NCBI GenBank assembly: GCA_013334655.1
Contig: JAAXXD010000002.1
Span: forward strand, 6,319 to 70,318
Direction of reading: 5' to 3'
Length of the DNA stretch: 64,000 nucleotides
From: Chlorobaculum sp.
GTDB taxonomy: Bacteria; Bacteroidota; Chlorobiia; Chlorobiales; Chlorobiaceae
Under the pieces are notes generated by a model. It saw only the letters and a list, made by a program, of their open reading frames with translations, was not told the origin of the DNA and ran no database searches. Positions 1-64,000 of the stretch are shown piece by piece. How positions within the stretch are numbered: the stretch's first letter is position 1; the number at the start of each line of letters is the position of its first letter. A program made the position numbers and the translations under genes.

Positions 1-998
1 GGGTATGGCTTTTCATATTCATACTCAATGCCATTCAGGTACAAAAAATTAGCTATTGTGAGTTCTTCTACACTTTTAACCTTTTCACCCTGCATTGTGT
101 CAAGAGAAGATTTTGACACTTTGTTTAAAACTTCGCATTTTGATTTTATTGTATTAAAGTCAATTCCTTTCTCTGTATCTAATTTCTCGCCTAATGAATT
201 GTAATTGTCGGTTTCTTCTGGAATATTCATATAGCAGGCGACATATTGAATATATGATTCTACGGCTTCACTATCTTCAAAAATGTCATTTTGTAAATAT
301 TCTTTGATGACTCTGCCAAGAGTGCTGTCATTTGTCACTGCAGGGATATTATTTTGAAATTTTTTTATTGTATCATAACCAAGTTTATGAAAAGTTGTTG
401 CTTTGGTGCCAAGGCCCATTTTTGTTATTCTTTCATTTAATTCATCGACAGTTTTTTTTGTAAAAGATAGTAATAAGATATTTTCAGGTTTAATATTTTT
501 CTTTTCAATCAGATATTTAACTTTTCCAAGGATTGTTAAGGTTTTTCCTGAACCTGCACCAGCTATTATCAAGTTGGAGTATTCGTCTGTTATAACCGCA
601 GTTCTCTGTTGTTCATCCAATTTCTTTCCTTCAATATTATCGAAATATTGTTTCAGCTTTTCCTTTTGTGTAAAGACATAATTTTTGTTGTAACTAATAA
701 TGTAATTATCGAAATCATTGAAAATCTCATTAAATATTTTAACATTTTCTTCTTTCTTATAAAATTTTACTTTGTTCTTAAAGTATTGCCCTACTGCAAA
801 ATATTTTGTTTTTATTTTGTCGCGTTGTACCCAAGTAACATAATCGTTTAGCGAATGAATAGTATCAATAAATTCAATAATTTGTTGCAAATTACTTAAA
901 TAAACAGTGTTCTGATATTTTTTATTTTCTGATAATTGTCGAAAAGCTATTAGAAATAAAAATAATGCAATCGAAGATATAATAAGTATCAATATCAT
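1..998 (-). CDS. UvrD/helicase IV-like SF1A DNA helicase with N-terminal hydrophobic (TM) segment; 3' end outside window
   Basis: Not in the ORF track because it runs off the edge. Manual translation from ATG 998: MILILIISSIALFLFLIAF...LDEQQRTAVITDEYSNLIIAGAGSGKTLTILGKVKYL...ILLLSFTKKTVDELNERI...TTFHKLG (Q motif, Walker A, motifs Ia and Ib). Confidence 0.85.
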   Translation of the reverse strand, partial: MILILIISSIALFLFLIAFRQLSENKKYQNTVYLSNLQQIIEFIDTIHSLNDYVTWVQRDKIKTKYFAVGQYFKNKVKFYKKEENVKIFNEIFNDFDNYIISYNKNYVFTQKEKLKQYFDNIEGKKLDEQQRTAVITDEYSNLIIAGAGSGKTLTILGKVKYLIEKKNIKPENILLLSFTKKTVDELNERITKMGLGTKATTFHKLGYDTIKKFQNNIPAVTNDSTLGRVIKEYLQNDIFEDSEAVESYIQYVACYMNIPEETDNYNSLGEKLDTEKGIDFNTIKSKCEVLNKVSKSSLDTMQGEKVKSVEELTIANFLYLNGIEYEYEKPY

Positions 999-1059
999 AG
1001 TTGCTTTTTATATATTTAAATATTTGTATGTTGTAATGCGATTATAATTATTAGCTGCT

Positions 1060-1198
1060 CGTTAACGAAAAACAATATGCGTATGTTGCGGGATTTCAAC
1101 GTACTATCGTTTCTAAGTTGCACAAATGTTTCTTACTTGCACAATGTTTCAAGCAACCACAAAAGCCCGCAATTATCGCATATTGTATGTTATGTGCA
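1060..1198 (-). mobile_element. attC-like cassette recombination site (long hairpin type)
   Basis: Minus strand: TGCACATAAC just after the helicase stop; paired arms CAATATGCG/CGCATATTG (1073-1081, 1177-1185) and TTGCGGG/CCCGCAA (1086-1092, 1166-1172); ends in GTTAACG ahead of the next gene. Confidence 0.65.
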
Positions 1199-1204
1199 TT
1201 TAAT

Positions 1205-2974
1205 CTATATATCATATTCATATTCAATACTTTTTAATTGTTCGGTTGGTAAATAATCAGTTTTTGATTGCGTTTTCCTGCCTGTTTCTGAAATAAGATA
1301 TAAATTTCTTTTAGCACGAGAAGCAATCACATAAAGTAATTTGTTGGCATCTGCAATTCCTTTATCTGTTGCATGAAAAATACTGTCCCAATAAGGAAGT
1401 TTACCTTGAAGCAAACCAAAAGCAATAACAACATCAAACTCTTCTCCTTTTACACCATGACAAGTTTCAATAACAACTCCATTTCTTGGTTTAAAAAGTT
1501 TACGCCAACTATTTATATCATCTGGATATTCATATTCTTTATCCGCAAGTCTTTTTTCTATGCTTTGAAAAAACAAATCATATTGTTGTTTAAGAATAAG
1601 ATAATCTCCGATTTGAAATTTTAAGGACATTGAGAATTGTTCAAAAGCTTCTTTTAAATATTCAATTCCTTTTTCAATGTCAGGATTTATTGAATTTATC
1701 AATTTTAAAATCACTTTTTCATTCTGATACTCTTCATCTAATTCATGTTGAATAAACTCTTCCAATTCAATAATTAATTCTTTTGCCCAACGAATTCTTG
1801 TTAAGAAATAATTTGAACTTGGCTCGGTAAGTAATAATCGAACAAGTTTATACCAAAAATTATCTCTGCTTTTTCTAAATGGCGATAATCCAAAAGCATC
1901 AAAAGGTACATCAGGCAGTTTTGCTTTTAATTTTCTACCTAACGGTGTAATAAGTTGCCACTGTGGCGCAATTATGCAAATTTCATTATATGAGATACCA
2001 TTTTGATGTTCGTTGGTAATTAATTCAGCAATAAAATCTATTAAATTATCTTTGTTTAAGTCTTTAATGTATTTAATTACTCCTTGTTCATTTTCATATA
2101 TCACATTGATAGCATTTATATCAACCGCCTTAACTTGAAAATTTCTATAATAATCGACAAGACGCTGATGCGAACGCCAATTTCCATGTAATATAACTTC
2201 TTCGATGTTGATATTTGTTTCTTTTTCAATATCATTTTTGTTTTTTGCAATACCTCCCAAAGTTCCGTAAATTGCTTGATTTGGGTCACCAACGTAAACT
2301 ATTCTGGTCTTACCAACTTCGATGATTTTATGTAAAATAGCATATTGAAGCTCTTGTGTATCCTGATATTCGTCAACACAAATAATGTTGAATATTGAAG
2401 CTAAATTTGATTTAATTTCGGGGTGTTTTTTTAAAAGCAAAAATGCTAAATACAAAAGTAAATCAAAATCAATTAGTTTTTGATTTGTTAAATCACGATG
2501 GTACTCTTTTAATAACTCTATTTCTTCTTGGTTGATTGTTTCGTATTTGCCTGATATTGCAATTCTCGTATTGACTTTATAAAAAACAGAAAAATTATAT
2601 TTTTTTTTGTATATATCTAATAGATTTTCAGTGTATTCATTGTCTGCAATTGCAAAACCGTTTTTCAAAATATCAAGATAACCAGCATAGGGTCGTAATA
2701 TCCAATCAAGGCAAAAAGAATGAATTGTTCCTGCCCAAAGTTGTTTGGTATCAATATTTAATCTATCAATTCTATCTTTTATTTCATCAGTTTCTCTATT
2801 TGTAAATGTAAGAGCAACAATAAATTGCTTTGAATTATCCAGTTTATTCAATTCATATGCAACTTTATGGGTAAGAACTCTGGTTTTTCCACTACCTGGA
2901 CATGCCGTTATAAGTAAACTATTCGGACACGTTACCGCAACTATCTGTTCCTCTGTTAAACCTGATAAAATCAT
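1205..2974 (-). CDS. gajB: UvrD-family helicase, Gabija GajB-like
   Basis: ACPGSGKT, ALTFTN, GTIHSF, VDEYQD, VGDPNQAIY, HGVKGEEFD, LYVIASRAK; 4-bp overlap with the upstream OLD nuclease. Confidence 0.75.
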   Translation of the reverse strand: MILSGLTEEQIVAVTCPNSLLITACPGSGKTRVLTHKVAYELNKLDNSKQFIVALTFTNRETDEIKDRIDRLNIDTKQLWAGTIHSFCLDWILRPYAGYLDILKNGFAIADNEYTENLLDIYKKKYNFSVFYKVNTRIAISGKYETINQEEIELLKEYHRDLTNQKLIDFDLLLYLAFLLLKKHPEIKSNLASIFNIICVDEYQDTQELQYAILHKIIEVGKTRIVYVGDPNQAIYGTLGGIAKNKNDIEKETNINIEEVILHGNWRSHQRLVDYYRNFQVKAVDINAINVIYENEQGVIKYIKDLNKDNLIDFIAELITNEHQNGISYNEICIIAPQWQLITPLGRKLKAKLPDVPFDAFGLSPFRKSRDNFWYKLVRLLLTEPSSNYFLTRIRWAKELIIELEEFIQHELDEEYQNEKVILKLINSINPDIEKGIEYLKEAFEQFSMSLKFQIGDYLILKQQYDLFFQSIEKRLADKEYEYPDDINSWRKLFKPRNGVVIETCHGVKGEEFDVVIAFGLLQGKLPYWDSIFHATDKGIADANKLLYVIASRAKRNLYLISETGRKTQSKTDYLPTEQLKSIEYEYDI

Positions 2975-5057
2975 ACAAATGATAATAGTTTAGTTAATTG
3001 GTCGTTTGGTAGTTGCAATTTGTATTTATCCACTAAATCAGATGCATTAATTTCTGTGAATAGTGTTTGAAAAATTGATTGATTTGGATTTTGAGTGTCT
3101 GATTTTCCTTTATTTATCCTATATTCAACAATACTTCTTTCAACTAATGCAATAGTGTCTTTTACACAAAAAGCAATTGCATTTAAAATGTAATCAGGAA
3201 TAACAAATTTATAATCTATTTTATCACAAAGTTGAAGAGCAAACCAACCTTTTTGCTTCCTCTCTGCAATTTGCAATGCAGCATAACCGTATTCTTTTAC
3301 ATCTGAACTATCAATATTAGTCAAACAATTGTTTTTAGCGGTTATTGTACTATGATGTGTTCCAATGAATGATTTCTCAATAATCGGTTTAAAATAAGAT
3401 GCGTTACCAAATTTAACCAATTCTACTTCAAATATATATTCACCAAAGTAAGGTTTTACATATATGTTACCATTGGTATAACTAATTAAATCAGTTTTCC
3501 GATTTGCTCCACGTACTTCTGCTTCATTTGAAACACCAGTTATAGATTTATCTTCATCTGTAACAATTGAACATCTCTTTTTTATTCTGTTCTCGTGAAA
3601 AATATTAGCTATATTTTTGAACCCAGTAGAGCCTGTATTTATGATACTTAAACCAAGTTCATCGGGCATAATACCAAAAACCTCCTTGATAAGAGTAGGC
3701 AAAACAAAAAATTCAGCATCTCCTTCTACCATGATTACCGATTTTGCAAACAGTAATGTATTTCTACTTGCATCTAAATATCGTTCAAGGTGAATAATTT
3801 CATCAGAGGATAAACCATTAATTGGTTGGGAAACCTGAGTAAAATTATTCTTTTTGGTAAGAATATTTACAGAATTTATTTTACAAACCTCTGAAATATG
3901 CGTTGAATGCGTTGAATAAATGACTTGCGCTTTTTCTTTACCAATATTTTGAAAAATGGTTTTTTGTATATGAGTGTGTAAATGAGCTTCTGGTTCTTCT
4001 ATCAATAATAAGTAAGATGCTTTGTTTTTAGGCAATTGCATCTGATATGATAATAGTTTTAAAGAAAGAAAAACTAAATTAGCACCTCCTAAACTTAATT
4101 CTTCTATATTTGATGTCGGTTCACCTATATTTTCTCCGACCCGCAAAGTCAATTTTTTAAACAAGTCCTCTGTGTCATTTGGCAAATTTGATGTTATTTC
4201 AATTGTTGGTGAATATGTCTTGCCAACCGTATCTGTAATTTTCTTTTTGATTTCGCCAGACAACTCTTTGACCTTATCTAAACCACTAATCTTGTTATTC
4301 AGACTTGTTACAAGTGTTTCAACAGCTTCTTTTTCTATATCATCAATAGCTTTTTCATACTCGCTTAGAAGCGTAATTAACGGATTAGATTTATATAAAC
4401 GTAAATCAGAAATAACATCTCGCAATGCATCGGCATAAGTACATGATATTTCGTCATAAATAGTAAAAGAGCGATTGAAAACGCCTAATTCATCTAAACA
4501 TTTATCAGATGGATTTGGGAAAATATAATTCACAAAATCTCCAATGTGTGACTTGAAAAAAAATCATTAGAGAAATTAATGTTTTTCGCTTTACTTGTAA
4601 ATACTGGTTCATAATCATCAATTGAAATATTATCAATCAATGTTTTAAAATTAGTATCAGTCTTATCGGCAGCATCTAAATTGCTAAAATCAAATAATTT
4701 TTGTCGTGTTTTTTCGTTTGGTCTGAAATAAAAGTTAAAATTTCCATTCGTTCCTAATGTTCCTACAAAATGAGTAGCTAAACATTGAATTTTATCGTCG
4801 TTCGTTAGCTCATCAAACTCAACATTAATTATTAACCAATGACCTTTCCATGAACCAATGCTTCTATTAAAATCAGTGTCTTTCAAGTATTTTACATTTC
4901 TTGGTAAATTCTCGTCTAAAACCAATCTGATAGCATTAAAAATATTTGTTTTGCCAGAACCATTTTCACCAATCAAAGTGTTAATACCTTTTTTAAAAGT
5001 GAAAGTTTCATTTTGAAAATTTCTATAATTCCGTATTGTTAATTTTGAAATATACAT
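2971..5057 (-). pseudogene. gajA: OLD-family ABC-ATPase/TOPRIM nuclease, Gabija GajA-like, split by a 1-nt frameshift (ORFs 4530-5057 and 2971-4533)
   Basis: N part: MYISKLTIRNYRNF...GENGSGKT. C part: LSLGG, LLLIEEPEAHLH, STHS, TOPRIM VEGDAE and TDED. One extra T in the T8 run (4556-4563) joins the two frames. Confidence 0.75.
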
Positions 5058-5077
5058 GTCATTATCTTGGTTTTAGT

Positions 5078-5101
5078 TGCACATAACTTGTTTATATGCG
5101 C
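5078..5101 (-). mobile_element. attI-like site / start of first cassette
   Basis: Minus strand GCGCATATAAACAA-GTTATGTGCA. The 10-mer is the exact inverse of TGCACATAAC at the far end of the operon (1189-1198), and AAACAAGTT resembles the attI1 core context AAACAAAGTT. Confidence 0.5.
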
Positions 5102-5159
5102 TATTCTATTGCGCATTACATTCCATATTGGACAAATAAGCGCGACAAAGTAGCGGTTA

Positions 5160-5338
5160 TTAAAAATCATCGAATCGGCATTTAATTTTCTGAAATATTT
5201 TTTTACTTCAACCACCCCTTCCGTTACTGAAATATGCAAATATTTGCGAATGCGGCTCCAGTATGAGCTTGGTAGTTGTTGCTTTTCACCCTCGTATTCG
5301 AATCGAGTGATCCGTATAGCGGTGCTTGCGTGAGACAT
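5160..5338 (-). pseudogene. possible internally deleted tyrosine-recombinase (integron-like integrase) remnant
   Basis: Begins MSHASTAIRITRFEYEGEKQ. A shifted frame ends SKKIFQKIKCRFDDF* (stop 5160-5162), like the 'VSxKxLQKIKSPFDDL' C-terminus I recall for Bacteroidota/Chlorobi Xer-like integrases. Lies directly upstream of the attI-like site. Confidence 0.4.
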
Positions 5339-5915
5339 TTGCTATGGGGAAAGGTGATACTACCTTATAAATCAGCCGACACATTTAAATGAAGGTAAAA
5401 AATTTGTACCGCAAAGCAAATAGATAAGCGGGGAAATTGCTCTAACGTCTTTTTTTCATCCATCTCCACTCACGCGAAAGAGGCGAACTCAGAAGTGTTC
5501 ATTCAGTAATATATTCCGTTTTATTCTTCCCCGACATATCGGGGGAGCGTTGAAGTCGGGCGAAAAACCCAGATAGATATTGTAAGGCATTACGAAATAG
5601 TCGCTTAAAGCGAATCTCCGAAAACTGGATTCTTCACTGCGTTCAGAATGACAATCGAAAAATGATTCGACTTATCGTGATAGAATCATTTTTGAGACAG
5701 CCTTTTTGCTGTGGCGTCGAATCTTGGGAGGCGCTTCTTCAGACCTCCATGATCCGTTGCTTTCTGGGCGATCAGGTCGGTAATCCGCTTTTCGTCCTTG
5801 TGCCTGAGCCGTCAATCGAAACGGCGGGCATTCTCAATAGACAAGAGGCGCAACCTGATTCATGGGAATAACGGTTCCGGTTCTCATCGATTCAACGAGG
5901 CGTTCACATCCACCA

Positions 5916-6995
5916 TCACTCCTTCCCCTCCATCTTGTTCAGCACTTTGACCATTTCGGCGGTCAGTTGGGCCTGGCGTTCGAAGGCCTGGGTGAGGCGC
6001 TCCATGTCGGTGCGGCGGGTGCGTTCGGTTTCGGCGTCGAAGAGGATCGGTTTCTGGAAGCCTTCCGAGAGCCTGAAGATGTGCAGACAGGTGCGGATAA
6101 GAATCACGTAGACCACCGGCAGAAAATATTCGCCGAAGATGACCGGTATCTGCTGGTAGTGGCTGATGACCGCCGCCCAGTTGCCGGTGACCAGGGCGCT
6201 CCAGTGGACGAAGAAGTAGAGGTAGATCAGCGGGTGGAAGATCATGAAAAAGCGCAGTATTTTTGACTGGCGCTTGCCCGCCGGGTCGCTTTCGATTTTG
6301 GAGAGCAGCCACGGAAAGTGGCCGACCATCATGGCCGCCCGGCGGTCGTTGAGGTAGCGCGCGCCTTGCAGGGCGGAGTCGATGAACGAGGCCACCTGGC
6401 TCATGATGGCCGCGGAGAGAATCGTGGCCAGAAAGGCGTAGCTGAAGTCGTCGAACTTGAACGATCCGGCAAGATACGGCAGCGTGATGGTTTTGGGCTT
6501 GATGACGATGAAGAGCGTGGCGATTCCGGCAAGAATCAGCGAAAAGGTGTGCAGCTTGCGGGCGTGGCGCAGGCTCTCGACCACCGCTTCGGCGTTGGCC
6601 CCCTGCATGGAGTTTCCGGGCGGGTCGAGGCGCACGAGCGCAGCCGAGTCGGTGGCGGGCGAGTAGATGCCGTTGACGCCGATTTCGCACCCCTCGATGC
6701 CGTCGTAGCGCGTGAGCGTGTCGATGGTGCCTCGGCTGAGATTGACGCCGTCGAGCCTCGCGCCCGACAGATCGGCCCCGCGAAGATCGGCACCGCTCAG
6801 GTCAGCGCCCGAGAGCTTCGCTTTGACGAGCACCGCGCCGTTGAGGTCGGCATCCGACAGATATGCTCCGGCCAAATCAAATCCGGCGAGATCGGCTTCG
6901 CGCAGGTTTGGCCGTAGGGCCGGTTCAGCGGCGCGCCACTGATTCCATGCGTCAACTCCGGCTCTGAGTTTATCGAGATGGGTTCTCTCTGCCAT
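5916..6995 (-). CDS. pentapeptide-repeat protein with C-terminal multi-pass membrane domain
   Basis: GVDAWNQWR leader, A(D/N)LxG pentapeptides, several hydrophobic helices. Confidence 0.85.
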   Translation of the reverse strand: MAERTHLDKLRAGVDAWNQWRAAEPALRPNLREADLAGFDLAGAYLSDADLNGAVLVKAKLSGADLSGADLRGADLSGARLDGVNLSRGTIDTLTRYDGIEGCEIGVNGIYSPATDSAALVRLDPPGNSMQGANAEAVVESLRHARKLHTFSLILAGIATLFIVIKPKTITLPYLAGSFKFDDFSYAFLATILSAAIMSQVASFIDSALQGARYLNDRRAAMMVGHFPWLLSKIESDPAGKRQSKILRFFMIFHPLIYLYFFVHWSALVTGNWAAVISHYQQIPVIFGEYFLPVVYVILIRTCLHIFRLSEGFQKPILFDAETERTRRTDMERLTQAFERQAQLTAEMVKVLNKMEGKE

Positions 6996-7035
6996 GTAAA
7001 AATTCAGAAATTCATTCCATCAAGGCAAATGGCTT

Positions 7036-7761
7036 TTATTTCGTAACCACTGCCGTCGGCTTTTCGCTCCATGCGAGAATGGCCTTGAGCAGCGAGGCGC
7101 TTCGGGCCACCTGGGTGTAAGCCTCTTCGGGAGTCATGTTACGATTTTCCTGCCTCATTTTCAGGCCGAGTAGCCGGGCCGATTCAGCGATGGCGGCAAT
7201 CTCTTTTACAAGGTCGGCCTCGCTCTGGATAACCGGCGGCGTCATCATGCTCTGGATTTTAGCGATGTTGCCGCGCACGCTGTTCTCGATGATGCCGTCG
7301 TTGACACTGTGACGCTCCTTGTTGAAGTCGTCGTAGGTGGTGTTGTGCAGCGGCATGGAGAGGTCGCCGCAATAGTGGGCGCAGAAAACCAGCGGATAGT
7401 TCGCGTATTTACCGGTTTTTGATGCCGTCTGATACTCCCTGACCGAACCGATGATCGCGCCGTAGATGTGGCCTTCCTCGTCACAAGGCTTGTTGTAACT
7501 CCCCGCCTGCTTCATGACCATATCAGGCGTAACCGGCTTGTTGGCTGTGTTGTTGAAGAAATGATTCGGCTTCTCGAATGGTTCGAACATCTCTTTTGAC
7601 TTGGCCACGTCAGGCGCGGCGGCGCTGTACCAGAGTTCGAAACCGGCGGCCTCGGCGACGGAGAGATGGGTTTTGTCGTGCCAGGCAAGGGCTTCGGGCT
7701 GGAAAGGCTGGCCACAGAAGAGCGCGGCGAGTGCGGCGATCCGTAAGGCAAAAGTGCGCAT
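7036..7761 (-). CDS. secreted S1/P1 nuclease / Zn-dependent phospholipase C-like protein
   Basis: Signal peptide then mature W-HDKTH; HYCGDLSMPLH and H..ND metal ligands. Start placed at MRTFALR. Confidence 0.7.
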   Translation of the reverse strand: MRTFALRIAALAALFCGQPFQPEALAWHDKTHLSVAEAAGFELWYSAAAPDVAKSKEMFEPFEKPNHFFNNTANKPVTPDMVMKQAGSYNKPCDEEGHIYGAIIGSVREYQTASKTGKYANYPLVFCAHYCGDLSMPLHNTTYDDFNKERHSVNDGIIENSVRGNIAKIQSMMTPPVIQSEADLVKEIAAIAESARLLGLKMRQENRNMTPEEAYTQVARSASLLKAILAWSEKPTAVVTK

Positions 7762-7957
7762 GATGAGTTCTCCGGAAAGGGTTGGAACGTCAGGGTGCTG
7801 CCGACCGGGCAACCGGAACATCTGTAATGCCCGACTTGCAAAGATACAGAGAATCCTGCGGGGCAGCAATCGTGACCAATGATGGGGTGGAGATTTTGCC
7901 GGACTGACACTCTGATCATTGAGGATGGCAGTCCGGCAGAGAAATCCGGCAGGGGAG

Positions 7958-8926
7958 TCAGGCGGACATTTCGAGCATTCTGCGGATCGACTTCAGCGCC
8001 CCTTCGCGCAGGTTCTCATCGACGGTGATCTCGGGCGAGCGGTTCACCATGCAGAGATAGAGCTTTTCGAGCGTGTTCTGCTTCATCTGCTTGCAGACAC
8101 TGCGCGGGTTTGCAGGGTCTTTGGGCGCGGGAATGAAGGTCTTGCCGGGCGAGCGCTTCTCCATTTCGTAGAGAATGCCCGGCTCGGTCGCCACGATGAA
8201 GCTCTTCGACGGACTCTTTTCGGTGTAGTCGAGCAGGGCCGAGGTCGAGCCGACAAACGAGGCGTGACGCAGCACCTCCTCGCGGCACTCGGGATGGGCG
8301 ATCAGCTCCGCGCCGGGATACATCGCCTTGGCCTGAACCATGTAAATCTCCGAGTATGCCTCGTGCACATAGCAGAAGCCCTGCCAGAGCAGCATGTCGC
8401 GGCCCGTTTGCTTCTTTACCCATGCGCCGAGGTTGCGGTCGGGGCCGAAGATGATCTTCTGCTCCGGCGGAATCTGCCGTACGATGTGCACGGCGTTCGA
8501 CGAGGTGCAGATGATGTCCGAAAGCTTCTTGATGGCCGCCGTCGAGTTGACGTAGGTGATGGCGATGGCGTCTGGATGCGCCTCGCGGAAAGCGCGGAAC
8601 TCCTCCTCGGGGCAACTGTCGGCCAAGGGGCAGCCCGCGCCGGTGTCGGGCATGAGCACCATCTTGCCGGGATTGAGAATCTTTGCGGTCTCGGCCATGA
8701 AGTAGACCCCGGCGAAAACGATCACGTCTGCTGAGTTCTTCTCCGCCGCTCGCGCCAGTGCGAGGCTGTCGCCCACGATGTCCGCCGCCTGCTGGATCTC
8801 CGGCAGGGTGTAGTAGTGGGCGAGAATGAGGGCGTTCATCTCCTTTTTGAGAGTCTGCACCCGCTGGAGCAGCTCTTCGGTCGAAAGGCCTGCCGCCTCT
8901 TTCTGCATATCGTTTGCTGTCGTCAT
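7958..8926 (-). CDS. nadA: quinolinate synthase A
   Basis: LILAHYY, GDSLAL, GVYFMAETAKILNP, AGCPLA, YVNSTA, HPEC. Confidence 0.95.
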   Translation of the reverse strand: MTTANDMQKEAAGLSTEELLQRVQTLKKEMNALILAHYYTLPEIQQAADIVGDSLALARAAEKNSADVIVFAGVYFMAETAKILNPGKMVLMPDTGAGCPLADSCPEEEFRAFREAHPDAIAITYVNSTAAIKKLSDIICTSSNAVHIVRQIPPEQKIIFGPDRNLGAWVKKQTGRDMLLWQGFCYVHEAYSEIYMVQAKAMYPGAELIAHPECREEVLRHASFVGSTSALLDYTEKSPSKSFIVATEPGILYEMEKRSPGKTFIPAPKDPANPRSVCKQMKQNTLEKLYLCMVNRSPEITVDENLREGALKSIRRMLEMSA

Positions 8927-9027
8927 GTCGATCTATGAAAAAAATGAATAAAAAAAACTCCTCGACAGTCGAAGAGGAGCGTTTGCCGGATCGGAGGCCG
9001 GAGGCGAATCCAGCCTTTTCCAGCCAG

Positions 9028-9423
9028 TCATCTCAGATAATCTTCCAGATCGTCATCTTCGCGGATCAAAAGCAGGATCGCCGAGTTTGGCACAATCAGA
9101 TAGCGCTCCTCCTCATACTCGATCTCGTACGCGCTGTTCTGGACGAAGATGGCCAGGTCGCCGATCTTGGCCTGGAGCGGAATGTACTGAGGCCCTTCGG
9201 TGCGCTCCTTCCACGGCTCGTCGGTATCGGTTGGCGGCCCGACTGGGTAGCCCGGCCCCGCCTTGAGGACGTAGCCGCTCTGGATTTTGGCCTTCTCCTG
9301 AACGCCCGGCGGAAGGTAGATGCCGGATTTGGTTCTGTCGTCGAGGGATTTCGGCTTGATCAGCACCCTGTCTCCGACGACGATAAATTTATCCGTAACG
9401 TTTCTGGGTTTGTCAAATAACAT
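9028..9423 (-). CDS. co-chaperonin GroES (Cpn10)-like protein, stand-alone
   Basis: VGDRVLIK, TKSGIYLP, GYVLKAGPG, KIGDLAIF, EERYLIV; no groEL adjacent. Confidence 0.8.
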   Translation of the reverse strand: MLFDKPRNVTDKFIVVGDRVLIKPKSLDDRTKSGIYLPPGVQEKAKIQSGYVLKAGPGYPVGPPTDTDEPWKERTEGPQYIPLQAKIGDLAIFVQNSAYEIEYEEERYLIVPNSAILLLIREDDDLEDYLR

Positions 9424-9874
9424 GCGTTGTTGCAATAGCTTGGCGTGAATTCCCGAATGCCGGAAAACCGTACCGTATCGACGGGAGTTCGCCACTCTTT
9501 TCAGCTCTTCCCGGACCGGACGGTGGTCATGAAGCTCAAAATCGTCATTTCAGCCTTAAAAGCAAAAAACGGTTTTCCGATTGGTGGTTTGGAAACAAGG
9601 AGCGCGTTGAAAAAGTGTCGTAACGTCACGACATTCGGGGTGGAACGAGGATTTCAAGTAGTACCCGATACCGGTAGATGATCGGGAGAACAAGTTTTTG
9701 AAAGCGGCCTAAAATTCATCGAAGAAAAGAGGCGTTATCTGTTATATTTTCGATTCGTGACTTGTATTTTCCGGCCAATGCACCGGATCGAGACTGTAAT
9801 AAAGAAGATCGCCCAGGCAAATCCCGCGCTGTTTTTCCCATCCCGGATAACCGGCGGCAAGGGCCGCGCTCAAT

Positions 9875-10741
9875 GTGTTAACAAGGAAGACAACGGACGT
9901 GTCGAGCTTTTTCCGTTTTATCGCCAAACATACCGCATATCTCTATTTTCTGCTGTATTGCAGCATCTCGATCATGCTGATGCAGCTTCAGCGCAAGGAG
10001 ACGCTCGACGCCATCCGCGAGCGCGGTCTCTCCATCAACGCCGCTGTTTCCAAACAGTTTACCGATGCCACCGCCATTTTCACGCAGGAGCGGGACAACG
10101 AGCGGCTGTTCCTGCAGAATGCGCGGCTTTTCGCCCAGCTTGCCCGGCAGCAGACGGCGTTGCGCGACGCCAGCGACCAGCAAACCATCGTGGCGAATGC
10201 GCCGCCGTGGAGCGGACCGTTCAAGGTTGCGCGCGTGGTTGACCGGCGCTTCAGCGCGACCGACAACATGCTCATCATCGACGCCGGTTCGAGCCAGGGC
10301 GTCTCGAAGGAGATGGCCGTGCTGACGCCGGACGGGCTGGTTGGCCACGTGATCGAGGTGTCGGCCAACTACGCCAAGGTAATGCCGGTGATCAACCAGA
10401 ACTTTATGGTCAGCGTAGTTTCCGACAGCACCCGCGCCAACGGCCTGCTCTCCTGGCGCAACGGCCACGAACGGCTCGCCAAAATGGAGCATGTGCCTGT
10501 CAGCAGCCCGCTGCTTGTCGGCGAACGGGTGACCACCTCCGGTTTCAGTACCTTCGCCACCCGTGGCATTCCGGTCGGCCAGATCGTCCGCATCTCGAAA
10601 GACAAGCTTTTCTACAACGTCGATGTCCGGCTGGCGGTCGATTTTTCATCGCTCTCCTGGGTGCTGGTCTCCATGGCGAAACCCTCGATGGAAAAAATCG
10701 AGCTGATGGAGTCGCCGGACGCACCGGCAAAAGAGCAGTGA
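9875..10741 (+). CDS. mreC: rod shape-determining protein MreC (start uncertain)
   Basis: TM helix, coiled coil, IIDAGSSQGV...PDGLVG, VTTSG..F..GIPVG; upstream of mreD/mrdA. Confidence 0.9.
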   Translation: MLTRKTTDVSSFFRFIAKHTAYLYFLLYCSISIMLMQLQRKETLDAIRERGLSINAAVSKQFTDATAIFTQERDNERLFLQNARLFAQLARQQTALRDASDQQTIVANAPPWSGPFKVARVVDRRFSATDNMLIIDAGSSQGVSKEMAVLTPDGLVGHVIEVSANYAKVMPVINQNFMVSVVSDSTRANGLLSWRNGHERLAKMEHVPVSSPLLVGERVTTSGFSTFATRGIPVGQIVRISKDKLFYNVDVRLAVDFSSLSWVLVSMAKPSMEKIELMESPDAPAKEQ

Positions 10742-10796
10742 ACGACTCACTGATGACAAGGCAATCACCGGCAACAAACTGACAATCCGCCCTGAG

Positions 10797-11285
10797 TTGA
10801 AAAAGTATTTTCTCTATATAGCTATCGCGCTTATACTGGCGTTCGTACAGCGCTTCCTTTTCTCGAAGCTGCTCATCCTGCACGCCTCTCCCGACGTTCT
10901 GGCCATCTTCATCGCCTTCATCTCGGTGTCGGCGGGGCAGAGAACCGGCGTCAACTACGGCTTTGGTGCCGGGCTGGTCGCCGGGATGCTTTCGGGCAAC
11001 CTCGGCCTTTCGGCTCTCATAGGCACCGTGCAGGGGTTCGCGGCGGGCTTCTACCATGTGCCCGAGGAGAGCCATGCCACTTCGGTCAAGAAGAAGCGCA
11101 TGTTTTACGCCGCCTCGCTCACCGCGTTCATCGCGGGCAACCTGCTCCAGTCGATCATGCTCGATCCGCTCTCGCTTCCCCTCTATATCAGGATGCCGGA
11201 AACGGTGATTCTCGGCACCCTCATGAGCATGGCGCTGACTGTGCTCTTTTATCACTTCGCGCTGAAGAAACTGCTGAGGGATTGA
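10797..11285 (+). CDS. mreD: rod shape-determining protein MreD
   Basis: Hydrophobic 162 aa with PD motif, between mreC and PBP2. Confidence 0.8.
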   Translation: MKKYFLYIAIALILAFVQRFLFSKLLILHASPDVLAIFIAFISVSAGQRTGVNYGFGAGLVAGMLSGNLGLSALIGTVQGFAAGFYHVPEESHATSVKKKRMFYAASLTAFIAGNLLQSIMLDPLSLPLYIRMPETVILGTLMSMALTVLFYHFALKKLLRD

Positions 11286-11288
11286 GGT

Positions 11289-13184
11289 ATGGATGAATTT
11301 CGGCGCGGAATCAAACTGACCACGATTCTCATCGCAAGCGCCTTCCTGTGTCTCGCGGGACGGCTCGCCTGGCTCCAGCTTGCTGAAAACGACTCTATCG
11401 GTTCGAGATCGGGAAGCATCCGCAGAATCTGGGAGCAGGCGCCACGCGGCCACTTCATCGACCGCAACGGCGCGACCGTGCTCGAAAACCGGGCGCTCTA
11501 CACCCTGAAGATCATCCCGTCGTCCCTGCGCCCGTCGAGCATCCCGTATCTCGCTTATCTGCTTGAAATTCCGGTAGATGAGCTGAACGAGAAGGTTGCC
11601 GAGGCGAAGGATTACAGTCCGTTTGCCGTTTCGACCATCTACCGCGACCTGAACGAACTGGTCGTGGCGCGAATCAGCGAAAATCTCTGGCGTTTGCCTG
11701 GAGTGATCATTGAGATCGAGGACAAGCGCAAATACAGCGACCTGTTCCGCGGCACCCACATGTTCGGCTATCTGCGCGGTGTGAGCAAGGAGCAACTTGA
11801 TACGCTCGCCGAAAAGGGGTATATGCGGGATGACAAGATCGGCTTCACCGGCCTCGAACGCTTCTTCGAAGATGATCTACGGGGTGAGAAGGGGGCGCGG
11901 TACGAGCTGGTCAATCCCCTCGGAATGCTGGTCGGGCGGTATAACAACGGTAAGAGCGACATCTCCTCCGTCAAGGGCAATGACCTCTATCTCACCATCG
12001 ACGCGGGTCTCCAGCAGCTCGCCGAAAATCTGCTCCGTGCGACGGGCAAATCGGGCGCGGTGGTGGCCATCGATCCCTCGGATGGCGGCGTGCTTGCTTT
12101 GTGCAGTGAACCCGATTTCGACCTCGACATCCTCAACGGCAAGACCAGAAAAAACGAGTGGGCCGAGATCGCCCTCTCGCCTGAAAAGCCGCTCTTCAAC
12201 CGCGCCGTCCAGGCCGCCTATCCGCCCGGCTCCACCTACAAGATGGTGCTGGCGATAGCGGGACTCGAAGAGGGGGTCATCAGACCCAATGACACGATTT
12301 ACTGCACCGGCGGCTGGAACTACGGCGGACGTATTTTTCACTGCCACGGCGGTCAGGCGCACGGAACCGTCAATCTCAAGAAAGCGATCGTCGAGTCCTG
12401 TAATATCTACTTCTACCAGCTCATGCTCAGGGTTGGCCTGGCCAAGTGGGATGAGTATGGCAAGATGTTCGGATTCGGCGAGCGTTCGGGCATCGACCTG
12501 CCCGGCGAGCGGCGCGGTCTGTTGCCGACAGCTCAATATTACAACAAGCGGTACGGCGAGGGGCGCTGGACAAAAGGATACCTCGTCAGCCTCGGCATCG
12601 GTCAGGGCGAGCTTGGTGCGACGCCCTTGCAGCTCGCCAACTACGCCGCCACCATCGCCAACGACGGCAACTGGCACGAACCGCATCTTGTGAGGGGATA
12701 CCGCGACACGCGCACCGGCATCTATGTGCCGTTGCAGCACGCATCGAGAAGCCTTCCTGTCTCGAAGCAGACCTTCGGCATCATCAAGGAGGCGATGCAG
12801 GGCGTGGTGTTGCAGGGCACCGGTACGCTCGCGCAGGTGCCGGGGGTGACGGTGGCGGGCAAGACCGGCACGGCGCAGAACCCGCACGGGCAGGATCACG
12901 CCTGGTTCATCTGCTTCGCGCCGGTCGAGAACCCAAAGATCGCCATCGCGGTGCTGGTGGAGAACGCCGGATTCGGCGGCAGCATCTCCGCGCCGATCGC
13001 CCGCGAACTGATGAACTACTACATCAACGAGAAGAACAAGCCGCGTGACGCCACCACAGCGGTCAAGGCCATCGCGAAGGTCAAGGCGCTCAACGATTCG
13101 CTGAATTCCAAAAAGCCCACTACGAAAGCTCCAGCCGACTCGACCGGCACCGCGCCGCAGAACCTTCAGGAGGGAGGCGACTGA
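11289..13184 (+). CDS. mrdA: penicillin-binding protein 2
   Basis: APRG..DRNG, STYK (SxxK), SCN (SxN), KTGTAQ. Confidence 0.93.
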   Translation: MDEFRRGIKLTTILIASAFLCLAGRLAWLQLAENDSIGSRSGSIRRIWEQAPRGHFIDRNGATVLENRALYTLKIIPSSLRPSSIPYLAYLLEIPVDELNEKVAEAKDYSPFAVSTIYRDLNELVVARISENLWRLPGVIIEIEDKRKYSDLFRGTHMFGYLRGVSKEQLDTLAEKGYMRDDKIGFTGLERFFEDDLRGEKGARYELVNPLGMLVGRYNNGKSDISSVKGNDLYLTIDAGLQQLAENLLRATGKSGAVVAIDPSDGGVLALCSEPDFDLDILNGKTRKNEWAEIALSPEKPLFNRAVQAAYPPGSTYKMVLAIAGLEEGVIRPNDTIYCTGGWNYGGRIFHCHGGQAHGTVNLKKAIVESCNIYFYQLMLRVGLAKWDEYGKMFGFGERSGIDLPGERRGLLPTAQYYNKRYGEGRWTKGYLVSLGIGQGELGATPLQLANYAATIANDGNWHEPHLVRGYRDTRTGIYVPLQHASRSLPVSKQTFGIIKEAMQGVVLQGTGTLAQVPGVTVAGKTGTAQNPHGQDHAWFICFAPVENPKIAIAVLVENAGFGGSISAPIARELMNYYINEKNKPRDATTAVKAIAKVKALNDSLNSKKPTTKAPADSTGTAPQNLQEGGD

Positions 13185-14674
13185 TGAAGTTTAAAAGCGA
13201 ACCATTGGCCATCGCGGGCTTCCTCGAAGACACGAGCAACCTGAAGAATGGCTGGACGCCCGGCGTTTTCTTCCCCGATACGCCGGAGGAGGTCGCCTCG
13301 CTGTTGGCGAACGCGGCGACGGAGGGACGGCGCTATACCATCGCGGGAAACGGCACCGGCACCACCGGAGCGCGGATTCCTTTCGGCGATTACGTCATCG
13401 CCATGCAGAAACTCGACCGTATCGGCGAGGTGGAACCGGCAGGCGACGGGCAGGCGTGGCTGCGCGTGCAGCCCGGCGCGTTGTTGCAGGATGTGCAGGC
13501 GAAAGCGGCGGCGGCGGGCTGGTTCTATCCCCCCGACCCGACCGAGAAAACCTGCTTCATCGGCAGCACCATCTCGAACAACTCGACCGGCTCGCGCTCG
13601 CTGAAGTACGGCCCGACGCGCAACCACGTGCAGGCGCTGAAAATAGCGCTGCCGCAGGGCGACCTTCTCGACATCGAACGCGGACAGTACCTCGCCGACG
13701 CTGATGGACGATTCAGTCTCGACCTGTCGATTGCCGGACACATGACGTTCCGGCGTCCTGATTACGCGATGCCGCTTACCTCGAAGCACAACGCGGGCTA
13801 CTGGTCAACGCCGGAGATGGATTTGCTCGATCTCTTCATCGGCTCCGAGGGGACGCTCGGCGTCATCGTCGAAGCCACGCTGCTTTTGAGACCCGCGCCG
13901 GAGCGGGTCATCGCCTGCCTCGCCTGGTTTGAGAGCGAGGAGGAGTTGCTGACTTTCGTGTCCGAAGCGCGAGCCGGAAGCGGCGGCGTGTGTCCGCGAG
14001 CGCTTGAACTCTTCGACCGCCGGGCGCTGGAGTTTCTCCGCCAGAGCTATCCTGAAATCGCAACCGATACGGCAGGCGCGATTTACTTCGAGGAGGAGAC
14101 CACCGCCGAGGCTGAAGACGCCTGCCTCGAAGCGTGGCTCGGGCTGATGGAGCGGTGCGGCTCGCCGGTCGAGAAGAGCTGGGCAGCGCTCGACAGCGAG
14201 GGGTTGCAGAAGCTCCGCGACTTCCGCCACAAACTGCCGGTGCTGGTCAACGAGTGGCTCAGCCGCCAGTCGGAGAGCAAGGTGAGCACCGACATGGCGC
14301 TGCCCGACGAGCGCTTCGCCGAGCTGTTCCGGCTCTACCGCGACGCCTGCGACCGCGAAGGTTTTACCTACATCATCTTCGGCCACATCGGCAACGCCCA
14401 CCTGCACCTGAACATTCTGCCGCGCAACCGCGAGGAGTTCGACCGCGCCAAAGCGCTCTACCGCCAGCTCGTCTCGGAGGTGCTCGCGATGGGCGGCACG
14501 CTCTCGGCGGAGCACGGCATCGGCAAGCTCAAGAGCGAATATCTGGTTCAGATGTACGGCCACGAAGGAATCATGGAAATGGTGCGCGTAAAAAAAGCGC
14601 TCGACCCTTATCTTGTGCTCAACATCGGGAACATGATCCCGAAGGAGTATTATGAAGTGAGGCGGATGTCTTGA
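13184..14674 (+). CDS. FAD-linked oxidase (GlcD/D-lactate dehydrogenase family)
   Basis: GNGTGTTG, YPPDP, IGSEGTLG, GHIGNAHLH, AEHGIGKLK. Confidence 0.88.
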   Translation: MKFKSEPLAIAGFLEDTSNLKNGWTPGVFFPDTPEEVASLLANAATEGRRYTIAGNGTGTTGARIPFGDYVIAMQKLDRIGEVEPAGDGQAWLRVQPGALLQDVQAKAAAAGWFYPPDPTEKTCFIGSTISNNSTGSRSLKYGPTRNHVQALKIALPQGDLLDIERGQYLADADGRFSLDLSIAGHMTFRRPDYAMPLTSKHNAGYWSTPEMDLLDLFIGSEGTLGVIVEATLLLRPAPERVIACLAWFESEEELLTFVSEARAGSGGVCPRALELFDRRALEFLRQSYPEIATDTAGAIYFEEETTAEAEDACLEAWLGLMERCGSPVEKSWAALDSEGLQKLRDFRHKLPVLVNEWLSRQSESKVSTDMALPDERFAELFRLYRDACDREGFTYIIFGHIGNAHLHLNILPRNREEFDRAKALYRQLVSEVLAMGGTLSAEHGIGKLKSEYLVQMYGHEGIMEMVRVKKALDPYLVLNIGNMIPKEYYEVRRMS

Positions 14675-14677
14675 ACG

Positions 14678-14804
14678 CTGGGAGCGCCGTCCCGACAAGT
14701 CGGGACGGCATTTTCGTCATTGCGATCCCGACTTGTCGGGAGAAGCAATCCATACGTATATTCGGGAAGATGGATTGCCACGTCGCTTCGCTCCTCGCAA
14801 TGAC
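14678..14804. repeat. composite REP/REPIN-like palindromic repeat cluster
   Basis: CTGGGAGCGCCGTCCCGACAAGTCGGGACGGCA followed by the inverted pair GTCATTGCGA...GCAATCC / GGATTGC...CTCGCAATGAC. Confidence 0.7.
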
Positions 14805-14893
14805 GATAGACGACAATGCGATAAAGTCAGACAGGCTCCTAGGAAAATCACATCCTTACGCCATTATGAACACGAAACCAGAGAGATAATCCG

Positions 14894-15370
14894 TTGGCAA
14901 AAAAGCAGCAAGGCAAGCCGGAATACGTCACGGCGATCAGCAACCGGAAGGCGCGGTTCGAGTTTGAAATCTTCGATACCATCGAGGCAGGCATCGAATT
15001 GCTCGGCAGCGAGGTGAAGTCGGTGCGCCTCGGCAAGGCGAGCCTCAGCGAAAGCTACGCCATGATCCATCACGGCCAGGTGTGGCTCGAAAACATGCAG
15101 ATCACCCCATACGAACACAACACGCTCGACAAGCTCGAACCGAAACGCAGCCGTCGCTTGCTGCTCCACAAGCAGGAGATTATGCGTCTGCAATCGAAGA
15201 TCAACGAGAAGGGGCTGACGCTCATTCCGCTCAAGGCGTACTTCAACAAGCGCGGCGTGCTGAAGATCGAACTCGGCATCGCCCGCGGCAAGAAGCTCTA
15301 CGACAAGCGCGAAACGATCAAGAATCGCGACGCCGAGCGGCAGTTGCAGCAACTCAGAAAACAGTATTAA
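14894..15370 (+). CDS. smpB: SsrA-binding protein
   Basis: [44 protein letters not shown]. Confidence 0.97.
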
Positions 15371-15529
15371 TTGATTCGGCCATTATCGGTTTCAACAATT
15401 GCCCCGGACTTCAGTCCGGGGTATACAGATACAGCAAAATAAACAGGGGCTTTAGCCCAATCTCTTACAACGGGGGCAATTACGATTGTTGGTTGCCGGA
15501 ATATTAACCAGACGACATTTTCATTCACC

Positions 15530-16750
15530 ATGCATTTTCCATCCGTCAGGGAACAGCTCGATATTATCGTCAACAACACCGTCGAGGTCATCAGCGCGGA
15601 CGAACTCGAAAAGAAACTCACTAAATCGCTCAAGACCGGCACGCCGCTGAAGATCAAGCTCGGCGCGGATCCGTCGCGGCCCGACCTGCATCTCGGCCAC
15701 TCGGTGGTGCTCCGCAAACTGCGTGAATTTCAGGATTTGGGCCACGAGGCGATTCTCATTATCGGTGACTTCACGGCCATGATCGGCGATCCCTCCGGCA
15801 AAAGCAAGACCCGCCCGCAGCTCACCGCCGAAGAGGCTCGGGAGAACGGCAAGAGCTACTTCGAGCAGGCGTCGAAGATTCTCGATTCCGAAAAAACCAC
15901 CATCTGCTACAACGCCGACTGGCTGGGCCGGATGCAGTTCGCCGACGTCATCCGCCTCTCCAGCCACTACACGGTGGCGCGAATGCTGGAGCGCGACGAC
16001 TTCGAGAAGCGCTACCGCTCGCAGACGCCCATCTCGATCCACGAGTTCCTCTACCCGCTCGCGCAGGGGATGGACTCGGTGCACCTGAAGAACGACGTGG
16101 AGCTTGGCGGCACCGACCAGAAGTTCAACCTGCTCGTCGGGCGCGACCTCCAGCGCGAGTACGGCATCGAGCCGCAGGTGTGCATCACCATGCCGCTGCT
16201 TGTCGGCACCGACGGCAGCGAAAAGATGTCCAAGTCACTCGGCAACGCCATCTGCTTCAACGACACGCCGGAGGATATGTACGGCCGCACGCTCTCGATC
16301 CCCGACACCTTGATCGAGACCTACTGGAACCTGCTCGTACCGCACCACACCAGCAACGGCACGGCCATCGCCGAACGGATCGCCGCCAATCCGCGCGAAA
16401 CCAAGCGCGAGCTTGCCCGCGAGGTGGTCGCCCAGTACTATTCGGTGGACGACGCACAGAAAGCGCAGGAGCACTTTGACCGGGTGATCGTCAACAAGCA
16501 GGCGCCAGACGACCTGCCAATCGTAGAGTTCGAGGAGAGTCCGATGCCAATCGTAGAGCTGCTCATGGCTCTCAAGGCATTTCCGACTAAAAGCGAAGCG
16601 CGGCGCATGATCCAGCAGGGCGCGGTGCAGGCGGGCGACATGAAGATCACTGACACCAACGCTGTGATCGGACTCGGTCCAGAACCTTTGATCATCCGCG
16701 CCGGAAAGCGCAAATTTTTTAAGGTGGCGAGCGCAAAAAAAACGTTTTGA
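15530..16750 (+). CDS. tyrS: tyrosine--tRNA ligase
   Basis: [18 protein letters not shown]-terminal S4 domain. Confidence 0.97.
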
Positions 16751-16819
16751 AAGCGTTCCGTTTTTCCTATAATTGCACAAACTAACGACTTCATCTAACC
16801 TCTATCCGGAGTTACCACA

Positions 16820-17365
16820 TTGTCATTCGTCCCGACAAAAGTATTCTTCACCAAGGGTGTCGGAAGGCACAAAGAGTACCTCTCCTCGTTCGAGCTTGCC
16901 CTGCGTGACGCAAAGATCGAAAAATGCAACCTGGTGACGGTTTCCAGCATCTTTCCTCCCAAGTGCGAGCGCATCAGCGTCGAAGAGGGGATCAAGCACC
17001 TTTCGCCGGGACAGATCACCTTCGCGGTCATGGCGCGTAACTCGACCAACGAGAACAACCGCCTCATCACCGCCTCGGTCGGCGTGGCCCTTCCGGCTGA
17101 CGACAGCCAGTACGGCTACCTCTCCGAGCACCATCCCTACGGCGAAACCGCCGAGCAGTCGGGCGAATACGCCGAGGATCTGGCCGCCACGATGCTGGCC
17201 ACCACGCTTGGCATCGAGTTCGATCCCAACAAGGACTGGGACGAGCGCGAGGGCATCTACAAAATGAGCGGCAAGATCGTCAACTCCTTCAACATCACCC
17301 AGTCCGCCGAGGGCGAAACCGGCATGTGGACGACCGTGATCTCCTGCGCGGTGCTGCTGCCGTAA
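16820..17365 (+). CDS. pdaD: pyruvoyl-dependent arginine decarboxylase
   Basis: [25 protein letters not shown] self-cleavage motif; GYLSEH. Confidence 0.88.
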
Positions 17366-17551
17366 CGGAACCATCGCTCATAGTTTGACCAGACCGGGAA
17401 TCGTCACGCGACAGATTCCCGGTTCTGTTTTCAGTCCGTCGCGGCGCGCGTCGTCCGGCTTGGTGATCCTTGTTTCCGGTTTCGATTGAGGATGGGAAAG
17501 GCTGACGGATAAGAGGGGGCACGGACTCGTTGTTCGTCGTGATGAATCCAT

Positions 17552-17671
17552 ATGGATTGCCGCGCCGATTTGCGGCTCGCAATGACGAAAAAACACATTG
17601 ATATGAAATCAGAACCCGCAAGCATTCCCTCGTCATCGCGAGTCCCGACTTGTCGGGGCGTGGCGATCCAT
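17552..17671. repeat. inverted pair of GGATTGC...CTCGCAATGAC-family repeats
   Basis: ATGGATTGCCGCG...CTCGCAATGAC ... GTCATCGCGAG...GGCGATCCAT. Confidence 0.7.
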
Positions 17672-17890
17672 CCCGATAGAGTGTATTGTTCAAGGTACAT
17701 GTGCGGTATCGGGCCGGGAAAGGGCGAGGACAGACTCGCTGTTCGTCGAGATGGAAAACGGGACAAGAGCAGCAATGGCCTGAAGTTGAGTTCGAAGTGA
17801 CTATATTACCGGTTGTTGCCGCGACGTCCGCGGAATACGCCACGATGGCGCGGTAACGCAGGGCAATCGTCAAATACGCCATACAGAAGC

Positions 17891-19486
17891 ATGACACAGG
17901 AAGTGAAAACCGATGTGCTGGTTATCGGCAGCGGCATCGGAGGGCTTTATTTCGCCATCAACATGGCCGACCACGCCACGGTCACGATCATCACCAAAAA
18001 AGAGAGTTCCACCTCCAATACCAACTGGGCGCAGGGCGGTATCGCGGCGACCATCGCCCGCGACGACACGCCGGAGCTGCACATCGCCGACACGCTTGAC
18101 GCGGGCGCGGGGCTGTGCGACGAGGCGATGGTGAGCATCCTCGTGCACGAAGGCCCCACGCATATCCGCCGCCTTATCGAACTTGGCGTGGAGTTCACGA
18201 CCGCCCCCGACCACTCGCTCGATCTCGGCAAGGAGGGCGGCCACTCGCGCAACCGCATCGTGCACGCCAAGGATCTGACGGGCCGCGAGGTCGAAACGGC
18301 GCTGCTCGCCCGCGTGAATGCGCATCCGAACATCACGCTCCTGGAGCACCACTACGCGCTCGAACTGATCACCGAGCACCACCTCGGCATCAAAACCAAC
18401 GACATCACCTGCTACGGCGCGTACGTGCTCGACACACTCAACCACAAGCCGAAGAAGATTCTGTCGAAGGTGACGATGGTCGCCTCGGGCGGGCTGGGCC
18501 ACGTCTACCTGCATACGACCAATCCCGACATCGCCACGGGTGACGGTGTCGCGATGGCTTACCGCGCCGGGGCGGAGATCGCCAACATGGAGTTCATCCA
18601 GTTCCATCCGACCTCGCTCTTCCACCCGAAAGCCAAGTCGTTCCTGATTTCGGAGGCGGTGCGCGGCTTCGGCGGCATCCTGCGCAACAAAGAGGGCGAA
18701 GCCTTCATGCAGCGCTACGACCGTCGCGAAAACCTCGCGCCGCGCGACATCGTGGCTCGCGCGATTGACTCGGAGATGAAGAAGAGCGGCGACGAGTGCG
18801 TCTTTCTCGACGTGACCCACATTGACGCCGAAAAGGTGAAGGAGCACTTCCCGCACATTTACGAGACCTGTCTGGAGTTCGGCATCGACATGACCGCCGA
18901 GATGATACCGGTGGTTCCGGCGGCGCACTACTCCTGCGGCGGCATCACGACCGACAACCGTGGCCGGAGCACCATCAACCGCCTCTACGCCTGCGGCGAG
19001 GCGAGCTGCACGGGCGTACACGGCGCGAACCGTCTGGCGAGCAATTCCCTGCTCGAAGCGCTCGTCTTTGCCTGGCGCTCCAGCGAGGACATCAAGGGCG
19101 AACTGAACGCCATCCATCACGAACGCGAGTTCCCCGACTGGGACGACTCCGGCACGTCGAACCCGGAGGAGTGGATACTCGTGGCGCACAACAAAAAAGA
19201 GACGCAGGCGATCATGAACGACTACGTGGGCATCGTGCGCAGCGACCTGCGTCTCGACCGCGCCCGCCGCCGCATCGATTTCCTGAAGGAGGAGACCGAG
19301 GCGTATTACAAAAAAACGAGGATCACCCCGCAGATCATCGAACTGCGCAACATCATCAAAGTGGCGAGCCTCGTCATTCAGAGCGCCATCAAACGCCGCG
19401 AATCACGCGGCCTGCACTACACCACCGACTTCCCGGAAAAGGACGACAAGCACTATCTGAAGGATACCGTGCTGCGGTCGTTTTAG
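17891..19486 (+). CDS. nadB: L-aspartate oxidase
   Basis: [55 protein letters not shown]. Confidence 0.95.
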
Positions 19487-19554
19487 GCGGCGGGGAACTG
19501 GTCATTATGAGGCTGTCTCATAAGCAAAGATGCTGTCTCTTCTCTTTTTTATCT

Positions 19555-19704
19555 GGGAGCGCCGAGCGCCTGCTCGGCACCTTTTTGGCGATTAACTCTC
19601 TTGTTTACTTTAGATTAACTTGGTTTTGTGACATTCAAAAAGTTTGGCAAGCCGAATTATCTGGAGCCTTTGGCTCCATTGCCGAGCAGGCGCTCGGCGC
19701 TCCC
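19555..19704. repeat. REPIN-like element: perfect 25-bp inverted repeat around a 100-bp spacer
   Basis: GGGAGCGCCGAGCGCCTGCTCGGCA (19555-19579) / TGCCGAGCAGGCGCTCGGCGCTCCC (19680-19704); each arm is internally palindromic. Confidence 0.8.
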
Positions 19705-19774
19705 GGCTTAAGAGACAGCCGCACAGGATGAAGAGCGCTTTGGAAGCAACATCTTCCTGTACGACCACTATTTC

Positions 19775-22700
19775 CTACTGCTTCTCCGCCAGCTTCATCA
19801 GCTCCGGCAGCGGGGTCAGGCCCTTCAGCTCGGGCAGGTCAGCCGCCACCCAGTTGCGCGGCACCCAGCCGGGATCGGCAGTCGGCTCTTCGGCTTCATC
19901 GATATAGTGCAACTGCTCGGTTAAACTGCCTTTGCCGTCCCAGCGATTGTCGATGCGTGAGTATGAGAGCCAAGAGGTGTAATCGGCCGACAGGCACAAC
20001 ATTTCTTGCTTTAAGACGATGTTCCAGAGCCGTGCCGTTCCGTAAGTACCTCCGGTGAGGATGAAGTTTCCATCAGGGGAAAATGCACACGTGAGGATCG
20101 GGCGTTTTGATTCTCCTGCAATTCGCCAGATTTCTTCACCTGAGTCGATGCCCCAAAGTTGAGCGGTGCTGTTAGAGCCAGCAGTGAGAAGTGAGTTCCC
20201 GTCGGGCGAGAAAACGCAAGCGAGCATTGCGTCGCCGTGGCCTTTGAGCTGCCGAATTTCCCTGCCTGATGCGGTCTCCCAAAGGCGGGCGATGCCATCA
20301 TCGGCAGCGGTGACGAGAGTTTTCCCATCAGGCGCGAATTTACAGGCGCGAATCGAGCCGGAATAATGCTCGAATAATCGAATTGTTTCTCCTGAATGGG
20401 CGTTCCAGAGCCGTGCGGTGCTCTCTTTGCCGGAGGTTATGATCGTGTTGCCATCTGGTGAAAAGGCGCAAGAATAGATAGAACCGGAGTGCCCTTCAAA
20501 ACGCTGGATGAGCTTGCCTGAATGGCGATCCCAAAGCAGGGCGATACCGTCATTGTCAGCAGTGAGTACAGCGTTTCCGTTGGGAGAAAAAGCGCAGGTC
20601 AGAATCTCGGCGGAGTGTTCATTAAAAGAATGAATTTCTTTGCCCGATTGAACGTCCCAAAGAACAGCTAACTTGTCATCGCCAGCAGTGAGGATAACTG
20701 TGCCATCGGGTGAAAATTTGCATCCATAAATTCCAAAAGGGTGGCCTGAGAATTTCCGAACACGTTTACCGGAAGCAATATCCCATAAATGGGCACTGAT
20801 GTCTCCACCGGCGATGAGGATCAGGGTTCCATCAGGCGAGAAGGCGCAATCGTTAATATCATTGAATTGAGTATTGATACTGAGATTTTCGATGACAGGA
20901 TTTGTTGCATGATATCCGCTATTGTGCGGCAATCCCTTCGCTTTTGGCCACGTTGCTCCTGTGAGATTGACCGATGAAAGATTAGCATTGGTAACGTCTG
21001 CGCCGGCAAGTCTGGCACACTTCAGGTTTGTGCCTGAGAAATCTGCCCCATTTGCTTTGAGATGGCGAAGGTTTGCGCCCTCAACATTGGCGTTTTTGCA
21101 GCTAACACCTGACAGATCGATCTCTTGGGCTTCGATGTTCTGAGCAGAAACGTTGTTCAGGTTCGCTTCTTTAAGATGCGCATGTTTAAGTGATGCGGCA
21201 TCAAGCAAACAGTTCTCAAATGATGCTTTTCTGAGTTGAGCTGAGTCCAGATTGATGCCATTTAGGTGTGCACGGGAAAAGTCAATTTCTTCAGCATACA
21301 AGTGCATCAGTGAGACGATATACAGATTAGCACCTTGTAATTGCGCTTTTGGGGGAATGAGTTCTTGAAGAAATGGGACGAACCGTTTATCACTACTTCT
21401 GCTATAGGTTGCAAGCGCATTTTTACTCCGGGGATGAACGCGGTACAATGCCGTATTATATCCGATAAGCAGAGCATTCTCGGAAATTGTTGATCTGTAA
21501 GGGTTAGCGAGAATCGTCCGAATCGCAAGAGTCAGTTTGTCCGGGGTTGCTTTCTCCGATTCGACCAGTTCGAGAAAGAAATCGGTGGCTTCCTGATTGA
21601 CTCTTCCATATCCCAATACATCCGCGAAGCGATCATCCTTCAGCGCCCGGAACAGTGCGCGGGCGAAGAAGAATTCGAGGAAGCTTTTGTGGGAGAAGCG
21701 GTAGTAGCCGTCGGCGCTTCGGATGAGGAAGGCGGCGGTGCGCATTTCGAGATCGACCCGTTCGCTGTCGATAGTGCGGGAGAGCATCTGCTCCTTGCGC
21801 AGGAGCGCGGCGAGGTCGGCGTAGTGAATCTCGTTCTTCGGACGGCTCCAGAGTTCGCAGGCCATGCGTTCGAGCAGCTCCCTCATGTGATCCGGGTTAA
21901 CCTCGCCCTGGCTCAGCCGCACGGTGTTCAGCCAGCGGTTGGTGTAGGTGAGGTAGAGGTGCGCCGTCGTCACCTTGTCGCCCTGCTTGACGAGGTCGGG
22001 CAGCGAGGCGACGATCATGTCGAGCAACTGGGGGGTCGAGGCGATGTCGGAGAGGCCGTAGGTCTCTTCGATGAACTGCTCCGCCTTGTCGCCTTCGATC
22101 GTGCCGAGGCGCTTGTGCAGGTAGTCGGTGATCTGCGCTTTGGTGAAGACCGGCAGGGTGTCGATGGTGGCGTCGAAGGCGCGGGCGGCTTTGCCGAGGG
22201 GCGAATCGGATTCGAAAAGTTCGTCGCCACCCTCGACGGCGCGGCGGGCGCTTCTGGTGTCCCTGAAGAAGTGGCTGCGGGAGGTGATGAGCATCCGGTT
22301 GCCGCGAGCGGTGCGTCCGGCACTCGCCGTCGGGCGGGCGAGCTGGCGGAACTGCTCCTCGACGCTGCGTCCGGCCTGGGCGACCCCCATTTCGTCGAAG
22401 CTGTCGAGCAGGAGCACCACGCGCCCCGCTTCGAGCAGGTGCAGCACGATCTCGGGATTAAGCACCGCACGCAGTTCGGCTTCGAGATGCTCGCGGATCA
22501 GGCTTTCGAGCGAGATGGCGTTCGGGAAGTTACGCAGGTTGACGGCGATAGGCACGGGGCTTTCGGGATCGGTTTCGCACCTGCGGGCCAGCTCGTAGGC
22601 GAGCCGCTCGACGAGCGTGCTTTTGCCAGTGCCGTAGTCGCCGAGCACGAGCCACAACCGGCTGCCTGTGCCCGAAATCCAGTCGAGCGCGTGGGGCAGC

Positions 22701-24106
22701 ATCGGCGTCGCGTTGTCATCCGGCTTTTTTTCGAGCTTGAGGAGCTGATCGACGTAGGTGGCCGCGATGGGACTCGCCTCGTAGCGCTGGCGGATGCGGG
22801 CGAGGTATGGCGAAAAGTCGAAAAGTCCGCGCTCCAGCTCGTCGTAGGTAAGCGCCTGCATCCCCTGTTCGCGGGCGAAGCTGCGAGCCGCCGCGCTGAA
22901 ATCCTTCGCCGCCACCACCATGCCGCGAGCCTGCATCTGCCGCGCCGTCGAGCCGTCGAGCCACGTCCTGAAAATCTGCACGGTCTCTTTGGGAATGACC
23001 GCCTGATGATCCTTGCACTCTACGAAGTAAACCTCTTCCCGCCCGAAGTCGGCGCGTTTGCGGGCGATCAGATCGATGCGGTTGCTGTCGATCAACTGCT
23101 CCCGCTCGACGGTGTAACCAAGCAGCCGCAACAGATACGCCACCCGCTCCTCGAAGCTCTTGCCCTGCTCGACCGTGCTTCTGCCGGGACGGGAGACGAG
23201 ATCGGGCCGCTCTTCAGCGCTACGGCGAGCCGATTTGGTTTCGGCGATCACCTGCTGGCGAACCGCCTCAATTTTCTGTTCGAGGTCGCGATACGCTTTT
23301 GCTACAGGACTGTCTGGAAGAGTCGCCGCATACAGGTCTTCCGTAAACTGCAAGTCATCGTTAAATGGAATCGAGACGACTTCAGACTGTTTCATTCCGA
23401 AAGCCTCTTCCCAGATGGCTTCACCTCCCGTCCGGTATTTGTTTTTATCCGAAATCGGCGACGCGACGAGGATTCGCGTCAGATTCGGCAGTGGAGCTCG
23501 TGGCTTGAGCTTGCCTTCGCTGGCTGGTTCGAGCGCTTTCCAGACGTGGGCCAGTCCTCTGGTGTTCTGCCGACCGTAATTGCCGACCATTACGGTGACA
23601 TGGGGCAAAAGGGCGGCGAGCAAGCCGCCGATGTCGGTAATGCCGGTGCGGGAGTCGAGAATCACCGTCTCGAATCCCGCATCGCCAAACGCATCGAGCG
23701 CACGGCGAAAAAGCGTCAAGCCGCTGTCGAGGTCGCGCACAAGAAAATCGTCCCACTGAACATCCTGATACAGCCCGGCGAAATCCTTCTTTTCGCCATA
23801 GGCAGGCAGAATGCAAAGCTGCGCGGAGGTCGGCGTCTGGCAGGGGAGTCCCGCGAGCTTGTCGTAATCGGCATCCTTTGCGCTTTTCTTCGACTTTTGC
23901 CATTCGATCAACCACTCGAAAAAGCCCTCTTTGATAGTCCGCGAAGGATCGAGGCCGGGAATATTGTGCATCCCCGGTGCTTCGATGTCGAGGTCCCAGA
24001 GCAGCGTCTTGCCGCGACGGGCGCAAAGTACGCCAACATTGGCCGCCAGCAGGCTCCGCCCGACGCCGCCCTTGTAGCTGTAGAAGGTGACGGTGAAGGG
24101 AGTCAT
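19775..24106 (-). CDS. NLR-like multidomain protein: KGGVGR-type ParA/MinD ATPase + Mrr-like PD-(D/E)xK endonuclease + NACHT NTPase + pentapeptide repeats + 7 WD40 repeats
   Basis: FYSYKGGVGRS, WDLDIEAPG, ILDSRTG; GKSFEERV...RIDLIA...FVECKD; VLGDYGTGKST, LLLDSFDE, ITSR, FSHKSFLEFF; A(N/D)L pentapeptides; seven FSPDG...LW(D/N)-type repeats. Confidence 0.88.
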   Translation of the reverse strand: MTPFTVTFYSYKGGVGRSLLAANVGVLCARRGKTLLWDLDIEAPGMHNIPGLDPSRTIKEGFFEWLIEWQKSKKSAKDADYDKLAGLPCQTPTSAQLCILPAYGEKKDFAGLYQDVQWDDFLVRDLDSGLTLFRRALDAFGDAGFETVILDSRTGITDIGGLLAALLPHVTVMVGNYGRQNTRGLAHVWKALEPASEGKLKPRAPLPNLTRILVASPISDKNKYRTGGEAIWEEAFGMKQSEVVSIPFNDDLQFTEDLYAATLPDSPVAKAYRDLEQKIEAVRQQVIAETKSARRSAEERPDLVSRPGRSTVEQGKSFEERVAYLLRLLGYTVEREQLIDSNRIDLIARKRADFGREEVYFVECKDHQAVIPKETVQIFRTWLDGSTARQMQARGMVVAAKDFSAAARSFAREQGMQALTYDELERGLFDFSPYLARIRQRYEASPIAATYVDQLLKLEKKPDDNATPMLPHALDWISGTGSRLWLVLGDYGTGKSTLVERLAYELARRCETDPESPVPIAVNLRNFPNAISLESLIREHLEAELRAVLNPEIVLHLLEAGRVVLLLDSFDEMGVAQAGRSVEEQFRQLARPTASAGRTARGNRMLITSRSHFFRDTRSARRAVEGGDELFESDSPLGKAARAFDATIDTLPVFTKAQITDYLHKRLGTIEGDKAEQFIEETYGLSDIASTPQLLDMIVASLPDLVKQGDKVTTAHLYLTYTNRWLNTVRLSQGEVNPDHMRELLERMACELWSRPKNEIHYADLAALLRKEQMLSRTIDSERVDLEMRTAAFLIRSADGYYRFSHKSFLEFFFARALFRALKDDRFADVLGYGRVNQEATDFFLELVESEKATPDKLTLAIRTILANPYRSTISENALLIGYNTALYRVHPRSKNALATYSRSSDKRFVPFLQELIPPKAQLQGANLYIVSLMHLYAEEIDFSRAHLNGINLDSAQLRKASFENCLLDAASLKHAHLKEANLNNVSAQNIEAQEIDLSGVSCKNANVEGANLRHLKANGADFSGTNLKCARLAGADVTNANLSSVNLTGATWPKAKGLPHNSGYHATNPVIENLSINTQFNDINDCAFSPDGTLILIAGGDISAHLWDIASGKRVRKFSGHPFGIYGCKFSPDGTVILTAGDDKLAVLWDVQSGKEIHSFNEHSAEILTCAFSPNGNAVLTADNDGIALLWDRHSGKLIQRFEGHSGSIYSCAFSPDGNTIITSGKESTARLWNAHSGETIRLFEHYSGSIRACKFAPDGKTLVTAADDGIARLWETASGREIRQLKGHGDAMLACVFSPDGNSLLTAGSNSTAQLWGIDSGEEIWRIAGESKRPILTCAFSPDGNFILTGGTYGTARLWNIVLKQEMLCLSADYTSWLSYSRIDNRWDGKGSLTEQLHYIDEAEEPTADPGWVPRNWVAADLPELKGLTPLPELMKLAEKQ

Positions 24107-24732
24107 GATGCACTCCTCAGAAAACTTGCTCCGCGAGTGACTTCGATGCTGTTTTTCTGTTCGAGGCTTTTGGCGTGAAGCAATCCGGTTTCAGTCAGTT
24201 TCAGGATATTGTCTCGCCCATGCTTTCGTTTGGTGACGAGTCCATTGGCTTCGAGCGTGCTGATGAGCTGGGTAACACGCCCGGTGGTGACGCCGAGATG
24301 CGCCACAAGACCGGATTGCGGCTGCTCGCCATTGCCAGTCTGAAACAGGTAACGCAGGATTTCCGGCACGTTGCGGCGGGCCATTTGAGCTTCAGGATCG
24401 GCGTGGGCCAGATTGAGACGTCTCGCTTCGAGCATGTCGCTTGCTTCTTGCCAGCGATAGCGAAATTCAGCCGGAAGCGTTGCCGCTGCTTTGGATCTGT
24501 TCAGCGCATAATGAATCAGGCGTTGCAGTTCCGAAATGCCTTCACGATCGCCCGGATGGGCTATTGCTCTTGCCGACCAGACGGCAATCATCCGGTTGAC
24601 GGCGTTCAGCTCGTTGTCACTCCACCGTTCGAGATCAATGATCGCCACCATCAATTCAGCCGGAGTCGCTCTATCGACGAGCATCGCCGGGTCACTGACG
24701 TTAAGATTCAACGTGTTTTTCGGCGTGTTCAT
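24103..24732 (-). CDS. protein with C-terminal MarR-like winged HTH
   Basis: QSGLVAHLGVTTGRVTQLISTLEANGLVTKRKHGRDNILKLTETG; ATGA overlap with the NACHT gene. Confidence 0.8.
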   Translation of the reverse strand: MNTPKNTLNLNVSDPAMLVDRATPAELMVAIIDLERWSDNELNAVNRMIAVWSARAIAHPGDREGISELQRLIHYALNRSKAAATLPAEFRYRWQEASDMLEARRLNLAHADPEAQMARRNVPEILRYLFQTGNGEQPQSGLVAHLGVTTGRVTQLISTLEANGLVTKRKHGRDNILKLTETGLLHAKSLEQKNSIEVTRGASFLRSAS

Positions 24733-24740
24733 GATGCTAA

Positions 24741-24782
24741 AATGTTCTAAGGTTTTTTCTTTATAAACAATTTAACATTATA
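24741..24782 (-). promoter_or_regulatory. putative internal promoter (-10 TATAAT) overlapped by AATGTT...AACATT inverted repeat
   Basis: ATTATA at 24777-24782 (TATAAT on minus strand); AATGTT 24741-24746 and AACATT 24774-24779. Confidence 0.35.
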
Positions 24783-24808
24783 TAGCTGATAAAAGCTCCT
24801 CTTGGTAC

Positions 24809-26068
24809 TTATCTCACCAGTCTCAAATGAGAATTTGTACGTTTTTCAACGGTGAAAATGGTCAATCCAGGTTTACCGTCTTCATATTTGTCGTGATGAA
24901 CGAAGCCCTGATCAAACTCCTGCGCATCAGGCATCTGCTGATTGGCCACGGCGATGACCATACCTCTCGTGTCGTGAAGCGTTTTTGCAGCTAACTTGTG
25001 CGGCCCGAGCTTGTCGCTCATGCTTGGCACCAGCAGCCAGTCGAGCGGTAATGATTGCAGTACTGCGGCGGAACTTCCCATAAACAGGTCGCGACAGATG
25101 GTCATACCTATGAGTCCGATGGGTGAGGCAAGGCAGGTAATCGGTGTCGGCGAGGATTCGATCATTTCACCGCAATCTTTAAAGGTTACCCGCTCCCGTT
25201 TGTCCGAACCGAAAAGGGTGACGCCATCGAGTCCGCAAAGCGCCTCGGCGTGGTTCCTCCATCTGCTGTAGCATTGTTCGTGAAAGCTGCCGGGAATGAT
25301 GAGCGGAACAGAGAGGTCATGATCTTCACCGACCATGAGCGAGAGATCCATCATCTGTTCGCTGATTGCTTTTCGCATGTCTGCGGTGATGGTCATCTCC
25401 GGCATGATGAGGAGATGAACGCCAGCCTCATGAGCTTTTCTGATATGTTCAAGCGCGGCGGCAAGCCGTTGTTCTGCGTCATCGATACCATTGCAGATGA
25501 AAAACCTGTTGTCCGTATAACATATGTCAAGCTTGAGGCTATCGGTGAAGTGGATGATCCCGATTTTGAATAGTTCAGTCTCGAAACGACAGGCTGTCCA
25601 ATCCTGATGTCCTGAAGGAATGTCACAAAGATCGACCGGAATACCGTGAATATTGTCGAGTGGAATGACCCGGTGATGTTTCAGCCAGCAGGAGAGATTG
25701 CCGAATTGCCCGGTCAGTCTGCCGCCTCCGAAGCCGGGATAGAGCCGGAGCAATTTGGATTCTCCGAATCCGTCGTTGATGGTATCATGCGGAGTGGCGC
25801 TGTCTGGGCCGAAGATGCGGTGGCAGAGTTCATCGATGGTTTGCAGCCAAAGCAGCGGATCGCTCTCGATATCGGATTGCGTGACAGCGTCAGTCTTGTC
25901 AACGTCGAGAATCTCAAGCAGGGAATTTATTTGTGAATGCGAGTACATCAGTTCCCAATCATCGAGATTCCGACGTCCGTCAGGTAGTGGTTCCTGTGCC
26001 AGCCGACACAAGCGTGCCAGCGCCTGCCGGTAGCAGCGGGTGTTGATGAACTCGGCGACTTTATCCAT
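24809..26068 (-). CDS. carbon-nitrogen hydrolase (nitrilase superfamily) domain protein with unknown N-terminal domain
   Basis: E-K-C triad: HLLIMPEM, GSDKRE, IGMTICRD, followed by WLLVPSMS and AVANQ. Start MDKVAEF chosen; ORF extends to 26143. Confidence 0.75.
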   Translation of the reverse strand: MDKVAEFINTRCYRQALARLCRLAQEPLPDGRRNLDDWELMYSHSQINSLLEILDVDKTDAVTQSDIESDPLLWLQTIDELCHRIFGPDSATPHDTINDGFGESKLLRLYPGFGGGRLTGQFGNLSCWLKHHRVIPLDNIHGIPVDLCDIPSGHQDWTACRFETELFKIGIIHFTDSLKLDICYTDNRFFICNGIDDAEQRLAAALEHIRKAHEAGVHLLIMPEMTITADMRKAISEQMMDLSLMVGEDHDLSVPLIIPGSFHEQCYSRWRNHAEALCGLDGVTLFGSDKRERVTFKDCGEMIESSPTPITCLASPIGLIGMTICRDLFMGSSAAVLQSLPLDWLLVPSMSDKLGPHKLAAKTLHDTRGMVIAVANQQMPDAQEFDQGFVHHDKYEDGKPGLTIFTVEKRTNSHLRLVR

Positions 26069-26209
26069 AAGCGGGAAGATGCCGGTTGCGGAAGCCTGTC
26101 TGTTAGGGTACTGCCTTTTGTATGATACGTGTTTTCGGCGCAAGAGTCAACAGCGGAGCGGGAATGTCGAGGTGCCGCGCCGCCCGCTGGATGAGTGGCC
26201 TCTCCAGCT

Positions 26210-27346
26210 TCACTCCACGAAATCGACTCGCCAGATTCGGGCGGCGGCTTCAGCCATTTGCTTTTGCCTCGCTTCGACTTTTTGCTCGTCCCAGCCATCC
26301 TGCCCGGCGATTTCGCGCGTGATTCCGAAGGCGCTCTGTTCGTAGGCGGCGCGTTTCGTTGAGTAATCGCCCTTGCCCAACTCCTTGTTTCGCGTGGTTT
26401 CGAGCGGCTTCATGTTGCCGATCCGGTAGACCATGCGCTCCTGTTTCGTTTCGTCAAGAAACAGCCACGCTTCAGAGGGCGATTCCGGCAAAACGTGCTC
26501 CAGGCTGTACGCGCCGCTTTCAAAATCGAAATTCTGCTCCGATCGCTCTCGCTCGATTTCAAACAGGCTGTACCGCATAACCTTTTTGTTCTGGCTGTTG
26601 GTCGTGCGCAATTCCTTGTCGGCAAAGGCGATCATGAACTGCTGGTCGTCGGGATAAAGCTCCCGAAGAGCGGCCATCACGTCAGAAGGATGTCCAATCG
26701 ATCCCATCGAAACCTTCCATGCGATCTCGTTGTAGAGGCGCTCCTGCTCGTGGGTCTGTAGATCGCAGATAACGTTGTACCGGAAGGAGATGGCGGCAAC
26801 TGCTTTCATGATCCCAGTAAACTCTTTTCTTTCATATTCATAAAATTTCCACCAGCAAGCTATCAGCATGGCGAGCGGCTGACGGACGTTGAACATCAGA
26901 AGCTGTTCAAGCGCCGATTTCTCCTCGTCGCTCCACGTCCCGTCCTGCGGATCGCGCAATGCGGCATAGACGGCGGCCAGATGATCGAAATCGTGCAGCA
27001 GCTCGAAAGCTGCTTCGTGGGTGACGATGCGCTTGCGAATGGTCTTGAACAGATCGGTTTTGCGCACTAGACGGCTCCTACTGTTCCAGTATACGCGCAG
27101 GAATTCGGGAAAACTTTCGCTGCCAAGCAGAGTGACAATCTGCTCCTACCGCTCTTCGAGCAATTTCAGTTCGGTTTCGTGCGTCTGTTGCGAACTGATC
27201 ACCGAAAAAAGGTAGTTTTTCAGCAGGTCGTTGGCCGAAAGTCTCACGCCACGAGCGTTCAGCGTCTCGAACACCTTGAAGGCGTTGAGTTCGTCCGTCA
27301 CCGTGATGACCGTAAAGAAGAGCTTGTCCACGAGCGAGCCGAGCAT
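26210..27346 (-). pseudogene. 5'-truncated DUF262-DUF1524 (GmrSD-like) HNH nuclease with in-frame amber stop
   Basis: NAFKVFETLNARGVRLS..DLLKN (DUF262 end); ER*EQIV (TAG at 27146-27148, in frame with the downstream ORF, probably from TGG); SLEHVLPE...RIGN..PLE...N HNH motif. Confidence 0.8.
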
Positions 27347-28213
27347 CGCGGAGCCGACCTCTCGGGAGCGAGGCTCGACGGCGTCAACTTCAGCCGTAGC
27401 GCCATCGACAGCCTTACCCGCTACGATGGTGTCGAGGGTTGCGATATCGGCGTCAACGGCCTCTATTCACCATCGACCGACTCGGCGGCGCTCATGCGTC
27501 TCGACCCGCCCGGCAACTCCATGCAAGGCGCCAACGCCGAGGCGGTCGTCGAGAGCCTGCGCCACGCCCGCAAGCTGCACACCTTATCGTTGCTGCTCGC
27601 AGGCATCGCGCTGCTTTTCATCGTCTTCAAGCCCAAAACCATCACCCTGCCGTACCTTGCCGGATCGTTCAAGTTCGACGATCTCAGCTACGCCTTTCTG
27701 GCCACGATTCTCTCCACCGGCATACTCAGCCAGGTCGCCTCGTTTATCGACTCCGCCCTGCAAGGCGCGCACTACCTCAACGACCGCCGCGCGGCGATGC
27801 TGGTTGGCCACTTTCCGTGGCTGCTCTCCAAGTTCGAAAGCGACCCCGCGGGCAAGCGCCAGTCCAGAATCCTGCGCTTCTTCATGATCTTTCATCCGCT
27901 GATCTATATCTACTTCTTCGTCCCGTGGAGCGCCCTCGCCATCGGCGACTGGAGCGCGGTCATCAGCCACTATGAGCAGATGCCAGTCATCTTCGGCGAA
28001 TACCTTCTGCCGTTCGTCTACATCATCCTCATCCGCATCTGCCTGCGCATCTTCAAGCTTTCTGAAGGTTTCCAGAAGCCCATTCTTTTCGACGCAGAAA
28101 CCGAACGCAGCCGCCGCATCGACATGGAACGCCTTGCCGAAGCCTTCGAACGCCAGGCCAACCTCACCGCCGAACTGGTGGAGTTGTTGAAAGAGAGGAG
28201 GAAAAAGAGTTGA
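27347..28213 (+). pseudogene. 5'-truncated paralog of the pentapeptide/membrane protein at 5916-6995
   Basis: RGADLSGARLDGVN...TRYDGVEGC...LSEGFQKPILFDAETER is nearly identical to 5916-6995; N-terminus missing and abutting the DUF262 remnant. Confidence 0.8.
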
Positions 28214-28697
28214 GCCTATTCCGCCCTCAGGACATCCATGCATCCCTGTATTTAACCGTAGAAAAATTGGATTTTTTAAAAAAATCGTACATTTTTCGTA
28301 AAACTGGGGAATTATTCCTTTTGCCGGGCGATTTTATCTCTCATGGTAAAAGGTTTTATTCTGGCTGATTTGGCAGTTGCAATCCCCTTGCATTTTTTCG
28401 TTTTTTTACTCTTTTTTTCGAAACGGCATCGTAGTTCATTTTTACATAAAAGCTCACCTGTAATGCATTTATATGAATTCAGGATGAGAGTAAGGCATGG
28501 TACAGTTTATTTGTATATAATACTTGTTACTGAGCTGATTTGAACCATGGCCAATGATTCATATATAAAGATTTGATACAAATTGCGTTTCGGATATTGA
28601 TTATGAAAGCAGAAAACAGTTTTGTCGTATTGTATCGCTAAAGCCACGGCGATACATATGTAACAGTGGCTAATTCTAACAACCAAGGAGGCTTATT

Positions 28698-30566
28698 ATG
28701 GCTAACACGAAAGATGTTCAAATCCGTATCTTGCCGTCAAGTATGAAGCTCGCAGGCGCTGATGCAAAATTCGAATCCAAGGTTACTGATATCATTAAAT
28801 CTCAAATTCTTCCCAAAGCAAAAGCAAAAGCCAAAGCCGAGTATTATCGCGTAGATGTCAAGATCAAGCCGACAATAGAGAAGGCACCAAAACACTTTAT
28901 TGCCTATCTGTTAAGAAAAGACATTTATCTGGCCGAAACTGTTCGGGTCAATGTTGACAAAGATTTCAACGTCACTGAAACCATCTGGAATTACGATGCC
29001 TCAAAGGAAGAAGATGATGCTGAAGCGGAAGCGGATTCCAAAGGGTTATCAAGTGCTGAATATTCAAGCTATGATTTCATTGCGGCAACGCCAGTACCTG
29101 ATATTCCTACTGCAAAGAAGGCGGTTGAAGATTTGAATAACCTGTTCATCAGTCTTGGGTTCAAATCAAAGATGCTTCTTGGGCCTGAAGCCACAGTAGA
29201 AAACTATAAAAATTATCTCACGAGCGGCCTGAAGGGTTTTGTCAATGTCGGTCATGGTAATACCAATGAGGTTATTCTTTACAATGGGAGTCTGAATGCA
29301 ACATGGTTCAATAGTGTTGCCAATCAGGCGGTGAAACCCTCTGTTGTGTACTTCAACTCTTGCCAGGTTTTCAATGATCCTTTGAAATCAGCGGTATTGA
29401 AAGCTGGCGCTCGCACCTTTATAGGAGGTATTGTTAATTTGTTGATTGGGCCTTCAGAAGCTGTGTGCGTGTGTTTCTGGACCAAGATTTTGAAATCCCT
29501 GACAGCTATGGGGGACGCTCTGCACCAGTGTGAGAAGGACAAATATCCTCAGCAAGGTGCTCATGGTATTGGTGGAGACACCGGGCTTTTTGCCAAAACA
29601 ACCTGTAGTGAACTTTGTGTTGGCTCCAATGGTGACGGAAGACTTGAAGTGTTTGCTGTTGGTTCAGATAAAGCGTTATGGCACATCTGGCAGACCGCAC
29701 CGAACAATGGATGGAGCAGTATAGCAAGTTTGGGTGGAATTGTCAGGGGTATTCAGGTCGGCAAAAACAAGGATGGCCGTCTTGAAGTCCTTGCTATCGG
29801 TTCGGATAATGCGTTATGGCACATCTGGCAAACCGCGCCAAACAGCGGCTGGAGCGGCTGGGCAAGCCTTGGCGGTATTGTTAAAGAGCTTGCTGTATCG
29901 AGTAACGCTGATGGTCGCCTTGAAGTGTTTGCCGCTGGTTCGGATAATGCGTTATGGCACATCTGGCAAACCGCGCCAAATAACGGATGGAGCGGCTGGG
30001 GAAGCTTGAAAGGAATTGTCAGGGGCATTCAGGTTGGCAGAAACAAGGATGGTCGTCTTGAAGTTTTTGTTATCGGTTCGGATAATGCGTTATGGCACAT
30101 CTGGCAAACCGCGCCAAACAGCGGATGGAGTGGCTGGGGAAGCCTTGGCGGTATTGTTAAAGAGCTTGCCGTATCGAGTAACGCTGACGGTCGCCTTGAA
30201 GTGTTTGCCGTGGGTTCGGATAATGCGTTATGGCATATCTGGCAAACTGCGCCGAACAACGGATGGAGCGGTTGGGCAAGCCTTGGCGGTGTTGTCAGGG
30301 GCATCAAGGCTGGCAGAAACAAGGATGGTCGTCTTGAAGTCTTTGCTATCGGTTCGGATAATGCGTTATGGCACATCTGGCAAACCGCGCCAAACAGCGG
30401 ATGGAGTGGCTGGGGAAGCCTTGGCGGTGTCGTGAAAAAACTTTCGGTATCGAACAATGCTGATGGCCGTCTTGAACTCTTTGCTATCGGTTCAGATGAT
30501 GCCATATGGCATATCTGGCAAACTGCGCCGAACAACGGATGGAGCGGTTGGGCAAAACTGTCCTGA
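28698..30566 (+). CDS. putative caspase/gingipain-like (clan CD) peptidase fused to a 7-bladed PLL-type lectin beta-propeller
   Basis: AAGGAGG RBS. FVNVGHG and YFNSCQV (His/Cys dyad), AGARTFIG; seven 46-aa DGRLEVFAxGSDNALWHIWQTAPNxGWSGW repeats. Confidence 0.7.
   Translation: MANTKDVQIRILPSSMKLAGADAKFESKVTDIIKSQILPKAKAKAKAEYYRVDVKIKPTIEKAPKHFIAYLLRKDIYLAETVRVNVDKDFNVTETIWNYDASKEEDDAEAEADSKGLSSAEYSSYDFIAATPVPDIPTAKKAVEDLNNLFISLGFKSKMLLGPEATVENYKNYLTSGLKGFVNVGHGNTNEVILYNGSLNATWFNSVANQAVKPSVVYFNSCQVFNDPLKSAVLKAGARTFIGGIVNLLIGPSEAVCVCFWTKILKSLTAMGDALHQCEKDKYPQQGAHGIGGDTGLFAKTTCSELCVGSNGDGRLEVFAVGSDKALWHIWQTAPNNGWSSIASLGGIVRGIQVGKNKDGRLEVLAIGSDNALWHIWQTAPNSGWSGWASLGGIVKELAVSSNADGRLEVFAAGSDNALWHIWQTAPNNGWSGWGSLKGIVRGIQVGRNKDGRLEVFVIGSDNALWHIWQTAPNSGWSGWGSLGGIVKELAVSSNADGRLEVFAVGSDNALWHIWQTAPNNGWSGWASLGGVVRGIKAGRNKDGRLEVFAIGSDNALWHIWQTAPNSGWSGWGSLGGVVKKLSVSNNADGRLELFAIGSDDAIWHIWQTAPNNGWSGWAKLS
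29610..30563 (+). repeat. 7 x 138-bp intragenic tandem repeats in alternating A/B pattern
   Basis: TGGCACATCTGGCAAACCGCGCC-type segments recur every 138 bp; alternating SNADGRL / NKDGRL units give a 276-bp super-period. Confidence 0.9.
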
Positions 30567-30580
30567 TTATCAAGTAACCT

Positions 30581-30610
30581 GCAACAGAGAAGGAGGCCTC
30601 CTTCTCTGTT
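30581..30610. terminator. hairpin between convergent genes
   Basis: CAACAGAGAAGGAGGCCTCCTTCTCTGTTG, perfect palindrome. Confidence 0.7.
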
Positions 30611-30755
30611 GTTATTTTGGATACAATTCAAAGGTCTCTCTATACTGCATAGACATCCGGATCGACAATGGAGCGCGGAATGAAGAGTGGTCCGTGTTCA
30701 TTTGTTTTCAATCTGTATTACTGCGCGGGTTCTGATAATCAATAGAGGCGCCCCC

Positions 30756-32228
30756 TCACATCCCCGCCTTTCGCTTCGCCATCTCATCATTTTGCCAGCC
30801 GCCGCCGAGGGCGACGTACATGGCGGCGGTGTCCTGCATCTGTTGCGCTTTGGCTTGCAGGCAGCCGATTTTCGCCTGGCGGTACTGGATGTCGGCGAGG
30901 ATGACCTGAAGGTAGTTGACCATGCCCGCTTTGTAGTTGGCCTGGATGAGATCGAGCGCGAGTTTGGCGCTTTCGACGGCCCGCAACTCGGCCTGCACCG
31001 CTTCGGCGTCGTGTTCGAGAGCGCGGATGAGGTCGGCGACCTGGGCGAAGGCGGCGAGCACGGTCTGGCGGTAGAGGGCGAGGCTCTGGTCGCGCAGGTC
31101 GATGGCCGCCCGGCGTTTGGCCCGGAGTGCTCCGCCGTTGAAGATCGGCTCGGCAATGTTGCCGCCGATTGACCAGAGGCGATTCGCGGGGTCGGACAGC
31201 TCGTGCGGCTGGTTGCCGCTGCGTCCATAGCTGCCGGTGAGCGTGAAGCTCGGGAAAAGCGCCGCCGTGGCCACGCCGATTTGCGCGTTGGCTGCGTGCA
31301 GTTGCGCTTCGGCGGCGAGGATGTCCGGACGCTGGCGAACCAGCTCCGAGGGCAACGAGAGCGGTACGCTTTGCGGCAGCGAAATGACGGAGAAGCGCAG
31401 GTCGGGCGTCTGCCACTCCGCCGGAGTTTTGCCGGCGAGCGTCGCCAAAAGGTGCTCCGCCTGGCTCAGCTTCTGGCGAACGGGCGGCACGGAGGCTTCG
31501 AGCGAGGCGAGCTGGCTCTGCAACGCGAGCACGGCGCTGTAGCTTGCGATGCCCGCCTGCTGCTGCGACTTCGCAATCGAAAGCTGATCCTTCTCGATGG
31601 CGATGAGCCGGTCGAGTTCGTCGAGCTGCTCGCGATAAGCGGCGATGGCGATGCTCGTGTTGACAATGTTGCCGGTGAGCGTCATGTACGCGCCGAGCGT
31701 ACGGGCCCGCTGCTCGTCAACCTGCGCCCCAAGCGCCTCGACGCCGCGCCGCTGCCCGCCGAAGAGATCGAGCGCATAGCTGACCGAGGCGGACAGCGTC
31801 GAAAGATTGACGATGCCGCCGCTCCCGAAGCCCGCCGAAGCGGCTGGCGAGGTGGCTTGTCGCGTCTGCGAAAAGGTAGCGCCGACTTGCGGATAGAAGA
31901 TTCCAGCCCCGGCGGCGAGATTCTCCCGGCTCGCTTTAAGGCTCGCCTCGGCGGCCTGCAGGCCCGGATTCTCCGCCAGCCCTTGCGCCACGACCGCGTC
32001 GAGCTGGCTGGAGCCGAACGATTTCCACCACTGCGCCGCTGGCCCAACCCCTTCGTCGAAGCGCTGGCCGCCGCTCACCGGCTTCGGCAATGGCTGCCGG
32101 TCGTACGACGTCACTGCCGGAGCTTCGGGTTTGACGAAATCCGGCCCCACCGCGCATCCCGACAAGAGAAGCGCCGGAAGCGCGAGCCATGCGACGCCTC
32201 GCTTACTTGTTGTTCGCTGCTTCTTCAC
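30756..32228 (-). CDS. TolC/NodT-family outer membrane efflux lipoprotein
   Basis: LSGCAVGPDF lipobox, PSELVRQRPDILAAE, ALGGGW. Confidence 0.92.
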   Translation of the reverse strand: MKKQRTTSKRGVAWLALPALLLSGCAVGPDFVKPEAPAVTSYDRQPLPKPVSGGQRFDEGVGPAAQWWKSFGSSQLDAVVAQGLAENPGLQAAEASLKASRENLAAGAGIFYPQVGATFSQTRQATSPAASAGFGSGGIVNLSTLSASVSYALDLFGGQRRGVEALGAQVDEQRARTLGAYMTLTGNIVNTSIAIAAYREQLDELDRLIAIEKDQLSIAKSQQQAGIASYSAVLALQSQLASLEASVPPVRQKLSQAEHLLATLAGKTPAEWQTPDLRFSVISLPQSVPLSLPSELVRQRPDILAAEAQLHAANAQIGVATAALFPSFTLTGSYGRSGNQPHELSDPANRLWSIGGNIAEPIFNGGALRAKRRAAIDLRDQSLALYRQTVLAAFAQVADLIRALEHDAEAVQAELRAVESAKLALDLIQANYKAGMVNYLQVILADIQYRQAKIGCLQAKAQQMQDTAAMYVALGGGWQNDEMAKRKAGM

Positions 32229-33147
32229 CGATGTAAATGTCTACGAGTTGACCGGGATAGAGCGAGACCTTCTCGGGCTTTTCAAAGCTGAAGATCACCG
32301 GCAGCACGCGCACGTCCACCCGCTCGGTGCGCTGGCTCGACAGCTCGATTTTCGGCGTCACGTTCGGCTGGAACCTCACGAACTTGAGCGGAATCTTGAT
32401 CGTGGTGCCGCGAATCGACATGCTCGCGCTGATCTTCGCCGGATCGGGAAGGCGCTGGATGAGGATTTCATCGACGTAACAGCGCACTTGCAGGCTGTGA
32501 TCCGGGTTGCCCATCACGATGACCGGCACGTAGCCGTTCGTGTAGGAGTTGTAGCCACCCTGGCTGGAGATGTAGCTGCCCACCGAGGTGTTGATGGCGA
32601 GAATCGCGCCATCGGAGCGTGCCGTGATGGTGTATTTTCCGAGCAGCGCATGGGCCGCGTCGGATTGCCTGCGGGCGAGTTCGAGGCCCGCTTTCGCCGA
32701 GCGAACGGCGTTCGAGGCGGTGTCGAGCGCGTCCCTGCTCACGGAGCGGGGATCGAGACTCCACGACGCCTTCAGCTTGTCGTACTGCGCCTGCACGTTG
32801 GCGAGGCTCGCCTCGGCCACCGCGACGCTCGCCTTCGCCGAGGCCGCCGTCGAACCCTGAACCGTGTCGTCGAGCACGAGCAGCGGCGCTCCGGCTTTGA
32901 CCTCTTCGCCCTCGTTGACGGGAATCTTCACCACCGTGCCCGACACTTCGGGGTAGATGCTCACATTCGCGCCGCTTTGCTGGGCGCTCTCGATGATGCC
33001 GTTGGCGTAAATTCCGCTCCGGTAGGGATTCGAGGCCGGTTTGAAGGCGGGCGGCTCCGACTTCGGGCGCAGCTTCATGAAAAATGCGCTACCCACGCCG
33101 AGAAGAATGCCGATGATCGCGATGCCGATCAGGATTTTATTTCTCAT
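32203..33147 (-). CDS. efflux periplasmic adaptor (MFP/HlyD family)
   Basis: N-terminal TM, SGTVVKIPVNEGEEVKAG, LYPGQLVD; start MRNKIL overlapping the ATPase stop. Confidence 0.88.
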   Translation of the reverse strand: MRNKILIGIAIIGILLGVGSAFFMKLRPKSEPPAFKPASNPYRSGIYANGIIESAQQSGANVSIYPEVSGTVVKIPVNEGEEVKAGAPLLVLDDTVQGSTAASAKASVAVAEASLANVQAQYDKLKASWSLDPRSVSRDALDTASNAVRSAKAGLELARRQSDAAHALLGKYTITARSDGAILAINTSVGSYISSQGGYNSYTNGYVPVIVMGNPDHSLQVRCYVDEILIQRLPDPAKISASMSIRGTTIKIPLKFVRFQPNVTPKIELSSQRTERVDVRVLPVIFSFEKPEKVSLYPGQLVDIYIGEEAANNK

Positions 33148-33844
33148 TGAAATGATTGGTTTCGTAACCCACGATTTTGCCATCCTCCATCTTCATGATC
33201 CTGTCCGCGAATTCGTAAATCCGGCTGTCGTGCGTCACGATGATGATGGCCCGTTTTTCGTTCAGGATGTTTGATTTCACGAATTCCACGATCTTTCGCC
33301 CGGTGTCGCCGTCGAGCGAGGCGGTCGGTTCATCGAAGATCAGCAAGTCCGGCTTCCCTGCGATGGCCCGCGCGATTGCCACGCGCTGCTGTTCGCCGCC
33401 GCTCAGCTTTACCGGCTGCAACTCGGCGCGATCTTTCAGGCCGACGATGTCGAGATAGTCGCGTGCGAGCTTCATCGCCTGGTTCCACTCCATTTTCTTC
33501 AGGATCAGCGGAATGGCCACATTCTCGACCGTCGTCAGCCTCGGAAAAAGGTGGTAATCCTGAAAGACGAAGCCGATCTTGTTCAGGCGCAGATCGGCCA
33601 GCTCGTCATCGTTCATTTTCCATATATCCTGATTTTCAACAACGACGCTCCCCTCGTTCGGCCTCAGAATGCCCGAGATGATGCTGAGCAAAGTGGTCTT
33701 GCCGCTGCCGGACGGGCCGACGATATAGAGCATCTCGCCGTAGCTCGCCTCGAAGGAGACATGCTTGACCGCCACGGTTCGCGCCTCGCCCTCGCCGAAC
33801 CACTTGACCAGATTGGTGGCCCTGATGATCGCCGTTTCGCTCAC
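33137..33844 (-). CDS. ABC transporter ATP-binding protein (DevA/LolD/MacB-like)
   Basis: GPSGSGKT, LSGGEQQRVAIARA, FDEPT, VTHD. Confidence 0.95.
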   Translation of the reverse strand: MSETAIIRATNLVKWFGEGEARTVAVKHVSFEASYGEMLYIVGPSGSGKTTLLSIISGILRPNEGSVVVENQDIWKMNDDELADLRLNKIGFVFQDYHLFPRLTTVENVAIPLILKKMEWNQAMKLARDYLDIVGLKDRAELQPVKLSGGEQQRVAIARAIAGKPDLLIFDEPTASLDGDTGRKIVEFVKSNILNEKRAIIIVTHDSRIYEFADRIMKMEDGKIVGYETNHFNEK

Positions 33845-33845
33845 G

Positions 33846-34991
33846 TCACCCCCTGAAAATGTCGAAAGGCTGAATCTGTAACACCTTGCGCACGCCGATG
33901 TAGCTCGAAAAGCCCGCGATGATCATCACCATCACGAGCGCCAGCCCAAGCGTCTGGTTGGTGAGCTGGGCGGCGTAATCAGGAATACGCCACTTGGCGA
34001 TGATGATGAAGGTCGAGGCCGCGCCGACGCCGAGGCCGTAGCCAATCAGCGAGGTGACGAACGCCTGGGCGAGAATCATCGCGATCAGCTCGTTGCCTTT
34101 TGCGCCGATGGCCTTCATTGCGCCAAACTTGCCGATATTTTCGAGAATGAAGGTGTAGAAGGTCTGGCCGGAGATGGAGAGACCTACGACAAAGCTGATA
34201 GCGGTCATCATCATGATGTTCATGCCGACGCCGGTTTTGAAGGTGTAGAAGTTGGCCACCTTCTTGACGAACTGGTCGCGGGTCAGCGCTTCGTAGCCGA
34301 GTTTGGCGATAGCCCTCTGGATGCCGGGCACATCCGCCTCGCTCTTCGGCTCGATCAGCACGTACGAGGTGGTGAAACGCGCCGATGGAATGTAAGTGAT
34401 AGCGCGATTGTAGGTTGTGTAGAGCGTCGGCACGCCGAACAGACCCGACGAAGCGGCCTTGGCGATGCCGACCACCGTGGCGCGGTTGTCGTTGATCTCG
34501 AATTCGGTGCCGATTTTCGGATTTTCGAGCTTGGCGAACTCGGCGTCCTTCACCACCACGAAGGCGTTCTCGGCGAAAATATCCTCGATCCGCCCCTCGA
34601 TCATCTCGGGCCGTCCGAAGAGCGTCGAGTCGTCGAGACCGACCACCGTCGCCGCCTGGTAGGTTCCATCCTTGAGCTTGAGCAGCGCGCTGCCGAAATA
34701 GAGCGGCACGGCGTACTTCACCCCCGGAATGCTCCGCGACGCCGAAAGGATGTAATCGGGCATCGGAATGCTGCTGTTGGTGTTGTTCACCGCCGGATCC
34801 ATCACCCACACCTTTGCGCCGATGTTGTAAACCGGAGCGCACGAGCGGGCCAGAATGCCGGAAAACATCGACATCATCATCACCATGAGGAACACGGCGA
34901 AGGTGATGCCCACCAGAAGCGCCGTGAACTTGCTCTTGTCGTTCATCAGGAGCTTCAGCGCAATCCTGTAGATGCCGGAGAGAGGCTTCAT
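33846..34991 (-). CDS. ABC transporter permease (FtsX/DevC-like)
   Basis: N-terminal TM, periplasmic domain, MKAIGA, three C-terminal TMs. Confidence 0.9.
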   Translation of the reverse strand: MKPLSGIYRIALKLLMNDKSKFTALLVGITFAVFLMVMMMSMFSGILARSCAPVYNIGAKVWVMDPAVNNTNSSIPMPDYILSASRSIPGVKYAVPLYFGSALLKLKDGTYQAATVVGLDDSTLFGRPEMIEGRIEDIFAENAFVVVKDAEFAKLENPKIGTEFEINDNRATVVGIAKAASSGLFGVPTLYTTYNRAITYIPSARFTTSYVLIEPKSEADVPGIQRAIAKLGYEALTRDQFVKKVANFYTFKTGVGMNIMMMTAISFVVGLSISGQTFYTFILENIGKFGAMKAIGAKGNELIAMILAQAFVTSLIGYGLGVGAASTFIIIAKWRIPDYAAQLTNQTLGLALVMVMIIAGFSSYIGVRKVLQIQPFDIFRG

Positions 34992-35365
34992 GTCGTGACT
35001 GTATCAGATTTACCGCCTTCCATCAATTAGAGACTCAAATCGGAAATTTCCATGAAAAAATCCGACTTTTTTTCAGGAACAACCGGCAAGCCGCGATCTT
35101 TCCGTTGACGCCGGGCGACGCCATTCAGCAGGATGGGGAATAGTGTCTTATGCTAGTCATAATAACTACTCAAAATTTCCAGGCAAACGTATAATGGCGT
35201 TACGGAAAGATAACGCCGGATCGTTGAGATGTCTTTCGGGAATAACTTTCGTCTCTGTATGTATAATGATGACGATTCAGTGTATATTTAAAAAAATATT
35301 TTCTGCTTCCGATTTGACAAATAGCTACAATTTATCTCTGTATCGGCAGCTAACAGGGTTACGTC

Positions 35366-38300
35366 ATGCTCCATCCAACAGACGAGCAACTTCATAGCCT
35401 GACCGGAATGATTCCCGGCCCGGCCTTCACGCTCGACCCGGACGGCCTCGTCACCGGATGGAATCGCAACGCCCGCATCGCGATCTTCGGCGCGGAGAGC
35501 GAGAGCATCTCGGGCGAAAATCTGATCGACGACGTTCATGACGATGATCGCGATGAGTTTCGCAGTGCCATCAAGGCGGCCCTCGATGGCGATTCCGAAG
35601 CCTCCTGCGAAGCAAGAATCCTGCACCGAGGCCGGATGAAATATCTCTGGCACGCGGTTGCGCTTAAAAAAATCGTAACCGCAGGCAAACCGTCGCTTCT
35701 CTCCACGGCGCAAGAGATCACCAAATGCAAGCAGCTCGAAGAGTCACTTCAGATCAGTGAAGCGAAGTTCAAGCGTCTTTTCGACGGGCACTCTGTCATC
35801 ATGCTGGTGATCGATGCCCGCACGAAAGCGATCATCGACGCCAACCATGCCGCGTCCAGCTTCTATGGCTGGTCTCTCGAAGAGCTGCGTTCGATGCGTC
35901 TCGACCAGCTCGCCGCAATCTCGCCGCAGAGTCTTGAAGAAGAGATTACGCTGATCAAAAAATTCAAACAGAAAATCGTTTCGGTTCGCCACAAGAGAGC
36001 GGATGGCTCTGTCCGCGACGTGGAAGCCTCGACGACGCTCATCGAAATCAATGGCGACGAGGTTTTTTACTGCATCATCAACGACGTAACCGAGCGCTTG
36101 CGGGTTGAAAAGGAGTTGCGCATCAGCAAATCGCAGCTCGATTTCGCGCTCGAAAAGAGCCATATCGGCTGGTGGAGCATGAAGCTCAAGGAGGGCAAAC
36201 TGCTTCGCACACTCGAACTCGCCAAAATTTTTGGCTACGACTCGACCCTTTCGGCATGGACGTACAAACGATTTCTTGAGCATGTTATACCTGATGACCG
36301 ACAACTGGTGTACAGCATCGTCCGGGTAACGCGAGACAATAAGAGCGAGTGGCATTTCGAATGCCGCATCCGCCGCACGGATGGAGCGGTGCGCTGGATT
36401 CTGGTTGCGGGCGGATTTCAAAAGGATATGACGGGGGACGAGCACCGCATGTCGGGCATCGTCATGGATATTTCCGAGCGCAAAAAGGCGGAGATCGAGC
36501 TGCGGGAAAACAGGAAGCGATTCGATCTGGCGCTCGAAGCGGCGCGAGCGGGCGTCTGGGAGATGAACATTGAAACCGGCAAGGCGTTCTGGTCCAACGA
36601 GATCGAGCGCCTGCTCGGCATGGCGCAGCAAAAGCAGCGCCCCACGTTCGAGCTGTGGATGAAGGCCATTCATCCCGATGACCGCCAGATGGTGATCGAA
36701 ACCATCTCGCAAACCAACAAAGCGGCCATCGAGTCCAATATGGAGTTCCGCGTCTGCTGGCCCGACGGCACGATCCGCTGGCTGATGTCTCGCGGGCAGC
36801 CAGTGTACAACGAAAGCGGCAAGTGGACCGGCTATATCGGCACGATGATCGACACCACGGAGCGGCGGGAGCTGATCGAATCGATCCGCCAGACCGAACT
36901 CGAGTATCGCACGCTGTTCGAAAACATGCCGAACGGCCTGGCCTATTGCAAGGTACTGTATGATAAAGATGGCACCGTCGAGGATTACGTCTACATCGAG
37001 GTCAACCGTAAATTCGAAGAGTTGCTTTCCCTGAAAGAGGTCATTGGCAAACGGGCGACCGAAGTCATACCGGAAATCAGAACAACCGATCGTGAGATAT
37101 TCAGAGTCGCTGATCGTGTTGTAAAAAACGGCCAGCCTGAATATTTCGACTATTTCCTCAATGCGCTTCAGGAGTGGTTCTCTTTTTTGGTCTACAGCCC
37201 GAAACGCGACTATTTTATTGTCATCTTCGATATCATCACCAAGCGCAAGCATATCGAGCAGTCGTTGCGAGACAGCGAACACAAGTTCCGCACCATAACC
37301 GAGCAAATAACCGAAATCGTCTTTGTTACTGATTTTTCAGGAATAGTTCGCTATATCTCGCCGGCCATCTATAAAACTGCCGGATACCGGCCCGAAGAGG
37401 TCGTTGGCCACTCCTTTTTCGATTTTCTTGCCGGTGATGAGATTGAACTGGCCAAACAAAAGGTTGAAGAAGCGATCTCCCGGCGTCTGGATTCAGAGGT
37501 TTTCGAGTTGAAATACAGGAAAAATGATGGCTCGGAACTCTACGGCGAAGTGGGGGTCAGATATTTTCAGGAAGGTGATGGTAACGATTTTTCGGGCATG
37601 ATCGGTGTGATTCGCGATATAAGCCGGAGAAAAAAAGCGGAAGAAGAGAAAAAAAGGCTCGAACTCCAGTTTCAGAAGTCCGAACGTCTCGAAACCATCG
37701 GTCGGCTTGCCGGCGGCATCGCACACGATTTCAACAATCTCCTGGCTCCCATTCTCGGTTACGCCGAGCTTGGCATGATGAAAGCCGCCGAAGAGGGTTA
37801 CGACCCCGAATATTACAGCGAGATCATCCAGGCATCCGAACGCGCAAAACATCTGATCGCCCAGATTCTGAGTTTCAGCAAATCGCATGAAATCGCGCCA
37901 AAGGTTGTCAGGATTCAGTTGATTGTCGAAGAGGCGCTGAGGCTTCTGCGCTCCTCGATTCCGGCAAACGTCACGATCGAGAAGCATCTCGATGAATCGT
38001 GCGGCAATATTCTCATCGACCCGTCCAAGCTGCATCAGATGATCGTCAATCTCTGCACGAACGCCTGGCAGGCTATCGACAAGAAGAACGGCCTCGTCAC
38101 CATCTCGCTCCGCCAGGTCAAGCCAGGCAAGGCTTTGCTGAAAAAACTGCCGGGACTGGCGGCTCAATCCTACGCAGAGCTGAGCATTTCTGACAACGGC
38201 ATTGGCATGAGCCCGGAGACAATCGAGCGCATTTTCGAGCCGTTTTTCACGACCAAGGGGCCAGAAAAAGGCACTGGACTTGGCTTGTCGGTCGTGCACG

Positions 38301-38809
38301 GCATCGTCTCCGGTTACAAGGGAGAGGTTCTGGTCGAAAGCGAGCCTGGCAAGTTCACCACCTTTCGCATCTATCTGCCGGTCATCGAAGAGAGCGACGA
38401 TCAGATGAGTTTACGAGCCGCTCCCGAGCGAGGCAAAGGAAGCATTCTTTTTGTCGATGACGAGCAGATCATCCTCAACATGATCTCGACGATGCTGACC
38501 AAGCAGGGCTTCGAGGTTTGCGCCATAAAGAATCCGCGTGAAGCCATCGAGCTGTTCAGGCAGAACCCAGAGCGATTCGATCTGGTCATCACCGATCTGA
38601 CCATGCCTGACCTCAGCGGACTCGAACTCTCGGCCGAGCTGAAAAAGGTAAATCCCCGAATTCAGATCATCTTGATGACCGGCTTTGGCAAGAACATCGA
38701 AGATGCTCGCACCCTGAATGACTATGGTATCAGTAAAATACTGAAAAAGCCAGTCAGGCTTGTCGATCTGGTTGCCGCAATCAAAACGGTCATCGCCGGA
38801 AAAGAGTGA
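35366..38809 (+). CDS. cytoplasmic multi-PAS hybrid histidine kinase with receiver domain
   Basis: About six PAS/PAC units, GIAHDFNN H-box, NLCTNA, DNGIG, FFTTK, GTGLGL; receiver FVDD...DLTMP...KKP. Confidence 0.93.
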   Translation: MLHPTDEQLHSLTGMIPGPAFTLDPDGLVTGWNRNARIAIFGAESESISGENLIDDVHDDDRDEFRSAIKAALDGDSEASCEARILHRGRMKYLWHAVALKKIVTAGKPSLLSTAQEITKCKQLEESLQISEAKFKRLFDGHSVIMLVIDARTKAIIDANHAASSFYGWSLEELRSMRLDQLAAISPQSLEEEITLIKKFKQKIVSVRHKRADGSVRDVEASTTLIEINGDEVFYCIINDVTERLRVEKELRISKSQLDFALEKSHIGWWSMKLKEGKLLRTLELAKIFGYDSTLSAWTYKRFLEHVIPDDRQLVYSIVRVTRDNKSEWHFECRIRRTDGAVRWILVAGGFQKDMTGDEHRMSGIVMDISERKKAEIELRENRKRFDLALEAARAGVWEMNIETGKAFWSNEIERLLGMAQQKQRPTFELWMKAIHPDDRQMVIETISQTNKAAIESNMEFRVCWPDGTIRWLMSRGQPVYNESGKWTGYIGTMIDTTERRELIESIRQTELEYRTLFENMPNGLAYCKVLYDKDGTVEDYVYIEVNRKFEELLSLKEVIGKRATEVIPEIRTTDREIFRVADRVVKNGQPEYFDYFLNALQEWFSFLVYSPKRDYFIVIFDIITKRKHIEQSLRDSEHKFRTITEQITEIVFVTDFSGIVRYISPAIYKTAGYRPEEVVGHSFFDFLAGDEIELAKQKVEEAISRRLDSEVFELKYRKNDGSELYGEVGVRYFQEGDGNDFSGMIGVIRDISRRKKAEEEKKRLELQFQKSERLETIGRLAGGIAHDFNNLLAPILGYAELGMMKAAEEGYDPEYYSEIIQASERAKHLIAQILSFSKSHEIAPKVVRIQLIVEEALRLLRSSIPANVTIEKHLDESCGNILIDPSKLHQMIVNLCTNAWQAIDKKNGLVTISLRQVKPGKALLKKLPGLAAQSYAELSISDNGIGMSPETIERIFEPFFTTKGPEKGTGLGLSVVHGIVSGYKGEVLVESEPGKFTTFRIYLPVIEESDDQMSLRAAPERGKGSILFVDDEQIILNMISTMLTKQGFEVCAIKNPREAIELFRQNPERFDLVITDLTMPDLSGLELSAELKKVNPRIQIILMTGFGKNIEDARTLNDYGISKILKKPVRLVDLVAAIKTVIAGKE

Positions 38810-38931
38810 TTTCCCGTTTGCCTCGTCCGCAAACCAGCGTCCGGTACCGGTCCAAAGAGAAATTATTTTTTACGAAAAGGTTAAAATAGATGCTGGTTTT
38901 ATGATTTTTTTGTTACATTGAGCCACTCTAT

Positions 38932-39004
38932 TGAGGAGTGGCCAAATTGGTAAGGCTCCTGACTCTGGATCAGGCAATTCCAGGTTCGAGTCCTGGCTCC
39001 TCAG
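38932..39004 (+). tRNA. tRNA-Gln(CTG)
   Basis: TGAGGAG acceptor stem, anticodon arm CCTGA-CTCTGGA-TCAGG, GGTTCGAGTCC T-arm; CCA not encoded. Confidence 0.92.
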
Positions 39005-39238
39005 CACCTCGAAGGCCTTGTAGCAAAAAATGTTACAAGGCTTTTTTTGTTGTCTGATCCGAAAGAAACGAGTTACTAAATTCGTCCAAAAGTCCCCTCT
39101 TTTGACCTGCCTAATCTGAGCGATTTGGCATAGAAAAAGCCCTCAAACGATGGGATAAAGTGTTATTTTGTAATGAGTAAACTCGATAATTACTATTGCA
39201 ATCAACACCACCCGAAAGGCGGAGGGCTTCATGGCGGA

Positions 39239-39403
39239 GAGCAATTGCCAAAAGTTGTGTTTTGAAGTTGCTTAAGCGGCAAGTGATTCCTCGATTCCGT
39301 TGATAAATTTGACGCCACTCAAAACCTTCTCGATGAGTAGGTGCGCGTTCAGTTTTCTCCATTTCAGCGACGCCCGTTCGGCCAGCTTGAACACCATGGC
39401 CAG
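39239..39403 (-). mobile_element. IS256-family remnant (transposase C-terminus plus right inverted repeat)
   Basis: LAMVFKLAERASLKWRKLNAHLLIEKVLSGVKFINGIE* followed by CACAACTTTTGGCAATTGCTC, an IS256-like terminal repeat. Confidence 0.7.
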
Positions 39404-39734
39404 ACTTATCGTTTCAGCATTGTCCGAGGACACCATCGCGGCTCCCGGCAACCGCAATCCCAACTACATCACGGTATCGGTTACCGATGCCAACGGTGTG
39501 CCGGTCACCGGACTTGGCGCGGCCAATTTCAAGGTTGACCCGATGATTGTCGGCCCGGGCGGTGCGCTCGTCAACATCGTGAGCGTCAGCGCTGGCAGGC
39601 TTTCCGGGTTCTACCTGATCCAGGTTGTGCCGATCAACACCCAGACATGGAAATCCGGCACCTACATCTTCTGCGTCGCGACCGTTCGTGGCGCAGACCA
39701 GGGCCAGACGCTCTGCCAGGTGCTGATGGATTGA
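39396..39734 (+). CDS. small beta-rich (Ig-like) hypothetical protein, 112 aa
   Basis: MARLIVSALSED...ITVSVTDANGVPVTGL...; followed by a terminator at about 39771-39800. Confidence 0.7.
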   Translation: MARLIVSALSEDTIAAPGNRNPNYITVSVTDANGVPVTGLGAANFKVDPMIVGPGGALVNIVSVSAGRLSGFYLIQVVPINTQTWKSGTYIFCVATVRGADQGQTLCQVLMD

Positions 39735-39942
39735 TTCGGCGTCGCGCCAGATTTCACGATTTGACGAAGAGAAGCTGCCTCCCGCTGAGGCAGCTTTTTT
39801 TATTTCAGGCTTTTGTATCAGCGTGCTTTTCAGTGATCCGTAGCGGCTGAATATGCAGATAAAAACGTATCTTGTCGAGGTAGATTTTTCCCGTCAGCGC
39901 CCCGGTTTCATCCATTGAGTGTTTCCTCAGCAAGGAGCAAGA

Positions 39943-42390
39943 ATGAAAGTCTTTATCAGTTCAACTTACAAGGATTTGATCGACTACCGCGCCGCCGCGA
40001 TTCGCGCCGTGGAGGGGACGAATTATCAAGCGGGAAAAATGGAAATCTTCGGCGCTCGTTCTGAAGAGCCGGTGGATGCTTGTCTGAAAGAGGTCGAGGA
40101 GTGTGAGATATTCATTGGCATTTATGCCCTTCGCTACGGGTTTGTCCCTGACGGCTCGGACATTTCCATTACCGAGATGGAATATCTTCACGCAAAAGGA
40201 CAGGGCAAGACGATCTATTGCTTTTTGCTGGATGAGGAAAATCAGGGCTGGCTTACAAAATGGATCGATGACGAACCGGGAAAATCAAAACTTAGGGATT
40301 TAAAACAACGAGTTCAGAAAGCTCTTGTTTGCGATTATTTCACCACGCCTGACGATTTGAGAGCAAAAGTTGCCAATGCTTTGAGCCATTTCGTTGCCAA
40401 CCACAATGATCCATCGGTTTTCGGGCCACACTTTCCACTTCCCAAACCTACAGGCAACTCGCTTCCGCGAGAGGGATTCTTTGTCGGTCGAGACGCGGAG
40501 CGCAAGATCATCGCTGAAGCGTTGTCGCCGGAGTCGCGCACGTGGGGGGCGCTGATCGATGGGCCGGGAGGTATCGGCAAGACGGCGTTGGCTATCAAAG
40601 CCGCGCACGAAGCGCCAGAGGGTTTGTTTGAACGCAAGATTTTCATCTCCGCAAAGGTTCGCGAACTGACATCGGATGGCGAAAAGCCGCTGACCGATTT
40701 CACTCGCCCGACTTACCTTGCGATGCTTGACGAATTGGGTAAGGAGCTGGGCGAACAGAATCTGGAGCGACTCGCCCCCGACGAACGCCCGAATGTTCTG
40801 CGGCTCGCGCTGGCGGACAAAAGGGCGCTGATCGTGTTCGACAATCTGGAAACCTTGCCCGAAGAGGAGCGCACGCGCCTGTTCCAGTTCCTCTCGCGCC
40901 TGCCTGATGGAAACAAAGCCATCGTCACCTCGCGCCGCCGCACGGATGTTGATGCCCGCATCGTGCGGCTCGACCGCCTGTCGCGCGACGAAGCGATGGA
41001 GCTGATCGCCGAGCTTGCGAAAAAATATCAGAAGCTTGCTCGCGCCTCGGAGAAAGAGCGCAATGATCTGTACTCCATGACGCACGGCAATCCGCTGCTC
41101 ATTCGCTGGATTGCCGGGCAGTTGGGGCGTCCCGGCTCGCAGTGCCGCACCATTGCCGACGCCTGCGCATTCATCGAAAAAGCCCCCAAAGGCAACGATC
41201 CGCTCGAATACATTTTCGGTGATCTGCTGGAGATCTTTACCGAAAACGAGACGCTCGTCCTCGCCGCTTTGACATATTTCTCCAAACCAGCCAAACTGCA
41301 ATGGCTGTCGCAAATGGCAGGCTTGCCCGAACGTGCCGCCGAAACGGCGCTGGAAGATTTGGCTTATCGTGCAATCTTGATCTCTAATCTCGAAGCTCAG
41401 ACGTTTTATTTGCCACCTCTTGCTGCAAGATTTATCAAAACCTGCCGCTCCGAAGTCGTTAGCCAGACAGGTAATGCGTTGTTAAAACGATCCTATGCCC
41501 TTTCAATGCAATATGGGGGGAGGGACAACTTTGATCGCTTAACACTGGAAGCAGAATGGGGGCTTATTTCTGCGGCTTTACCGGGAATGTTGCTTGGAGA
41601 CACTAAACGCTTTCAAATAATGTGCGATCAACTGGATAAATTTATGAATTATTCTGGTCGCTGGGATGATCGTATTTGGCTTTGTGAACAAGCTGAAAAA
41701 CAGGCTATTTCCATTAATGATAAAGATATTGCGGGTTGGCGCTCACATCACGCAGGAATAACATATTTTAGACGTAACCAGTCCACGGAAGTACTTGCGT
41801 GTGCCGATCGTATTGCCGACCACTGGCAAGGGAGCACTCCTCGCAAGAAAGCAATTGCTATTCGGTTGCGTGGACTTGGCCAAATTTTAAAAAAAGATTA
41901 TCCAGCCGCTATCACGGCTTATTGGCAAGCCTTGAATATGTACCTGTCTATTTCGTCAGAAAGTAAAGATGTTGTCGTTGCGTTGAATGACTTAGCAAAT
42001 GCAGAAGATGCTAATAAGGACAAAGTGGCTGCTGAGCGACATTATAGAGAAGCGATAAGAATCTCAAATAAAATCAATTATCAGGAAGGCGTCGCTTCCT
42101 CGACAGGTAATTTAGCTGAGCTTACCCTTGATCTCGACCAATGGGAAGAAGCTGAAATTCTTTCTCGAGAAGCACTTGCAATAGCTGAAAAAATAGAAAG
42201 TATAGAAGTTATTGCTTTTACATCTCGCGTTCTTTCTAAAGCATTGCTAAAACGAAATCTCAATCTTTCAGAAGCTAAATGTTTTGCTCGTCGTTCTATC
42301 GAGATTTACACACACTTGCGAGTGTTAGATGAAATAAATATATCTCAGCAAACCCTCGCGGAGATCGAGAAAGCAATGCGCGGCGAGTGA
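39943..42390 (+). CDS. DUF4062 + STAND (NB-ARC-like) ATPase + TPR protein
   Basis: MKVFISSTYKDL..R, RYGFVP...SITEMEY; FVGR, IDGPGGIGKT, VFDNLE, VTSR, GNPL; C-terminal TPRs; AAGGAG RBS. Confidence 0.88.
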   Translation: MKVFISSTYKDLIDYRAAAIRAVEGTNYQAGKMEIFGARSEEPVDACLKEVEECEIFIGIYALRYGFVPDGSDISITEMEYLHAKGQGKTIYCFLLDEENQGWLTKWIDDEPGKSKLRDLKQRVQKALVCDYFTTPDDLRAKVANALSHFVANHNDPSVFGPHFPLPKPTGNSLPREGFFVGRDAERKIIAEALSPESRTWGALIDGPGGIGKTALAIKAAHEAPEGLFERKIFISAKVRELTSDGEKPLTDFTRPTYLAMLDELGKELGEQNLERLAPDERPNVLRLALADKRALIVFDNLETLPEEERTRLFQFLSRLPDGNKAIVTSRRRTDVDARIVRLDRLSRDEAMELIAELAKKYQKLARASEKERNDLYSMTHGNPLLIRWIAGQLGRPGSQCRTIADACAFIEKAPKGNDPLEYIFGDLLEIFTENETLVLAALTYFSKPAKLQWLSQMAGLPERAAETALEDLAYRAILISNLEAQTFYLPPLAARFIKTCRSEVVSQTGNALLKRSYALSMQYGGRDNFDRLTLEAEWGLISAALPGMLLGDTKRFQIMCDQLDKFMNYSGRWDDRIWLCEQAEKQAISINDKDIAGWRSHHAGITYFRRNQSTEVLACADRIADHWQGSTPRKKAIAIRLRGLGQILKKDYPAAITAYWQALNMYLSISSESKDVVVALNDLANAEDANKDKVAAERHYREAIRISNKINYQEGVASSTGNLAELTLDLDQWEEAEILSREALAIAEKIESIEVIAFTSRVLSKALLKRNLNLSEAKCFARRSIEIYTHLRVLDEINISQQTLAEIEKAMRGE

Positions 42391-42432
42391 GCGTATTTCT
42401 ATCATCCATCATAATCCCATTTCAGTAGTTCA

Positions 42433-42882
42433 ATGCAAAGAAAAGACAAAGCTCTCCAACTCTTCAGCAACCGTTGCAATTGCAGCCAAGCGGTGTTTGC
42501 GGCTTTTCGGCGGGCGGAGGTGCTGGACGAAGCGAGCGCGTTGCGGTTGGCGACGATGTTTGGCGGCGGCTTAGCCGGGGCGGGCGGCGGGATGTGTGGC
42601 GCGGTGAGCGGGGCGCTGATGGCGTTGTCGATGCGCTTCGGCATGGGCGGCATCGGGGAGCTGGCGAACAAATCGAAAACTTACGAGCTTGGGCGGCAGT
42701 TCATGGCGGAGTTCGAGAAACGCATCGGTTCATGCCGCTGCGAATCGATTCTTGGCCTCAACATCGGCGAGCCGGAAAGCCTGCAAAAAGCTCGCGAGCT
42801 GAAGCTCTTCGAAACGGTGTGCGTTGATGCTGTCGGCACAGCGTGCGATATTCTGGAGGAGATGTTGAGAGCGGAGGAATGA
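42433..42882 (+). CDS. C_GCAxxG_C_C family putative redox protein
   Basis: NCSQAV, FGGG, GMCGAVSGA, C...C. Confidence 0.85.
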   Translation: MQRKDKALQLFSNRCNCSQAVFAAFRRAEVLDEASALRLATMFGGGLAGAGGGMCGAVSGALMALSMRFGMGGIGELANKSKTYELGRQFMAEFEKRIGSCRCESILGLNIGEPESLQKARELKLFETVCVDAVGTACDILEEMLRAEE

Positions 42883-42883
42883 A

Positions 42884-42918
42884 CTGGATTGCCGCTTCGC
42901 TTCGCTCCTCGCAATGAC
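42884..42918. repeat. GGATTGC...CTCGCAATGAC-family repeat
   Basis: CTGGATTGCCGCTTCGCTTCGCTCCTCGCAATGAC. Confidence 0.7.
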
Positions 42919-43012
42919 ATGGAAGCGTCGCAATCATCACGAATTTCCATAAAATCAAAAAGCCCCGTTCGTACTGACACGGGGCTTCTTGCGTTTTGTT
43001 GTTCGGTGGCGC

Positions 43013-44926
<1,914 letters not shown>

Positions 44927-45005
44927 GATGTTTTAAATCCTTTTGTTCAATAGTGATATAAGTTGAACGCCTCCTGCTTGTCCGGAGGCGTTCTGGATAA
45001 ATGGT

Positions 45006-45404
45006 TCAACTGATAGAAATTTCCTTGGTTTTCTTGACCGGCTGCATCTTCGGAAGCGTGATGTGCAGCACTCCGTTGTCGAAAGCCGCGCCGATGTGCT
45101 CCTGATCGATAAGTTCGCCGATGTTGAAGCTCCTCGAAAACGATCCGTAGCTCCGTTCGACCCTGTGATAATCCTTCTTTTTCTGCTCCTCGTTCTGCGA
45201 GCGCTCTGCCTTGATGGTCAGCACATCATCCTCTATGTTCAGCGAGATGTTCTCTTTGGTGAGACCAGGCAACTCGGCATCCAGATGAAACGCCTGTTCG
45301 TCTTCTGAAATATCCACCTTGAAAGAAGGCGCGGCAGGCATCTGCGCCCCGCTCCAGATATCGTCGAACAGCCGCATCGGGTCTTTGGCAATTTTCATCA
45401 ACAT
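45006..45404 (-). CDS. Hsp20/alpha-crystallin small heat-shock protein
   Basis: [31 protein letters not shown]. Confidence 0.92.
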
Positions 45405-45481
45405 GGTTGTCTCCTGTTTGCTTTGTTTTAATGTTGTTCCATGGTGTTTGGCGATCATCGACCGCCTCTGCCATTATATCA

Positions 45482-45589
45482 TCAAAAGATGTGCCAAACC
45501 ATGATTTGCGATTACGAACCTGTCCGTGTCTGACATTTTTGCGGGCACGAATAATTGGTTCGACAAATTGTCATACGTTTTGTCAGACA
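45482..45589 (-). promoter_or_regulatory. sigma54-like promoter with upstream TGACA/TGTCA palindromic boxes
   Basis: Minus strand TGGCAC-ATCTT-TTGA (45496-45482); TGTCTGACA 45527-45535, GACAAATTGTC 45562-45572, TGTCAGACA 45581-45589. Confidence 0.45.
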
Positions 45590-45751
45590 TGAACAGGAGG
45601 AGATGACGACGAAAAGTGGTGCGGGAAGCGGGCGGCACAGATATTGACCGTCAACCGGAGTTGTCCGGCGACGGATGGATCGGGAATATCGGAGGTTTCG
45701 AGAAAGAGCTTGATGGGGAGGGCGCTGCTGGTCGTCAGGTCAGCGATACGT

Positions 45752-46141
45752 TCAACTTACCATATTTGAGTTCACTTTCTGAATCCAGCTCAAACGGTCC
45801 TGAAGGTTTTCAACAACACTTTTCGAGATGAGGAAGCAGGCGTAGACGATGCTTTCGTCGGAAATTCTGTAGTAGCACTTCAGCCCCTCCTTGCGGCGGT
45901 TGACTACGCCGTTGTCGTGCATGAGCGCAAGGTGCTTGGAGATGTTCGCCTGACTCGCGCCGACCTCCTTGACGATTTCTTGCACAGTGTGCTCTTTGTC
46001 GCAGAGCGTACGCAGGATTTTAAGCCTCATCGGCTCGGAAAGCAGCTTGAAGCGATTCGATACGGCGTCGAGCATTTCGTCTGGCATGTTGAACTGCCAT
46101 TTTTTAACCTCTTCTTCTGATATGGTAATCGATTTGCTCAT
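45752..46141 (-). CDS. ArsR/SmtB family transcriptional regulator
   Basis: [32 protein letters not shown]. Confidence 0.9.
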
Positions 46142-46309
46142 GTCAAAATCACTTTAATAATCCATTGAACCATTCAACGGTATGAATAAGAAACTCATTC
46201 AAATATATGCTTATTTAATCATATTAATCAAACCAAAAACACAGATACAGTGCATTCATTTCATGAATGCCGAAAGTTCAAGGGAAATACGGCATCGGAA
46301 GTGAAGCCC

Positions 46310-46537
46310 TCAGGAGGTGATGCTGGTCAGCCTTGTGATCGATTCGACAAGCGCTGATGGCGCCTTGACGCGGACGAAGCGCTCTCGAATGATGATTTTG
46401 GTTTTTTTTGCATCCTGAAATTCAGCCCGGCATTCAGGACACTCAGCAAGGTGCTCGGCAAGCTCGACCTCTTCTTTCGGGGAAAGCTCCCCGTCGATAG
46501 CCGCGCTCATGAGCACCAACGCTTTGTTGCAATTCAT
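46310..46537 (-). CDS. zinc-finger anti-sigma factor (zf-HC2)
   Basis: MNC...IDGEL...HLAECPEC. Confidence 0.85.
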   Translation of the reverse strand: MNCNKALVLMSAAIDGELSPKEEVELAEHLAECPECRAEFQDAKKTKIIIRERFVRVKAPSALVESITRLTSITS

Positions 46538-46571
46538 GGTAGTCAACTGATAGGTTGATGTGGGTGAGGGT

Positions 46572-47168
46572 TCATTCACCGAAATTGGTGTCGTAACCGT
46601 GCTTTTTGGCGTAATCTTCAAGTTTGGTGCGCAGTAGTTTTCTTCCTCTGTACAGACGCGAACGAACCGTTCCAATCGGGCTCTCAACCATATTGGCGAT
46701 CTCTTCATACGTAAATCCTTCAATATCACACAACTGAATGACCTCCCGGAATTCGTCGGGAAGCGACTGCAATGCCTGGTATACCTCGTCGTGCAGCAGC
46801 AAGTGAAAAAAATCCGACTCGGCTTCGGTGGTATCGCTCTGTATGTCCTTGATCGTATGGTAGAAATCCTTGATCAGGTCATAATCGACTTTGCCGGGTT
46901 CCCTGGCGTTTTTGCGAAATTTGTTAATGTAGTTGTTTTTGAGGATTTTAAACAGCCACGCCTTACAGTTTGTTCCCCGTTCGAACGAATCGAAAAATTT
47001 ATACGCCTTGAGGTAGGTTTCCTGCACCAGATCTTCGGCGTCGTCCGGGTTCATCGTCAGGTGCAGCGCGTAGTTGTAGAGGGAATTGATATGCGCGACA
47101 GCCTCCTGCTGAAACTCCTGCTGCTTGATCTGTTCCTGAGTCGTGAGAATCTGTTTTTTCTCTTTCAT
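46572..47168 (-). CDS. ECF sigma-70 factor
   Basis: [25 protein letters not shown]...[11 protein letters not shown]. Confidence 0.92.
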
Positions 47169-47352
47169 AGAGTGTATTTTTGCCGGATGCATTGAGGGGG
47201 TTACTTCTGAACAGAGCCGGAGAATAGATGACCTGCGATATTGTCGTTCATTACAAACAATATAAAAATATATCTTTAGAGAGCTTGGAGTCAAGCGCCA
47301 AATGTCGATTCTGCAAAAGAAAGCTTGACTTTATTCAATAAAATTGAAAAAG

Positions 47353-48864
47353 ATGGCGGATTCGGTTGATGTCATTGTCATTGGCGCAGGTATCGGGGGT
47401 TTGACGGCGGCGGCCTTGCTTCAGGAGCGGGGGTTTTCAACCATCGTGTTCGAAAAGAACAAATTTCCCGGCGGGAGCTGCTCTGCGTTTCAAAAGGGAG
47501 GCTTCACCTTCGATGCAGGAGCTTCGGTCTTTTACGGCTTCTGCGATGACGATGCAAAAGGCACGCTCAATTTGCATACGCGGATTTTTCGCAAGCTTGG
47601 CGTCGAGGTGCAGACGATTCCCGATCCGGTGCAGATTCACTACCATTTACCAGCGGGGTTCGAGGTCCCGGCATGGTTTGACCGCAGCCGTTTTCTCGAA
47701 GCGCTCTGCCAACGCTTTCCGCATGAGCGTAATGGTATCCGGAAATTTTACGACGAGCTTGAATCAGTCTACGAGATTCTGAATTCGCTGCCCGCCGGAT
47801 CGCTCGAAGATGCGGTGCATCTCGGGGTTGTTGGCGCCCGCCATCCGCTGAAGGCCATGTCGCTTGGGGTCAAGACGCTCTTTTCGATGGGTAAGACGGC
47901 GCGGCGATATATCAGCGATACGGTACTGCTGCGCTTCATCGATCTCGAATCCTACTCGTGGGCGGTGCAGGACGCTGTTTCGACGCCGCTCGTCAACGCG
48001 GGCATCTGCCTCGCCGACCGGCATCACGGCGGCATCAATTATCCCGTCGGCGGTTCGGGAGCCATTCCGGCGGCGCTGGTGAAGGGGATCGAGAAGTTCG
48101 GCGGATCGGTGCGCTTCCGCAGCGAAGTGGCGAAGGTGATCGTCGAAAACGGCGAGGCGGTCGGCGTCCGCCTGAGTGACGGCTCGGAGGTTCGGGCCAA
48201 AGCTGTCGTCAGTAACGCCACGGTGTGGGACACCTTCAGCAAACTCGTGGATGATCCCCGGCTGACGATTTCCGACGACCGTTTCATCAAAGCGCCAAGC
48301 TGGTTCCAGGTATGGCTCGGAGTCGATGCTTCGATCGTGCCGCCGGGATTTCACATGCATCACATTATCGTGGACGACTGGTCGAAGTACGACCGGCTTG
48401 GCGGCACGATTTACTTCTCCGCGCCATCGCTCCTCGATCCATCGCTCGCGCCGCCCGGTAAGCACACGCTGCACCTCTTCGTGACCGCCGAAACGACGCA
48501 GTGGGAAGAGTACGACTATCGGGGCGAGGAGTACAAGAGCGCCAAGGAGGCTTTTGCTCGCACTCTCATCGCGAGAGTCGAACGCCTGCTGCCCGGATTG
48601 CAGAGCGCCGTGGAACTCATGATCACCGCCACGCCGCAGAGCCACGTGCGCTACCTCAACCGCCGGGACGGTTCGTACGGCCCACTGCTCAAGCCGGGCC
48701 AGAACATCCTCCTGAAACCGCAGAACCGCACGCCGATCAAGAATTTGTATGCCGCCGGAGACAGCACTTTTCCCGGCCAAGGCGTGATTGCCGTGACCTA
48801 CTCAGGTGTTTCGTGCGCCTCGTACATAGCGAGGAAGCTGGGCAAGGCGCTGGATTACCTGTGA
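47353..48864 (+). CDS. crtH: carotenoid cis-trans isomerase CrtH
   Basis: VIGAGIGG, FDAGAS, GGINYPVGG, GDSTFPGQG; Chlorobi gene context. Confidence 0.85.
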   Translation: MADSVDVIVIGAGIGGLTAAALLQERGFSTIVFEKNKFPGGSCSAFQKGGFTFDAGASVFYGFCDDDAKGTLNLHTRIFRKLGVEVQTIPDPVQIHYHLPAGFEVPAWFDRSRFLEALCQRFPHERNGIRKFYDELESVYEILNSLPAGSLEDAVHLGVVGARHPLKAMSLGVKTLFSMGKTARRYISDTVLLRFIDLESYSWAVQDAVSTPLVNAGICLADRHHGGINYPVGGSGAIPAALVKGIEKFGGSVRFRSEVAKVIVENGEAVGVRLSDGSEVRAKAVVSNATVWDTFSKLVDDPRLTISDDRFIKAPSWFQVWLGVDASIVPPGFHMHHIIVDDWSKYDRLGGTIYFSAPSLLDPSLAPPGKHTLHLFVTAETTQWEEYDYRGEEYKSAKEAFARTLIARVERLLPGLQSAVELMITATPQSHVRYLNRRDGSYGPLLKPGQNILLKPQNRTPIKNLYAAGDSTFPGQGVIAVTYSGVSCASYIARKLGKALDYL

Positions 48865-48875
48865 GTTTTGCGAAG

Positions 48876-48973
48876 TGTGGACGTTGTGGACGGGGTGGAC
48901 AAAAGAGAAGAAACGCCTCACAATAGTTTTCTCTTACATTTGTCCACTTCGTCCACTTCGTCCACAACGTCCA
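48876..48973. repeat. inverted 9-mer (GTGGAC/GTCCAC) short tandem repeats
   Basis: GTGGACGTTGTGGACGGGGTGGAC ... GTCCACTTCGTCCACTTCGTCCACAACGTCCA between convergent genes. Confidence 0.7.
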
Positions 48974-48980
48974 GTGCTCT

Positions 48981-50204
48981 TCACGCCGTAGCGAGCAGCA
49001 TGTCGATTTCACGGTAGGGGAAATCGGTCAGTTCGGCGAGGATTTTCTTGGTGACGTACCCTTTGTAAATATAGGTGCCTTTTCGCAGGCTGTGGCTGTT
49101 CCAGAGAATTTCGGGAATGGTCTGGTGGGCGGTGAGCTTCTGGAGGAATGGCAAGAGCGTGTTGGTCAGCGCGTAGGTGGCGGTTTTGGCGACTGCCGAC
49201 GGAATGTTCGGCACGCAGTAGTGGGTTACGCCATGCTTGACGTAAATCGGGTTGGTATGCGTCGTGTGGCGGCTCGTGCCGAAGCAGGCCCCTTGATCGA
49301 TCGAGACGTCGATGATGACCGAGCCGGGCTTCATCGTCTTCACCACCTGCTCGCTCACCAGCGGTTTGATCAGCTTCAGCTTGGGGCTGAGTGCGCCGAT
49401 GATGACATCCGAAATCCGTGCGAGCTGGGCGATATAGTGCTCGTTGGCGATGGCCGTCACCAGGTGGCGGTTGAAGAAGGCTTCGAATCGCCGCAAGCGG
49501 TTGATCTCCTTGTCGATAACCGTCACCTGCGCGCCGAGGCCGAGGGCGTCCTGCGCGGCGAAGAGGCCGACCGTGCCCGCGCCGATGATGGTGACGTGCG
49601 CGGGCGGCACTCCGGCGATGCCGCCGAGCAGGATGCCGCTGCCGCCGTAGCCGGTTTCGAGGTATTTCGCCGCCGTCTGGATGGCGAGCGATCCGGCGAT
49701 CTCGCTCAGCGTCCGCACGATGGGCAGCTCTCCGTCCCTGGTCTCGATGAACTCGAAACCGAGCGCCGTGATGTTTTTGTCGATCAGCGTTTTGATCATC
49801 TGGCGGCTGACCGTACCGAGGTGAACGGCTGAAATGAGCATCTGGCCGGGCAAGAGGAGATGCAGCTCCTCGGGTTGCGGCGGCGAGACCTTGACGATGA
49901 CGTTGGCCTGCGGGTACAGCTCCTCCGGCGAAGCGGCGATGATCGCTCCGGCTTCGGCGTAATCGTGGTCGAGAAAATTGCAGAAGTGGCCCGCGTCGCT
50001 TTCAACCACCACCCGGATGCCCTGTTCGACCAGTATCTGCACCCCCGCCGGTGAGAGCGCGACCCGCCGCTCGTCCTGCGCACGCTCTTTCGGGATGGCG
50101 ATGGAGACGCTCATCGTCTTTTCCGGCTTGAGCAACCAGCGTTCGAGAGTTTTGACCCCGAGTTCGAATTCGATAGTTCCAAAGTCGGATGAGTAGCCCA
50201 TCAT
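48981..50204 (-). CDS. ald: alanine dehydrogenase family protein
   Basis: IPKE...[39 protein letters not shown]; start uncertain (50204 or 50114). Confidence 0.85.
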
Positions 50205-50305
50205 CGATAAAGATCGTCAGAATTACTGAAACAGCTTTGTGCAAAGCTAAACACCGCCGGTGGCCGTCGCGATGCCCTCCGGGGGTGCTTGTTCAATCGT
50301 ATGGC

Positions 50306-50983
50306 TTATTTCGCCGAGATGGTGATGCGCTCGACCTTCTCCGCCGGTTTGTCGTGGGTGGCGCAGGTCGAACCCGGCAGATGCAACCGTCCGCCGCTGA
50401 CCGCGCACAACGCGCCAGAAGCCGTGTCGAGCGCGCCTTTGCCGACGCCACTCACCAGGTTGACTGGCGTTTGCATGAAGGGGAAGTTCTCGATGAACGT
50501 ATTGTAGACAAGCTGCGATGCCGGGCCGAGGCCGCCCGCGATCTTGCCAATCGTATCGACGGGATTGAGCCGTCCACTCTGTACTCTCGACACGATGCTC
50601 GAAACGCCTGAGGGGAGTTTGTTGGTCACGTTGTAACCAATCGTCTGCGCGTAGGTTATGAAGCCGGGAACGTTCAGGCCGAGCACGATTCGCCGGAATT
50701 TTTCAGCGCGGGTCAGCACCCGGATCGTGCCCTCCTTGACGATGGTGGTGCGGCAGGCGAGTCGTCCGCCCTCCGCAAAAAGTCTGTCGGAGACGAAGGC
50801 CTTTTCATCTTCTCCTGGCGCGGAGAGGCAGTCGGCTCCTTCGAGCACATAGACGAAGCAACTCTGGCAGATGCCGTTGCCACCGCAGATATAGCCGATG
50901 TGAGATTTGTTCTGTTTGGCGGTGTTGAGCAAGAGGTCGCCGACCTTCGCTTCGCAGGGTTTGTCGTTGATGTAGATAATCAT
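50306..50983 (-). CDS. csmJ: chlorosome envelope [2Fe-2S] protein CsmJ
   Basis: MIIYINDK, CGGNGICQSC, RLAC; 225 aa. Confidence 0.85.
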   Translation of the reverse strand: MIIYINDKPCEAKVGDLLLNTAKQNKSHIGYICGGNGICQSCFVYVLEGADCLSAPGEDEKAFVSDRLFAEGGRLACRTTIVKEGTIRVLTRAEKFRRIVLGLNVPGFITYAQTIGYNVTNKLPSGVSSIVSRVQSGRLNPVDTIGKIAGGLGPASQLVYNTFIENFPFMQTPVNLVSGVGKGALDTASGALCAVSGGRLHLPGSTCATHDKPAEKVERITISAK

Positions 50984-51156
50984 GGCGGTGAGATTGACAT
51001 TGGTGAACGAGAGCTTGAGAAATAGACGCTGAGAGTTTTGCAACGAAGAAATATACTTCAGGTTCGATGTGTTTCAAAGAATTGTTATGAATGCGATACG
51101 TCAAACAAGTAAAACATGAAAAAAGCCGGGTGCTCCGGCTTTTTTCGAGAGGAGGG

Positions 51157-51822
51157 TCAGTTGCAGGTTACGCAACTCTCCTGTTGATGCTGGAGTACTT
51201 CGGGAGAGACAACCCGGCTATGACCGTTGTCACAGGCTAACAATTTTGCAAGAAGCGACGCATCGCAGCAGTGGCCGTTGCCGACTTTTGGCTCGGCTTT
51301 TTCCGCCGGACGCTTCACTCCGAACACTGCCTGCACGGCTTCGAATACGAGGTTGATGGCGTCACCGATAGCCCCGGCGACATCGCGAAGCAGTTGCGAC
51401 GGCTCCAGCGCATATTCGCCCTGCTCACGCCTTGCCTGGAAGGCTATTGTATCGGTGAACTTGATCGCCGACTCCCACCCCATTTTGCCCATATATGTCG
51501 GAAGCTGGAGCGGATTTTCCAGGGTCATCTTTTTAGCCGCCTCGACCTCGGTGAGAATCCTGATCGTGCCGGGTTTTTCTATGAGGGTCTGGCAGGCCAT
51601 GCGCGTCCCCTCTTTGATCAGCGTATCGGAAAGCATTGACTTCTCGGCGTCGCTTATCGGTGAAAGCAGGTCATGGCCTTCGAGCACCCTGACGTAACAG
51701 GTCTGGCAAATGGCGTTACCGCCGCAGAAGTATCCTATATGGCTGTGACCGGCGCGAGCTACATCGAGTAATCTATCCCCAACCTGGGCTGAACACTCTC
51801 TGTTATTGATTGTAATGTTCAT
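51157..51822 (-). CDS. csmX: chlorosome envelope [2Fe-2S] protein CsmX
   Basis: CGGNAICQTC, RMAC; 221 aa, tandem with csmJ. Confidence 0.85.
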   Translation of the reverse strand: MNITINNRECSAQVGDRLLDVARAGHSHIGYFCGGNAICQTCYVRVLEGHDLLSPISDAEKSMLSDTLIKEGTRMACQTLIEKPGTIRILTEVEAAKKMTLENPLQLPTYMGKMGWESAIKFTDTIAFQARREQGEYALEPSQLLRDVAGAIGDAINLVFEAVQAVFGVKRPAEKAEPKVGNGHCCDASLLAKLLACDNGHSRVVSPEVLQHQQESCVTCN

Positions 51823-51919
51823 GACTGTATGATTTTATGTTTATGAAGCTGATTGCCTCATATAGCCAATAACATTTCCGGTTCAGGAAATAGTTGCAAC
51901 AATTGTTAAAGAGGACAAG

Positions 51920-52104
51920 AATGGATAATGGATAATTGACAATGGATAATGCAGGAGGTGATACCGGGTATTCTTCTTGGGAGAAAAAGGCAAAATGGAC
52001 TTCAGGAACTGAAAAAACAACAGGATCCGCGGGGCTGCATGTCCCTCCCCGCGAGTCGTAACTCAATTATCCATTATCCATTATCCATTATCAACTATCA
52101 ATTG
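51920..52104. repeat. inverted heptamer (AATGGAT/ATCCATT) tandem repeats
   Basis: AATGGATAATGGATAATTGACAATGGATAATG ... CAATTATCCATTATCCATTATCCATTATCAACTATCAATTG. Confidence 0.8.
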
Positions 52105-55100
52105 CCTCTCCGCGATGCCTTTCAGCAGCGCTTCGTAGCGGGCGATCAGCGCGATTGGAGCGGTGTCGGTGTTCGCGGGGTGCTGGAAGACGAGCTTCAT
52201 CTTTTTTTCGTGCTTGAACTGCGGGTGGTACTCCTTGAGCGTGTTGTCCTGCAGGGCAGCGATGAGGTTCCGGAAGAAGGCGCTGTCGTAGAACTCCTTG
52301 TCCTCGTTCGACGGCAGGAAGATCGTGGCGGTCGAGGGCTGGAGGTCGATCTTTTCGAGGCCAAGCGACGAGCCGAAGTGCTTCAGGCGGGCAATGGCAA
52401 GCAGATTGAGAAGCTCCTCCGGCATCGCGCCGAAGCGATCTTCGAGTTCGGCGGCGATGCTCCGGAGCGCCGTGTCGTCAGCGGCTTTCGAGATGCGGTC
52501 GTAGCACGAGAAGCGCTCCTGCGTGGCCGTGATGTAGAAGTCGGGAATGAGCGCGTCGAAAAAGAAGATCATATCGCACGGCCTCTGCGGCTTGAGCGCG
52601 GCCTTCTCGCTGTCGCTGAAGATGTGGCTGAATTCGGTCAGCTTCAGCTCGGCAACGGTCTCCTCGATCATCTTCTGGTAGAGATCGAAGCCTATCTCGT
52701 GGATGAATCCCGACTGCTCCGCGCCGAGCAGGTTGCCCGCGCCGCGAATGTCGAGATCGCGCAGGGCGACGTTGATGCCGGAGCCCAGCTCTGTGAAGCT
52801 CTCGATCACCGCGATACGCTGGATCGCCTCGCGCTTGAGCGTGTGCAAGGGCGGCGTGACGAGGTAGCAGTAAGCCTTGCGCTCGCTCCGCCCCACGCGC
52901 CCCCGAAGCTGGTACAAGTCCGACAGGCCGAACATGTCGGCGCGGTTGATGATGATCGTGTTGGCATTGGAAATATCCAGCCCCGAGCCGATGATGGAGG
53001 TTGCGATCAGCACATCGAGTTCCTGCTGCATGAAGTCCATCATGACGTTTTCAAGTTCGCGGGCGGGCATCTGGCCGTGCGCTGAGGCCATGCGGGCGTA
53101 AGGCACCATATCCCGCAGAGTGCGTTCGACCTCTTCGAGGTTCGCGATGCGGTTGTTCAGGAAAAAGACCTGCCCTTCGCGCTGAATTTCGCGGCGGATG
53201 GCTGACTGGATCGTCGCCGAATCGTACTCCGTGATGACCGTCTCGACCGGCTGGCGGTTTTTCGGTGGCGTCGAGACGATGGAGATGTCGCGCGCGCCAA
53301 GCATCGAGAACTGCATGGTGCGCGGAATCGGCGTGGCCGACATGGTGAGCGTGTCCACGCCGGGGAACTGCTGGCGGAGCTTCTCCTTGACATCCACGCC
53401 GAAGTGCTGCTCCTCGTCGATCACCAGCAGCCCCAGATCCTTGAACACCACGTCCGACGACACCATCCGGTGCGTACCGATCACGATGTCCACCGCTCCG
53501 GCGGCGATGCGCTCGATCACCTCCTTCTGCTGCTTTTTCGGTACGAAGCGGCTCAGAACGGCGATGTTGACCGGGAAGTTGGCGAATCGCCGCGCGAAGG
53601 ACTCGCCGTGCTGGTGGGTCAGAATGGTGGTTGGCGTGAGGATGGCCACCTGCTTTTTGCCTTCGACTGCCTTGAAAGCCGCGCGCATGGCGATCTCGGT
53701 CTTGCCGAATCCGGCGTCGCCGCAGATGAGCCGGTCCATCGGCGACGGGGACTGCATATCCCTCTTGACCTCCTGAATCGCCCTGAGCTGGTCTGGGGTC
53801 TCCTCGAACATGAAGGACGCCTCGAATTCGCGCTGGAAGATCGAGTCCGGTGCGAAGGCGAAGCCGGGCGTCATCTTGCGCTCGGCGTAGATGCGGATCA
53901 GCTTGGCGGCGATGTCGCGCAGCTTCTTGCGCACCTTCTCCTTTTTGGCACTCCACTTCGAGCTGCCGAGCTTCGAGAGTTGTGGCAGCGAACCTTCGGA
54001 GGCGGTGTATTTCGAGAGCAGGTTGATGTTCTGCACGTTGACGTAAAGCTGATCGCCACCCTCGTACTCGACCAGCACGCACTCCTGCTCCGAATTGCCG
54101 ACCTGGATCGTTTCAAGCGAGCGAAATACGCCGATGCCGTAATCTTCGTGCACGACGTAGTCGCCAACCTTGAGGCGCTGAAGCTCCTTGAGCGAAATGC
54201 CTCTGACCTTGCGCTTCCGGTGCGCTTTGTGGGTGTGAAACTTGCCGAAGATGTCCGACTCGGCGTAGATCGACATTCCGCTGAACTCGAAGCCCGTGTG
54301 CAGCGTGACCGGCAGCCACTCGATAACTTCCGCCTCTTTTGCGGCCTGGCCGCCATCGTGCTCTTCGGCGAGGAACTCCGCCAGCTCCTCGATCTCGCGG
54401 CGCGAACTGCACGCGAAGAGAGCTTTAAGCCCTTTCGCCGCCTTCTCCTCCACCCGGCTGGCGAGAAGCCGGAAGTTGCCCTGAAGCTTCTCCTGCACCC
54501 CCGAGCCAAAATCGATGCCCTCGTGTTCGATCCGGTGGATCACGACGTGCCGGAACAAAGGCAACGCCGTTTCGAGCAACTCGCGGTGCGCGGAGCCTTG
54601 CATCGCCGTAGCGTCATCGACGATGATGATCGTGGATTCCGGCAGATAATCGAGAATGCCCGCCGCTTTGCCCGTCCTCGCGCCCTCATTCGTAAAACTG
54701 CCGAACAGATCGACCGACTCGATAGCTGATGTGGAGAGCTGGTTTTCGATGTCGAAATGCCGGAGCGAGCTGACCGTATCACCGAAAAACTCGATGCGCA
54801 CCGGCTCGCGGCTGCCGAAGCAGAAGACATCGATGATCGAACCGCGCACCGAAAACTCCCCCTCGTTCTCGACGAAATCCCGTTTTTCGAAGCCATTGAT
54901 TTTGAGGAACTGCATCAGTGCGTCGTACCCGGCATCGCTTCGGGCGGCAAGCGAAAAGACTCTATCGCTCGATGATGAAGCATTGCACACCTCGACGCCG
55001 AGGTCTTCGAAACCGGCCACCACGACGAGCGTTTCGCGCCGCGAGAGCATTCCGAGCGCCTGGGAAAGCTCGTCGGCAGTGTTGCAGAAGGGCTTGCCGC

Positions 55101-55389
55101 CAAGCAGAAGCGGCAGGTCGTTGTCGTACACCTCCTCCTCGTCGGCGCTGCAAAAGAGCACCACCGGCGCGTCGAAATCGCGGAACAGCCCGGCGGCGAT
55201 GAACGGCGCGAGCGAGCCCCGAATGCCGCAAATGCTTACGGCACTGCGCTCGCCGCCCGCCGCCGGAGTGGCAAGCGCCTCGCGCAGGGAGCGATACGGA
55301 GCCGATGCGGCGAGGCTGTCGAGTACGAGATCGACAGGTCTTTTGACGATACTGGCGAACTGAGGCGCAGGATTAGCGGAAAATTTCAT
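52081..55389 (-). CDS. mfd: transcription-repair coupling factor
   Basis: [56 protein letters not shown]. Confidence 0.96.
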
Positions 55390-55819
55390 GAAACAGCGTC
55401 GATACGGATTTCGGACAAAAGGAGAGACCTCCATGGAGGCATTCCGTGGAGAAGACAAGCCGTCCGCCAGTTGCTCGGGCGGGAGGCCGGTTGTACATAT
55501 TTTGACTGATACAACGGTCAATATAATAAACAGCCTTAATTCAGGAAGAGCCTGAAACGATGAATAGTGTCGCCCCCCGCCAGCGCCAGCGCACGAACTG
55601 CCTGTACACAGAGCACCTATACATCAGAACTTCGCGTTGACGGGGTTTTGAGACCGGGGGTGCGTTCCTCAGGCAGCGACGATGAGAGCTTTTGTATTAC
55701 CATCAATTTTCGTTAGGTTTATTTAAGTTTTGGATTGATGAATATGAATTTTGAAAATTTACGCTATCCGGGGACTACTCGTGTGTGAGCTCGACAACAC
55801 TCAATAGAGGAGAGTGATT

Positions 55820-56047
55820 ATGAATTTGAAGCAAATTGAAGATGAAGCTCTTCATTTATCTCAGGAGGAGCGAGCTGGATTGGTACAGAAACTTCTCCTG
55901 AGTCTCGATGTTTCATCGAAAGAAGAAGAAATTGAAGACGACTGGATGATTGAAGCAAACCGTCGGGCGAAAGAACTTGACGAAGGAATTGTGCAAGCGA
56001 TACCAGCAGAAGAGGTCAGAAAAAAGGCTCAGGCCTTGCTTCGGTGA
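55820..56047 (+). CDS. putative addiction-module antitoxin (TIGR02574-like)
   Basis: ALHLSQEERAGLVQKLLLSLD...W..EANRR...G...AIPAEEV. Confidence 0.8.
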   Translation: MNLKQIEDEALHLSQEERAGLVQKLLLSLDVSSKEEEIEDDWMIEANRRAKELDEGIVQAIPAEEVRKKAQALLR

Positions 56048-56178
56048 GCTACTCCTTTCACCCTGCCGCAGAGGCGGAACATCTTGAATCCGTCGCGTTT
56101 TACGAATCGAGACAGGCGGGGGTTGCGCTGATGGCCACCGCCGATGAGAGCTTTTGTGTTACCACAAATATTCGTTAA
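56044..56178 (+). pseudogene. truncated ParE/RelE-family toxin
   Basis: GTGA overlap; MSYSFHPAAEAEHLESVAFYESRQAG then runs into the direct repeat and stops. Confidence 0.7.
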
Positions 56179-56247
56179 CTTTATTTCGGTTTTGGATTGA
56201 TGTATATGAATTGGGGGGCTTTAAATTACACAACTGTGAGGTCTGGT

Positions 56248-56511
56248 ATGTATTGGGATGCAAAAGTTGTCAAGCCGTTGTCGGATTATCGCATTTATGT
56301 TGAAATTGAAGATGGGCGTCAGGGTGTCTTTGATATGAAACCTTATCTTGATCGCGGCGTTTTTCGGGAACTTAAAGATGAGAATTATTTCAATCAGGTA
56401 GGTATTCTTTTAGGCGCTGTTGCCTGGCCGCATGAACAAGATATAGCGCCGGAAACTCTGATTGAAGAAATGGTGCCGGTTGAAAATATGTCTGATGTCG
56501 GTTTGGGGTGA
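56248..56511 (+). CDS. DUF2442-family protein
   Basis: VKPLSDYRIYVEIEDG..G.FDMKPYL..GVF..LKD..YF..V...GAVAWP.EQDIAPETL. Confidence 0.8.
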   Translation: MYWDAKVVKPLSDYRIYVEIEDGRQGVFDMKPYLDRGVFRELKDENYFNQVGILLGAVAWPHEQDIAPETLIEEMVPVENMSDVGLG

Positions 56512-56624
56512 TTTGTAAACGTTTGAGTTGTTTATAAATAATTAATTGACTGGTCTGTGATTGTGGTTTTGTGCTTGTCTTATACAGAAAGAGTCTTTTT
56601 GCTTTTTCTGAAATAGGCAGATCA

Positions 56625-56646
56625 GTCTAATAAAAAATGTTAAAGC
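56625..56646 (+). mobile_element. attI-like site / cassette start
   Basis: GTCTAATAAAAAAT-G|TTAAAGC; GTTAAAGC is the exact inverse of GCTTTAAC after the gene. Confidence 0.55.
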
Positions 56647-56672
56647 GCTATTAGAAAATAAGGATTAATTTC

Positions 56673-57707
56673 ATGCAATTTACAACGATTGAATTTATAA
56701 ATGTCGTTTTGCCTTCTTTTGGCATAGCGTGTGGGATTGCTTTAGGTTTGATGTTTTTTAAAGAGTGGCGGTTGGATAGGAGACGCGAATTTGATATGAA
56801 GCGCGAAGAGCTACATATCAAACTAAAAGAATATCAGCAAGAAACTAAATTAGTGGTTAACAATGATAATAGCATAGGCAATGAATCAGATTTGGGCGGA
56901 TATGTAACTATTGATATTCCTGAAGAAAGGAAATCTATTTTTCACGACCTCCTTAAAGGATTTGAGGAATACGCAGCGCTCAAAGGTTATAAGGTTTCAG
57001 TATCTATCGATAGCAGTATTGAGAATAAGATTTCATTTAAGATTGTGATACATGATTTTGGTATTACCGGTACTAGAGGCTCCGTTAAAAATGATCTTGA
57101 TGAATACATTGAAAAAATAAAGTCAGGCGAGCCAATCGATAACATGCCTGAATTTATTGAGTCTGTGGAGCATTCGAGGTTAATGATGGCATTAAAAAAC
57201 AGGATATCTTTTTTACAACAAAACTATGAGGTAGAGAAAAATATAAGAGAATTTTATCAGGGGTTTTTTAAGCAACTACCAGTTACAGGATTTTCTCACC
57301 TAAGTCCTGTATTTCACATCTCAAACAGTGGGGTAACAGAAATGGACCAAAGAAAGTACATTGCAAATAACTCTGCCAATGTTAGTCAGGGTGACAACCA
57401 ACAGAATCAGTTGAGCGGAAGTGATATAGCCATTGGCTCGACCTTCTCGAAGAAGAGTGAGCAGATAGAAAAGATTGAATCATTGATAGAGGCTCTCAAA
57501 AAAGAGAGTGATGGCGGTGAAGTCAACGACATTACTCGTCAATTTGAAAACATTAAAGAAGAAATAAAAGAGGAGGAAAATCCAGACAAAGGCATGATAT
57601 CTAAGTGGTTAAACAAGGCTAAAATTCTGCTCACATTTTCAGAAAAGGGGACGGAAATTTTCAAAAAAGCAAAAGAAGTATATGAATCATTTGGTCTCAA
57701 TTTCTAA
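56673..57707 (+). CDS. AT-rich hypothetical protein with N-terminal TM helix (gene-cassette cargo)
   Basis: 344-aa ORF; hydrophobic residues ~8-29, coiled-coil and helical C-terminus; no family recognised. Confidence 0.75.
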   Translation: MQFTTIEFINVVLPSFGIACGIALGLMFFKEWRLDRRREFDMKREELHIKLKEYQQETKLVVNNDNSIGNESDLGGYVTIDIPEERKSIFHDLLKGFEEYAALKGYKVSVSIDSSIENKISFKIVIHDFGITGTRGSVKNDLDEYIEKIKSGEPIDNMPEFIESVEHSRLMMALKNRISFLQQNYEVEKNIREFYQGFFKQLPVTGFSHLSPVFHISNSGVTEMDQRKYIANNSANVSQGDNQQNQLSGSDIAIGSTFSKKSEQIEKIESLIEALKKESDGGEVNDITRQFENIKEEIKEEENPDKGMISKWLNKAKILLTFSEKGTEIFKKAKEVYESFGLNF

Positions 57708-57710
57708 TTT

Positions 57711-57772
57711 GCTTTAACAATAAACCACACAATAACACTCCTGTCGTCGCGCCTGTGAGTTAAACGTTAGAC
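57711..57772 (+). mobile_element. attC (59-be)-like site
   Basis: GCTTTAAC 3 nt after the stop, degenerate L boxes (ACCACAC/GTGAGT), GTTAGAC (GTTRRRY) at 57766-57772; 62 bp. Confidence 0.65.
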
Positions 57773-57969
57773 GTTTCTGTGAAAATCACGACATTCTTCC
57801 AAGACTTTTCGCAAAGCAATTAGTGAACAAGTCGCAATCGACTGCCTCCAAGTCACAGCGTGTCTCGGAATGACAGGCGGAATATATCTTGCTATCGAAA
57901 TCAAGTTTGATTGATTTGCCAGAATCTGCTCACGCTTCAGATAAGCAAAAACCAAACACAGACAATCGC

Positions 57970-58263
57970 TCAATGAATCAAAATATCAAGCTTTTTGCCC
58001 AGCGCTTCGGCGTAGCTGGAGAGGGTCGAGAGTTTGACGTCTTCGGCGTGGTTTTCGATGCGCGAAATAGCTGATTTGTGGGTTTTCAGCTTTTGGGCGA
58101 CTTCGACTTGCGACATTCCGGCATTGAGCCTTGCTTGCTTGAGTATCACGCCGATGCGAAAATTCCTGTAACCGTCATCATATCCTTCAGCAAAACCGGG
58201 ACTTGACGCCTTCTGCTCGTCAATAAAAGCCTGCAATTCATCTCTGTTCGTGTCGTTTCTCAT
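57970..58263 (-). CDS. XRE-family HTH antitoxin (HigA-like)
   Basis: [31 protein letters not shown]...LSTL..YAEALG. Confidence 0.85.
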
Positions 58264-58591
58264 ACTCTTTTTTCCTTTGCTCCGCGAGCGCGATTTCCTG
58301 CGGCGGAGTCTTTTGTGATTTCTTGCTGAATCCGTTGGTCAGCACGACAAAGCTACCTTGATGCACAAAACCCAACAACCTTGTTGCATTGCCTCCATGC
58401 GAGGAGCGCACTTCCCAAATCCCGTCAGTATTCTGGAGCTTCTTGAAGTACTCTTTGGGCACCATCTGAAAATCCCTGACCAACGTCAACACCCACGCAA
58501 CCTTTTGCCGCTCCTTGTCCGGGAGAGTCAACAGGAACTCCTTAACCGGGCACTGTCCTGAAGGTGTTGTATAAAAGATGATCGATCGCAT
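58238..58591 (-). CDS. RelE/HigB-like (Gp49/DUF891) toxin
   Basis: [42 protein letters not shown]; toxin-first order. Confidence 0.85.
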
Positions 58592-58637
58592 TGTTGAAGT
58601 TAACATCCAGGTCAACCTGTTGCAAGTGGTGAATCGA

Positions 58638-58672
58638 CTGGATTGCCACGTCGCTACGCTCCTCGCAATGAC
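58638..58672. repeat. GGATTGC...CTCGCAATGAC-family repeat
   Basis: CTGGATTGCCACGTCGCTACGCTCCTCGCAATGAC. Confidence 0.7.
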
Positions 58673-58850
58673 GGGTGTTGAGTTCTTACCCAAATCCCCC
58701 TCAAACTTTCCCTCCGCGAACTTTGTGAAATTTGTGCAAATTACTGGCTGGCGGGGTTATCCGGCCTGAATTAACGTTGTCGTCTGTCGTAAATTCAATC
58801 TCGTAAAAGTCAAGGGCGTCGGCGGCTGACTGGCCTGGCGCAATCGAATT

Positions 58851-59159
58851 ATGGAGCATATTCTCGAACTCAAGGATCTGAAAACCTGGTACCGTACCGA
58901 CAACGGTATCGCCAAGGCTGTCGATGGCGTCAGCTTTTCGCTCGCGCCGAACCGCATCATCGGCATCGTCGGTGAGTCGGGGTGCGGCAAGTCGGTGACG
59001 GCGCTTTCGATCATGCGGCTCGTGCCGATGCCGCCGGGCTACTTCGCTGTGGGCGACATTCTCTGGAAAGGGCGCAGCATCGTCAAGGCAACCGAGGCCG
59101 AGATGCGCAAAATCCGGGGTACTCTTCACTCAGCCGTATATGTATCAAACAACGGTTGA
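58851..59159 (+). pseudogene. 3'-truncated oligopeptide ABC ATPase (OppD/DppD-like)
   Basis: AVDGVSF, GIVGESGCGKS, EMRKIRG, then unrelated sequence and a stop. Confidence 0.8.
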
Positions 59160-59518
59160 GCAGACGATTCTTGATATCTGCGCAAAGTATTACTCAGCTT
59201 GGGTTTTTACACCCTGCTGTTTCAGAAGCGAAGGAAGTTCAGCCACCAATGATCCGGAGAACGCGAAATATCCACAGTGCGGACAGTCAATTTGAGTAGC
59301 GTCTGTAGCCGGATCATGTTCCAGCCCGTCTACAGGATGATCACAAACCGGGCAATTTATGATGATGCGATATCCGAGAAGTTTGAAGTTAAGAAATGCG
59401 AGGGGCTAATCGACCAACTATTACATCAATTATGCACGATATTTATGACATTTTACAAGAAATTGACACATGTAAACGAAAAAAGCTCCCGGGGTTGCCG
59501 GAAGCTTTTTCTTCGTTG

Positions 59519-59608
59519 CGGAGAGGGAGGGATTCGAACCCTCGGTAGCTCTATACGAACTACGTCGGTTTAGCAAACCGGTGCCTTCAGCCGCTCGGCC
59601 ACCTCTCC
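59519..59608 (-). tRNA. tRNA-Ser(GCT)
   Basis: GGAGAGGTGGCCGAGCGG...CCGGT-TTGCTAA-ACCGA, long variable arm, GGTTCGAATCC. Confidence 0.92.
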
Positions 59609-59620
59609 TGAAATTTGGTG

Positions 59621-59703
59621 CGGAGGATGAGGGACTCGAACCCCCATGGGCGCAAACCCGGCAGTTTTCAAGACTGCTGCCTTACCAATTAGGCTAATCC
59701 TCC
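59621..59703 (-). tRNA. tRNA-Ser(TGA)
   Basis: GGAGGATTAGCCTAATTGG...GCAGT-CTTGAAA-ACTGC, variable arm, GGTTCGAGTCC. Confidence 0.9.
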
Positions 59704-59833
59704 AGCGTATATAAAGAACGGGTCACAAGATAGTGATTTACCGACAAATAGCCAGAAGAAAATCCCTGTCACAGCATTTTCTCCAAGCCTTTCCGAAAAA
59801 CACCGCAGAACCTTTTGCATTCTGCTTTCTTGC

Positions 59834-59924
59834 TGGCGGAGAGGGAGGGATTCGAACCCTCGAGGGCTGTTACACCCTACCCGCTTTCCAGGCGAGCGCA
59901 CTAGACCAACTATGCGACCTCTCC
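59834..59924 (-). tRNA. tRNA-Ser(GGA)
   Basis: GGAGAGGTCGCATAG...CTCGC-CTGGAAA-GCGGG...CCCTCTCCGCCA. Confidence 0.92.
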
Positions 59925-60102
59925 GTTTAAGAGGTTTGTAATGTACAACTCATTTTCGTTTTTTAAAACTCGCACTACCTTTTTTCCTGCAAAGAAAAAT
60001 TGCTCGGAGCGCCCAAGGCAGGCCTCGCAGCGTTGTCATTCCGTGCTCACTTTCGTAAATTGGCTGATTCATTTTCGCCGCAATCTCTTAACCTGGCTCC
60101 CT

Positions 60103-61587
60103 ATGGATAAAATTCTCTATGATGCGCTGACTTTCGATGACGTCCTGCTCGTGCCCGCATATTCCAACGTACTTCCCAAAGAGACCGTCGTCAAGTCGCG
60201 ACTGACCCGAGAGATTGAGGTCAACATCCCGCTGGTGAGCGCTGCCATGGATACCGTCACCGAGGCCGAACTGGCCATCGCTCTGGCGCGGGCGGGCGGC
60301 ATTGGCATCATCCACAAGAATCTCTCCATAGACGAACAGGCCCGGCAGGTTGCCAAAGTCAAGCGTTTCGAGAGTGGCATCATCCGCAATCCCTTTACCC
60401 TGTTCGAAGACGCGACTATCCAGGAGGCAATCGAGCTGATGATCCGGCACTCTGTCTCGGGCATTCCGGTGGTCGAGCGCCCCACGCCGGAAGGGTGCCT
60501 GCTGCTGAAAGGCATCGTCACCAATCGTGACATGCGTATGAAGGCATCGCTTGACCAGAAGGTCACCACTATCATGACGACCGACCTCGTGACGGCAAAG
60601 GAGGACATCGACCTCATGACCGCCGAGGAGATTCTCATGACGAACAAGATTGAAAAGCTTCTCGTCATCGACGATCACGGCTACCTCAAGGGTCTTATTA
60701 CTTATAAGGACATCCAGAAGCGCAAGCAGTGCCCTGAAGCATGCAAGGACGGGCAGGGCCGCCTGCGGGTCGGAGCCGCCGTTGGCATCCGCGCCAACAC
60801 GATGTCGCGCGTCGATGCGCTCGTCTCCGCAGGCGTTGATGTCGTGGCGGTCGATACGGCGCACGGCCACAGCCAGGCGGTGCTCGACATGGTCGCCACC
60901 ATCAAGGCAAAATATCCGGAATTGCAGGTGATCGCCGGTAACGTAGCGACGCCGGAAGCGGTCAGGGATCTGGTCAAGGTCGGAGCCGACGCGGTGAAGG
61001 TTGGCATCGGGCCGGGCAGCATCTGCACGACGCGCATCGTGGCGGGCGTCGGTATGCCGCAGCTCACGGCGGTCATGAAGTGCGCCGAAGAGGCGAAAAA
61101 AACCGATACCCCGATCATCGCCGACGGAGGCATCAAATACAGCGGCGACATTTCCAAAGCGATAGCGGCGGGCGCGGATTCGGTCATGATGGGCAGCGTC
61201 TTCGCGGGCACCGACGAAAGCCCCGGTGAAACGATTCTCTACGAAGGCCGCCGCTTCAAGGCGTACCGCGGCATGGGTTCGCTCGGCGCGATGTCGGAGC
61301 CGGAAGGCAGCAGTGACCGCTACTTCCAGGACGCTTCGGCGGAGACGAAAAAGTACGTGCCCGAAGGCATCGAGGGGCGAATTCCGGCCAAGGGCAAGCT
61401 CGACGAGGTGGTCTACCAGCTCATCGGCGGCCTGAAATCTTCGATGGGCTACTGCGGCGTCAGAACCATCGTCGAGCTGAAGGAGAACACCCGCTTCGTG
61501 CGCATCACCTCGGCTGGCCTGCGCGAAAGCCATCCGCACGACGTGATGATCACCAAGGAAGCACCGAACTACTCGACCTCGGCATAA
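60103..61587 (+). CDS. guaB: IMP dehydrogenase
   Basis: ALTFDDVLL, SAAMDTVTE, CBS pair, GIGPGSICTTR, YRGMGS. Confidence 0.97.
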   Translation: MDKILYDALTFDDVLLVPAYSNVLPKETVVKSRLTREIEVNIPLVSAAMDTVTEAELAIALARAGGIGIIHKNLSIDEQARQVAKVKRFESGIIRNPFTLFEDATIQEAIELMIRHSVSGIPVVERPTPEGCLLLKGIVTNRDMRMKASLDQKVTTIMTTDLVTAKEDIDLMTAEEILMTNKIEKLLVIDDHGYLKGLITYKDIQKRKQCPEACKDGQGRLRVGAAVGIRANTMSRVDALVSAGVDVVAVDTAHGHSQAVLDMVATIKAKYPELQVIAGNVATPEAVRDLVKVGADAVKVGIGPGSICTTRIVAGVGMPQLTAVMKCAEEAKKTDTPIIADGGIKYSGDISKAIAAGADSVMMGSVFAGTDESPGETILYEGRRFKAYRGMGSLGAMSEPEGSSDRYFQDASAETKKYVPEGIEGRIPAKGKLDEVVYQLIGGLKSSMGYCGVRTIVELKENTRFVRITSAGLRESHPHDVMITKEAPNYSTSA

Positions 61588-61754
61588 GATTTCCACACAC
61601 ACCCACGAAAACCCCGGTTCAACGCCGGGGTTTTCTGGTTTTGGATGAAGCTGCTCCGAAAAATGCTTATTTTAAAGTAGCTGACGTCTTCTCGTCCGGG
61701 TCACGAAACCCGACATTTGTATCCGCCAACTCCGTTCATACAAGGAGCCGTACG

Positions 61755-62861
61755 ATGATCAGAGCGAACCGCTTTACAGTTATCACCCTGATTTTTGCCT
61801 TTTTCCTTTCAGCCTGTTCAGGAATCCAGGATTCAGGACTGACTGAAAAGCAGATTGCGAAAATGGTGCTTTCCACCAGGCCGGGCAATCCGTCACCGGA
61901 TATCTGGGCGCGCGCGATCAAGGAGAGTCTCGAAGAGCTGGGCCAGCCGGTGGACAAGGAGCATGTCAGCGCCGTTTGCGCCGTCATATCGCAGGTCAGC
62001 GCCTTTTCGCTCTCGCCCAAAAGCTCGCGAATGGCGAGTATTCTGCGCAAAAAAATAAAAGATGCCGAATCGAACGAAGTGTTGCGGCTGCTCATCGAAA
62101 CACGGCTGGATCAGACCGCTTCGAACGGCTTGAGTTTCCGGGAAAATATCGAATCGATTGGCAGCGAACTCGATTTCGAGAAATGGTATGACGAGTTCAC
62201 CTCGGCAAGCATTACGAAGCCGATTCTGCTCGTGCTCAACAAGGATGCGAGCGACCTGATCACCACGGCAGGCTCGATGCAAGTGTCGGTGAATTTCTCG
62301 GAGGAGTACCCGAAAAAGCCTATGAACGCGGGCGGCGGAAGCGTGCGCGACATGCTCTACACCTGCAAGGGGGGCGTATTCTACGGCTCGGCCTATCTGC
62401 TTGACTTCAAGCACAATTACGACGACTGGAAGTATGTCTTCGCCGATTTCAACGCGGGCCACTACGCCAGCCGAAACGCCGGGTTCCAGAAGATGCTGGC
62501 CAGGCTGACGCACCGGATGGTCGATACGGATGGCGATTTGATGAATTATGAAAACGGAAACCCCGCCCCGTCCGTCACCTACGTCACCTTCCTGAGCTAC
62601 CTGAAAAAGAAAGGGGTGGAGTTCGATGAAGAGCAGGTCATGAAAGATTTCAAGCAGGAAAAAACCTACGACTTCGAGAACACTTGGTCATACAAGACGC
62701 TCTCCGAGATGTACAAAAAGAGATACGGCCGCCCGATCTACGCCGAGCTGCCCGAAATCGCCCTCAACAGCCCGAAATTCGTGAGCAAGAATCTCTCCAC
62801 CAGATGGTTCGCCGAACAGGTTAAGGCTCGGTATAACCGCTGCATGAGAACGAAGATTTGA
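61755..62861 (+). CDS. DUF1615 (YaiW-like) lipoprotein
   Basis: LSAC lipobox, TAGSMQVS, FADFNAGHYASRNAGFQ, L.SPK....LSTRWFA. Confidence 0.8.
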   Translation: MIRANRFTVITLIFAFFLSACSGIQDSGLTEKQIAKMVLSTRPGNPSPDIWARAIKESLEELGQPVDKEHVSAVCAVISQVSAFSLSPKSSRMASILRKKIKDAESNEVLRLLIETRLDQTASNGLSFRENIESIGSELDFEKWYDEFTSASITKPILLVLNKDASDLITTAGSMQVSVNFSEEYPKKPMNAGGGSVRDMLYTCKGGVFYGSAYLLDFKHNYDDWKYVFADFNAGHYASRNAGFQKMLARLTHRMVDTDGDLMNYENGNPAPSVTYVTFLSYLKKKGVEFDEEQVMKDFKQEKTYDFENTWSYKTLSEMYKKRYGRPIYAELPEIALNSPKFVSKNLSTRWFAEQVKARYNRCMRTKI

Positions 62862-62913
62862 AGAAGATCGGAAAGATCAGACGCATCTGACCGATCTGGT
62901 GGCAGAACGAACA

Positions 62914-62970
62914 GGGCGGACACACAGGTCCGCCCCTACATTATTCATTATCAATTCTCCATTATCCATT
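62914..62970. repeat. GTAG-type REP plus heptamer repeats
   Basis: Minus strand GTAGGGGCGGACCTGTGTGTCCGCCC; adjacent TTATTCATTATCAATTCTCCATTATCCATT. Confidence 0.7.
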
Positions 62971-62974
62971 TTTT

Positions 62975-64000
62975 TCAATCGTCCGCCATTCCCTCCAGCC
63001 TGTCCTCCAAGTCAGCGTAAATTTCCTGCAACTCGGCGATCATGTCCTGGTCGGCTTTCCACATGCCTCTGCCGTGTGCTTCGAGCATTCGGCCCACAAT
63101 GTTCTTGATCGCCTGCGGGTTGAGCGTAGCCAGCCTTTCGCGCATGTCGGGATCGAGCGCGTAGGTCTCGGCGGTTTTTTTGTAGACCCAGTCGTCCACG
63201 CTTTTGGTGACGGCGTCCCAGCCAAGCATGTAGGTCACGCGGTTGCTGATCTCGCCCGCGCCGCTGTGGCCGTGCTTGAGCATTCCCTCGAACCACTTCG
63301 GGTTGAGCAGCTTCGAGCGGTACTCCACGCGCAATGACTTGTCCGCATCGTCGAGTTTGATGTCCGAGGTGAAGGACTCGACGTAGTTGAGCTTGATGTC
63401 CGAGGTCTTCGTGTTTCTGCGGCGAGCGGCGAGCTGGAGCGAGCCTGACGACGAGAAGTAGTGGTCGATATCGGAAATGCCGAACTCGGTGGAGTCCACC
63501 TGGTGCACCACGCGGTCAACCGAGCCGAGCAGCTTCTGCAGAATCTCCGACTGCTTCTCGCCCTTGCGACCGCCGCCGTAGGCGCTGCTGTTGCGGCGAA
63601 TGAAGAGGTCGTCGAGGTCGTCCTCTTTCTCCCATGCCGAATCCTCGATCATATCGTCCACGTACGTTCCGTACGCCCCCGGTGCCTGCGTGAACTGGCG
63701 CGAAGTAGCCACCTCGAAATCCATCCCCTCGGCGAGCGCATCATCGACGTGTTTTTTGATGTAATTCATCTCGTGCGGCTCGTCGGCCTTGGCGGCATCC
63801 TTGACGAGGCGGTCGAGCTGATCCATCAGGATGCCAAAGGCGTCGCGGAAGATCGGGCTGAGCTGCATCAGCACATCGACGCGCGGACGTCCCAGCTTGT
63901 CGAGCGGCGTGAGGTTGTAGTGGCTGATCTTGCCGAAGGCGTCGTAGGCCGGTTCTGCGCCCATGAGCCGGATCACCACGGCCACCGCCTCGCCCTTGGT
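62975..64000 (-). CDS. bchH: magnesium chelatase H-subunit family (BchH/BchT), 5' part outside window
   Basis: LGRPRVDV, IFRD, DIDHYF, RSKLLNPKWFEGMLKHGHSG, LEAHGRGMW, LEDRLEG. Confidence 0.9.
   Translation of the reverse strand, partial: TKGEAVAVVIRLMGAEPAYDAFGKISHYNLTPLDKLGRPRVDVLMQLSPIFRDAFGILMDQLDRLVKDAAKADEPHEMNYIKKHVDDALAEGMDFEVATSRQFTQAPGAYGTYVDDMIEDSAWEKEDDLDDLFIRRNSSAYGGGRKGEKQSEILQKLLGSVDRVVHQVDSTEFGISDIDHYFSSSGSLQLAARRRNTKTSDIKLNYVESFTSDIKLDDADKSLRVEYRSKLLNPKWFEGMLKHGHSGAGEISNRVTYMLGWDAVTKSVDDWVYKKTAETYALDPDMRERLATLNPQAIKNIVGRMLEAHGRGMWKADQDMIAELQEIYADLEDRLEGMADD

What the first reader, a model, noticed from the sequence alone, without database searches (positions are those of the whole stretch)
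19775..26068. Candidate undescribed three-gene immune module: nitrilase-family enzyme + winged-HTH + ParA-REase-NACHT-pentapeptide-WD40 NLR-like protein
Seen: three intact co-oriented ORFs, with wHTH and NACHT genes coupled by an ATGA overlap, inserted after nadB and next to a decayed GmrSD-like nuclease. The nitrilase keeps its E-K-C triad. The large protein carries two different P-loop NTPases (KGGVGR-type ParA/MinD and NACHT), an intact Mrr-like PD-(D/E)xK nuclease and two sensor-type repeat arrays. Known: bacterial NACHT/STAND proteins (bNACHT, Avs) are antiphage pattern-recognition effectors, and nitrilase domains occur in DRT type 1 defence RTs. I know of no named system combining a free nitrilase, a MarR-like protein and this architecture. 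Inference: a regulated sensor-nuclease defence system in which the C-N hydrolase makes or removes a small molecule or modification.
Basis: partly seen in the sequence, partly recalled or inferred. Interest (0 to 1): 0.85.

Follow-up and report, generated by a model that had tools for sequence, protein, structure and literature searches.

The report
Nitrilase toxin-antitoxin wired to NLR nuclease
Three genes that travel together across several bacterial phyla (a nitrilase-type enzyme, a DNA-binding protein predicted to bind it, and a large sensor protein carrying a nuclease) likely form an untested anti-phage suicide system whose general type was predicted in a preprint of October 2026.

Summary
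All three genes are intact and the catalytic motifs are conserved. The gene order nitrilase, wHTH, KGGVGR-ParA is kept in 47 of 48 sequence clusters, and a second copy lies elsewhere in this genome. It is not undescribed: Li, Burroughs and Aravind (bioRxiv, 22 Oct 2026) predict 'TA-ParA' systems whose subtype (i) is a C-N hydrolase toxin with an HTH antitoxin and a ParA-sensor, and the class includes NACHT plus beta-propeller forms. None has been tested. Added here and not found in that paper's main text: (1) a predicted hydrolase-wHTH complex (0.69, best control 0.00); (2) a conserved inverted-repeat operator-like element between the hydrolase and wHTH genes rather than in front of the operon; (3) ClpXP-type Ala-Ala ends on 15 of 31 wHTH proteins; (4) the hydrolase gene is broken in 10 of 48 clusters, and the wHTH never alone. 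Best reading: a labile, self-regulating antitoxin holds a nitrilase effector until the NLR senses phage, and the NLR also carries a DNase. Rival: the hydrolase is an anti-repressor that switches on the NLR nuclease. Substrate, trigger and phage phenotype are unknown.

The parts
26122..26150 (-). sigma-70-like promoter candidate for the hydrolase gene (TTGACT-17-TATCAT)
   Evidence: 10 of 12 matches; 9 such sites in the region vs 4.5 +/- 2.1 in shuffles, so a candidate only
24809..26068 (-). C-N hydrolase (nitrilase fold, about aa 160-414; triad E224, K290, C325) with a family-specific N-terminal domain (aa 1-160); putative toxin
24737..24785 (.). operator-like element: YTAAA-N5-YTAAA, 19-bp spacer, inverted second arm TTTAR-N5-TTTAR; ends 4 nt before the wHTH start codon
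   Evidence: binding by the wHTH is inferred
24103..24732 (-). helical N-terminal domain + MarR-like winged HTH + C-terminal tail (ends -SAS here, -AA in 15 of 31 homologues); putative labile antitoxin and repressor
19775..24106 (-). ParA-REase-NACHT-pentapeptide-WD40 NLR-like protein, 1443 aa
23237..24106 (-). KGGVGR-type (ConB2) ParA domain; K12, R17, D38, D40, A43-P44 and D151 invariant in 26 of 26
22832..23167 (-). Mrr-like PD-(D/E)xK nuclease; D345 in 26 of 26, E363 in 25 of 26, K365 in 23 of 26
21527..22657 (-). NACHT module (Walker A GDYGTGKS, Walker B LLLDSFDE, winged helix FSHKSF)
20939..21346 (-). pentapeptide repeats; the most variable part of the large protein (40-68% identity to 8 relatives)
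19991..20857 (-). WD40 beta-propeller, about 7 repeats; putative sensor (13-14 repeats scored in some relatives)

Best explanation
This is a conserved three-gene module that likely works as an anti-phage suicide system: the wHTH protein is predicted to bind the nitrilase and likely holds it inactive as an unstable, self-regulating antitoxin, while the NLR-like protein would sense infection through its repeats, would then cut DNA with its Mrr-like nuclease and would use its ParA domain to free the nitrilase. Shown: gene order, co-occurrence, intact catalytic motifs, the internal inverted-repeat element, the Ala-Ala ends and the decay pattern. Predicted by a model: the hydrolase N-terminal domain packs on the wHTH helical domain and, in the best run, also on its DNA-recognition helix, away from the catalytic triad. 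Inferred: the hydrolase is made from its own upstream promoter. Free wHTH binds the element between genes 1 and 2 and represses itself and the NLR, so antitoxin is made until all hydrolase is bound. ClpXP keeps the free pool short-lived. Infection (NLR oligomerisation, or a translation stop that lets the wHTH decay) frees the hydrolase and raises NLR-nuclease synthesis. The hydrolase substrate is unknown. By analogy with the DRT1 nitrilase effector it would be an essential amide- or amine-bearing metabolite. The ParA-to-antitoxin step comes from the preprint's model and was not tested here.
For: Order hydrolase-wHTH-ParA in 47 of 48 clusters (74 hand-scored loci) and in 14 of 14 distant genome loci from four phyla. 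Converse: 23 of 23 loci that show the start of the ParA gene have the wHTH directly upstream. Complex score 0.69 vs best of 3 controls 0.00; that mark was reached by 116 of 157 solved complexes and 2 of 215 mismatched pairs (counts hold only roughly, own alignments used); runs agree in at least 91% of contacts and partner pLDDT is at least 79. No PDB sequence matches the wHTH N-terminal domain (all 29 hits start at profile position 113 or later). Hydrolase divergence tracks the wHTH N-domain (Spearman 0.82-0.84) more than ParA (0.63-0.64) over 16 loci, and L046 has swapped hydrolase + wHTH as a unit. Hydrolase broken with intact wHTH in 9 of 48 clusters, both broken in 1, wHTH broken alone in 0. 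L040 keeps both genes intact after losing the NLR gene, the element and the tail. wHTH ends in AA in 15 of 31 vs 0 of 31 hydrolases and 0.8% of 876 long host ORFs; clpX is in the genome. Precedents: DRT1 nitrilase is an abortive-infection effector (PMC13275509, passages); an Mrr-like REase is the predicted effector of bNACHT25 (10.1101/2022.07.19.500537, passages).
Against: No toxicity, phage or expression data. The predicted interface does not include E224, K290 or C325, so simple active-site blocking is not indicated, and it includes recognition-helix residues R152 and Q155, which suits an anti-repressor equally well. The element does not lie in front of the hydrolase, unlike a classic type II TA operator. 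Co-divergence of neighbouring genes also follows from linkage alone. The wHTH being never lost alone also fits a repressor of a toxic nuclease, and some breaks may be assembly errors. A terminal AA is necessary but not sufficient for ClpXP (PMC10862746, passages), and the window's own copy ends in -SAS. Only about 4 of 25 loci have a genuine defence neighbour among the nearest genes.
Confidence: 0.5

Rival explanations
1. The hydrolase is a regulator, not a toxin: it binds the wHTH repressor, covers its recognition helix and perhaps modifies it or reads a metabolite, and so lifts repression of the wHTH-NLR transcript. Killing is done only by the NLR's nuclease. The logic resembles the CapP-CapH switch of CBASS (recalled).
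For: The element controls only genes 2 and 3 by position. The interface avoids the triad and touches R152/Q155. The nuclease is present in 43 of 43 clusters where it can be seen. The hydrolase is broken beside an unbroken NLR frame in L085, L154 and L057.
Against: L040 keeps hydrolase and wHTH intact without the element or the NLR. Distant members have ParA-TPR or ParA-other with no detected nuclease (L104, L155), where the hydrolase is the only evident enzyme effector.
Confidence: 0.25
2. An addiction or selfish module, or a stress-response module, with no anti-phage role.
For: Mostly inserted alone between housekeeping genes (nadB, rimO, menH-menD); few defence neighbours; frequent decay.
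Against: NLR architecture with fast-diverging and swapped sensors; intact nuclease; related bNACHT proteins are anti-phage.
Confidence: 0.15
3. Restriction-modification-like layout: the hydrolase is the protective part (like a methyltransferase with its own promoter), the wHTH is a controller protein, and the NLR nuclease is the delayed killer.
For: The layout (own promoter, then operator, HTH and coupled nuclease gene) parallels C-protein R-M systems (search listing and abstract starts only).
Against: The hydrolase is broken while the NLR frame with its nuclease is intact in L085, L154 and L057, so it is not an essential antidote.
Confidence: 0.07

Closest known systems
TA-ParA apoptosis systems, subtype (i) (Li, Burroughs, Aravind; bioRxiv 10.64898/2026.10.19.760177; abstract, sections 10, 24, 25, 26, 41 and passages read; figures and supplements not seen)
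   Same: C-N hydrolase + HTH + ConB2 ParA (Arg for the Walker A Lys, PG after sensor-1) fused to a sensor; NACHT + beta-propeller is named as one sensor form of the class; conserved gene order.
   Different: The main text gives TPR as the usual sensor, and section 24 names no REase or pentapeptide repeats in the ParA protein (a 'whole' NACHT module may include it in Fig. 5F, not seen). The words operator, promoter, degron, Clp, palindrome and inverted repeat do not occur in the main text. Prediction only; no experiment.
bNACHT / Avs STAND proteins, e.g. bNACHT25 (Kibby et al., 10.1101/2022.07.19.500537; passages read)
   Same: Mrr-like REase + NACHT + C-terminal repeats; predicted DNA cleavage on activation.
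   Different: Here a ParA domain is grafted on the N-terminus and two partner genes are obligate neighbours. No PADLOC Avs or bNACHT model matched the large protein.
DRT1 / UG5 RT-nitrilase (PMC13275509, passages; PMC13436386, listing only)
   Same: Nitrilase with E-K-C triad as an abortive-infection effector of unknown substrate.
   Different: No reverse transcriptase; the hydrolase is free-standing with its own N-terminal domain; no PADLOC nitrilase model matches the window protein, and only 1 of 4 distant family members tested hits one, weakly.
C-protein-controlled type II restriction-modification systems (search listing)
   Same: An operator in front of a small HTH gene that is coupled to a nuclease gene, with the third gene separately promoted.
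   Different: No methyltransferase; the HTH is MarR-like, 209 aa, and predicted to bind the third gene's product.

Membership tests
TA-ParA subtype (i) | C-N hydrolase gene with intact catalytic residues | tested here: met
   fold Z 21.5; E224, K290, C325 invariant
TA-ParA subtype (i) | linked HTH gene | tested here: met
   MarR-like wHTH directly downstream in all 48 clusters scored
TA-ParA subtype (i) | ConB2 ParA: Arg in place of the Walker A Lys, PG after the DxD sensor | tested here: met
   KGGVGR[ST] and D38-x-D40-x-E-A-P in 26 of 26; definition from the paper's section 12 passage
TA-ParA subtype (i) | ParA fused to a variable C-terminal sensor (TPR, or NACHT + beta-propeller) | tested here: met
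   NACHT + pentapeptide + WD40 here; TPR in L104; DUF4062-NACHT-FGE fusion in L035 and L042
TA-ParA subtype (i) | placement of this ParA in the paper's phylogenetic clade | not tested
   the paper's alignments and supplements were not available
type II toxin-antitoxin | direct protein-protein binding of the pair | tested here: inconclusive
   the model supports binding but does not show it: 0.69 vs control 0.00; mark reached by 116 of 157 solved and 2 of 215 mismatched pairs
type II toxin-antitoxin | toxicity neutralised by the partner | not testable with these tools
   only the indirect decay pattern
type II toxin-antitoxin | autoregulatory operator in front of the whole TA operon | tested here: not met
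   the element lies between the two genes; upstream of the hydrolase the same score is 16 of 20 or less in all 29 loci scored
type II toxin-antitoxin | protease-labile antitoxin | tested here: inconclusive
   AA ends in 15 of 31; degradation not measured; the window copy ends in -SAS
bNACHT (NLR-related) | effector + NACHT module + C-terminal repeats | tested here: met
bNACHT (NLR-related) | phage protection that depends on the NACHT | not testable with these tools
   needs a plaque assay
DRT1/UG5 | reverse transcriptase fused to or beside the nitrilase | tested here: not met
   no RT domain among the module proteins or the flanking ORFs scanned

The most novel reading that the evidence does not exclude
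The nitrilase is an enzymatic anti-repressor: it grips the wHTH across its DNA-reading helix and uses its Glu-Lys-Cys site to modify the repressor or to read a metabolite, so switching on an NLR nuclease through the internal operator. That would be a new kind of transcriptional trigger for bacterial NLRs and would overturn the preprint's toxin label.
Probability: 0.25. Interest if true: 0.78.

Novelty: new member of a known kind. Interest (0 to 1): 0.5.

Why it matters
The kind is predicted but untested, and the substrate of immune nitrilases is an open question that the DRT1 structure paper poses outright. A free-standing nitrilase with a predicted cognate partner, an operator sequence and a degron-like tail gives direct handles: toxicity and rescue, metabolomics, operator reporters. 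The two diverged copies in one genome (hydrolase 43%, wHTH 58%, NLR 66% identical) give a built-in test of cognate specificity. It would also show how a ParA switch couples an NLR to a second effector.

Tried and rejected
GmrSD-like neighbour as a part: rejected; not found in other fetched loci. DRT1/UG5 membership: rejected, no RT. Named PADLOC system: no model fits; the PDC-M28B hit covers only the ParA domain. Broad alignment A1 was too diverse for motif scans, so narrower alignments were used. Expression: one RNA run shared 0.07 of the words and gave only scattered short contigs, so it is uninformative. The consensus scan found no sigma-70 promoter in the hydrolase-wHTH gap, so an internal promoter is inferred, not found. 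A ParB-like 'RG-x-x-hydrophobic' motif in the wHTH tail (likeness recalled) was only loosely conserved (14 of 31 by a loose pattern) and is not claimed. Weak hits L105-L110 were set aside; the five of them scanned (L105, L107-L110) are other nitrilases or nitrilase fusions. Literature: 'KGGVGR' occurs in one unrelated paper; searches found no experimental study of this module. Earlier scan notes had nothing on this sequence or genome. dN/dS was not computed.
Full report
Observation. The window comes from a green sulfur bacterium (Chlorobiaceae, judged by the names of the closest homologues). Three intact co-oriented ORFs lie on the minus strand: 24809-26068 (419 aa), 24103-24732 (209 aa) and 19775-24106 (1443 aa), the last two overlapping in ATGA. 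The large protein has a KGGVGR-type ParA domain above the NCBIfam cut-off, an Mrr-like nuclease and a NACHT domain, pentapeptide repeats and a WD40 propeller. Its model matches NLRP3/NOD2 NACHT domains and Soj. The 419-aa protein scores below the Pfam cut-off, but its model has the nitrilase fold from about residue 160 (Z 21.5, rmsd 3.3 A, 218 aligned). E224, K290 and C325 are invariant in 100 of 100 homologues. ParA K12/R17/D38/D40/D151, nuclease D345 and the NACHT Walker residues are invariant in 26 of 26 relatives; nuclease E363 is in 25 and K365 in 23. nadB is the convergent neighbour. The GmrSD-like gene upstream is decayed and appears in no other fetched locus.

Co-occurrence. The same genome holds a second copy in the same order on contig C117, next to rimO (hydrolase 43%, wHTH 58%, NLR 66% identical; its NLR runs off the contig). 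A hydrolase profile hit 17 of 87 genomes of the host family (one hit weak) and gave only weak hits in 7 other genomes of the phylum sample. It hit 4 of 401 genomes of the order of a Rhodoferax seed at E below 1e-30, seed included, and only the seed among 301 of the Holophagales seed's phylum. The module is therefore patchy. All 14 loci from the genome collection (Holophagales, several Betaproteobacteria, Lysobacterales, Gemmatimonadaceae, Chloroflexota) have hydrolase, wHTH and ParA-REase-NACHT in this order. I scored 74 loci by hand; they fall into 48 clusters at 95% wHTH identity. A ParA gene is third in 47. Of these, 43 show ParA-REase-NACHT, 3 end within the start of the gene, and 1 (L155) has ParA with another C-terminus. 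L040 has no third gene. Left out: 9 loci whose contigs end too early (L003, L045, L068, L073, L078, L082, L097, L098, L100), 7 weak hits (L104-L110; L104 does have a middle gene and ParA-TPR), one duplicate and two loci without a hydrolase hit. Conversely, 23 of 23 family loci showing the ParA start have the wHTH directly upstream. Sensors vary: about 7 to 14 WD40 repeats, or an in-frame fusion to DUF4062-NACHT-FGE. Pentapeptide and WD40 parts diverge fastest within the NLR. Defence linkage is modest: of 123 nearest neighbours from 25 loci, genuine PADLOC hits fall in about 4 loci. Further R-M and NACHT neighbours were seen by Pfam.

What is known. Li, Burroughs and Aravind (bioRxiv 10.64898/2026.10.19.760177; I read the abstract, sections 10, 24, 25, 26, 41 and search passages) predict ternary 'TA-ParA' systems. 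Subtype (i) pairs a C-N hydrolase toxin with an HTH antitoxin and a ParA fused to a sensor, most often TPR but also a NACHT module with a beta-propeller. Their ConB2 signature (Arg in Walker A, PG after the sensor motif) is met here. So the system is not undescribed, but it is only predicted. Figures and supplements were not seen and may already list this clade.

New details. (a) A model supports binding of the hydrolase to the wHTH: 0.69 against a best control of 0.00. That mark was reached by 116 of 157 solved complexes and 2 of 215 mismatched pairs (rough here, as my own alignments were used); runs agree in at least 91% of contacts and partner pLDDT is at least 79. The interface uses the hydrolase N-terminal domain (closest contacts at 151-157) and wHTH helices 63-79 and 98-120. 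In the best run it also touches recognition-helix residues 152-163, and it does not include the triad. No PDB sequence matches the wHTH N-domain. (b) Hydrolase divergence tracks the wHTH N-domain (rho 0.82-0.84) more than ParA (0.63-0.64) in 16 loci, and L046 carries a hydrolase and wHTH like the C117 copy in front of a ParA-NACHT like the window's. Linkage alone can give this. (c) The gap between hydrolase and wHTH (about 36-120 bp) holds YTAAA-N5-YTAAA, a spacer, and the inverted arm. It scores 17 of 20 or more in 22 of 30 loci (8 of 15 outside Chlorobiaceae) and beats composition-matched shuffles at p up to 0.05 in 25 of 30. Upstream of the hydrolase the score is 16 or less in all 29 scored. 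In the 2.43-Mb genome the only 20 of 20 site is the C117 copy; the window's copy scores 18, tied with one unrelated site. The motif was read by eye from these same sequences, so the test is partly circular. (d) The wHTH ends in Ala-Ala in 15 of 31 and in AA/AS/SA in 23 of 31, against 0 of 31 hydrolases and 0.8% and 2.6% of 876 long host ORFs. This also holds in loci without the ATGA overlap. Terminal Ala-Ala is the critical but not sufficient ClpXP signal (PMC10862746, passages), and clpX is present. (e) The hydrolase is broken beside an intact wHTH in 9 of 48 clusters, both are broken in 1, and the wHTH alone in none; some breaks may be assembly errors. L040, which lacks the NLR, also lacks the element and the tail but keeps both genes intact. 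The preprint's main text has none of the words operator, promoter, degron, Clp, palindrome or inverted repeat.

Mechanism. Most likely (0.5), the hydrolase is an effector held by a labile antitoxin. The position of the element gives a simple circuit: wHTH is made until all hydrolase is bound, then free wHTH shuts off itself and the NLR. On infection the NLR would oligomerise, activate its nuclease and, through ParA, free the hydrolase; loss of free wHTH would raise NLR synthesis. Precedents: DRT1's nitrilase is an abortive-infection effector of unknown substrate (PMC13275509, passages), and bNACHT25 carries a predicted Mrr-like effector. The main rival (0.25) is that the hydrolase is an anti-repressor and the nuclease the only killer. 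The interface on the recognition helix and the element's position fit it; L040 and the distant members without a detected nuclease argue against it. A non-defence addiction or stress role (0.15) and a protective hydrolase (0.07) are weaker. No expression or phenotype data were obtained.

Verdict. A real, conserved module and a new member of a recently predicted, untested kind, with new regulatory detail that makes it directly testable. Interest 0.5.

Noticed in passing
G000:C117:1-5642 (L164): Second, diverged copy of the whole three-gene module next to rimO, with a perfect 20 of 20 operator-like element and a wHTH ending in -IAA; the NLR runs off the contig end.
   Followed up: yes
window 1205-5057: Low-GC (about 29%) Gabija locus: GajB intact; GajA is in two ORFs (4530-5057 and 2971-4533) that match consecutive parts of one PADLOC model.
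   Followed up: partly
window 19556-19704: 25-bp perfect inverted repeat about 100 bp apart between nadB and the NLR stop; 7 copies within 2 mismatches in the genome, mostly paired; REP- or MITE-like (label recalled).
   Followed up: partly
window 26210-28243: GmrSD/HEC-06-like gene with an in-frame stop, whose 5' part appears replaced where a 344-aa opposite-strand ORF (27179-28213) lies.
   Followed up: partly
L035:4250-10048, L036, L042:7192-12960, L159: At the menH-menD site the ParA-REase-NACHT has lost its repeats and is fused in frame to a DUF4062-NACHT-FGE protein (about 1920-1930 aa, two NACHT domains; Pfam run on L035 and L042); in sister loci the two genes are separate.
   Followed up: partly
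window 39919-42390: A second STAND-type protein: DUF4062, NB-ARC/AAA_16 and TPR.
   Followed up: no
window 28698-30566: 622-aa protein with six Trp-rich tandem repeats resembling beta-propeller lectins, below cut-off.
   Followed up: no
window about 26125-26137; also L050, L066, L044, L046, L164: Conserved AAAACACGTA motif adjoining the -10 box candidate upstream of the hydrolase in six close loci.
   Followed up: no
L163:3909-7577: Chloroflexota locus with a 430-aa and a 298-aa gene of no Pfam family before a KGGVGR-family ParA-TPR gene; possibly another TA-ParA type.
   Followed up: partly
L105:10022-13774, L107:6467-10666, L109:2219-4912: Large fusions carrying nitrilase domains (nitrilase-HAD, C-terminal nitrilase, TPR-nitrilase) that weakly match PADLOC CARF-nitrilase and RT-nitrilase models.
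   Followed up: partly
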